The notes under the pieces are model-generated. The model had not been told where the DNA came from. It made no database searches and was given only the letters and a program-made list of their open reading frames with translations. Below are positions 1 to 64,000 of a stretch of 64,000 nucleotides of DNA, one piece after another. Each line of letters begins with the position of its first letter. Within the stretch, counting starts at the first letter, position 1. Made by a program: the position numbers and the translations under genes. Source of the DNA: Eledone cirrhosa (lineage: Eukaryota); NCBI GenBank assembly GCA_964016885.1, contig OZ024745.1, positions 98,022,001 through 98,086,000 on the forward strand. The letters are read 5' to 3'.

Positions 1-210
1 GTATTTCCCCATGACATTTACTTAATGACTGAGTTAAGTGAAATAATTATAACGTGAAAACGAACCCACGTTCAATGTGACTTAACATTACAATCAACGC
101 CTCGTGGTGGAATTGGCTACAATTTGCCATTGCCGTCGCACTGTAGTGTGATAAGAAGAATTGAGTAAAATAGGATATTTAGATAATTTACAAACTACAA
201 CGGATTTTAA

Positions 211-403
211 TAGACCTGTCAACTCTTCCCGTCCGACGGGGAGATCTCCCATCCATTTTGGGGTAGTTGAGAGATGTCTTCTCTTGTGAAAATGGGTTAG
301 CTTTGATTATGTAAAATCTCCCCATTTTGCCTCATTTCTCCCCGTTTTGGGGTACTTTTTTCAAGGCACTACCTGTTTGGGTTTTTAGAGGTTGGCAGGT
401 CTG
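211..403. mobile_element. Putative MITE with imperfect terminal inverted repeats
   Basis: AGACCTGTCAACTCT at the left end vs AGAGGTTGGCAGGTCT at the right end; no clear TSD. Confidence 0.4.
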
Positions 404-639
404 TTCAAATCTAATCTACTTTGGTCGAGTTTACACTCGCAAATAAGAAGAACCAGGACCGCCCCCAGGAGCATTGGATTTGGTGTACTTCATATTTGTT
501 TCGGTTGCTGGATACAATCAGAGGTCGCTGCTTCTCCTGAAGGTCAATAGTTCTCTTCTAACTCGAGCGGGAGCGCCTTTCCATTGTCAATTTGCATTGT
601 TCAAAGACGCATTGTTCTCAGAGCCACTACACCAGTCTC

Positions 640-827
640 GATGCGTGCAGCTGGAACTACTGCCACCCATTGATTTGGCAGGATTGCAACTCATTTCTAC
701 AGCTGAGTAAACTGGAGCAACTTGAAATAAAGTGTCTTGCTCAAGGATACAACACATCATCCGGTCCGAGAATCGAACTCACAACCTTTCGATTGCAAGT
801 CCAATGCTCTAACCACTAAGCCATGCT
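640..827 (-). mobile_element. tRNA-derived SINE, family B (CORE/V-like central domain)
   Basis: Minus strand: tRNA-like head (TGGCTTAGTGGTTAG...GAGTTCGATTC) then CCTTGAGCAAGACACTT...CTCAGCTG; homologous to 57285-57515. Confidence 0.75.
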
Positions 828-1162
828 GTTTTAATCCTTATAAAAATACAAGGTATATTTTATATGAGCTAACTCTTTGAAATCAATTCGTTACGAGTTT
901 ATAATCGAAGTTTGATTTAAATTTTAAAATACTAAAAATGCCAGAAAAGGCAAAAGAAAGAAATATTTAGAATCGACGATATCGATTACATATAACATAA
1001 CTTTAATATTTTAGACAAAATCTATAATTGTTCCTCGTGAATTTGAAAGTATGTTACACGGCAGCGATGATTTGTAGATTTTCTCCCATAGAGACCTTAC
1101 TTTTTAGTTGGAGTATTTGAGGTCAATCATGATCAAAATTATTATTATTTGGTTGTCAGTTC

Positions 1163-1351
1163 TGGATTGGCGGTATCGGTAGCGGATCGGACACCATGCT
1201 TTGCAGCATAGAGTTACGACCCTTTGTGATCTGAGTTCACATCCCGGCGAGGTTAACTTTGCCTTTTATCTTTATGGAGTCGATAAAATAACGCACCAGT
1301 AATGCACTGGAACAATTGCTGGCCTTGTGCTAAATGTAGAAACAATTATTT
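1163..1351 (+). mobile_element. tRNA-derived SINE, family A (Meta-domain-like core)
   Basis: A-box-like TGGCGGTATCGG, B-box-like GAGTTCACATCC, core GCCTTT..ATC...GTCGATAAAATA, tail GGCCTTGTG...AGAAACAATTATT; many copies in the window. Confidence 0.85.
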
Positions 1352-1733
1352 AGTTGCCAGATTTAATTGCCAGGTCCACCCACTTTTTCAAGGAAAATAT
1401 ATTTGACTAATTTTATTTTGTGACACATTTTTCTAATTAATTCTTAATACTTTGTTTTATAACCCTTCATTCTTTATATGTACGTTGTCGTTTCTAAATG
1501 TAGAGAGTTACTTCACTTGATATATCTTCTATTTATACATTACAAAAACAATTTCTTCGGTTTCATTTCCCATTTTCCATTCTACACAGAAATGCTGTAG
1601 CTATTACATTGTTCTCTTTGGTGTGCGTTCATATATATATATAGAGAGAGAGAAACATACATACATACACATATATATCATACATACATACATATATATA
1701 TATATATACAAACATACATATATACATACACAT

Positions 1734-1765
<32 letters not shown>

Positions 1766-1801
1766 CAAACATACATATATACATACACATATATATCATA
1801 C

Positions 1802-1832
<31 letters not shown>

Positions 1833-1865
1833 CATATGTATATATATATATATATATGTATATAC

Positions 1866-1925
<60 letters not shown>

Positions 1926-1933
1926 GTATATAT

Positions 1934-2127
<194 letters not shown>

Positions 2128-3075
2128 ATATATACATATGTATATATATATACAAACATACATACATACATATATATCATACCTACATATATTTATACAC
2201 ACACACATATATATATATAAATATATATAACCCGATCTCATTACCTCAAATTCTAATTACAGCTTGTTCTTTTCTTTCTTTTATTCTTTTTCTTTACTAT
2301 TCTTATCCTAGAACAACGAAATTCTTTATAGTTTGCTAATTTCTCAAAACTAACAATTTCAGATTCGTTCTGAATTCTCTGCAATTTTCTAAAAGACAAG
2401 CGAGTAGATTTTACTTCGTAATTGCTTTGCTTTCAACAAAGCACAGCAAGCTAATTGATGCTTAAAAAAAAAAAAAATGAAGAAGAAATCTTTCAAATAA
2501 TATCACATTATCAGATTAATTTCTGTTCATTCCTTCTACGCCTCATAATTCTTGACACTTCAAAAGCTTCTCGTCAAACGTCCTTCATTGAAAATACGAT
2601 TTATGTTGACAAGTGAACTTTTAGACTAACTGTGTTGTTCACAAGATAATTATGTTTTTTTCTTCTTCTTTCCTAAGTATAGGAACATATTTGCTTAGGT
2701 GAAGGAGGTGAAGTTAACGGTGAGGAAATCTACTCCAGTAAAGTACAAGTATTTATTTTGATTTAATTCCGGAAAGACAAAAGATATAATCGACTGCCGA
2801 ATGGTTGTATCGCACTTAGATAAGAATAGAACACACTGTGTACAATCCGGCATTAAACTGTCTTGGTCATTCAAGTGTTGAGTAATCAGGATATTGCTGG
2901 GTGTAATATATAATATACCATTTCTGTAAAGTGGACTAACTTTGGTTGATTGATTTCATTCCAGTGTATTTATGTAATTGGTTTTATAACAACGTCAAAA
3001 TATGCAAAGTAAGATATATTCCTGTTTATAGCTACTGCACTTATTCCCTGGCTCTCATTATTAAAATATACAAGG

Positions 3076-3297
3076 TCGGTGGATTGGCAGTATCGGTAGA
3101 GGTTCGGACGCCATGCTTTGCAGCATAGAGTTACGGCCCTTTATGATCTGAGTTCAAATCCTGCCGAAATTAACTTTTCCTTTCATCCTTACGGGGTCGA
3201 TAAAATAAAGTACCAGTTAAGCACTGGGGTCGATTTAATCGACTGTCCCTTCCTCCCAAAAATTTCTGGCCTTGTGCCTATATAAGAAACCATTATT
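3076..3297 (+). mobile_element. SINE family A, full length
   Basis: Same head, core and tail as the other family A copies. Confidence 0.88.
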
Positions 3298-5616
3298 TGT
3301 TCCTCGTCAGAAGAACCCAACATTATGTTTCCGATGTAGAATGTAGTTTCGCAACCAATTGAGTTTGCTATCCAGTTACGATTCCTCCTTGAAATTCATT
3401 CAGTTTACTTTACTTCACTATTTCCACCAGGGAAATGCATCAACACCACAACATCCAATGTGACCCACTGAACAAGTTTACCTCTTGACTTCAGTAAATA
3501 GATACACTGATGGCGATTATATTCACTTTCCATTACAACAATGACTCTAATAAGACAACTAAGAATTTTTATACGGACACTCGACCTGCTAGAAATAACA
3601 GGCAAATGTCCATTAAATAAAACACAATCATCTTTTTTAAAAATGGCCAGCTGAAACAAGGTTGATTGGGAGTTGAATAATAACAACAATAACAACAACA
3701 ACAAAAACAACAATAAAATGACAACAACAAAATGACATCAACAAAATGACACTTTTATATAAAAGGCAGAATTTAATTGGCAAGTAAATGGATTACACTA
3801 TTTAATTTGGTTCCTTTGGGTTCCGAGATTAAACTCAGCCGAGTATGACATTGTGTGGTTCCGTGTTTAAACCCAGCCGAGGATGACATTGTGGTAACGA
3901 CCCCTCCCACTGGTTCAGTGAAATAATTGATGCTAGTATACTTGTGCCGACTGACTCAGCTTTACCTTCCAATTACAAAAACAAAAACAAAAACAAACAA
4001 ATAAACAAACAAAACATGTCTTTATTCGTGTGCAAAGAAATCAATATTTGGCATCTTCATGAACCAGAATGGAAACCCAATTTAGATGGTTAATAATTAT
4101 GTTTTGAGAATAAGAACAACACTAAAAACCTGTGTTTCCAAATATTTTAACAAAGAAGAAAACAACAAGAAACAACATTATTCAGAAAATGAGAAGAGAA
4201 GCCTTAAGAAATTTCCTAGAGCAACAAGTTTGTTTCAATTCTTTACAAATTCCGAGATCTATTGGATGGGAACACACGAGAGTGCACACACACACGTGAG
4301 CACACAAACAATACAAACACCCACACAAATACAATGATTTTATATACATATGATTTCTAAACGAAATATTATTTGGGGAATAATTAAAGCATATAATCTT
4401 TTATTTCCAAATATAATATATCAAACTGAATAAATGTAAATAGTATGGTCTATTGAGACTAACAATTCAATTTTCCTTCTGTCTTAACCTACAATATAGA
4501 TTTCTAGCTGTGTCATGTTACTAAAACGTACAACAATAACAAAGTTCGAGTATCTTGATCATCATCTTTGCAGTTAAAAATAACCTACAATGTTTACATT
4601 GTGGACAAATAGATGACTGGTTTATTTGGTGATATACAAATATCTATTTGCAACAGAGAACAAAAATTATTTTTTAACGTGAAATGATAAAATGAATATA
4701 CGACTTTCTAGCAGAATAGATATTGTTTATTAGAATTGTATATATAAACTATATTTTGAATTCAATAGTTAATTTAGAAATTCTGAAACGGATACCACAG
4801 AGAACAAGAAAGCTCCCACTGATCCGTATCCATGATGCATGTTCGATTTTTCGTTGATGCTATTTTTAGTCCATTTTACTGGTTACGCCATTGTATCTAG
4901 ACAAAAGAATTCAAATATCTAGAGTAGCTGCAGTGTTTTGTAAAGAAATAATAGTGCTTTGACATATTTTGAAGAAACAAAGCTAAAGTACTTTCACTGA
5001 CAATATTGCAATACTAAAGACATAGTAGAATGGGGTTAAACAAAATGTTCGGTTTGTAGTATCCAAAGCCACCAGTTCCTTAAGCACACTCCGTCCCCGA
5101 TTAATCTTAATAGCACTATGTGGCATATTTCTGACATTTTACGTTCCCTGGTTAACTCTCACCATTCAGACCTCCTCCCATGGGTCAATTAAATAATTAT
5201 CAGTCATATACTAGGGTTGGGCTACTCAACTAAGCTTCTTCTCAATAAGTTCTGGCTGTTTGCCAATTTAATAAAATCAATATCGTCATATTTACTGCCC
5301 TCTCTGACATATCATGATATCCACTAGGTTATTTGATGTTTTCTTAGAGTTATCTAAGAGTGGATAAAGTGTTGACCTCATGAATATAAAGCCATATTTA
5401 ATCACTTGTGATCAATTAGGCTCTAGGAAAGGACTGCAACAACCCTGAACCATGAAAAGAACTTTGCTGAGAAAAAATAACACACACACACACAAACACA
5501 CACAAAACGAACAAATAAAAAAAACTGATGCTGCTAAATAGTTTAGTGGTTCATATTGTACAAATCGAATGGTTTCGCCTGAAACTAAAATTATTGCTAT
5601 TATTGGCAAAGTCATG

Positions 5617-6440
5617 CCGGTGGATTGGCAGTATCGGTAGAGAGTCGGACAGCGTGCTTCGAGGCTCAGAGTTACGGCCCTTTACATTCTGAGTTCAAAT
5701 TCTGTCGAGGTTAGCTTTGCTTTCATCCTTAAGGAGTCGATAAAATAAAGTACCAGTAATGCACTAGAGTCGATTTAATTGACTTTTCCCTCCCCCCAAA
5801 ATTGCTGGCCTTGTGCCTATATAAAAAAAACCATTAGTGGCAGGGTCATGCTGGTGGATTGGCAGTATCGGGGTAGAGAGTCAAACAGCATGCTTCGAGG
5901 CTTAGAGTTACGGCCCTTTACACTATGAGTTCAAATCCCGTCGAGGTTAGGTTAGCCTTTCATCCTTCAGGAGTCGATAAAATAAAGTACCAGTAATGCA
6001 CTGGTGTCGATTTAACCGACTTTCCCCTTCATACAAAACTGTTGGCCTTGTGTCTAAATCAGAAACCATTATTGGCAGAGTCGTTAGCTCACCCGATAAA
6101 TGCGTAGCAGTCTTTGTTCCTGCTCTTTATGTCTTGAGTTCAAATCCCGCTGAGGTCAACCTTGCCTTTCACCCTTCTGGGTCAATCAAATAAAGTACTA
6201 GTCAAATACTGTGGTCGATATAATTGACTTCACTCCTCCCCACAAATTGCAGGCCTTGTGTCTATTTTAGAAATCATTATTGTTGTGTTCCGACAGAATC
6301 GCTAGAGTTGGACAAAATGTCACGTGGTATTTACTTGGATTTTTTTTTACGTTCTGAGTTCAAATCCCACCGAGGTCAACTTTACCTTTCATTCTTCCAT
6401 GGTCGATCAAATATAATACCAGTCAAACTCTGGCTGGTCA
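5617..6440 (+). mobile_element. Head-to-tail cluster of four family A SINEs
   Basis: Four successive GAGTTCAAAT(C/T)C...CTTTCA...GTC(G/A)AT units at about 5617, 5851, 6072 and 6290. Confidence 0.85.
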
Positions 6441-6554
6441 TCAATTTTACAGGACTGTTGTTTCTGGTGTTATGTTTAGTGTTTCGTCTCTTTGGTAGAG
6501 TACTTGTTATGTGAGTTGCTTTATTTTGTTGGGTGATGGTTATGTTTCGTAAAT

Positions 6555-6995
6555 GCTGTGTATAATGTGGCCAGGGATTATGGAGAGTTCATACAGAGGT
6601 GCGTGTTATAGTAAGTACTGTGTTTAATGTCACCCGGGGATTATGAAGAGTATACACAGAGAGATGTGTGTTATAGTAAGTACTGCGTTTAATGTCGGCC
6701 AAGGATTATGAAGGGTTCATATAGAGAGGTGTATTATAGTAAGTGCTGTGTTTAATGTGGCCAGGGATTATGAAGAGTTCACACAGGGTCATGTGTTATA
6801 GTAAGTACTGTGTTTAATGTCGGCCAGGGATTATGAAGGGTTCATATAGAGAGGTGTATTATAGTAAGTGCTGTGTTTAATGTGGCCAGGGATTATGAAG
6901 AGTACACACGGGGTCATGTGTTATAGTAAGTACTGTGTTTAATGTCGGCCAGGGATTATGAAGGGTTCATAGTGAGAGGTGCGTGTTATAGTAAC
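6555..6995. repeat. Minisatellite, ~61-bp unit with alternating variants
   Basis: TTATAGTAAGT(A/G)CTGTGTTTAATGT..CCAGGGATTATGAAG repeated about 7 times. Confidence 0.9.
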
Positions 6996-7004
6996 TGTAT
7001 CGAA

Positions 7005-7217
7005 TGTGATTGGCGGAAATGTTAGAGCGTCAAATAAAATATCATTGTGGTATATGTTCTGGCTCTTTACATTCTCAGTGCAAATCTTGCCATTACCTTT
7101 CATCCTCCCACGGGTTGATAAAATAAAATAAATACCAATGAAGTACTGGGATTAACTTAATCAACATTGCCCATCCCCAAATTTTCTGGCCTTGTGCTTC
7201 AATTAGAAATCAATATT
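7005..7217 (+). mobile_element. Diverged SINE family A copy
   Basis: CCTTTCATCC..GGGTTGATAAAATAA core and GGCCTTGTGC..TTAGAAA tail. Confidence 0.7.
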
Positions 7218-7249
7218 AGTAAGAGTTGTTCTAATGTTTTTCAGTTTCG

Positions 7250-7910
7250 TCTTCGTTCAAGTATTTGTATGGGAAACCTTGGTCGAATTCTTTGATTTCA
7301 GCATGTCTTTAATTTAATGTCCTACGTTTTAGTTTATTTGCTCCTTCTTATTTGGTCCTTCTTATTTGCTCCTTCTAGATTTGGTACATCTGTTTAATCC
7401 TATATTTATGTTTATGTCTTGTTATAATTAAAGAATAATGTTCGTAGATTTTTCAACTTGATATTGTCTCTTGTAAATATTCTTAAGTCATCCATATAAA
7501 AGAGATGGTTTATGGTTTGTCCGTAATGTCCATAACCAATGATGGTTACATTAAAATAAAAAGTAATGTTAATGGAGTCAGAGCTAAGTAAAAGAGTGTA
7601 TGTATGGGGAGATATTAACTCTCTCTGGACTGGTTTGATTATCTTCTCTTTGCTATATAGTTATACGCTTGTTTTCCATTTTGACATTACCAGGTTGATA
7701 TATATTGCTAGTAATGGGGTTTAGTATATTTATGTAGGCTGTCTACTAATCCCAAATGTATCATACATTATCAAATGCTTTTCCTGTTTTATATGGCATC
7801 TTGTGTTAATTATTGTGTTTTATAATCATTTTATACGTATTTCATGTTTTATCAAATTTTACTCCTCTATTGTATGACGTAGTTGCCCCCTTTTCCTTGC
7901 TTTTATAGAA
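7250..7910 (-). pseudogene. Degenerate non-LTR reverse transcriptase fragment (R4/Dong-like)
   Basis: Minus-strand translation gives KAFDNV, LFYLALTP, NHLFYMDDLRIF (YxDD) and PYKYL; disrupted by stops and frameshifts. Confidence 0.7.
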
Positions 7911-7972
7911 TTTTGTTTAACTTCTATGTTTAGAATGTTTTATATATGGAAGTCCTTGTGACTATTAAAGAA

Positions 7973-8587
<615 letters not shown>

Positions 8588-8729
8588 ACAGATATGTCTA
8601 TTTGCATGTATCTATCTTATAATGACCATATTTGGTAATAAAAAAAAGTAAACTCATGAAAAACTTGAGTATTGTGAGCAATGATTGGTATTTAGGGGGC
8701 GGGGGTATCTTGTATTTTGATAGGATGGG

Positions 8730-9505
8730 GGTGATTTGAATGTTGTGAGGTAATTATTTTTAATGGGGTGGGGAGATCTGTTGTGAGTTAATGATTTTTA
8801 ATGAGGTGGGGAGATCTGTTGTGAGTTAATTATTTTTGATGGGGTGGGGAGATCTGAATGTTGTGAGTTTATTATTTTTAATGGGGTTGGGAAATCAGTT
8901 GTGAGTTAATTATTTTTGATGGGGTGGGGAGATCTGAATGTTGTGAGTTTATTATTTTTAATGGGGTGGGAGATCAGTTATGAGTTAATTATTTTTGATG
9001 GGGTGGGAGTTCAGTTGTAAGTTATTTATTTTTGATGGGGTGGGAGATCAGTTATGAGTTAATTATTTTTGATGGGGTGGGAGTTCAGTTGTAAGTTATT
9101 TATTTTTGATGGGGTGGGAGATCAGTTATGAGTTAATTATTTTTGATGGGGTGGGAGTTCAGTTGTAAGTTATTTATTTTTGATGGGGTGGGAGATCAGT
9201 TATGAGTTAATTATTTTTGATGGGGTGGGAGTTCAGTTGTAAGTTATTTATTTTTGATGGGGTGGGAGATCAGTTATGAGTTAATTATTTTTGATGGGGT
9301 GAGGAGATCAGTTGTGAGTTTCTTATTTTTAATGGCGTGGGAGATCAGTTATGAGTTAATTATTTTTGATGGGGTGGGGAGATCAGTTGTGAGTTACTTA
9401 TTTCTAATGGGGTGGGAGGTCTGTTGTGAGTTATTTATTTTTAATGGGGGGAGATCAGTTGTTAGTTAATTATTTTTAATGGGATGGGGAGATCTCAATG
9501 TTGTG
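8730..9505. repeat. Minisatellite, ~30-31-bp unit
   Basis: TTATTTTTGATGGGGTGGGAG(A/T)TCAGTT(A/G)T(G/A)AG repeated, with two alternating variants. Confidence 0.9.
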
Positions 9506-9526
9506 AATCAAGTACTTTTCCAAATG

Positions 9527-9808
9527 TGACGGTGTGTGGCTCAGTAGTTAGAGTGTTTCACACATGATTGGAAGGTTGTGTAGTCGAGCAAAACATTTTA
9601 TTTTACCTTGCCTCACTCAACTTAGCTGGCAAAAATGAGTTGCACCTGTAATTTAAAGGAATGGTCATGTGGCACTCGCTCACGTGCTGGGTCTCCCTGA
9701 GAAGTACTTTAACGGTGTACGCGTCTTTGGATTGCTCAGCTAATGGCAAGTTAATTTCACGAGCAGGCTGTTCAGTTGTACGAGGATTGGTATCGAGGGA
9801 TATCCCTC
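9527..9808 (+). mobile_element. tRNA-derived SINE related to family B
   Basis: TGGCTCAGTAGTTAG head, GAGCAAAACATTTTATTT, TTAATTTCACGAGCAGGCTGTTC; a similar copy lies on the minus strand at ~60470-60760. Confidence 0.65.
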
Positions 9809-9809
9809 C

Positions 9810-10505
9810 CCACCACACTCACGCATACTCACACATACACACACATAAACACACACATACACCCATATACACATACATACACACATATTTACTCATACAC
9901 ATACACATATTCACACATACGGACCCATACACAGGCACATACACATATTCACACATACGGACACGTACACATGCACATACACATATTCACATATACGGAC
10001 ACATACACACACATACACTCACATACACATACGTTACACACACATACACACTCATACACACACATACACACACATACGCACTCATACACACACATACATA
10101 CACACACATACATACACACTCACACACCCACATGCACATACGTTACACACACATACACTCATATACACACACATACACCCACATACACATACGTTACACA
10201 CACATACACTCATATACACACACATACACACTCATACACACACATACACACACATACGCACTCATACACACACATACATACACACACATACGTTACACAC
10301 TCATACACACACATACACACACATACACACACATACGCACTCATACACACACATACACACACATACGCACTCATACACACACATACATACACACACATAC
10401 ACACACACTCATACACCCACATACACACACATACATACACACACATACATACACACACATACATACACACATATACTCACACATACACACACACACATAC
10501 ACTCA
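9810..10505. repeat. Complex (CA/CATA)n low-complexity repeat
   Basis: Seen directly; it forms the spurious N-terminal part of ORF 9661-11376. Confidence 0.9.
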
Positions 10506-10641
10506 CGTACTCTATCCACTGATTCTAGTTACTAGCAATGTTAGCTCCACAGACTGGCCGTGTTGGTGGTCCCGCGACAGGGTCACAGCCCGTTTTATGG
10601 TCTTTTCGAAGCCCATACAACGCCGGCACGTCATCCACCGT

Positions 10642-11376
10642 ATGCAGTTCTCTGGCTACAATCAGAGAGATAGAATCAGAGTGTATAGAGGAGCCAGAAC
10701 CAAATGGGAAAAAATGGTAAATAATGACATAAATGGGACCTGCCCCTTGTATAGGAGCAAATTTTGGAATAGAATAGAAAGAACTAGGAACAAGGCCAAT
10801 AGAATAAACTCATGGTATGATAGCAATAAATACCAGAATGTAATGTTCATCGATACAACCCCTAGAGGCGAACTAGCCTACAAATTTAGAAGGGCCCTAA
10901 ATAAACATAAACTCAATATTAAGATAGTAGAAAGACCAGGTACCTCCGTAAAAACACTTATTAGCAAGACATACCCGTTTCAAAGACCCTCATGTATAGA
11001 TAAGAAATGTATAACCTGTAAAATAAGCCCCCATATTAACTGTAAAATTAGAAATGTAGTGTATAGCATAAGATGTACTGAAGGACAATGTAGAAACAAA
11101 AATATAGTGTACATAGGTGAGACAGCTCGTAGTATAGGGGAACGGTTAAATGAACACTGGCGGGACCTTCAAGATAATAAAGAATCATCTGTACTCTACC
11201 AACATGCTAAGATAGAACACAAGGGTAAATTAGAGAACATAGAAATAAAACTAGAATCTACACACAGAAAAGATGCAATGTTTAGACAAATTACAGAGGC
11301 AATAAACATAAAAGAATTACAACCAAAATTAAATAGAAAATATGAGTGGAACAGCAACATCACAACTTACAATTAA
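10642..11376 (+). CDS. Penelope-like element ORF, 5'-truncated: RT C-terminal linker, Cys-rich motif and GIY-YIG endonuclease (possibly Nematis-like)
   Basis: SGY...PLYRSKFW...VMFIDTTPRGELA...VERPG...CxxxxCxxC...NVVYSIRC...VYIGETARSIGERLNEH...RQITEAINI...LNRKYEWN; open to TAA at 11376. Confidence 0.88.
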   Translation: MQFSGYNQRDRIRVYRGARTKWEKMVNNDINGTCPLYRSKFWNRIERTRNKANRINSWYDSNKYQNVMFIDTTPRGELAYKFRRALNKHKLNIKIVERPGTSVKTLISKTYPFQRPSCIDKKCITCKISPHINCKIRNVVYSIRCTEGQCRNKNIVYIGETARSIGERLNEHWRDLQDNKESSVLYQHAKIEHKGKLENIEIKLESTHRKDAMFRQITEAINIKELQPKLNRKYEWNSNITTYN

Positions 11377-11588
11377 GGACAAAATGAAAACACACACACA
11401 CATAGAACAAACAACCAACCAATAACATGTAAATAAATAAATAAATAAACAAATAGATAAATGAACACAAACACACACAGACACCCGGATGTGGCGCATG
11501 CGCAAACTAAGCACACAACACACACACAGAAACAAAATGGCGTAGGACAGAAGAAAGGAAAGGCACAGAAACAAAGAAAGGAATCCCC

Positions 11589-11633
11589 AGTCACTGAAGA
11601 AGTCACAGAGTGTGTGACGAAAGGACTATGACT
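11589..11633 (+). ncRNA. Minimal type I hammerhead ribozyme in the PLE 3' repeat
   Basis: AGTCA-CTGAAGA-A-GTCACA(gagtg)TGTGAC-GAAA-GGAC-TA-TGACT; position downstream of the PLE ORF is typical. Confidence 0.8.
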
Positions 11634-11781
11634 ATATATAAACAACTATCTGGTTGTGGAACCAACCAACCAACCAGAAATTTATAAATTTGTAGATTTG
11701 TAAATTTATAAATTTATAAATATATAATAAATTGAAGTGAAAGCAACTGGTGCGTGTGTTTCTTATTGGCAACATGACCCT

Positions 11782-13543
11782 GGACGTCGCCCGGCGGACC
11801 GTTTTACCGAACACCTCCGGGATATTCGTCTCGGCGGTAGTTCCCCCATCGCCCGCCACTTTGGCTCCGCTGGACATTCCACGCACCACCTCACAGTCTG
11901 TGGCCTACTCCAATGCCACGGAACACCCGCCACCCTCCTCAGGGTCGAACAACGCACCATCTTCACCCTACAGACACACACTCCCCCCGGCCTGAACTCC
12001 CCACCCCTATTCCTTTAGCCTTTGACCGCCCTGCCCCCCCTCCCACACACACACACATATCCCCCACTAACACCACTAACACACTCCTCCTTTTCACCGC
12101 CCACCCCACAACTAACAATAATAACACCCCCACCCCACCCCCGACCACCCTTCCCCAACTAACAATACTAACACCCCCCCCTATTACGTACACACCCACC
12201 GGTACATATATACACGCACTCACACTAACCACACACCCCACTACCACCACTAACCCTCACCCACACATCCACTCACACCACCCCACAACTAATACCCCCC
12301 CGCGACCCCACGCACACAAACACACCCACACCCACTCTACACACCCTACCACCACTGACCCCCACTAACACACCCGCATTCAACCCTTTCCCCACCACCA
12401 GTATACTAACACCCACTAACACCCCCTTCACCACACACACACTCATCCAAACACGCACACACACACCAGTACACTACACTCCCTCCACCGGCCCTCACAC
12501 CTTTCTCTCCCTCTCCCCGCTCCACCCACACCCCTTCACACACACACATACCACTAACACCTCTACTAATACACCCCTCCTCACTCCACCTTTCACACCT
12601 ACCCATCCTCTCCCTTGTCCACCGCACCTCCGCACACACTGACACACCGACTTTCTCCACCTGCCATTCATCCCTACTGCTGCTATGCACTGACCCTCTG
12701 ACCACCTCTCCGCACACACAGACACGCAACCCACCTCCTGCCTTGACCCTCTGACCACTTCATGTTGCGCGTGCACCACACATCTCCCCTCTTCCGACCA
12801 CCCAACCACGGATTACACACATTGGACATCGCTCCCACGAATCAACTCCATCACAAGGAAAATATCTGGCATCTCACCACACCCTCTACGGAACTACCTT
12901 AGGAACTTACCCACGGACATACACTCACAAAAAATTTTTTCCCACACGCCACCTACATCTACAATACGTATAAACACCACACACGTGCGTACCACAACAT
13001 ATTTACACACTCAGCCTCCGGAATCCTCTCTTCCCTCCCCCACCCCTATGACCCCTCCCCATCCACACACGCACACACACCGACCTACACCCCACCCACA
13101 CACACCTTTTCCTGAACATGGAACCCCGTTCTTCCCCCAACTCTCACACTCACATACACCCACACACACACGTACACCTACACACACACACCACCTTCAG
13201 CCCTCCCCGCTCGGACACCCCGCCTCCCTCTCCCCACCACACCCGCCACCACCCCTACACATCCCCACACCCTTCCACCACTTGTTTATCTTCATGTTTA
13301 TTTTTATTCTTATGTTTTTATATTTATTTTCATTTGTACCGTTTCCTCCCATCCCCTTTTTTCTAAATGTCTCTCCCCCACTCCTCTACACACCCTTGGA
13401 ACTCTCTTCCCACACACTTTTCGCCTGAAGAAGGGCTTATGCCCGAAACGTCGTTCCCCACCACCACCCCACTCTCAAGAGCGTGAAACTAATAAACCTT
13501 TGTTCGTACTGCCTCTCTGTTTTGTTTCCGTTCCATTTTTCAC
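11782..13543 (+). mobile_element. 5'-truncated Penelope-like element (Neptune-like): GIY-YIG C-terminus to stop at 12018, long C/A-rich 3' UTR, hammerhead, AATAAA
   Basis: GRRPADRFTEHLRDIR...PIARHF...EQRTIFTL..GLNSPP; homologous to the 35572-35799 peptide. Confidence 0.85.
13422..13455 (+). ncRNA. Minimal type I hammerhead ribozyme
   Basis: CTGAAGA-A-GGGC(ttat)GCCC-GAAA-CG-TC; stem I is weak. Confidence 0.7.
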
Positions 13544-13582
<39 letters not shown>

Positions 13583-13583
<1 letters not shown>

Positions 13584-13873
13584 AAAGGAAAAAAGATGAA
13601 ATCGAAAATGCAACTGGAGTCTTATTTAAAAAAATATATATATATTTATTTGGTTCCTTTACCGGTTTCGCAATTCTTCTGCTCCAGATCCGCCATCTCA
13701 ACTCTACTTCTGAAAAGCAGAAGAACTGCGAAACCGGTAAAGGAACCAAATAAATATATATATATTTTTTTTAATAAGACTCCAGTTTTATTTTCAATTT
13801 CATCTTTTTTTCTTTATACTTTAACTCGTGTAGGACACCTCGGTTATTTTTCATTTTGTAAAAAAAACCTCAC

Positions 13874-13880
<7 letters not shown>
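13583..13880. mobile_element. Fold-back PLE-like terminal repeat containing a variant hammerhead (13702-13745, +)
   Basis: ~100-bp inverted arms; CTT-CTGAAAA-GCAG(aagaa)CTGC-GAAA-CCGG-TA-AAG; same family as 18380-18745. Confidence 0.7.
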
Positions 13881-13906
<26 letters not shown>

Positions 13907-13913
<7 letters not shown>

Positions 13914-14041
13914 ACTAGAGATTGATTAACATATAAATAAACATGAATAATCACAGGAGATAATTTTTACAACACTTGTAAAAATTATCTCCTGTGATTA
14001 TTCATGTTTATTTATATGTTAATCAATCTCTAGTTATTATA
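13907..14041. repeat. Perfect palindrome, arms >60 bp, 3-nt loop
   Basis: ATAACTAGAG...TTTTTACAA-cac-TTGTAAAAA...CTCTAGTTAT. Confidence 0.9.
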
Positions 14042-14163
14042 AAATGGTCGGACCTACTCGTTAGAATCTTAGAGCTTATTTTGCGGGTGATATGGCGCAT
14101 GTCTTTCTGGCATGACACCCATAATTTTGATTTAGATTAAATTCATTTGATTTATCTTAATTT

Positions 14164-14223
<60 letters not shown>

Positions 14224-14293
14224 GGGAACAAGTAAACATGAAACAATCTTTTAAATAAATTAAAATACGATTTAAATATTTACCTCTTCTAGT

Positions 14294-14373
14294 GCCATGA
14301 CCGACGGTTTCGTTAATCAAAAGATTGGAAATTCAGAGAATTTCCAATGGAAAGATATAGCTCTTCACATAGC
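14294..14373 (-). ncRNA. Degenerate type I hammerhead with extended stem II
   Basis: GCTAT-GTGAAGA-GCTA..ATTGGAAATTC(tct)GAATTTCCAAT..TAAC-GAAA-CCG(t)CGG-TC-ATGGC; C3 changed to G. Confidence 0.6.
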
Positions 14374-14842
14374 TTTTCCAAACCTACTAGATATAAATCC
14401 ACGTAGATGTGGATGTGTCGCTTTCTGCCCGGTGAATGAATCAAGCCGTTAAAATGACCACCACACAAATGGGCCGTTAAAAAGAGCCGGAATAGTAGAC
14501 TAGTTGATATTTCATGTTACTAGAAATACCAGCATGATACAACATTTTTTTCTCAACATTAAGGAGAATTCAGATAAATGATATATATATATTCCAGTAG
14601 GTACTAAGTACCCACGGAAATATATATGGCGTATATATATATATTTTTTTTCATTGTTTGACCCGAATTACTTGGTCGTTTCTTTGGCTGTGCGGATGAT
14701 TTGTTTAACCACCATCTCAGTGTGTTTGGCCCTTAACGTATGTTGTAGCTCTGATTCATATGAATCATCGAGCGCTTGCCACACATCTCGGAAGTTGTTT
14801 TTCGTTAATTCCTGAGCCGAAATACGATCCTCGCTAATTTAT

Positions 14843-14894
<52 letters not shown>

Positions 14895-14898
<4 letters not shown>

Positions 14899-15068
14899 AT
14901 AATAATAAATTTGAAGACTAAAATCTAAAGAGGGCTCGATAAGGATAAATATATATCAAATATATAAGAACCGTAGAGCAAATATTGACTTTGTTAGTTT
15001 CAGAAGATCCCGTTAAGGGTGAAAGCAGCGATTCTTTGCTTAAACTTTAATCTGTTATTTTAATAAAT
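14895..15068 (+). mobile_element. Internal fragment of the non-autonomous Helitron family at 47901-48659
   Basis: TTAGTTTCAGAAGATCCCGTTAAGGGTGAAAGCAGCGATTCTTTGCTTAAACTTTAATCTG matches the reverse complement of ~48220-48285. Confidence 0.65.
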
Positions 15069-15087
15069 ATATATATATATATATATA

Positions 15088-15215
15088 CGGGCATCCACTG
15101 ATGATTTATAAGTGCCCACCTACATATATCCCTATGGACTATGTGTAGGTTTCTACATAACCTGGACATTATTTTCCCAATTTGTAGAAAACTTATAATG
15201 AAACGATCGTTTGGA
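15088..15215 (+). ncRNA. Type I hammerhead with branched stem II and pseudoknot (element extends to ~15395)
   Basis: TCCA-CTGATGA-T-TTATAAGT[two hairpins]ACTTATAA-T-GAAA-CGATCG-TT-TGGA; covaries with 50669-50798. Confidence 0.8.
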
Positions 15216-15479
15216 AAGATAGATGTATTTAATTATGTCTCATATGAAATAATACAACTGGCTATCCGCAAAATACGTATAGTTAGCACCCCAAATGTAT
15301 AATTGGGATTATACTAAGGTATATCCTAATGTTTGTTGAGTGAGACGGAAGCCGGTTGGAGTATTGCTTAAAGCTTTCTCTGTTAATGTATTAAATATAT
15401 ATATATATATATATGTACACACACGTTTTTTGACAGCTAAACCAAACAGAGAAAAAGTGGTTGAAGACAAAACTACAGA

Positions 15480-15516
<37 letters not shown>

Positions 15517-15558
15517 CGGAGTGACAGATAGATAGAGATAAAGAAGAGGAGAGAAAGA

Positions 15559-15608
<50 letters not shown>

Positions 15609-15965
15609 GAGAGGAGGGGACACAGGCTATTACCAACAGAGATAGGATGCGAGAATGAATGAGGAAGGCGTTTGATTATAACGGTTTTTGCAGATTCATT
15701 TGAAGTGATTGATAGAATTTGAGGCTCAGATATTCTTTGAAGTTGCTGAAACACCTCACACAATCTCTAGTATTCCAATATATATATATAATACGCATGT
15801 TTTATAAATGTATCTTAAAAATAGGGTTGCTAAGTGCTCTTTATCATCGCATTAAAAGTTTCTATAACTGATTCAAGTTTCATATATATATATATATATA
15901 AATGAAAATAGAGAAATTAATGTGAGCAAGAAGCCAACAGTATTTCACAATATATATCTCCGTAC

Positions 15966-16075
<110 letters not shown>

Positions 16076-16316
16076 ACGGAGAGAGAGAGTGTATGTATGT
16101 AAAATCGTATAATTTAGAATTTCATATCAAAAAAATATTACTGATTATGAGTGTGGACACAGAAAAAAAAAACAACTTTCGCTCTTTAAGTATTATCTTA
16201 GTAGTCTACAGAACATGAATTGAAACGGTTTTTTAAAATAGCTCGAATTTCCTGGTAAAAGGCTACATTACTTTATAAGGATAATGGGTGCTGAAACGTT
16301 ATGCTGTTCTAAATAA

Positions 16317-16623
16317 TAATTGTTTCTACTTTAGGCACAAGGCCAGCAATTACCCAGTACATTACTAGTACTTTATTTTATCGACCCCGTAAGGATGAAA
16401 AGCAAAGTTAACCTCGGCGGGATTTAAATAATAATGCTAAGGAAAATTCTAACATATAATTGTTTCTACTTTTGGCACAAGGCCAGTGATTAACCAGTGC
16501 ATTACTGGTACTTTATTTTATTGACCTTGTAAGGATGAAAGGCAAAGTTAACCTCGGCGGGATTTGAACTCAGAATGGCAAAGGCCGTAACTCTATGCGT
16601 CAAAGCATGGTGTCCGACCCTCC
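16317..16623 (-). mobile_element. Two family A SINE copies
   Basis: Reverse complement of the family A core and tail, twice. Confidence 0.8.
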
Positions 16624-16713
16624 ACAAAATATTGAAATCTTATATATCTGTTTGCCCATATCTATTAGAACACCAAATATATTCTTAGAAAATTATAAGG
16701 GATAAGTGAGGCT

Positions 16714-16786
<73 letters not shown>

Positions 16787-16787
16787 G

Positions 16788-17010
16788 GACAGTGGAAACA
16801 TTTCTGAAATGGCGGCGAGGGGATTGGGGGGGAAATTTGAACAATTTAGTTGTAGTGATTAGTTTAAGCTTTTTGCACTCTAAAATGGCCAGAAAACTTC
16901 GATATGCGATAAACATAACATGTATATAAATTGGAGCGCATATTCAAATAGTTGTGTTTTGATAGTTGTTGGAGGAAGGCATGTCCCCCTTCCCCGCCAA
17001 TTCCACTGTC
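16788..17010. mobile_element. MITE with 10-bp TIRs
   Basis: GACAGTGGAA...TTCCACTGTC; second copy at 18898-19116, partial copy at ~19785-19890. Confidence 0.7.
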
Positions 17011-17046
17011 ACTGTATATGTATAATAAAATATATATATATATATA

Positions 17047-17126
<80 letters not shown>

Positions 17127-17131
17127 ATATA

Positions 17132-17175
<44 letters not shown>

Positions 17176-17677
17176 AGCACTCTTATTCGATATGTGTATT
17201 TCCACATTTCCTCGAATAGTTTTCGCGGATGTAGAGGTTATCTCCCTTGCCGGATTCCATGTGCGTATTTCGCTTGTAGTTAGCCTCTTATCCGCTAGGA
17301 AAAAGCTCGTTGATGAAGTAAACTTCCATTCCGCTTGCTCTAGAAGTCTTATATATTTATATGTGAGCTGATAGAGTACAGTCTAAGGATTTACAGAAAC
17401 CCAAGAAGCTAGATTTAACACCTTTCTAGTGGGTCCGGGTATGATTTTACATTCATTTAAATTATTGATGTATTGTTTTATTGATATTTTTTATCTGATT
17501 GTCCCGAATCTTCTATTATCGATTTTTTATCGTATGGTTGATTTTAGACTTGTTCTATGTGTGACGGTATTTTAACGATAGTTATAGCTCTGATTCATCT
17601 GAATTATTGAGCCCTCTGCCGCTCATTTCGAATATTGTTTATCGTGAACTGGTGCGCCGATTTTTCGATACTCGATC

Positions 17678-17724
<47 letters not shown>

Positions 17725-17730
17725 TATATA

Positions 17731-17863
<133 letters not shown>

Positions 17864-17948
17864 GAATAGAAATGGCTGTGTGGTTGCTATTTAAGGTAAC
17901 TTAAAATGCAGTGGGAATACGAAGAAAGCAAGAAGGGGAGGGGGGAGA

Positions 17949-18052
17949 TTTCCTCATCAGTTGTCTACTGGGAGTCTAGGATATGTCTACCCTTTAAAGA
18001 CAAGATACCACTTCACCCCAGGGCGTCAATAACTGTATAAGTTATTGGGAAA
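17949..18052 (-). ncRNA. Non-circularly permuted hammerhead-like RNA, divergent copy (GACA in place of GAAA)
   Basis: TTTCC-CAATAACT(tatac)AGTTATTG-ac-GCCC-TGGGG..GGTA-TC-TTGTCT-ttaaa-GGGT-a-GACA-TATC..TCCCA..AGACAA-CTGATGA-GGAAA. Confidence 0.7.
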
Positions 18053-18379
18053 ACGAAGGAAAGGGGGAAGGAAAGTAAAGGGGGAGAAAAGAGAAACAGT
18101 AACAAAACAGCGAAAAAAACACAAACCGAGCAATGTGCGAGCGACTATAGGTGGGAAATATAAGACCACTCGATAATAGAAATTAAGTTAAAGACCGAGT
18201 AATCGTGAGAAATGGCACACGTCCTATCGCCGCAGTTGTGAGAAGAGAACTGCTAACGGTCAGACGAGGGGGTGAAAGTGAGAGGGATAAAGGGAGAGGA
18301 AGAAAGCGCGGTAAGAGTAGAAAGGGGGGGGGAGAAAGAGGGGTGAGAGTAGAAAGTGGCGATATATATATATATATAT

Positions 18380-18738
18380 TAGAAATTGAGGTTTTTTTTA
18401 CAAAATGAAAAATAACTGAGGTGTCCTACACGAGTGAAAATATAAAGAAAAAAAGATGAAATCGAAAATGCAACTGAGTCTTATTTAGAAAAAATATATA
18501 TATATTTATTTGGTTCCTTAAAAAAATATATATATTTATTTGGTTCCTTTACCGGTTTCGCAGTTCTTCTGCTTTTCAAAAGTAGAGTTGAGATGGAGGG
18601 TCTGTGGTTTTTAGACCCTCCATCTCAACTCTACTTTTGAAAAGCAGAAGAACTGCGACACCGGTAAAGGAGCCTAATAAATATATATATATTTTTTAAA
18701 ATAAGGCTCCAGTTGCATTTTCGATTCCATCTTTTTTT

Positions 18739-18745
<7 letters not shown>
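18380..18745. mobile_element. Fold-back PLE-like repeat with two U3-A8 hammerheads (18545-18587 minus; 18629-18672 plus)
   Basis: Inverted arms centred near 18607; CTT-TTGAAAA-GCAG(aagaa)CTGC-GAAA-CCGG-TA-AAG. Confidence 0.7.
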
Positions 18746-18784
<39 letters not shown>

Positions 18785-18897
18785 GCTCTGTGGCTTTTCC
18801 TAAAGGATTAATTAATATATCGAGCCTTTTCGCATTTGGTAAGAAACTGGTATTATACCCAATTTATTCATCTCATATATATATATATATATAAACA

Positions 18898-19116
18898 GGC
18901 AGTGGAAGCATTTCTAAAATGGTGGGGAGAGGGGGGTGGATTGGAACAATTTAGTTGTAGTGATTAGTTTAAGCTCTTTGCATTCTAAATTGGTCAGAAA
19001 ACTTCGATATGCGATAAACATAACATGTATATAAATTGGAGCGCATATTCAAACAGATGTGTGTTTTGATAGTTGTTGGGGGAAGGAATGCCCCCCCCCC
19101 CGCCAGTTCCACTGCC
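18898..19116. mobile_element. MITE, second copy
   Basis: GGCAGTGGAA...TTCCACTGCC; interior similar to 16788-17010. Confidence 0.7.
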
Positions 19117-19249
19117 ACTATATATGTATAATAATAATTTAAAAAGAAATATATATATATATATATGCTCTGTGCCCTTTCCTAAGGGGTTAATATATCG
19201 AGCCTTTTCACATTTGGTAAGAAACTTGTATTATACCCAATTTAATCAT

Positions 19250-19299
<50 letters not shown>

Positions 19300-19892
19300 T
19301 ATATATATATATATAAAATATATAGAGGGGAAAGACACAGAAGAGTGTGTTTTTCTTTACAGGAATTTCAAACCACCAGCGTGAAGAGAATATAAGAGGT
19401 ATAGGAAAAACATTAAAATTAAAAGTATAAATTGCTTTTACTTTCTGTGGAACGCTGCACGGACGCACACACACATAAACATACGCGCACGTACATACAC
19501 TCGCACACATGGTAATAGTTACAGAGTTCACTTTGCCTCTCTGTTTCTTACTCTCCCCTCTCATTCCCTCATTGACATTATGCATATTAATTAAAGTTTG
19601 GCGTCGTTGGGGTGGGCGGAGTCGTTTGAAACCTATGAACCAATGATAATCGAGAATTATGACACACGGAAGAATGACATTGTTGAAATTAATATATAGA
19701 TAAACATCAATCTCTCCCCCTGTCTGTATCTAATATACAACACACTCTTCCTACCTTCCTCCCTATATCAATTACCTTCTGTCTCTACATAACATGTACA
19801 TAAATTGCAGCGCGTTTACAAATAAATGTGTGTTTTGGTAGTTTGGGGAGAAAAATATAATTATTGGTGTGGAGGGTGGGTGGGGGGGGGGA

Positions 19893-21064
<1,172 letters not shown>

Positions 21065-21100
21065 CGTGTCCCCCTTTATAGCATATGTATTGTTTTTGTT

Positions 21101-21380
21101 GTAGATTGGCAGTATCGGCAGAGAGTCAGACGCCATGCTTTACAGCATAGAGTTACGGTCCTTTACGGTCTGAGTTCAAATCCCGCCGAGGTGAACTTTA
21201 CCTTTCATCCTTACGGGGTCGATAAAATAAAGCACAAGTAATGCACGGGGGTAATTGCTGGCCTTGTGGCAAAATTAGAAACAATTATTATTATTTGCGT
21301 TGCACAAGGGTGGTAGATTGGCAGTATCAGTAGAGTGTGGGACACCATGCTTTGCAGCATAGAGTTATGGTCCTTTACGT
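21101..21380 (+). mobile_element. Family A SINE plus the head of a second copy
   Basis: Family A motifs. Confidence 0.8.
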
Positions 21381-21469
21381 TCACTTCCACTTTGATTATA
21401 AAGTAAGTTCTAGTCAAAATTTGGTTGATGATTCTATGCAGATTTAACGCATGATGGCAGCCCCTTCAA

Positions 21470-21617
21470 TGAGTTTTGGTAAACTTGAAGCACGGGCGAT
21501 CATGAAGTTTCTCTTCTTTCAAGGCAAAGGAGCAGGAGAAATCTATGGCGAGATGGAGGAAGTTTGAAAATGTCTGCCCATCTTACTCCACAGAGAAAAT
21601 TTGGGTGTCAGAGTTTC
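21470..21617 (+). pseudogene. Mariner transposase N-terminal HTH fragment
   Basis: EARAIMKFLFFQGKGAGEIYGEMEEV, then a disruption, then CPSYSTEKIWVSEF. Confidence 0.7.
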
Positions 21618-22562
21618 CTATAACAGACCCGTTTATCTTCCCACTCTAGATCTGCCTTATAACTCTATCCTACTTCAACAGAAATACAACGCTCTGCGCA
21701 TATATGTTTTTTTTGTTTATTATTCTGGAGATATCGACATAAGATGTTTAAATTAAATTTCAACTATATTGATCTCACATGCCTGGGAGGATCTGCAAAG
21801 AACATGGTCTCTACCTCTCCATATAAAACACACATAGATATACACATAAACACAGATATACACACGCACACAGAAACACACACATACACATATATACACA
21901 GATATACACATATATGCATATATACACACGCACACAGAAACACACACATACACATATATACACAGATATACACATATATGCATATATACACACGCACACA
22001 GAAACACACACATACACATATATACACAGATATACACATATATGCATATACACACACACATACATACATATACACAGATATACACAAATACACACACATA
22101 CAAGGATATACACACACATACACAGATATACACATATACACAAATGTACACACATACACGGATATACAAACACCTACATAGGTATAGACACACATAAACA
22201 CAGATACACACACACAGCTACACGCCCATAGATAGATCTACACCCATATACACAGATATACATACATACAAACATGCCTACATATAGAGGCATACTATCG
22301 CGCAAAATTGTCTATAATGAAAATGGAAAATTTACAAATAATTTGGCGGATTATACAGCTGAAGTTGAATTTACTTGCATGATGATAATGATACCTTAGA
22401 TGCAAGAACATACATTTCATAAGTAAGTATAAAGTAGGTACTTGTAATTTTTCTCGTTGTAGCTATAATATTAATATTAAAAGATTATGAAGAGAAAAAC
22501 CTGTATGTTTGTAAATATCTGTACGACATTGTTAGTGCACGCTTATGCGTGTGTGTGTGTGT

Positions 22563-22624
<62 letters not shown>

Positions 22625-22677
22625 GAATTCATATGTATGTGTGTATATGTATGTATGCATATATGCATATATATATA

Positions 22678-22752
<75 letters not shown>

Positions 22753-22836
22753 TACATATATATAATTGAAGAATATACAGGGCAGACGTAGTGGTGTACA
22801 CACACATGTAAAACATTTATAATCATTCATATAAAC

Positions 22837-22867
<31 letters not shown>

Positions 22868-22873
22868 CATACA

Positions 22874-22945
<72 letters not shown>

Positions 22946-23295
22946 TATTCATGTGAGTAGTATGCAGGTGCATGTGTATATGTATGTACAGAAGCTATAT
23001 GTGCAACCCTTTACATTTTCTGAATAAAAATCGCGAAGAAGGAACCGGTGATTATGGTAAAAGGCATTGACGTCGATACTGTATCATGGCAGGAGATGTT
23101 ACTTGTAGTTATAAAAGTAATGAATCATTCTGAGACACTTGTAGATGATACAAAATACTGAACTACTCAAAACTCCACCATTTCAAAATGGCTACCAGCA
23201 TTTAATTAAAAATAAGCTGTTCTCATTTCCTTGTTTGCACTAACTTTCATACACGTATTAAGTTGAGACTAGTATAGTAGGGGGGGGGGGGGGGG

Positions 23296-23763
23296 TAGAT
23301 GAACAGAATTGGTAGAGCATCGGATGAAATACCAAACCAAAGCAGTATTTCTTCCGCCTCTTTACATTCTGAGTTCAAATCCCGCCGAGTTTAAGCTTTG
23401 CCTTTCATCCTTACGAGGTCGATAAAATAATGGTTTCTTATATAGGCACAAGGCCAGCATAATTTGGGGGAGGGGGTAGTCGATCCAATCGACCCCAGTG
23501 CATTACTGGTACTTTATTTTATCGACCCCGTAAGGATGAAATGCTAAGTTAACCTCGGCGGGCTTTGGTCTCAGATCATAAAGGGCCATAACTCTATTCT
23601 GTAAGCATGGCGTCCGACCCTCTACCGTTACTGCCAATCCACCGCCTTACGAGGTTGATAAAATAGTAGTAGTAAAAAATACTAGTAACGCACTGTGGTT
23701 TGATGCAATCGACTTTCCTCTCCCCAAAATTGTCGACCATGTTTCTAAATCAGAAACCATTAT
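23296..23763. mobile_element. Family A SINE (plus) interrupted by a full-length family A SINE (minus, ~23431-23645)
   Basis: The plus copy breaks at the core; CCTTACGAGGT(C/T)GATAAAATA occurs on both sides of the inverted copy. Confidence 0.8.
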
Positions 23764-24006
23764 ATGTGGAATTCTATGCAGACTGAAAGTGCTTTCAACT
23801 AATGTATTTATACCTAATTATGTTTCGTATTCTGGAGTATAACGCGGTGGAAAAGCTCATGGTTGTAAATGCATAGTGAAGCGACGAGGAGATATCGTAA
23901 TAATATGTTAGGTGTAAGAGTTTAAGACAGGTAGTTCATGAAATTTGTACTTTAAATTGGTTGTCTGAAGTACGGTCTGTGGCTTATGAGTTTGAGGTTC
24001 CCACCC

Positions 24007-24052
<46 letters not shown>

Positions 24053-24345
24053 TTAAATGTATAGGAAAAACAAATACTTGTCGTGAAGTATAGAAAAATG
24101 AAGAATTTTATCAAAATGTTGGTTCTTTAACATATGTTTCAACATAAGTCTCTCTCTCTCTATATATATATATATGTGTGTGTGTGTGTTAGATTTTGCC
24201 TACCACAATGTTCGATTTGTCAAGCTATTTAAACGTATGTTATTACTCTAAGGACCTACCTTATCGAGTGCTTTGCTAACTCATTATTTCATATAGTAGG
24301 CCGAATTTGCTTGCAAACCGCCAGAGATTCGATTTTACTAAGTAT

Positions 24346-24450
<105 letters not shown>

Positions 24451-25432
24451 GTGATAGATTGATAGAAACAGCACACATTCGCACCCCACCCACCCCCCCC
24501 CCACACACACACACACACACACCGGTATCAAGAACAGGAAAGTTTTTTCGAGGAAGATTTTTGGATTTTTTTTAAATTAAAATTTTTTTAGGTACTTTCA
24601 ATGGTTTCAAGTTTTTGTAGATTTTGTCGTCTGAAGAGCTCATGCTTTCATAACTGATAATCTTCAGTGAAATAATTTAAACTATAATAAAGGAAGGTCT
24701 GCGGGAATGCGTACGGCTTATTTCTTTTAATCCAGTTAGTAAAATAAGTTGGATTACTTTGAATAAATAAGGAATGAATATTACATAATTTATGTCCTAA
24801 ATTTCGAAACTAAATTTCGTAAGCAAAAATAATTTAAAATTGACTTTTTTTCAAATTTTCATTCACATTTCTACATTTCCGATATATCGTCGCCACCACC
24901 ACCACTTCAACTACCATATATATAGAAAGAGAGAGAGAGTGTGTGGTGAGAGAGATAGAGAGATTATGATTTTCTATAGGCTGACGCGTATGAGTGTGCA
25001 TTTACATACATCTATATGTATGAGTATATATGTATGAGTATATATGTATGAGTATATAACTATAATCACGCAAACACTTACTTATAAAAATAGACGCTCA
25101 CGGACATTCACGTAAATACACATACATTCACACATACTTTCACACAAGCATACATACATTCACACATATATATTGACACAAACACACACATACAGTCATG
25201 ATAGCGTTCGGTGAAATAGAAATGGGAGGGTAAAACAAGTATAACGTTTTATTTATTTATTAACTATTTATTTATTTATTAACTCTTTTTTTAAAACTCA
25301 TTTAATATAATGGTTACAGAACGAAAACACTAACAAATATAATTGTTTCTACTTTTGGCACAATGCCAGCAATTATCCAGTGTATTACTGGTACTTTATT
25401 TTATCGACCCCGTAAGGATGAAAGGCAAAGTT

Positions 25433-25690
25433 AGAGAGCTGCAGCATCCGCAGCTGAACGGAACAAAATCCTAAAATACCGTGTTCTGTCAGCTAACTAT
25501 ATTATCCAGCCTGTGGCGTTCGAGACGTTTGGGGGAGTCGGGCTACTGACAGCGAGATTATTATCTTTACTGGCGGCTCGCCAAACAGAGGTAACTGGTG
25601 ATGCTCGTGAGGGCACTTGGTTGTTCCAGTTCCTCAGCGTCACCATCACCCCCAGGTAACGCTGCGAGCGTGCTGGCCTACCTAAAATAT
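25433..25690 (+). pseudogene. CRE-clade LINE C-terminal (restriction-like endonuclease) fragment
   Basis: AASAAERNKILKYRVLSANYIIQPVAFETFGGVG...TGDAREGTWLFQ...GNAASVL. Confidence 0.75.
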
Positions 25691-26438
25691 TATTAGAGAG
25701 GTTTCCCAGTGCTTCTCGCTATATTGCTATCTTTTTCTCTGGTAGTGGCTCGTTTTTTCACTCTTTCGTCTGCATTTTGTTCTATGTGGTCTAAGATGTG
25801 TGTATTACGTGTTTGTGTATTTTTTCCTCTTTCTTTTTTTTCCTTTTCCTTTCCTTTGTATATATTATATTGAATTGGCAGTATTAGTAGAGGGTCGGAC
25901 GCCATGCTTTCCAGTATAGTTACGTCCCTTTCGGTCTGAGTTCAAATCTTGTCGAAGTCTCGAGGAAATCTGAATGCCCTTTACAAAATAATTGCCTTGA
26001 CAAGCATTAAGTATATAAATGTACCATTAAGACAAATAATAATAATACTTATAACTACATTGGTGCCACTTCATCGAACTTCAGGTTTCGCTTTTCCAAT
26101 CATAAACATTTATTCTCTAATCCAGATAAAAACATTTCTACATCATTATCACAATTAATATGGTCTTTAAAAGAGAAAAATATTAAATACTCAATTTCTT
26201 GGAGTAAACTTAAGAATTTCTGATTCCTATCAGAACGCTTCCATTTCACCTAATTGCAATCTTTGCAATTTGGAAACTCTATTAATAATTACAAATTATG
26301 GTAATTTAATTAATAAGAAAAAAGAATTATTCGGAACTTGTCTACATAAGTCTGGAAGAACCTTTCAAGCATTATACAAATTTCGAAAAAATACTGACTA
26401 TGAATAAAAAAAATATTGACTATTAATAATTCTTGAAA

Positions 26439-26494
<56 letters not shown>

Positions 26495-27596
26495 CGTTTT
26501 GCCTTGCCTTAAAAATTGTATATCGTTTTTATATAGTAAATTAATCTCATGATGAGACTCAGTATCCTAAGTTCGGATTTAGAATGGTCATTGTGTAACT
26601 AGAAATTTCTGAATTTGCGGTTTGAAATATCTTTTGGATTTCAAAGCACTTAAATATCATAAATGTTCACATAAGTTGAACGAGTTATCCTCCTTTGTTT
26701 ACATTCTTCGTAAATAATTTTTGTTCTGTCCAAATGGATTGATAATGTATATTTAACATGACTTATACAGTTTAATAATATACGAAAAATCCTTAAAGGG
26801 AAACTGTATATAATAAGATGTAATTACAGAAGTAAAATCGAAATAATAATACTTTTAAGAGTAAATATAACTATTTATTAACCCTGTAATGAAATGACAA
26901 ACCAATGAATTGAAATGATTTTATAATGAAAATAGAATAATGCAGATAATAATTCTTAACATTATATAAAATACATATACTGATGGTGATATATGCATTT
27001 AATAGGTTTTTAAACTTGCTTTATAGATACAAATGTTTTTGAATATTGTAACAAAATATTTAGTAAATATATTAATTAAACTATGCTTCTGATTACTATA
27101 GAAAATATTTTTATATTGTTTAATTTTGATATAATATATTAGTATAATTAGATTAAACATAACCAAATACAAAAGATATTAAAAAATTTCATGGTATTTA
27201 ATTGGTCGCTTTTATTTGACATAATATTTGAAAGCAACGGTCACACATCATTTCTCTTTCTTTCATTCATTCTTTCTTTCTTTCTTTCCTTTTTTCGGTT
27301 ACGTCTTTCTTCTTCTCTCTTCTATATCTCTCTCTCTCTTCCTTTTTCTTCCCTAACACGTATATTTACGCATTTAAATATTTATGTATGTATTTATTTA
27401 TTTCTTCTTGCATTTCCTCATACTCAACCCCTCCTTATACCTATATCTCGCTCCACATCCTCTTCTTCATTAACTTTAAGTTTATCATGTTATTATTTGT
27501 GGTATATAAATATTGAGATTTGTTGTAATAAATCACTGCCAATACTGGAATTGAACTATCAAGATCGTTGAGGTATGTCATACATCAATTCATGTA

Positions 27597-27658
27597 TTTT
27601 ATCTGACGAGGACGTACTGAAAAAACAGCACAGTACCTTCGAAATATATATAATAAAA
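27597..27658 (+). ncRNA. Type I hammerhead with TATATA stem III
   Basis: TTTTAT-CTGACGA-GGAC-GTACTG(loop)CAGTAC-CTTC-GAAA-TATATA-TA-ATAAAA. Confidence 0.78.
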
Positions 27659-27800
27659 CATATATTTTGATTCTGTGAATGTCTTCATTTATTAATATTT
27701 TGAACAATATTAATAACTCCAGCAAACTTCATTGTAGAGTGCTTTTAATCTATTGTAAATCTATATTCATTGGGTAATCAATCAACCATATTAATCTTTG

Positions 27801-27861
<61 letters not shown>

Positions 27862-27989
27862 CAAAGGAATTGTGGTAAGGAACCAGATGGACCATAACGC
27901 ACCAGAGTACTCAATACTTAGGGTAGTAGAGTCGGAAATAGGAAAAAGTATGACCCCGACGGCAGAACTCAAGCCGTCATACTTTTTCC

Positions 27990-28767
<778 letters not shown>

Positions 28768-28995
28768 TATATATGTATATATATGTGTATTTATCGCCAG
28801 GAGCTTTTCCACCGCGTTATCCTCCAGAATACTAAATATAATTAGATATAAAGTTAGTAAAGTACTCAATACATTAGTAGAGTGTATATAATATAACTTA
28901 ATATAGAAATGTCTTCTACATTTCTAAGGAAATTATCACGGCTTTTCCTGATGATTTCTTTCGAATGAAACAATTCTAGTCCTGTCGAAGCATTT

Positions 28996-29080
<85 letters not shown>

Positions 29081-29832
29081 TGTGGTGTGTATATATATGA
29101 AAAAACCTTAGTAGTATGCATCTGAAAATGTTTAGAATGACTTTTCTAATAATATTATTTTTCACTAATAAAAACAAAAACGAAAAAGAAAAAAAAACCA
29201 TGATGCTTTTTATCCCTGCTCAGAAAAATACACTGGGATTGTTTCATAATAGTGGCGCATGTCCGGCGTAATCTCCCATAATCGCTAAAATTATTCTTCA
29301 TTGAACTAATTTTCTCCTCTCCTCACCACATTTAAATTTCTAATGAGATTTTTTAAAGCTCTGCATTAAATATTTTTACTCAGTACTTAACTGCTTATAT
29401 TCATGCAGATGGAGTCCCGAGTAATTAACTTTTTGTGTTTTGTCTACAGTATAGCTGTTGACATTGTCTTTATTAGTCCTCAGTAACTTTTGTTTTGTTA
29501 TCACACAGCTGGCTGTACTGATTACAAAGTGGAATTTCTGCTAAGTAAATCTATACGCCGTAACCTTTTTCATAGTTTTCTAGTAGGATTTTGTGTGAAC
29601 AAATAATTATCATAAAGTATCAGAGTTAGACTTGTTGCTGTCTAATCAAAATGATTGATGGGTTTTAACAGGATAGAGATCTAGCAAACTTACCACAAAC
29701 ACACATGCGTGCATACACACATACACACTATATGTTTGTAAGTATTTACGTATGTATATATGTATGTACGTACGTACGTACGTATGTATGTATGTATGTT
29801 TGTATTTATGTATGTATGTATGTATCAGCCTC

Positions 29833-29884
<52 letters not shown>

Positions 29885-30291
29885 CTCTCTCCTCTCTCTC
29901 TCTCTCTACAGGAAACCTACCCATCCTTTAAATACATTCTGTCGTATGTCCCATCCCCGAACACAACAACTTTTTTTACCCTACTAACTAGTAACCTATC
30001 CCGCCCCCCGCCATACCACCCTACAAGTCAATTCTAATGTGCTAGAAACGGTTGTTAACAGTCATCTCATTCATAACCTTAAGTTTGTTCAGAACTAACA
30101 AGCTACATATCATTGCCGTCGAGCTGCACCCGACAAACCATGTCACCCAATTAAGCTTTAACATCCCACAGTGATTTAGCAGAAAGGAGAGCCTAGCACT
30201 ATCATGGTTACTCGGCTTGTTAGATAAAGCAGCCAAATTTCCCTCGTAGTCCACATTGCTGTCTTAAACAGAAGGAAAGTATACATTAGGT

Positions 30292-30472
30292 CAGGATTTC
30301 CCAAACCTTTGCAAACGCAGAACCTTTTTGGTTCAGAAACGTTTGGGGGAACCTTAAAGTTTAATACTAAGTGGTCATAATATAAATATACTCCTATACC
30401 TTTTTTCACGGAACCCCAGACAATCCTTTGCAAAACCATTGGGTTTCTCGGAACCAACTTTGGGAACCACTG
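30292..30472. mobile_element. hAT-family MITE
   Basis: TIRs CAGGATTTCCCAAA / TTTGGGAACCACTG with a perfect 8-bp TSD CATTAGGT (30284-30291 and 30473-30480). Confidence 0.88.
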
Positions 30473-30599
30473 CATTAGGTTAATATTTCCTTGGTCCGTT
30501 ACCATGGACTTTTCATTACTAATACTATCTGCCAGTCGCAACTCCTGGTAGAAACGTTAAGTAAAGTAATTCTAGATGTCTGTAAAAAGAGGGGATGGT

Positions 30600-31790
30600 C
30601 GTGGCCGCAACGTCTTTCCTAATCGCTTAATTCAAATATTTACAGTGTATTTACTAGCTGAAAGGATTTTGTGAAAATTCGAAGTAATGTAACGATTTAT
30701 TATTTCAATGTGAAGCAGTCATAGTTCTGTCTTGTACTTTGCAAGAATGCTTTGGTAATGCGATTTCATGCGGGACAGGATGCTAAGTGTTATTACTGCT
30801 GCAAATGTTTTGTCCAACTATTCTTCTCTACAGATGTTCCACAGGAATGACAAACATTTTATTCATATCTTGCATTTAGAGAGATTGGAAGATTTGTGTG
30901 AGGGTAGGAACCAGCGCCGAAGCACATCACTATTGACTTTGTTTATAAGAATGGTCAAAGTGGTCGTTAATGGTCAGCTTGTAGGCATTGAGGCCATGAG
31001 TAATTACCTCAGGGCTGCAGACCTAAGTAGTTTTCTCAGGTTTTTCGGAAGTAGTACTTTTCACAGCGAGTGATGTGACACATTTTCGTAGTTTATACCG
31101 CGTAGACTTTGAGTCTGTCAAGGATATAGAGAGACATGCTTAGAGAATACTGTCACTTACTTAACTGCTTCGGACGTATATACTGGTGAAATATATTTAT
31201 TGTTAATTATGGTCAACATTGGATAAGTGAAGCTCTTTCTAGTTGCGCAGTAGGAAGGTGTGGTGAGTTTTCTTACCTCGATGATGTTATGACCAAATGA
31301 TATGATAAGAACTGAGGTGGTGATATGTCGATAAATGCAAGTGTTTAAAATGTGAGTAGGTGAGAAAATTAACTGGTGTAGATAGTCCATTGTGAAATAG
31401 GTTTCGGTGTGTGGTGGAGTATCGGTAATGGAAATTTCAGTGCTGATATCTCTCCATAGAAAAGTGAAGTGATATAGATGATCACACAAAGTAGAGCAAG
31501 TCTTAATCAAACAAATTCTGTTGGTGATTAGTTTCATTTGGAGAGCTATAGAAACAGCAGGAGAATTTTGCGTAGAATGATATATTGTCGATGTATCGAG
31601 TTAGGCAGAAATACACAGACATGACGTAGGGGTTGGAGAACTGTGCAGCTGATGGAGTTTGTTCTTCTTTTCAAACAATTTCGTTTAAGGGAGAAGGGAA
31701 TTCGTGAAATGTTTGTCGGAGGGGGAAAGCAATAATTCGTGAACTTTCATTAACTGCTTAGTTGATTCGTATGAGAATCCACTACTTTAT
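30600..31790 (-). pseudogene. Highly decayed Penelope-like RT/GIY-YIG remnant
   Basis: Only patchy, frameshifted similarity (Cys-x-x-Cys followed by a GQ motif near 30820-30845; TYP-like motif near 31225). Confidence 0.35.
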
Positions 31791-31792
31791 AG

Positions 31793-31975
31793 AACCAGCC
31801 CAGTCTGGTGCTGTATAACTCTCGACTGTACCTCTAATTCATAGAACCAGCCTTATCTGACCCTGTATAACCCTGGACTGTACCTCTAATTCATATAACC
31901 AGCTCTGTCTGACACTATATAACCCTGGACTGTACCTCCAATTCATAGAACCAGCCTCGTCTGATGCTGTATAAC
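31793..31975. repeat. Tandem repeat, ~50-bp unit x4
   Basis: ATAGAACCAGCC...TGTATAACCCTGGACTGTACCTCTAATTC. Confidence 0.8.
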
Positions 31976-32757
31976 GATGGTTCAAGTGGAGACTTGTCTG
32001 TGGAATACTCAGCCACTTGCACACTAATACAGTGAATGAGTAGGTAGTTTCGTCGAAATAGTCATCATCGAATCTGACTGAGGATCCACTTAGTTATATT
32101 TTCAAACAAATATATAGTTATATTCACTGTCACCCAGTCAGATTCGTGTGTCAGTAATTACTGCGTATGTTAAATAGATAGTAAATAAAGAGGATTAATA
32201 CATGGTTTGTGTGAAGATAGACGGATTTATATGGTGGTAAAGTTTACCAGTTAGTGAACTGGATACTACGTTAGATGTTATTTAAGAGACAGACACATTT
32301 GCTAGATTGGGAGGTGAAAGAAAATGATAGTCAGTCAAGGATAGTTAGCTTTCGATCATATATGCATGTATATGATAATATACTTGCATACGAACTTGCA
32401 ATAAATTGCTATTGTGAAGGAAGCAAGCAAGATATTCGTTAAGAACTCCCAGTCCGTAGGTTATTATATCAGAATAACGAATCCTGCATTCCAAGGCAAT
32501 TTCCAAACGCCAAATCAATAATAATAACGTAAAACAGAACAGATGCTTTAGCCATAGCCACCATGACTGGCTAATAGGAAAGAAAGGGGAGAGAGGGGCA
32601 GGTGGAGGGGAGAATCACGTGACATGTAATGCGTCATCACCTGCCGCGAAGCTGTTGTCGCTAAGGTATTTCTACATCTCACCAATGTGTATCGGCCGAC
32701 AATTATGGCGTTGCATGTAACATTCTCTCTCTCTCTCTCTCTCTCTCACTCTCTCTC

Positions 32758-32797
<40 letters not shown>

Positions 32798-32812
32798 TCT
32801 CTCACTCTCTGA

Positions 32813-32870
<58 letters not shown>

Positions 32871-32910
32871 TTATTTATTTCTCTCTCTCTCACATATATA
32901 TATATATTTA

Positions 32911-32944
<34 letters not shown>

Positions 32945-32945
32945 T

Positions 32946-33210
<265 letters not shown>

Positions 33211-33403
33211 GTCTGTGTCAGCGTGCATGTATGCGTTTGTCTATTCGAAAACGTGTGTATGCGCGGGTGTGCATGTATGTACGTGTGCGTGTGTGTGTGT
33301 CTTCGTATGTGTATGCATGTATGTTTCTTCGCATGTGTGTTTCTCTGCGCGTGCGCGTGAGTTAGGTAAGTAGGCTATATACATATTACGCAGATAGAAT
33401 GGT

Positions 33404-34218
33404 ATTACGTAGAGTGGTACTGTGTAGATAGAATGGTACTACTATGTAGATAGAATGGTACTGTGTAGATAGAATGGTACTGTGTAGATAGAATGGTACT
33501 GTGTAGATAGAATGGTACTGTGTTGATAGAATGGTACTACTGTGTAGATAGAATGGTACTGTGTAGATAGAATGGTACTGTGTTGATAGAATGGTACTAC
33601 TGTGTAGATAGAATGGTACTGTGTAGATAGAATGGTACTGTGTTGATAGAATGGTACTGTGTTGATAGAATGGTACTACTGTGTAGATAGAATGGTACTG
33701 TGTAGATAGAATGGTACTGTGTTGATAGAATGGTACTGTGTTGATAGAATGGTACTACTGTGTAGATAGAATGGTACTGTGTAGATAGAATGGTACTGTG
33801 TAGATAGAATGGTACTGTGTTGATAGAATGGTACTACTGTGTAGATAGAATGGTACTGTGTAGATAGAATGGTACTGTGTAGATAGAATGGTACTGTGTT
33901 GATAGAATGGTACTACTGTGTAGATAGAATGGTACTGTGTAGATAGAATGGTACTGTGTTGATAGAATGGTACTGTGTTGATAGAATGGTACTACTGTGT
34001 AGATAGAATGGTACTGTGTAGATAGAATGGTACTGTGTAGATAGAATGGTACTGTGTTGATAGAATGGTACTACTGTGTAGATAGAATGGTACTGTGTAG
34101 ATAGAATGGTACTGTGTAGATAGAATGGTACTGTGTTGATAGAATGGTACTACTGTGTAGATAGAATGGTACTGTGTAGATAGAATGGTACTGTGTAGAT
34201 AGAATGGTACTCCTGTGT
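33404..34218. repeat. Minisatellite, 19-bp unit TGTGTAGATAGAATGGTAC with 22-bp (+TAC) variants
   Basis: Seen directly, about 40 units. Confidence 0.95.
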
Positions 34219-34309
34219 GGAACATTTAGAACATTTAGAAGACCATACGCTATCAGTTTTAAAGTAGTGACTATGTCACTTACTTATTTTCGGCGAAAGA
34301 AGGGAGAGA

Positions 34310-34351
34310 GGTTGACAGTCTGTTTCACGCTGGTTGGCGTTCATCAGAACC
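34310..34351 (-). ncRNA. Canonical minimal type I hammerhead
   Basis: GGTT-CTGATGA-ACGC(caacca)GCGT-GAAA-CAG(a)CTG-TC-AACC. Confidence 0.85.
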
Positions 34352-34386
34352 ACGCACTCCCCTGCTTCCGCCGCAAATTATAGAAG

Positions 34387-34430
<44 letters not shown>

Positions 34431-34439
34431 TATATATGA

Positions 34440-35799
34440 TTCTTCAATTCTTTCTCCTTCCCACCTGGCCCCTCCCGCCTTCTCTTTACCCTGGACATCA
34501 CCTCTCTCTATACCGTCATCCCTCATGATGATGGCCTCCGCACTCGCCAACATTTTTTTAGATTTACGCCCTACCCCTTACCCCAGCACTACCACTCTTC
34601 TCCGTCTGGCTGAGCTTGTTTTCACCCTCAAAGGATTTTCTTTTTCGGGTGAATTTTATCAGCAGGTCTCTGGGGTAGTGATGGGAACCAGAATGGGTCC
34701 GAACTATGCCAACTTGTTTGTTGGCTACGTCGAAGCCCAGATCTCTCCCAGTACGCTGGACCGACTCCTGAGCTATACGGTCGTTATATCGACGACTGTA
34801 TCGGCGCCACCTCTCTATTACGAGAACAACTCGACTGTTTTCTTTCTTTTGACCAATCTTTCCATCCTGCTCTCAATTTCCCCGCCTCTGTCTCTGATTC
34901 TTCTGTCGCTTTTCTAGATATTTCTCTATCTATTAATCACTCTCACCACAACCTCTCTACGTCCATGTTTATTAAACCAACAGACTCCCAATCTTATCTC
35001 GACTTCACCTCCTCCCATCCAACCCACACCAAACTCTCCATACCCAATTCCTCCGTCTTCGTCGGTTTTGTAGCCAGGACGACGATTTCGAAACCCATTC
35101 TCTTCCCATGGCTTCCTGCTTCATCTAGCGTGGATATCCCCCCACCCTGATCCAAGCTGCTCTCTCGCGCGCCCGTGAAACAGACCGCACCACAGCCCTC
35201 TCACCTCACCCGTATTCCTTTCCCTCTCACCTACCACCCCATCACCCTACTACTCCGGCGACATATCCTCCGTTCCTTCCGTATCCTCTCTTCTGACCCC
35301 GTCACTTCTCGCTTTTTTCCAAACCCACTCATTACTGCTTTTAAGCGCACCCGCAACCTCCGCGACCTCTCCCACGACTCCACCCGGCTCTCATCCATTT
35401 TCCTGTTCCCGCTGCAACACTTGTCCCTTTATTTCCACCCTCACCACTCTTACAGGCCCTAACGGGTCTTTCCGTATCCGCCATTCCTTCACCTGCACAT
35501 CCACCCACGTTGTCTATGCCCTCCGGTGTTCCCTTTGTGGGTCTTTACATATCGGACAAACGGGACGCCGAATGGCGGACCGTTTTGCCGAACATTTGAG
35601 AGACATCAGACTCGGTTTGGATACTCCTGTCGCCCGTCATTTCTGTTCTCCTGGTCATTCTTTCCTACACGTTTCAGTCTTGGGTGTCCTTTTACATCAT
35701 GGATCACAGGCCTCTCGCACCAGGACTGAACAAAGTCTGACTCACCGCCTTGGATCCTATTCCCCTCTTGGACTCAACTCACCTCCCCAATTTCTCTAA
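34440..35799 (+). pseudogene. Frameshifted Penelope-like (Neptune-like) RT + Zn-linker + GIY-YIG ORF
   Basis: FYQQVSGVVMGTRMGPNYANLF, YGRYIDDCIG, KPTDSQSYLDFTSSHP, CSRCNTC, VVYALRCSLCGSLHIGQTGRRMADRFAEH, GLNSPPQFL then stop. Confidence 0.9.
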
Positions 35800-36044
35800 T
35801 ACCCCGTCCATTATCGCACCCCTAGATTCCTATCGTTTTCTCTTGATCATTAACATCTTCTCTTACCACTAATACATGCCGACTATATATGCTCACTCCA
35901 CTTTTCTCTCCACTGCTCTGTATACACACATACACACCCTTATATTAATATACTTTTCCTCATAGCTTCGTACTTACATGCACACACACTCTTTTACTCA
36001 TATTTACACACACATTACTTCTTAGCTTCGTACGGACATATAAT

Positions 36045-36123
<79 letters not shown>

Positions 36124-37641
36124 ACACACACACATACACACATGCTTACGCACGTACATGTAACAAAACGTTTTTTTTTTCCATTTCAGATAGACGCGCT
36201 CCATCATCCACTTTTCTAAAAAATAAATCATACACAAAAAGCCACCACCAACAGTTTTACAAGAGATGTTAACATGAATGGACCTGTTATTTTTATCTCA
36301 AGACATGTATATTCATTTTCTATTGCCATTACAAGGGTCTGACGAGCCGCCGATACAGAGTCGAGTTAGATCGTTTTTATACGTGTCTCCACTCTTTCAG
36401 GGTTTCTGATATGAGAACTATTATAGCCCTGGTGAAAACTGTCTGGCAATTAAAGGAGAGAGGGGTCCCACATAAGATATCTTGCAAGGTACCAAGATAT
36501 TGGATTTCTGGCTTATTTGTGTTTGTATATTTAATATCTGCTTCTTAGATGATGTACTTTACATTAAAATTTTGTTATAATGGACAATCATCTTTTATCC
36601 TGCAAGAGGATCCTGGAATTACAGCTGCCTTGTTATTTGCGGTCATAGATGGTAGACAAAAGGAAGATATCCAAAACGAGCAGCGATTAACGATTTTACT
36701 GTACCTACATTGTGGGGGCGAAAACTTACAACTTCAGTCACGTACATATTATACATAAACATCGATTCAAAGCAAATTGCATGCACCTTTCTCTACATAT
36801 AGTGAGTGATGAATTATCATAATCTAGGGTTTTGAGCAGAACCCTTTACGAAATATGACCAAGTTTCGTAAAGTAACGGTTTTTCTTTTAATTTTTGTCC
36901 TTGCGCCAGAGCCGAGTGAGGCCAGTTTTAGAACGGCTCCTTCAGTGGAACGGCTCCTTCACTGGATCCCAAAACCTAATGTCGTATGTATGTATGTATG
37001 TATGTATGTATGTATGTATGTATGTATGTATGTATGTATGTATGTATGTATGCATGGTCCCGTAACATCCGATGGAGTTATAGGGATATTTTATTGACTT
37101 ACAGTGTTTCTAGGGCATTTTAAAACCTGGCGGGCCCAATACTCTCTAGGTCTGGATACAGCATTCTTCCAAAGAAGGATAGAAAGCGTGAGAAAAGGAT
37201 ATAGAGGAAGAATCGATCTCAGTACTTGACTCGTACATTATTATCGACCTTCAATGGATGAAAGGCAATGTTGACCTCAGCGGGATTTTAACTTAGAAAA
37301 CAAAGTATTCTTGCCGAAGTTCTAACGACTCCATTACAAAGCTATTGGCACATTTGAAAATCTGTTTTGCTTATGAATGCATTTGAACTATAAAATAGTC
37401 GTATTTGTTGGGTAAGTTATCTTTAGAGACGAAAAGGAAAGAGACACGTGGAGAAATATCGAACCCTACATCTGCTGTATGTTGGACGACTGCTATAACC
37501 GGTAGACCGAAGCTACCAAAACGGTCTTCACTTTCTAATTAGGAGCTTTAACATTTAGCAAACTGTTGACATGGGTTGGGTTCTTTTCCTGCGAGGTTGA
37601 TTTTTAGTTCATTCTGCAGAGAGTGAGAAAGGGAGAGAGAG

Positions 37642-37708
<67 letters not shown>

Positions 37709-37871
37709 AAGGGAGAAAAACAAAGAGAAAGAAAGGAAAAGGGGAGAGAGTAAGAGAATTGAAAAGGGAGAGATAGGTAGATAGAGAGCTACATGACTGA
37801 ATCACAATGTCTATTTGCACAAAGAGCTAAATATATATTTATTTAGCATGCGTATGTAAATATATCTACAA

Positions 37872-37912
<41 letters not shown>

Positions 37913-37973
37913 TTTGTGTGTATGTATGTGTGAGAGAGAGAGGGTGTGTAAGTGTGTGTGTGTATGTGTGAGT

Positions 37974-38013
<40 letters not shown>

Positions 38014-39016
38014 GTGTGTGTGTGTGTGTGTGTGTGTGTCTGTGTGTGTATAAGTGTGTGTGTGTGTGTGTATAAGTGTGTGTGTGTGTGTATGTGTGTG
38101 TGTGTATAAGTGTGTGTGTGTTAGTGTGTGTGTGTGTATAAGTGTGTGTGTGTATGTGTGAGTGTGTGTGTGTGAAAGTGTATATGTATTTCTGTAGGTA
38201 AGTATCTACGCACTCTGTGTCTGTGATACCACTCAATCAGTTATCCAACCGATTTCTTCAATTTATTGATCTATTCGTCGATCATGTAACTAATTTGTTG
38301 TCGTTTAACTTCTTTGATCTTTTAATCTGCCCTATTATTGATCCGTCGTTGATTTCTAACTTGGTGATGTAGAATAGATCCCTTAATCTCGCATTCTATT
38401 GATCCTTCAATCCAGTAATTATTTCTACTCTACAGTAATCAACTAGTGCGATGTTTGGGTACCTGACCCTTGATTTATCACCTCATTAAAAACTACACTA
38501 TACTTAGTCTCTGTTATTCAATAATCTCCTCACTTCTCTTTCCTCTTCTTTACTACTACGCCATATCTCTTTCCCATTCATCTTCTTTTTCTCTATATTC
38601 CATCCTTTATTTATTTTCTCTTAACCCTTTTCTCTTCTCCTCTCTTCTCCTCTCTTTCTAATCACTCCCTCACTGTTTTCTTTCTTTTCTTCTCTTCGTC
38701 CTCTCTTCTCTCTTCTCTCTTTCTAACCAAACCCTCACTGTTTTCTTTCTTTTCTTCTCTTCTTCCTCTCTTTCTCTCTCTCCGCCCTCTTTCTTTCTTT
38801 ATCCTGTTTTCCCTTCTTTCAACTGTCTTCCCCTCTTTGCTCTTTCTCTTTTCTCTATTGTCCTCTTCTCTCACACCCTTTCTGGCTTTCTGTCTTTCTA
38901 TCTTTCTATATATCTTCCTATCTTCCTATCTTTCTAATCTCGTAGTATTTCTCTTCGTATCTCTTTTAATATTTCTATTTCTTCACATTGTTTTTTTTTA
39001 TCCTTTCTATTTCTAC

Positions 39017-39052
<36 letters not shown>

Positions 39053-39489
39053 ACTCACTCACTCACTCACTCACTCACTCACTCACTCACTCACACAGAT
39101 ACATACACTCTCTTCTCTCTCTCGCTTCTCTATCTTTCTCTTTTCTTCACACCCACCTCACATCTTCCACAGATGTTTTCTATTCTATGTTTTAAACCAG
39201 ACCTGCTCATATATATTTCATTTTCCACACTTCTAAACTTCCCATCCAACATTAGATTACCTTAGCTATCGGTTACCTCCCTTTCTCTTTATAATCCATC
39301 GTTTCTTTCTTTCTTTTATTTTGTCTCAGTCAACTCATCTTCTTAAGATAAGACTTATAAATTATTCCCTGTGGTGTGGTAAATAAATATATACATAAAC
39401 ACCAGGTCTGAACACAATGGATCCAAAATCCCATTGTCACTGCCTCGTGTCTCTCCCACGCTTCCCATCTCTCACTATTATAAGAAAAT

Positions 39490-39670
39490 TGGGGTCCACG
39501 CTCTGGCCGCCCAGCGGCCCCGGCGGACAGAATATAGAAAGCGTTACCCCGGAGGATGGTGAGAGAGACCTGCTGGAAGAGCCATTCCAGCTTGCGAGGC
39601 TCACACCTACGGGTAGCCAATGGTGGTGAATAGGGAGGTGGTCCTTGGGCCAAGGACACCAGAACTTCTC
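39490..39670 (-). pseudogene. CRE-clade LINE 3' fragment
   Basis: EPRKLEWLFQQVSLTILRGNAFYIL, similar to 25433-25690. Confidence 0.65.
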
Positions 39671-39803
39671 TATTTCTTTCCCATTCCTCACCTCTCTCTC
39701 TATCTCTCACGTCCCTCTCTCTCACCTCTCTCTCGCTTCTCTCCCTCTCTCTCACACTTCTCTCTCTTCCTTCTCCTCTCTATCTCTTACCTCACCTCTA
39801 TAT

Positions 39804-39853
<50 letters not shown>

Positions 39854-40109
39854 ATCTCTCTATCTCTCACCTCATTCTTCTCTTTACCTCATCTCTCTTT
39901 TTCTCTTTATCTCTCATCTCTCCCTCCCAAGTCTCTATCTCTCACACCCTTCTCACTTCTCTCTATCTCTTACCTCTCTCTATCTCTTCTTTAGCTCTCA
40001 TCTGGTGTTGTTCTTGTTGTTGGTTGTGGTGGTGCTGTTGCTGCTGCTGCTGTTACTGCTGCTGTTGCTACTGCTACTGCTGGTGATGGTGATGGTGTTC
40101 CATTTGGAA

Positions 40110-40740
40110 AAGAAGGTCCATGCAATCGGACAGCTTTGTAGTTCAGTTCAGTAGACGGATGGATCTGTTGAACTATTTGGGGATCTGGTTTGGTCCAGAC
40201 CTCCAGGTAGAGAAGAATTTGGATGAGGTTTTGACTAGACTGGCCAATCTTACTCAAAAATGGACTGAGAGAAATCTCTCCCTAAAAGGTTGAATAGAAA
40301 CGTCAAATGTCTACCAGTGCATCTACCATTGTCTATCGCTTGACCATCGTGCCCTGCTCTAATCCTCGCTTGACCAGATTGGAGCGTCTACTTTTCCGTT
40401 TCTTGTAGAAGAGACGACTTCCATCTTCTGCCAACATCTTCTGCATGGAGCACCGGGCATGCCATGGCTACTGATGAGCAGGCATGCACTGAGGCTGTGG
40501 TACTTGCGGAGATTCCTGGAGGGTGAACATATATAGTTCGTAAAACTCGTCTTCTATCAGGTTGTTTGTTCGACTGAGCTACTTATCCAGGTCAATCGAA
40601 GACCGAGACTGGACGACTGGCATCTGGAATGTCGTCTGACGCTACCTGTCGAGTAAAGCAAACGGTGAGTGTTCCACACTAACAGTTTATAGAGGACTAG
40701 TGATGGAGGAGAATGACGATGTTCCTAGGAACTCTGGTAT
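40110..40740 (+). pseudogene. L1/Tx1-like ORF2 post-RT fragment
   Basis: LGIWFGPDLQVEKN, KWTERNLSLKG, VYRLTIVP, LERLLFRFL motifs across frameshifts. Confidence 0.6.
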
Positions 40741-40972
40741 ATACTCTCCTCCAGTGAATTTTATAAAAGATGGGTAACTGGGACGAATGGTTCTACTGTC
40801 AGCACGTGTCTGTAGACCAGAGAAGGAAAATTGGAAGAGGGCACCTTGGATTTGAACTCAGAACGTTAAAAGCCGTAACGAAATAACGAAATACTGCAAC
40901 ACATTTCATCCGACACAATTCACTGCCGTCAACAGTTATATTATCAGTCATGTTGATGTTTATATCTGTAAA

Positions 40973-41460
40973 TCTAAACTATAATAAAGTAAGGAGTGCG
41001 AGACGGCGTCCAGAATATATCTTTATATCCCGTTTGTAAAATAAGTTGGATTACTTTGAATAAATAATGAATGAATATTACATAATTTATCGACTAAATT
41101 TCGTTATTCTTGATTAAATATAAATAATTTTGTTGGTTATTTTAAGATTCACTTGAACATTTTCAAATGTCAACACTTCCGGTTAGCGATCGCTTAAATA
41201 AACATAATATATTTCCGTCACTAATTTTCTCCTAATGCAGTTTATATATAATATCGTCTTTTTTTAAATGTATCATGGATTACGTTACTGATTACATAAG
41301 ACAGTGTAACACAGTCTTCCTTCAATTTCTGTGTATATTTAATTATTAAATTACGTATTTATTTGATGTATCATATCTACAAGCATATATACTTGCGTAT
41401 AATATCAATATACACACTACATAAACTAGCAGAAAACACCCGAAGGTGGTTTTCTGCTAG
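40973..41460 (+). mobile_element. Non-autonomous Helitron
   Basis: A|TCTAAACTATAATAAAG 5' end; CACC(cgaa)GGTG hairpin 12 nt before the end; CTAG|T 3' end; related segment at ~24677-24820. Confidence 0.65.
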
Positions 41461-41714
41461 TTAGTTTATAATAAATTATTAAGACAGGGTTGTAGAACGG
41501 CAGATATATCAGAGTTACAAATTAAATAACGTGTCTTATGTTCAGATAAGTTGTTTCATGGTCTGACTTTAAATCCAGCCAGGAATGAATTTAGCTTTCA
41601 TCTCAAGTGTTTGCTAGATTAAAGGGTCCGTAATGTATTAATATCACTTTAAATGGTTCTACCCTTTCTCTGTAAATATCTAACTTGATACATCGTCACA
41701 TGACATAGTATGTT

Positions 41715-44700
41715 ATATTACAGTATTTCAATATTACAGTATTACAATGGCACAGTATTACAATGGTACAGTATTACAATGGTACAGTATTACAATGGTA
41801 CAGTATTACAATGGTACAGGATTACAATGGTACAGTATTGCAATGGTACAGTATTACAATGGTACAGTATTACAATGGTACAGGATTACAATGGCACAGT
41901 ATTACAATGGTACAGTATTACAATGGTACAGTATTACAATGGTACAGTATTACAATGGTACAGGATTACAATGGTACAGTATTGCAATGGTACAGTATTA
42001 CAATGGTACAGTATTACAATGGTACAGTATTACAATGGTACAGGATTACAATGGTACAGTATTGCAATGGTACAGTATTACAATGGTACAGTATTACAAT
42101 GGTACAGGATTACAATGGTACAGTATTACAATGGTACAGTATTACAATGGTACAGGATTACAATGGTACAGTATTGCAATGGTACAGTATTATAATATTA
42201 CAGTATTACAATATTACAGTATTACAATATTACAGTATTACAATGGTACAGTATTACAATGGTACAGTATTATAATATTACAGTATCACAATATTACAGT
42301 ATTACAATATTACAGTATTACAATATTACAGTATTACAATGGTACAGTATTACAATATTACAGTATTACAATGGTACAGTATTACAATGGTACAGTATTA
42401 CAATATTACAGTATTACAATGATACAGTATTGCAATGGTACAGTATTACAATGGTACAGTATTACAATGGTACAGTATTATAATATTACAGTATTACAAT
42501 ATTACAGTATTATAATATTACAGTATTACAATGATACAGTATTACAATATTACAGTATTACAATGGTACAGTATTACAATATTACAGTATTACAATGGTA
42601 CAGTATTACAATATTACAGTATTACAATGATACAGTATTGCAATGGTACAGTATTACAATGGTACAGTATTATAATATTACAGTATTACAATGATACAGT
42701 ATTACAATATTACAGTGTTACAATGGTACAGTATTACAATATTACAGTATTACAATATTACAGTATTACAATGGTACAGTATTACAATATTAAAGTATTA
42801 CAATATTACAGTATTACAATGGTACAGTATTACAATATTACAGTATTACAATGGTACAGTATTACAATATTACAGTATTACAATATTACAGTATTACAAT
42901 GATACAGTATTACAATATTACAGTATTACAATGGTACAGTATTAAAATATTAAAGTGTTACAATGGTACAGTATTACAATGGTACAGTATTACAATGGTA
43001 CAGTATTATAATATTACAGTATTACAATATTACAGTATTACAATGGTACAGTATTACAATATTACAGTATTACAATATTACAGTATTATAATGGTACAGC
43101 ATTACAATATTACAGTATTACAATGGTACAGTATTACAATGGTACAGTATTACAATATTACAGTATTATAATATTACAGTATTACAATGGTACAGTATTA
43201 CAATATTACAGTATTACAATATTACAGTATTATAATATTACAGTATTACAATATTACAGTATTACAATGGTACAGTATTACAATGGTACAGTATTATAAT
43301 ATTACAGTATTACAATATTACAGTGTTACAATATTACAGTATTACAATGGTACAGTATTATAATATTACAGTATTACAATATTACAGTATTACAATATTA
43401 CAGTATTACAATGGTACAGTATTACAATGATACAGTATTATAATATTACAGTATTACAATATTACAGTATTACAATATTACAGTATTACAATATTACAGT
43501 ATTACAATATTACAGTTTTACAATGGTACAGTATTACAATGGTACAGTATTACAATATTACAGTATTACAATGATACAATATTACAATATTACAGTATTA
43601 CAATGGTACAGTATTACAATATTACAGTATTACAATATTACAGTGTTACAATGGTACAGTATTACAATGGTACAGTATTACAATATTACAGTATTACAAT
43701 ATTACAGTATTACAATGGTACAGTATTACAATATTACAGTATTACAATATTACAGTATTACAATGATACAGTATTACAATATTAAAGTGTTACAATGGTA
43801 CAGTATTACAATGGTACAGTATTACAATATTACAGTATTACAATGGTACAGTATTACAATATTACAGTATTACAATGATACAGTATTACAATATTACATT
43901 GTTACAATGGTACAGTATTACAATATTACAGTATTACAATGATACAGTATTACAATGGTACAGTATTATAATATTACAGTATTACAATGGTACAGTATTA
44001 CAATATTACAGTATTACAATGATACAGTATTAAAATATTACAGTATTAAAATATTACAGTATTACAATGGTACAGTATTACAATATTACAGTATTACAAT
44101 GGTACAGTATTACAATATTACAGTATTACAATGATACAGTATTACAATATTACAGTGTTACAATGGTACAGTATTACAATGGTACAGTATTACAATGGTA
44201 CAGTATTACAATATTACAGTATTACAATGATACAGTATTACAATATTACAGTGTTACAATATTACAGTATTGCAATGGTACAGGATTACAATGGTACAGT
44301 ATTACAATATTAAAGTATTACAATGGTACAGTATTACAATGGTACAGTATTACAATATTAAAGTGTTACAATATTACAGTATTACAATGGTACAGTATTA
44401 CAATATTAAAGTGTTACAATATTACAGTATTACAATGGTACAGTATTACAATGGTACAGTATTACAATGGTACAGGATTACAATATTACAGTATTACAAT
44501 GGTACAGTATTACAATGGTACAGTATTACAATATTACAGTATTACAATGGTACAGTATTACAATATTACAGTATTACAATGATACAGTATTACAATATTA
44601 CAGTGTTACAATATTACAGTATTACAATGGTACAGTATTACAATATTACAATATTACAATGGTACAGTATTACAATGGTACAGTATTACAATATTACAAT

Positions 44701-47700
44701 ATTACAATGGTACAGTATTACAATGGTACAGTATTACAATATTACAGTATTACAATATTACAGTATTACAATGGTACAGTATTACAATATTACAGTATTA
44801 CGATGATACAGTATTTCAATATTACAATATTACAATGGTACAGTATTACAATGATACACTATTACAATATTACAGTATTACAATGGTACAGTATTACAAT
44901 ATTACAGTATTACAATGGTACATTATTACAATGGTACAGTATTATAATATTACAGTATTACAATGGTACAGTATTATAATATTACAGTATTACAATGGTA
45001 CAGTATTACAATGGTACAGTATTACAATGGTGCAGTATTACAATATTACAGTATTACAATGGTACAGTATTACAATGGTACAGTATTACAATGATACAGT
45101 ATTACAATATTACAGTATTACAATGGTACAGTATTATAATATTACAGTATTACAAAATTACAGTATTACAATATTACAGTGTTACAATATTACAGTATTA
45201 TAATATTACAGTATTAGAATATTACAGTATTACAATGGTACAGTATTACAATGGTACAGTATTACAATGGTACAGTATTATAATATTACAGTATTACAAT
45301 GGTACAATATTACAATGGTACAGTATTATAATATTACAGCATTACAATATTACAGTATTACAATATTACAGTATTACAATGGTACATTATTATAATATTA
45401 CAGTATTACAATATTACAGTATTACAATATTACAGTATTACAATGGTACAGTATTACAATATTACAGTGTTACAATGGTACAGTATTATAATGGTACAGT
45501 ATTATAATATTACAGTATTACAATATTACAGCATTACAATATTACAGTATTACAATATTACAGTATTACAATGGTACAGTATTATAATATTACAGTATTA
45601 CAATATTACAGTATTACAATATTACAGTATTACAATATTACAGTATTACAATGGTACAGTATTATAATATTACAGTATTACAATATTACAGTATTACAAT
45701 ATTACAGTATTACAATGGTACAGTATTACAATTGTACAGTATTACAATATTACAGTATTACAATATTACAGTATTACAATATTACAGTATTACAATGGTA
45801 CAGTATTACAATATTACAGTATTACAATATTACAGTATTACAATGGTACAGTATTACAATTGTACAGTATTACAATATTACAGTATTACAATGGTACAGT
45901 ATTACAATGGTACAGTATTACAATATTACAGTATTACAATATTACAGTGTTACAATGGTACAGTATTACAATGGTACAGTATTATAATATTACAGTATTA
46001 CAATGGTACAGTATTACAATATTACAGTATTACAATGGTACAGTATTACAATGGTACAGTATTATAATATTACAGTATTACAATATTACAGTGTTACAAT
46101 GGTACAGTATTACAATGGTACAGTATTATAATATTACAGTATTACAATATTACAGTATTACAATATTACAGTATTACAATGGTACAGTATTACAATATTA
46201 CAGTATTACAATATTACAGTATTACAATGGTACAGTATTACAATGGTACAGTATTACAATATTACATTGTTACAATGGTACAGTATTACAATGGTACAGC
46301 ATTACAATATTACAGTATTACAATGGTACAGTATTACAATGGTACAGTATTACAATATTACATTGTTACAATGGTACAGTATTACAATGGTACAGTATTA
46401 CAATGGTACAGTATTACAATGGTACAGTATTACAATATTACAGTATTACAATATTACAGTATTACAATATTACAGTTTTACAATGGTACAGTATTACAAT
46501 GGTACAGTATTACAATGGTACAGTATTACAATGGTACAGTATTACAATGGTACAGTATTACAATATTACAGTATTACAATATTACAGTATTACAATATTA
46601 CAGTTTTACAATGGTACAGTATTACAATGGTACAGTATTACAATGGTACAGTATTACAATGGTACAGTATTACAATATTACAGTATTACAATATTACAGT
46701 GTTACAATGGTACAGCATTACAATATTACAGTGTTACAATGGTACAGCATTACAATATTACAGTATTACAATGGTACAGTATTACAATATTACATTGTTA
46801 CAATGGTACAGTATTACAATGGTACAGTATTACAATATTACAGTATTACAATGGTACAGCATTACAATATTACAGTATTACAATGGTACAGTATTAAAAT
46901 ATTACAGTATTACAATATTACAATATTACAATGGTACAGTGTGACAATATTACAGTATTACAATGGTACAGTATTACAATAGTACAGTATTACAATGGTA
47001 CAGTATTAAAATATTACAGTATTACAATATTACAGTATTACAATGGTACAGTATTACAATGGTACAGTATTACAATGGTACAGTATTACAATGGTACAGT
47101 GTGATAATAGTACAGTATTACAATATTACAGTATTACAATGGTACAGTATTACAATAGTACATTATTACAATATTTCAGTATTACAATATTACAGTATTA
47201 CAATGGTACAGTATTACAATACTACAGTATTACAATTGTACAGTATTACAATATTACAGTGTTACAATATTACAGTATTACAATGGTACAGTATTACAAT
47301 GATACAGTATTACAATGGTACAGTGTGACAATATTACAGTATTACAATGGTACAGTATTACAATGGTACAGTATTAAAATATTACAGTATTACAATATTA
47401 CAGTATTACAATGGTACAGTGTGACAATAGTACAGTATTACAATGGTACAGTATTACAATGGTACAGTATTACAATAGTACAGTATTACAATGGTACAGT
47501 ATTACAATACTTCAGTATTACAATATTACAGTATTACAATGGTACAGTGTGACAATACTACAGTATTACAATTGTACAGTATTACAATGGTACAGTATTA
47601 CAATATTACAGTGTTACAATATTACAGTATTACAATGGTACAGTATTACAATGGTACAGTATTACAATGGTACAGTGTGATAATAGTACAGTATTACAAT

Positions 47701-47817
47701 ATTACAGTATTACAATGGTACAGTATTACAATAGTACAATATTACGATGGTACAGTATTAAAATATTACAGTATTACAATATTACAGTATTACAATGGTA
47801 CAGTATTACAATGGTAC
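41715..47817. repeat. ~6.1-kb satellite, 16-bp unit TACAGTATTACAAT(GG/AT) built from two 8-mers
   Basis: Seen directly. Confidence 0.97.
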
Positions 47818-47900
47818 ATAATATTTGCCAGAGTGGGTTTCGTAAAGACCAACGAAACAACCACTATGCATTGAAAATAGATGTTTTATTTTATAAGTAA

Positions 47901-48659
47901 CTAGCAGAATAGCCCGGCCTTGCTCGGGATTCTAAACATAGATTGGCATGTTTATCCCTCCTTTCTGAAACAGTTTCGTCGTATGTTCACCAATTGATGC
48001 AGAAGTCCTAATAAAAAGTGAAGTCGCCTTGGGTGGATAAGCAAATAATTTTCCATTAAGATTTTTCAAAAGCATGTAATTGCGTTCCCTCTCTATTTTG
48101 TTGTTGCTTTTGCTGCTGTCGGGCCTCGTGAAATAAATCGTTTGTTTATATTTTGTTATTATGTATGCAAAAGTATCTGTACACGAATATATAATTATAT
48201 ATATATATATATATTAAAATGACAGATTAAAGTTTAAGCGAAGAATCGCTGCTGTCACCCTTAATGGGATCTTCTGAAACTAAAAAAATCAATCTGTGAA
48301 CGCAGAAGTAAATATCTCGAAAAACGTTACACACTATATATACATATATACACACACAAATAGCGTCATAATGTCGTAATGCAGACAGCCAGAAATACAG
48401 ACAGATGTTATAAGGGCGCGACGTCGTAGCTATGTATCTATCTAAAAAGACAGACTAAGAATTATAGAGAGATCGCTAAACGGCGCCTAATGCGGTCCCT
48501 AGGGCATTGAAAATTTGAAATATATTTTGCTTAAAACACTCACACGACCATAAGTATTACATGTGTAAAGTTTGAAACAATCGGTTGGGTGGTTCTCGAG
48601 TGTTAGGGAGTCAAACAGACAGATAGAGAGACAGACATTCACTGTTTTAGATATATAGA
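47901..48659 (-). mobile_element. Non-autonomous Helitron
   Basis: Minus strand A|TCTATATATCTAAAA...CCCGAGCAAGGCCGGG hairpin...CTAG|T, inserted at AT. Confidence 0.8.
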
Positions 48660-48772
48660 TATGTACACACAAATTATATATGTTATATACACACACACAA
48701 ATAATATATGAACTGCTTAATTATACACACACAAACACAAATATTTGTATATATATATATATACACACACAC

Positions 48773-48871
<99 letters not shown>

Positions 48872-49147
48872 TACATGAATCAAAGTTCAGTTTAAATCAT
48901 TTATTTGCTTACAATTGTTTCCTCCAAACCGAGGTTTGAATTCTTCGGAGCAACTATTTAGTGATTTTTTACATACTTGACCTCCTTTTCAACACAAGAG
49001 ACATATAAAAACATATGTATATATTGACCCACTGTCTTTCACTATTTAGAGTTTAAAATATATATAACCATAAAAGGTTTTATTATATACATAACCATAA
49101 ATAGTATCCTTAATACTATATATATATATATATATAAATATATATCT

Positions 49148-49281
<134 letters not shown>

Positions 49282-49496
49282 GTTAAAAATGTACATCCAC
49301 ATATGTATACTGAAATACTAGTATGCATATGAATACACACACGTATACATATGTAGATGTACCAAGTTTTTCACTGGTCACTTTACTGTGAGTGTCCAGC
49401 TATTCTGTATGTAAACACACAGACAAACCGGTTTTTAGAGTCATACTGGTTTTTGAGGAAACGCCTTTCCTCTATTCTCCAGAAAGCCAGACAAGG

Positions 49497-49541
49497 AATA
49501 TTGAACTAGTTTCGTTGTTGTTACAACTCATCAGCAATATT
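49497..49541 (-). ncRNA. Canonical type I hammerhead with palindromic stem III
   Basis: AATATTG-CTGATGA-GTTG(taacaa)CAAC-GAAA-CTAG-TT-CAATATT. Confidence 0.85.
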
Positions 49542-49695
49542 TACCTATCTCCCGGCCTTTCTGGAGAATTGTAAAAGCACATATCGTTATATGCTTTTTC
49601 TATGAAAATTAGTAGTGGGCAGACTAATTTGCATAGAGTGTGAGTACGTACCGGTTCAACGGAGACGATGGGTACTTAATTACATATATATATAT

Positions 49696-51092
<1,397 letters not shown>

Positions 51093-51117
51093 GTAATTAA
51101 GTAGTAGCCCTTATATC

Positions 51118-51148
<31 letters not shown>

Positions 51149-51449
51149 TATATTCCTACAAACTGTTAATTCTTTTTAAATTCACGTAAATACAAACTTT
51201 TCTTTCTTTCTCTTTCTTCTTCCTACACATACATATATATATCCTAATAATTATTTAAATCTACCTAGCGTCTAAAAATAACGTTTTTTTTTTCAGCCCT
51301 ATACCTCAACCTCATGTGCATACTCATCTTAATAATTTGAAATGTTTGACTTCTCTTCTCTTTCCCTTCTTTCCTATTACTTTCCAGGAAAAACTTGAAC
51401 CGTTAAGACCTTCTTCCTGGATATGTCAATATTTAGAAAACAAACTTTG

Positions 51450-51510
51450 TATTTTATCTGATGAGTGCGTACCAAAGTTTTGGTACCCTTGAAATATATA
51501 TAATAGAATA
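51450..51510 (+). ncRNA. Type I hammerhead with TATATA stem III
   Basis: TATTTTAT-CTGATGA-G..GTACCAA(agtt)TTGGTAC..T-GAAA-TATATA-TA-ATAGAATA. Confidence 0.72.
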
Positions 51511-51810
51511 AATGTGGTTTTATAAATATAGTTTCCATTTATTTAATATCATTGATATATTATACTCCAGAAAACTTGTCGAGTGCTTTGAATCAGTTAT
51601 AAACATATATACTTGTTGAATTACCAACAAATTAAATACCCCTTTCGACGGCTATTTCTGGACTCCAGAATAGAGTCCAGAAATAGCCGTCGAAACGGCT
51701 TGATCTCTGCCGTCGGGGTTAAATATTTTCCTATTGCCCACTCTACTACCCCAAGTATTGAGTACTCTGGTGCGTTATGGTCCACCTGGTTCCTTACCAC
51801 ACTCTCTTAG

Positions 51811-51861
<51 letters not shown>

Positions 51862-51878
51862 TGTATGCATAGTATATT

Positions 51879-52105
51879 TGTTTAATTAAAAACATTTTGA
51901 AAACCTTACGCTATCTTTTTTAAAGTAGTGACTATATTACTTACTTCTTTTTGGAGAAAGAAGGCAGAGAAGCTAACAGTCTGTTTCATGCTGTTGGCAA
52001 TCATCAGAATCCAGCTTCTATAATTTTCGCCGAAAAGAAGTAAGTGACATAGTCACTACTTTAAAAAAGATAGCGTAAGGTCTTCAAAATGTTTTTAATT
52101 AAACA
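51879..52105. mobile_element. Fold-back repeat with a decayed hammerhead (51972-52011, minus); same family as 34225-34385
   Basis: ~80-bp inverted arms; minus strand CTGATGA-T-TGC(caaca)GCA-T-GAAA-CAGACTG-TT. Confidence 0.7.
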
Positions 52106-52152
52106 TACGGTATATTGCCAAATATATTTCAGAGCACCAATCCTAATACTTA

Positions 52153-52219
<67 letters not shown>

Positions 52220-52487
52220 AGTATATATATATATATATATGTAATTAAGTATCCCATATATCATATATATATATATATTTCTTTTCAATGGCTGACAATA
52301 CCTTACCGGCGCCACTCGAATAAGGTAGTTATTTAACCCATAAATGGAGCCCAAACAGGTACTACCACCCCGGGCCAGGGCAGACCTGGGAGTCATGACA
52401 ACTAAGGGGTAACTCCACATTCCCCACATCTCCTGAACTCCCGAACTGGAGCCTTGCCACTGGATGTAGTTTAATGTCATACCCAGA

Positions 52488-52731
52488 GTAACACAGAGGA
52501 GACTGAGGTTAGCTGGACATGCTCACCGACATCCAGAGTTGACATTGCACTCAGTACTCCTTTGGGAGCCCCTACATGGACACACTAGAAGAGGAAGACC
52601 AAGGTTAACGTATGTTGATGCCCTAAGGACAGACACTGGTCTGTTGGAGACGCAGGACATGGCAGCGATAATGATGGACAGAGACCGCTGGAGAGAACTT
52701 GTCCATGGATCTCGGGAATTTTACCCGCCTT

Positions 52732-52733
<2 letters not shown>
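52488..52733 (+). pseudogene. RTE-clade LINE 3' end, preceded by an unassigned repeat-like segment at ~52310-52485
   Basis: RRLRLAGHAHRH...VLLWEPLHGHTRRGRPRLTYVD...DRDRWRELV. Confidence 0.8.
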
Positions 52734-52788
<55 letters not shown>

Positions 52789-52821
52789 TACATGTCTCGC
52801 TCGCTTCACGCTATATTACTT

Positions 52822-52923
52822 GTCCCAATAGCTTCATTTAGCTATTGCTCGCATCAACTAGGAGTATATGATTTTTAAAGCGATGAAATACCAATGAAGG
52901 TTGGAAAATCACTGATGAAGGAC
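52822..52923 (+). ncRNA. Non-circularly permuted hammerhead-like RNA, intact core
   Basis: GTCC-CAATAGCT(tcattt)AGCTATTG-c-TCGC-a-TCAAC..GTA-TA-TGATTTT-taaa-GCGA-T-GAAA-TAC..GTTGG-AAAATCA-CTGATGA-A-GGAC. Confidence 0.78.
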
Positions 52924-53340
52924 TAATTTTATTCATATGTAACCCATGTGCAACCACGCAGCATTCCATTCTTCTCATATTTATATTTTTTCCTCAGCTG
53001 CGCTTGTCTGTTTCTTTCTTACTGCTTCCCCCTCTCTCTGTATCTCTCACCTTCTTTTACCCCCTCTGCTCGGTCACACTCTCTCGACTGGCCTCTTCCT
53101 CACACTTCCACTCACTCACTCTCTGCTTCTCCCCTTCTCTCACTTCCTCCCGTTTGACCTGTGTGAAATCCTTTTCTCGCTCACATCTCACCCATGTCGG
53201 ATGGTCTGTATATCTCTCTCGCCTATGAATTCACCAAGCTTAAGCTTAATAGATATCATGGACTTGTTTCTTCCTATCTTTCTGTTGCAATACCATCTTT
53301 GTTTGTTTACATGTCTCGCTTGCTTCACGCTATATTACTT

Positions 53341-53441
53341 GCCCCAATAGCTTTCTTAGCTATTGCTCGCACCAACTAGAGGTATATGATTTTTAAAGCG
53401 ATGAAATACCAATGAAGGTTGTAAAATCACTGATCAAGGAC
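53341..53441 (+). ncRNA. Second copy of the permuted hammerhead (core changed to CTGATCA)
   Basis: Direct repeat of 52822-52923 with GGTA/TACC stem III and G8 changed to C. Confidence 0.65.
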
Positions 53442-53449
53442 TAATTTTA

Positions 53450-53517
<68 letters not shown>

Positions 53518-53819
53518 TTTACATATATATATACATATATATACATATACGTGCTTTAAATGTATTCTATTTTCTCCTAGTTTATTTTACACTTTATTCT
53601 GTTTAATTGACTGTATCTGGGCGATTACGCTGTCGAAATATTCGATAAATATTCCGTTGCGGCCGACGTGAAGGGCTAGTTTCGGTTATTTGTTGGAGAT
53701 TTCTTCATAGAAGCCTCATTCTTATAGCCTGGTCTATTCGATTTTTTATATAGTTAATTATGCTAATTGGGAGAGGAAATGGTATATATTTTATCTTGTG
53801 ATTTTATAGACATGTTTTA

Positions 53820-53931
<112 letters not shown>

Positions 53932-53993
53932 TTATATTTCATTTCTGAATTTGTTTAGCAAGATTCTTTATCTGAAATCGTGTGTTGAAACCG

Positions 53994-54262
53994 ATATTGT
54001 TATACTTTGGGAGGGTCATGTTGCCAATAAGAAACACACGCACCAGTTGCTTTCACTTCAATTTAATTTAATATATATTTATAAATTTACAAATTTATAA
54101 ATTTCTGGTTGGTTGGTTGGTTCCACACAGAGGAACCAACCAACCAACCAGAAATTTATAAATTTGTAAATTTATAAATATATATTAAATTAAATTGAAG
54201 TGAAAGCAACTGGTGCGTGTGTTTCTTATTGGCAACATGACCCTCCCAAAGTATAACAATAT
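53994..54262. mobile_element. Palindrome with 131-bp arms made of the PLE 3' repeat seen at 11659-11781
   Basis: GGAACCAACC...GAAAGCAACTGGTGCGTGTGTTTCTTATTGGCAACATGACCCT is shared with 11659-11781; loop ACACAGA. Confidence 0.85.
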
Positions 54263-54574
54263 TTATTTATACATATATTTATATATTTGACTTCGTCAAA
54301 TCAGGCCAAGGAAACAATATTTCCATTGGTCTTTCCAACTTTCCAATTGCTAATACTATCTACCGGTCGCAAATCCAGGCAGAAGGAGCTACGTGAAAGG
54401 ACACAGTGTATCGTCCGGTCCGGGAATCGAACTCACAACACCTCACGGTTGCGAATACTGTATAACAAGATAAATCAAATAAATTTAACAAATGTCGGAA
54501 ACTAACAAAATAGGATACAGTGTAGGTGTAAAAATATATTCTGTACCATCACCCATACCACCACTTCTACCATC

Positions 54575-55208
54575 AATCCCACCAACACCACTACCACCAA
54601 CATCATCGCCAGTCATCACCATTTACACCAAAACTACCTCCACCACAACCACCACCATCACTACCATCACCAACACTCCACCATCAACCCCACCAACACC
54701 ACTACCACCAACATCATCGCCAGTCATCACCATTTACACCAAAACTACCTCCCCCACAACCCCACCAACACCACTACCACCAACATCATCGCCAGTCATC
54801 ACCATTTACACCAAAACTACCTCCACCACAACCACCACCATCACTACCATCACCAACACTCCACCATCAACCCCACCAACACCACTACCACCAACATCAT
54901 CGCCAGTCATCACCATTTACACCAAAACTACCTCCCCCACAACCCCACCAACACCACTACCACCAACATCATCGCCAGTCATCACCATTTACACCAAAAC
55001 TACCTCCACCACAACCACCACCATCACTACCATCACCAACACTCCACCATCAACCCCACCAACACCACTACCACAAACATCATCGCCACAGTCATCACCA
55101 TTTCCACCATCACCATTATTACTACCACTCCAACACTACCATCATCGCAACTACTACCACAACCACAACCACCACCACCACCACCACCACCACCACTACC
55201 ACTACCCT

Positions 55209-55268
<60 letters not shown>

Positions 55269-55510
55269 CATCACCGCCACCACCATCACCAAAACCACCG
55301 CCACCACAACACCACCACGACTACCATCACCACCACCACCACCACCCAAACTACCCCCACCACCAAAACCACCACCACCACCACCCTAACTACCCCACCA
55401 CCAAAACCACCACCACCACCACCACCCAAACTACCCCACCACCAAAACCACCACCACCACCACCACTTCCATCACCACCACTACTACCACCACCACTACC
55501 ACCACTATCT
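54575..55510. repeat. ACC-rich higher-order tandem repeat (alternating ~120/60-bp units), then (CAC)n/(TAC)n
   Basis: CCCACCAACACCACTACCACCAACATCATCGCCAGTCATCACCATTTACACCAAAACTACCTCC repeated five times. Confidence 0.9.
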
Positions 55511-56006
55511 TTCTCTTTTTCTTTCTATTCCCCCCCCCCACACACACACACACACTTACCATCCCTTTTCTACGGAGTAACAGACATTTTACGCCATAGA
55601 TATACCAGCTTTAAAGAATGTGTATGATACTAGACAGATACAAGAGAAATGCCATGAGAAGCACAGTAATCTGAACAGTATCATGCTTACCTTATCAAAA
55701 CGTTTTCAGTATCAGTATTGACGGATATTGGAAAGTAAGGTCTATCAATCGATAATTCTTGCACGCTCTGATAGCTCAGACAGAATTATGTTTCATATTT
55801 AATATACTTCATCATAATGTTCACTACCATTCTCACCTTTACTTTTTAACATTACCACAGAGAACAATATGTATAATCTCATCTTCCAGAAGGTGAAAAT
55901 ATAAATACAAATGGAAAAACGAGAAAAATAATAATAAAGGATTCCCTTTTTTTCTTTGATATTGAATATTCACTTGATATATCTTCAGAACAGAGAATAG
56001 ATGGTG

Positions 56007-56047
<41 letters not shown>

Positions 56048-56087
56048 GATATTAAACAAATGGAAACTATATTTATAAAACCATATT

Positions 56088-56153
56088 TATTTCGTTATAT
56101 ATATTTCTGGGATATCATATTAAAAATATGGTATGCCTTCCTCAGACAAAATA
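56088..56153 (-). ncRNA. Type I hammerhead with TATATA stem III
   Basis: TATTTTGT-CTGAGGA-AGGC-ATACCATATT(ttt)AATATGATAT-CCCA-GAAA-TATATA-TA-ACGAAATA. Confidence 0.68.
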
Positions 56154-56314
56154 CAATATATAAGCTGTTTTATAAATAATTTTGACATACCTTAGAATAA
56201 TGCAACTTCCATTTAAAAAGTTGATTTGGTAGTGAAACTGTTGAGGACAGTTATAGAGAAAGATTATATATATATATAAACACTACAGTGCAGTGTTTAT
56301 ATATATAAATAAAC

Positions 56315-57118
56315 ACAGTACTTGGCTGATACTTTATAATATCGACTCCGGAAGGATGAAAGGCAAAGTTGATCTTGGCAGGATTTGAACTCAGAGGGTA
56401 ACGAGTCAGAAAGAAATACCACGTTCTGGCATAGATAACGATAGGTGAATGCTGTTGTGATACAGTGATAATTCAGTATGTCTGCTCTGATGAACAAATG
56501 CAAAATTCCAGTCTAAAATGCATTTTTCCCCACAAAGAGAATATTACAGATAGCACTAATAATTGTTTCTACTTCGGGCACAAGGCCACCAATTATCCAG
56601 TACATTACTGGTACTTTATTTTATCGACCCCGTATGGATGAAAGGCAAAGTTAACCTCGGCGGGATTTGAACTCAGATCATAAAGAGGCGTAACTATGCT
56701 GGAAAGCATGTCCGACCCTCTACCGATACTGCCAATTCACCGCCTTTCAGATAACATTAATAATTGTTTCTACTTTAAACACAAGGTCAGCAATTACCCA
56801 GTACATTACTGGTACTTTATTTTATCGACCCCGTAAGGATGAAAGACAAAGTTAACCTCGGCCGGATTTGAAAGATAGCACTAATAATTGTTTCTACTTT
56901 AGGCACAAGGCCAGCAATTATCCAGTGCATTACTGGTACTTTATTTTATCGACCCCGTAAGGATGAAAGGAAAAGTCAACCTCGGCGGGATTTGAACTCA
57001 GATCGTAAAGGGAATTAACTATGCTGGAAAGCATGGCGTCCGACCCTCTACCGATTCTGCCAATCCACCACCCTAGCATGGCGTCCGACCCTCTACCGAT
57101 ACTGCCAATCCACCGCCC
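56315..57118 (-). mobile_element. Cluster of 4-5 family A SINE copies and fragments
   Basis: Repeated reverse-complement family A motifs, several separated by GATAGCACTAATAAT. Confidence 0.85.
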
Positions 57119-57284
57119 TGATAGCACTAATAATAAAGATAGCACTAATAATAACACTAAATCACCTACGTATGTTTGTACCCAAAGCTGTTAAATCTCT
57201 GAACACCATTTAATACTGTCAATTACATGTTCCATTCTAAAGTCTAAAGTCTGTCTTAAGCCAGAAAGCTCATTTGACCAGTGC

Positions 57285-57515
57285 TTATCCCGGTTTCATG
57301 GCGTGAAGCAACTGAGAGTATAAGACTTTCCCCTGGACAGGACGCCAGTCTATCGCAGGGTTAAACCTCCAGCTATTGCTGGTACTCATTTTCAGCTGAG
57401 TATACTGGAGCAACGTGGAATGAAGTGTTTTGCTCAAGAGCACAACATGCAACCCAGGAATCGAACCCACGACATTATGATAGTAAGCCAAACACCCTTA
57501 CCTCTAGGCCGCCAC
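57285..57515 (-). mobile_element. tRNA-derived SINE, family B, full length
   Basis: GGGTTCGATTCC B-box, CTTGAGCAAAACACTT, TGCGATAGACTGGCGTCCTGTCCAGGG. Confidence 0.8.
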
Positions 57516-58569
57516 TATACTTCCTCCATTATGGTAGCCTAAATACTTATCTAGGCTTTCTATTATTATTTTTATCGAATAAAAGACAACATTTATTGAG
57601 GAATAATTTTCTATAATCGTTGTAGAAGCATCGTCTAGAGGCAAATATCCCCAAATATTCAATAACTGGATGACCAACGAAATCTTCATATTGATGTAAA
57701 TTCTAAATAACTCTAAATATAAGACTTACCGCTATCAAAAATAAACTGCAGGTGAATTCGGCATAAATTCAATCAGACCAGCCTACCTTCTTATACACCC
57801 TTTAATCAGAAGAGGAAAGGCAACGCCAACAACCTTTACGGGACCCCCGAGACTTTTGGAGATAAAAGAAAGGAAGAAACCACAGTTTACGAATATACCA
57901 TCTAACCAGTGACCTGATCTAAACGATAAATGAATCCCAGGCCAGATATTAGTGTTAAATCGGACGACAGCTTAGATTTATAACCTAAGAAAGATTACAG
58001 TCTGACGGGCTTCCACACAGTTTCTGTTTGCCCAATTTCATTGACAATGCTTGGGTTGACCCGTGACTAAAATTGTTTATTCAAAAGATGAACAGTAATA
58101 CCAGAGTTTGTATTTAGTCATAAATGTCTCCATAGATTGTGTAGATCTAATAAATTATATAACGATGCATCAAGACAAACATTTGCATAGAAATAGTTTG
58201 GTCATGAGGCAGAGACAGTAATCATAACTTGCTAGAGGGTTTGATACGGTTGGTTGTCAGTTTAAACAGTTGTTCGTCGACATGTGCAGGGGAAAATGTA
58301 GACGAGAAGAGAATTCCAGGAGGTTGATGTTTAGGGAGAGAAAGGCATGTTGAGTGCATGGTGTGGGGAAGTAACACAGAGTAAGGGTGACAAGAGAAGA
58401 AAGAGATGGGAATGTCGGATGGCTCTGAATGGGATGGATATGAAATTACCAATTATCTCAGAAGCACGGAGTCATTTAGTAGTAGCGATAAATAAGAAGG
58501 ATGAGGAGTCGGTTAGTGAGCCAGAGGTTGTTGTGTGTTGGTGAGGGAAATACTGCCATGCAGATGTTT

Positions 58570-58983
58570 CATACATACATACATAAATACATACATAAAT
58601 ACATGCATACATACATACATACATGCATACATACATAAATACATAGATATATAATACATGCATACATACATACATGCATACATACATAAATACATACATA
58701 TATACATACATGCATACATACATACATGCATACATGCATACATACATACATGCATACATACATAAATACATGCATACATACATGCATACATACATAAATA
58801 CATGCATGCATACATACATGCATACATACATACATGCATACATACATAAGTACATTCATGCATACATATATGCATATATACATATATACATGCATGCATA
58901 CATACATGCATACATACATACATACATACATACATACATACATACATACATACATACATACATACATACATACATACATACAT
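58570..58983. repeat. (CATA/CATG)n microsatellite
   Basis: Seen directly. Confidence 0.95.
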
Positions 58984-58984
58984 T

Positions 58985-59610
58985 GACGTACATAATATGA
59001 AAGAGTACTGGTGGAATGTTCCAGTAAAACCCCCAATAAAATGCAGACATAACAGACCAGATATTATGATATGGGACAAGGAGAAGAAAGCATGCACAGT
59101 AGTGGAAATTAGCTGCCCAGCAGATGCCAATATAATATCAAAGATTAGCGAAAAGAAGAATATTTATGCAGAACTGATGAGAATCTGCAGATACTCCACC
59201 CTGATTACACCTTCAGATTTATGCCTGTGGTTATTGGGACACTGGGGTATGTTAGTAACTGCCTCAATACAAATCTTGAGAAGCTAGGCTTCACAGGAAC
59301 GGAAAGAACACAACTAGTTAGGAAATTACAAGTACAATCCATTAATGGAACAGTGAAAATATGTAAAACATTCCAAAAATTTTGTATCTAATAACTGCAT
59401 ATACACATGTACAGATACAAAGCATATACACATGCACACATACAACTCAAAATATACACATCCACACATACAATAACATCCATATCTACACATGCATACA
59501 TATCTACCTAGTTGATGTGTAAATTCCAATGAGAGAATCTTGTGTCTATGTTAGAAACCGACTCTCTCTCTATTGGGAAAACAATTTGTGAAATTATAAA
59601 ACCAGAAGAA
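58985..59610 (+). mobile_element. R4/Dong-like LINE 3' end (restriction-like endonuclease + 3' UTR) in (CATA)n
   Basis: HNRPDIMIWDK...VVEISCP...EKKNIY, frameshift, FMPVVIGTLG...GTVKICKTF. Confidence 0.85.
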
Positions 59611-59636
59611 CATACATGCATACATACATACATACA

Positions 59637-60247
59637 TGGTGGCTGCCAACTCGTTTTCGAGTACGGCCACTACTCTATATCCATGTAGGAGAACCCCTAC
59701 CGAACCCCTACGAGTGTCACTTTTTAGCCCAGCCAGCGACTTGAAAACTCTGGTACAAACACTACACTTGTGACAATTATTGACACATAGTGCTGGGCCC
59801 ATGGTACCATGTGACGACAAGTGCAGAGAGATCTCCAGATATAAAGCAATGCCTGTGCCGTGAAGCTTTTATAGTGAGCAAAGGCACTGTACAAAGCCAG
59901 TCCCACTCTCTTAACCAAGATAATATTTACCAAAAAGAAGAACAAGTCAACATCATTGGATACCATCAGGGTTGCAGGTGTTATATCAGAGTTTTCCTTC
60001 TCCTATAATTCTGCATTGACAAAGGCTAAGGGGTCATCTCTCCCGGTGATTTTGGATGGCCATTGACTCTTAAGAGCTCCTTTGCCCTTTGACAGGTTTT
60101 GTTTTTAGTCCTGCAGGATGTCCAAAGTCACCCTCCTCACCAAGAAACCTTGGAGGGGTTGCCAGTTTAGTCGCCAACGACCCGACCATGAGACAGGTTG
60201 TACTGGGATACATGTTACCAGTAGCACCAACTGGTGACCTGACATTA
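59637..60247 (-). mobile_element. Internally deleted RTE-like element in (CATA)n
   Basis: C-terminal Zn-finger-like CSVCTRVFKSLAGLKSDTR near the 3' end; structured 5' end; (ATGT)n on both sides. Confidence 0.55.
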
Positions 60248-61040
60248 ATACATACATACATACATACATACATACATACATACATACATACATACATACA
60301 TACATACATACATACAGCGTTAGTTATAAGAATCAGGGTATCTGATGTTATGGAGATATTTTAAATACTAAAGAATAACCACATCACAATGGGGAAGACC
60401 TTGTTTATATAACTTCACTTCTATCACACTGAAATATTTCTTGTGGTATGCAATTAACTTCCTAGTGTTTAAGGCATATGATGTGGAACTCCATCGGTTT
60501 CGACGATGGGTGTTCCCGTTGTTTGATCAACAGAACAGCCGACTCATGAAATTAACTAGTAAGCGGCTTTAATCAGGGAGATTCAGCATAGTATGAGACA
60601 AGGCTGGCTCTTTGCATTGGAGGTACAGTCCATCCGGGGCACTTTCAAATACTTTTCGACTGCACAATTTCACTCATAAGTCATATGGTAAAATGTCTTC
60701 CAAGATACCACGCAATAGGATTTGAAACCGTGGCCTAATGATTGCAGCGTCCACTTAGGATATATAACTAAAATGAAAATGAAACGATTTTTAATAAATT
60801 CACATGGTAACTGTAATAAAGTTGGGACGACCAGTTTATCGGTCAGTCATTTTCTTTAATCAACAGTTTCATGGATGCAAGTTTAAGAGGTCATCTGCTT
60901 CTTTCCGCTATGTTTAAACTGGACAAAAAAAAAAAAAAAAAAAAAAAAAAACAGAGGTTATTTTTGGTTTAGTCTTAAATCATCCTTCATCATGCAGTTA
61001 AAATATATTTATATTTCAGCAGTGACGATTTCGTCTTTAA

Positions 61041-61261
61041 CCATTTAGCATTTACATTACTTTATATTTACTTTTGTATTTTTGTGGTAAAGGCTTTATC
61101 TTACATAATTATCTCACATAATATTGAATCTATGAGATTTTGATATTATTTATTTTGAGAACAATAACTTAATATCAGTATGAGCGGCCGATTATGACCT
61201 GTTTGAACAGAAAGAGGTGAGTGAATCCTGGCCGGATATGGCCGGTTTAAATGCTAAAGGG
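61041..61261. mobile_element. piggyBac-family MITE
   Basis: TTAA|CCATTTAGCATTTA ... TAAATGCTAAAGGG|TTAA. Confidence 0.82.
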
Positions 61262-61793
61262 TTAATCCAGACATTATGCATCGAGGAATATATTATATAG
61301 TGTTTCCTTCCTTTTTAAAGATGGTAGACTGTGATTTGTAGTAGATTTGATGGTGCTATTGTTATTTACTCCAAGATCGAACAAACCTATAACCAAAGAC
61401 TTTACACACATGTCCTCCTGTCTTTTGTATACCAGAGTTTACCTTGTCCGACGTGTTCCTGCTTTTTGATCATGATTAGGTGTTATTTGGGAGAGATCTG
61501 ACTGTTATTTCTAGCAGGTTGAAGAAGTATATAGACGTTTCCTTGTAAGTATTTGATCGACAACGCTGCTGTTCTCTTTTCTCTTCCAGAACAAAGCAAA
61601 ATATTAATAAACATTACTGCAACAATTATAGCAAGAGTTCAAACGTGGACTAAAGCTATTTTTAATCATATCTTGAGCTGTAATCACATTGATTTTTTTT
61701 TCCGACATTATTTACTTGTCTGTGGCTCAGACTGATTCATCACTTCTGTGTTGCTACATAAAATAAGCCGTCTTAATCATTTGCAGTATTCAA

Positions 61794-61985
61794 GGCGGTG
61801 GATTGGCAGTATCGGTAGGGAGTCGGACGCCATGCTTTGACGCAAAGAGTTACGTCCCTTCCCATTCTGAGTTCAAATCCCGTCGAGGTTAACTTTGCCT
61901 TTCATCCTTACGGGGTCGATAAAATAAAGTACCAGTAATACACTGGGTATTTGCTGGCCTTGTGCCAAAAGTAGAAACAATTATT
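61794..61985 (+). mobile_element. SINE family A
   Basis: Head, core and tail all present. Confidence 0.85.
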
Positions 61986-62434
61986 CACCATGTCAACAAA
62001 GGGTATTTTCCAGTTCCAGTGATTAGTATAATAGTATCTAATGTGACAATCGATTTTTGTTGTTGTTGTTGTTTTAAATCTTGATTGGTGCGACAAAGTT
62101 TATTTCAACTTCCATTCTAAAAATACCGTATTTTATATGTTCTTCATATCTATCTACTACTATCTGTACTACAAATAATGATGGTGTTATATCCACCCCC
62201 AACTAGAAACGTCTAGAAGGAAAAATAACACAGGAGAACAATACAGTACAAGGAGAATATATATTAGTTTAACGCTTGATATATTAGGAAAAGAGTTTTA
62301 ACATTTCAGATGTTAGTTCTTTTTTTTAAAGATAGAATAAAAATAGAGGAACTAGAAGGATAGATGAGAAGAAAAGGAGGAAAGGGAATTTTTTTTATTT
62401 CATGCGAGGAACAGAGGAACAGAGGAACAAACGC

Positions 62435-62523
<89 letters not shown>

Positions 62524-62631
62524 AATAAATTAACGGAGCCATAGACTCTCGTTATTCCCTGTAAATTATGTGCTCAAAGGAAAAGGAATCCTGAGCTCTT
62601 TAAAATACAATATGTTGAAAGAGTAACACAC

Positions 62632-62700
<69 letters not shown>

Positions 62701-62842
62701 TGTGCCATCAATAAAACAGGGAAAACCACCAGTGTATGGAATCTATAATCTATGGAAGGCAGGGTAGACACACAATAATTAAAAATATAAATTAAAATGT
62801 ATATACGCACCTCTATAACTATATAACACACGCGTACAAATC

Positions 62843-62905
62843 CAAAGAGATGTTTCGCCAGGAAATTGTTGACTGAAATGGAATAGCCTATGGCTCATCA
62901 GCTCA
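62843..62905 (-). ncRNA. Decayed type I hammerhead
   Basis: GAG-CTGATGA-GCCA..TGGC-GAAA-CATC-TC-TTT; stems I and III imperfect. Confidence 0.5.
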
Positions 62906-63005
62906 TGTAAGAATATACATTCCAGACAACTCTAAGAAACTCTAAGACAACCGTCCAGCACACATTCTCTCTCTCTCTCCAGTGGGTTACCCTTTCAACA
63001 TATTG

Positions 63006-63126
<121 letters not shown>

Positions 63127-63133
63127 TGTGTGC

Positions 63134-63162
<29 letters not shown>

Positions 63163-63165
<3 letters not shown>

Positions 63166-63939
63166 TACGAATACTCCTATGTTTTACCGGCGAAGATTCG
63201 ATACTGAATCTGAAGATTCTCGCCTCTGAGACCACCTATTGTTTGAAGTTCCCACGATTGTCCTGTCAAGAAACGTACATACCACTTGACCTGTGACCCC
63301 AGCTTGTAGAGAGAGAAAACTCAGATGGCTGATCATAAATCAACACATATCCATATCCTTATATCTATAGCATTATTATAAATACAAGGACTTGGGGAAA
63401 TCCAGCAGCCAGACCCAAGCAAGCAGTCCGTGTTAAGGTTAACGATGTAGCAGTCCTTTCACTCTCCCTCTGTCTCTCCTGGCCTTACTGGCTTTCACCT
63501 TCTCGGACACAGACTACAGCCAGACAAAAGACCGAAGCAATAGTCCTAGAGAGAATAACGATGTAGCCAATTCACTTTTACTCTATCTCGCTCTCCTGGC
63601 CTCACTGGCTCTCACCCTCTCGGCCACGGACTACGCCACCAGACAAGAGACCACGAAGCAAGCAGCCTTTGAGAGGAATAACGATTACTAAGGATACACA
63701 TATACACACACACTCAGTAGGTTTCATTATACTGTTTTACTTCTGTGTTTTGTCTATTCTTTCTCGTCTTCCTGTTGAATCACTTCTATTGTATCGTCGT
63801 ATTGACACATGCATACACGCTAGCTAGGAGTAGCTAGTCAGAAAATAATGTAGTGATAAATCCTGTCATAAATATTATTACTCGATGTTCAAGGTACCAA
63901 CAAGTGAATATTGTTATTGTAAAATAAACATTGTTAACA
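63163..63939 (+). mobile_element. Possible solo LTR with an internal ~120-bp tandem repeat (~63410-63685)
   Basis: TGTTA...TAACA termini, AATAAA near the 3' end; no TSD or PBS confirmed. Confidence 0.35.
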
Positions 63940-64000
63940 TCACAATTCTGGCATTATTCTTTTCATCATTCATCCCGAAAAGAATACACTTATTCACTAC

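Follow-up and report, generated by a model that had tools for sequence, protein, structure and literature searches.

The natural hammerhead ribozymes are described in six layouts, a list that, in the accessible text of PMC10085705, rests on three sequence blocks held to be uninterruptible, the block on the GAAA side among them. Insertions into the hammerhead core, as given in the accessible part of PMC3088659, amount to one or two bases only. Among the described layouts, type-SGC (PMC10085705) has the block order site, GAAA, CUGANGA, a full core, an optional bulge after A9, and a short linker that leads from stem I into the strand before GAAA; this strand pairs with the one that follows CUGANGA, an interaction helix encloses the CUGANGA block, and the alignment rows provided in the accessible text are environmental contigs. 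In type II hammerheads (GSC, PMC3088659), stem II is the outermost helix, opening and closing the domain, and GAAA directly follows the first stem II strand.

Two kinds of mobile element are relevant to the repeat described below. Non-LTR retrozymes, according to the accessible portions of PMC7229834 and bioRxiv 10.64898/2026.07.22.740005, are non-coding, low-GC elements arranged head to tail, with one type I hammerhead in each unit of ~150-450 bp, often in long arrays; circular RNA has been shown for them, and Penelope-like helpers have been proposed for the animal retrozymes. The Naiad clade (PMC8557442) inserts into (TA)n targets as partial tandems and inverted truncated copies with an optional tail, and is reported in the accessible text to be without canonical hammerheads, the words 'HHR_core' and 'HHR_half_core' being given there with no structure attached.

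We analysed a 64,000-nt window of the Eledone cirrhosa genome (contig OZ024745.1, 98022001-98086000) and searched the whole assembly of 3.0 Gb in 1,796 contigs. At 17862..18370 on the minus strand, the window holds a 509-bp, 5′-truncated, sub-monomer copy of a non-coding repeat, assigned to subfamily B by blastn (87% identity to a real B monomer), flanked by (TA)n/(CT)n tracts and containing one ribozyme motif. Related copies lie at 28063..28671 on the minus strand (A28, a young subfamily, slightly longer than a single 531-nt unit and carrying a full motif at ~28125-28225) and at 52783..53459 on the plus strand (A52, 1.3 units of 518 nt with two motifs). In our judgement, the 18-kb locus is probably a mutated version of an RNA fold that has been conserved with a full hammerhead core in a rewired strand order, is predicted to cut itself, and resides on a repeat likely copied by Penelope-like proteins.

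Read along the minus strand, the motif begins with the 5′ strand of stem II (18048..18052), which ends in C11.1 and covaries with 17949-17953 across subfamilies. There follow an 8-bp hairpin (18027..18047), the first inserted arm of a four-way junction, with four pairs changed on both sides and present in minimum-energy folds; the 5′ strand of P2c, the second inserted arm (18023..18026, ACGC/GCGU here and UCGC/GCGA elsewhere); and the 5′ strand of P4 (18016..18021), a helix that ties the outer ends of stem I and P2c and shows both-sided change in 4/5 pairs. The site block (17998..18009) comprises the stem III strand GGUA, U16.1, C17 and the stem I strand UUGUCU, and by analogy with the hammerhead core the predicted cut falls between 18004 and 18003. 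The second half proceeds through the UUAAA linker from stem I to P2c (17993..17997; UUAAA or UUAAU in 8/8 subfamilies), a segment that, by comparison with the subfamily majority, holds the 3′ strand of P2c, a spacer A, the GAAA position and the other stem III strand (17980..17992), the 3′ strand of P4 with one private G-C to G-U change (17968..17973), and the CUGAUGA block (17949..17966), in which the stem I strand AGACAA precedes CUGAUGA (17960-17954), an optional bulge, and the 3′ strand of stem II from G10.1. All helix partners are found within about 105 nt. The hammerhead core (CUGANGA, GAAA, UH and the A15.1-U16.1 pair) is complete in 8/8 subfamily majorities and is flanked by stems I, II and III; the 18-kb copy itself reads GACA.

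Two simpler assignments of stem II were considered and rejected. A direct helix of the type-SGC kind, between the strands before GAAA and after CUGAUGA, forms 0-1 bp in 8/8 subfamilies, and a one-pair stem II between the base after CUGAUGA and the base before GAAA is contradicted by combinations that include A/A, C/A and an absent base. The base after CUGAUGA may be A, G, U, C or missing, and it behaves as a bulge. Since this recalls the optional bulge of type-SGC, GGAC/GUCC is read as the true stem II with a G10.1-C11.1 pair, and it follows that C11.1 and G12 are separated by two inserted elements, the hairpin and P2c. Backbone continuity from position 11.1 to G12 is absent, and the four-way junction that results has zero to two unpaired bases. 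The geometry suggests that stem II would stack on the core in the usual hammerhead manner, retaining the G10.1-C11.1 pair and allowing a bulge after A9. The chain would exit the core after C11.1, build the second stack of the junction from the hairpin and P2c, and re-enter at G12, which is the general base of the hammerhead. P2c, the short linker and P4 may together hold the outer end of stem I, replacing the usual loop-loop contact.

The motif thus agrees with type-SGC, as far as the accessible text of PMC10085705 describes it, in block order, full core, optional bulge and stem I linker. In contrast to type-SGC, stem II is formed here with a separate upstream strand, and the extra helix P4 extends stem III instead of surrounding the CUGANGA block; the sequence preceding stem I finds its partner upstream, and the one following CUGAUGA already belongs to stem II. 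Because two defining features of type-SGC fail, along with the backbone continuity of all described hammerheads, we do not regard the motif as a type-SGC member. It resembles type II in that stem II opens and closes the domain, but ~60 nt, including the whole site block, separate the first stem II strand from GAAA. Types I to III, as modelled in Rfam, have a circular block order and an Rfam match, and this motif has neither; a scan of 17949-18052 gave no match among 147 listed matches (E up to 1), and six representative loci gave 0 gathering-level matches. Among the open-access papers and preprint main texts searched, we found no published description of this layout.

The initial annotation had proposed that the 18-kb copy is a divergent relative of the 28-kb and 52-kb copies in which four helices were rewritten with pairing and order retained. 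The words that it quoted are present at 17949-18052 on the minus strand, and both reference copies read as described. Three of the four rewritten helices stand. Stem I does change from UGAUUU/AAAUCA to UUGUCU/AGACAA, with three pairs altered on both sides, and the closing helix changes from GUCC/GGAC to UUCC/GGAA. The helix corresponding to CCAAC/GUUGG exists as well, in a different register: its counterpart is CUGGG/CCCAG, one base off the pairing proposed. The fourth, GCCC/GGGU in place of UCGC/GCGA, was misregistered; ACGC/GCGU is the pairing of the subfamily, in which U-A has genuinely become A-U, and GGGU is a lesion of the 18-kb copy, at which 27/33 of the nearest copies carry C and 1/33 carries G. 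Among 100 listed of 166 matches genome-wide, the P2c 3′ strand reads GCGT in 94, GTGT in 6 and GGGT in 0. The hairpin, GGUA-UH and CUGAUGA proved to be conserved, as did the order in which all the helices follow one another, with the refinements that the 52-kb hairpin has an A-U to G-C change of its own and that the linker described as a kept UUAAA is UUAAU in the 28-kb family.

The annotation had also set a test beforehand, namely whether the subfamily consensus would keep the pairings and restore GAAA. The subfamily B majority keeps every pairing, and GAAA returns in 29/33 nearest copies and in 98/100 listed of 166 matches. The 18-kb copy differs from this majority at 5/118 positions, which include a core A and one P2c base (lesions at 17985 and 17991). 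In line with the inactivity that the annotation suggested from GACA, it is probably a dead copy of an older subfamily, and its value lies in the covariation that it supplies. The annotation had noted neither the departure of stem II from the permuted hammerheads already known nor the occurrence of the motif in Naiad elements.

Comparison of subfamily majorities gives a consistent picture of the fold. Between subfamily B and the 52-kb subfamily, 20 of 31 pairs are the same, 1 is changed on one side, 10 are changed on both sides and 0 are broken, and random placement of the 21 substitutions left all 31 pairs intact in 0/200,000 trials. Across the eight majorities, 247/248 pair cells are standard. 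Private changes in the helices of 32 B copies behave differently, with 25 breaking pairs, 10 keeping them and 0 compensating; compensation between subfamilies set against decay within copies indicates selection on the source lineage, with the 18-kb copy decaying, and agrees with the earlier proposal of selection on the fold. Covariation is found in five of six helices, stem III being nearly invariant, with only a wobble change in this genome; stem I contributes 3 both-sided pairs, stem II contributes 1, and P2c has a single both-sided change within this genome. An alignment of 13 representative copies, whose B rows are shifted by one column in stem II, has 97.4% of its cells paired and 13/32 pairs altered on both sides. 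This combination is reached in 0/500 shuffles, and slid controls pair at 27-47%. These shuffle tests are inflated, as the helices were drawn from the same sequences and the subfamilies are related; they therefore lean towards the drawn structure, and independent coral-type copies weigh more. Minimum-energy folding, which cannot represent stem I or P2c, beats shuffles only modestly (z -0.3 to -3.0, with -0.3 for the 18-kb copy), and rod-like circular folding is weak, with energies 0.9-3.2 standard deviations below 12 crude shuffles. A six-helix descriptor gave 147 matches in 773 kb of real sequence (143 of this genome's type and 4 coral-type) and 0 in 30.9 Mb of shuffled sequence.

The same wiring, in unrelated letters, occurs near the 3′ end of 9/54 Naiad consensuses in the supplement of PMC8557442, a count made by eye around CUGANGA words in part of the entries, where line breaks hide some words. 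The consensuses are Bfor, Amil, Aacu, Anas, Movir-2, EuTe, Obim, Ovul and the entry after the Plae header (attributed by position), and the hosts include a ctenophore, three corals, a box jellyfish, a clam shrimp, two octopuses and probably an acanthocephalan; in the ctenophore consensus, Bfor, stem I is only 2 bp. A scan of metagenome contigs with the coral-type motif found it in 19, of which 4 pass the full six-helix descriptor and the remaining 15 are either truncated where the contig stops or damaged; a stricter version of the descriptor missed the four coral-type copies, which have two G-U pairs in the hairpin. Viral contigs gave 0 matches. In the coral-type copies the P2c equivalent is 6 bp, the linker is UUAAU and stem III is wholly different. 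One contig, L205, passes the whole descriptor with its motif ~250 nt behind Naiad-type RT fragments, and another, L203, carries an RT end and a damaged motif, the spacing in the two being about 250-280 nt on the same strand. The putative RT motifs in L205 and L203 were labelled after the supplement of PMC8557442 and general knowledge of such enzymes, and Pfam has no model for them.

These independent copies bear directly on the possibility that the pairings are due to chance or to the alignment of related repeats. The helices are short, they were picked by eye in related sequences, and the 18-kb copy folds scarcely better than its shuffles. The covariation counts, the shuffle controls and the descriptor (147 versus 0) point the other way, and coral-type copies, found in contigs from other hosts, repeat the wiring although their letters are unrelated. 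We give this reading virtually no credence: it is already refuted by the shuffle controls and the coral-type copies, and the fold and selection on it are established.

It is probable, in our estimation, that the motif represents a further natural hammerhead architecture: non-circularly permuted, its GAAA block split by a four-way junction, active, old, common to Naiads from ctenophores to cephalopods, and spread as thousands of retrozyme-like units in this genome. If so, descriptor searches have missed a ribozyme in many Naiads; these elements are said to prosper without hammerheads, and many seem to carry one that standard descriptors do not see. The motif interrupts one of the supposedly uninterruptible blocks next to G12 and keeps its core across several phyla. 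It would also make non-circular permutations, which the accessible type-SGC alignment (PMC10085705) places in environmental contigs, a high-copy component of animal genomes.

In a separate reading of the Naiad consensuses of PMC8557442, by eye and within the accessible entries, about six passages in nematode Naiads (Naiad-1, -2 and -3 of Nippostrongylus and their neighbours) read as type-CSG with a direct stem II. The type-CSG hammerhead has been published from two examples only. The end of Naiad-1_Movir, in the accessible part of File S5 of the same paper, contains words that resemble the twister ribozyme consensus.

The repeat that carries the motif in E. cirrhosa is pyrimidine-rich and non-coding, with units of ~520-640 nt estimated from tandem spacings. 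A 29-place pattern spanning the site block through GAAA has at least 5,266 matches genome-wide versus 1 in the control, a lower bound because the pattern leaves out families with the UUAAU linker. A second pattern has 2,010 matches versus 0, the subfamily B pattern 166 versus 0, and searches with each window copy returned at least 40-41 scored matches apiece. The 189 distinct complete motifs fall into 22 clusters, of which eight with at least 3 members (171 motifs) were taken as subfamilies; there are thus at least eight, among them subfamily B with the 18-kb copy. A search for families with a changed stem I gave 19 matches versus 7 in the control, none of them a new motif-bearing family. The body of B aligns with other families barely above shuffled controls, while the motif core is kept. 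Common sequence extends no further than ~1.4 units upstream in any family, and it comes back to the motif within 913 nt in 7/7 groups.

Copies are dispersed and at most ~1.4 units long, with one motif per unit. They lie in microsatellites as partial tandems, frequently beside a truncated copy in inverted orientation. Their 5′ ends scatter, whereas 3′ ends fall at fixed positions, two of which are separated by 39-48 nt in five families. Features of Penelope-like derivatives (partial tandems, inverted 5′-truncated copies, fixed 3′ ends with an optional tail, and microsatellite targets) are all present; the insertion pattern matches the Naiad description (PMC8557442), and the 3′ ends agree with the Penelope-like element in PMC11167929, for which reverse transcription from two start sites and an optional tail are described. 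Like the retrozymes, the repeat is non-coding and low in GC, with head-to-tail units and one hammerhead per unit; it differs from them in its rewired motif and its 520-640-nt dispersed units. The repeat is likely copied by Penelope-like retrotransposon proteins. It may be viewed as a non-autonomous, retrozyme-like element of 520-640 nt with a tail module in common with Naiad elements; its reverse transcription into (TA)n would begin at either of two set positions. As copies read through one or two intact motifs, the template would be a circular or uncut RNA.

Whether the fold cuts is a separate matter from whether it exists. Activity is not guaranteed, because the backbone break between C11.1 and G12 lies outside the core variants of PMC3088659 and PMC10085705 assumes the block to be unbroken, in the portions accessible. 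The genome itself offers one relevant event. An amplified composite unit of ~845 nt contains a 320-nt half unit that ends exactly at the predicted cut and is joined, with no microhomology, to monomer position ~201 (loci L224-L239, L093, L181 and L189). A break-detecting pattern found this junction in 51 of its 85 matches, giving at least 51 junctions genome-wide; a set of 16 loci examined points to a single origin, plus one independent break at the same bond in L233. The composite may have arisen by ligation of a cleavage product to the 5′ end of a transcript, and its junction counts as one ancestral event noticed after the fact. The other 34/85 matches show no clear excess of breaks at the predicted cut, and 5/189 copies have a 5′ end within 5 nt of it, where ~4 are expected, so that there is no excess of 5′ ends.

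The latter result, together with the fixed distance of the motif from stereotyped 3′ ends, would fit a fold that is real and no longer cuts, a hammerhead-derived signal bound by the element's protein for reverse transcription or integration. In keeping with this, the Penelope-like element PAc did not require cleavage in vitro, its main substrate being RNA left uncut (PMC11167929), and stem I is just 2 bp in the ctenophore consensus. PAc is also without an excess of 5′ ends at its cut, according to the accessible text of that paper. We consider loss of cutting unlikely, given that CUGANGA, GAAA, the U16.1-A15.1 pair and a base other than G at position 17 persist across phyla, although no helix retains its sequence, that H17 is only A or C in subfamily majorities, and that one variant is joined exactly at the predicted cut.

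Cutting could also be confined to pairs of molecules or tandem units that swap strands, the single-chain fold not being the active form. The small Penelope and axolotl hammerheads provide a model, dimer-dependent cleavage is reported for axolotl retrozymes (PMC7229834, accessible text), repeat units do occur as tandems, and P4, with linkers of just 3-7 nt in this genome's families, has to bridge the distance between the tips of stems III and I. Yet stem III lacks self-complementarity, the two strands of each helix lie close together in one chain, and type-SGC ribozymes that must span a comparable gap cut themselves within one transcript in the accessible data of PMC10085705. We hold an obligatory strand swap to be improbable, marginally more so than loss of cutting, and the motif most likely works as a self-cleaving hammerhead.

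The young age of A28 (98-99% identity among its best 40 matches) indicates that a helper was active recently. The ORF expected of a Naiad, with a GIY-YIG endonuclease at its N terminus and an RT at its C terminus, was not found in the repeat units, which have no ORF, and no similarity to the octopus Naiad motif of the accessible PMC8557442 entries was detected, with 0 matches in this genome. A search of this genome for an autonomous motif-bearing partner found none; the coral RT fragment retrieved three old, broken Naiad-like RT remnants that lack the motif (L221-L223), a back-translated RT pattern gave 2 chance matches genome-wide, and no Naiad motif pairs occur in the loci examined. Long ORFs beside copies were rejected as partners, being unrelated Penelope-type neighbours. 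The helper may be another Penelope-like family, and fragments of Penelope-like ORFs from at least two families, one with a GIY-YIG domain, are candidates (10624-11274, 11755-12012 and 34660-35796 of the window, and L063:2331-3131).

Other repeats share the window. A LINE-like 3′ end precedes a copy at ~52500-52735 and again in L002, with (TA)n between in both, a pairing that probably reflects a shared target tract. A 16-bp satellite forms a long array at ~41575-48000. A conventional type I hammerhead-like motif of another repeat lies at 49481-49552 on the minus strand (Rfam HH9, 37 bits, below gathering), and further type I-like CUGANGA words in other repeats, none with an Rfam match, are located at 34347 and 52007 on the minus strand and at 13425, 27603, 28948 and 51458 on the plus strand.
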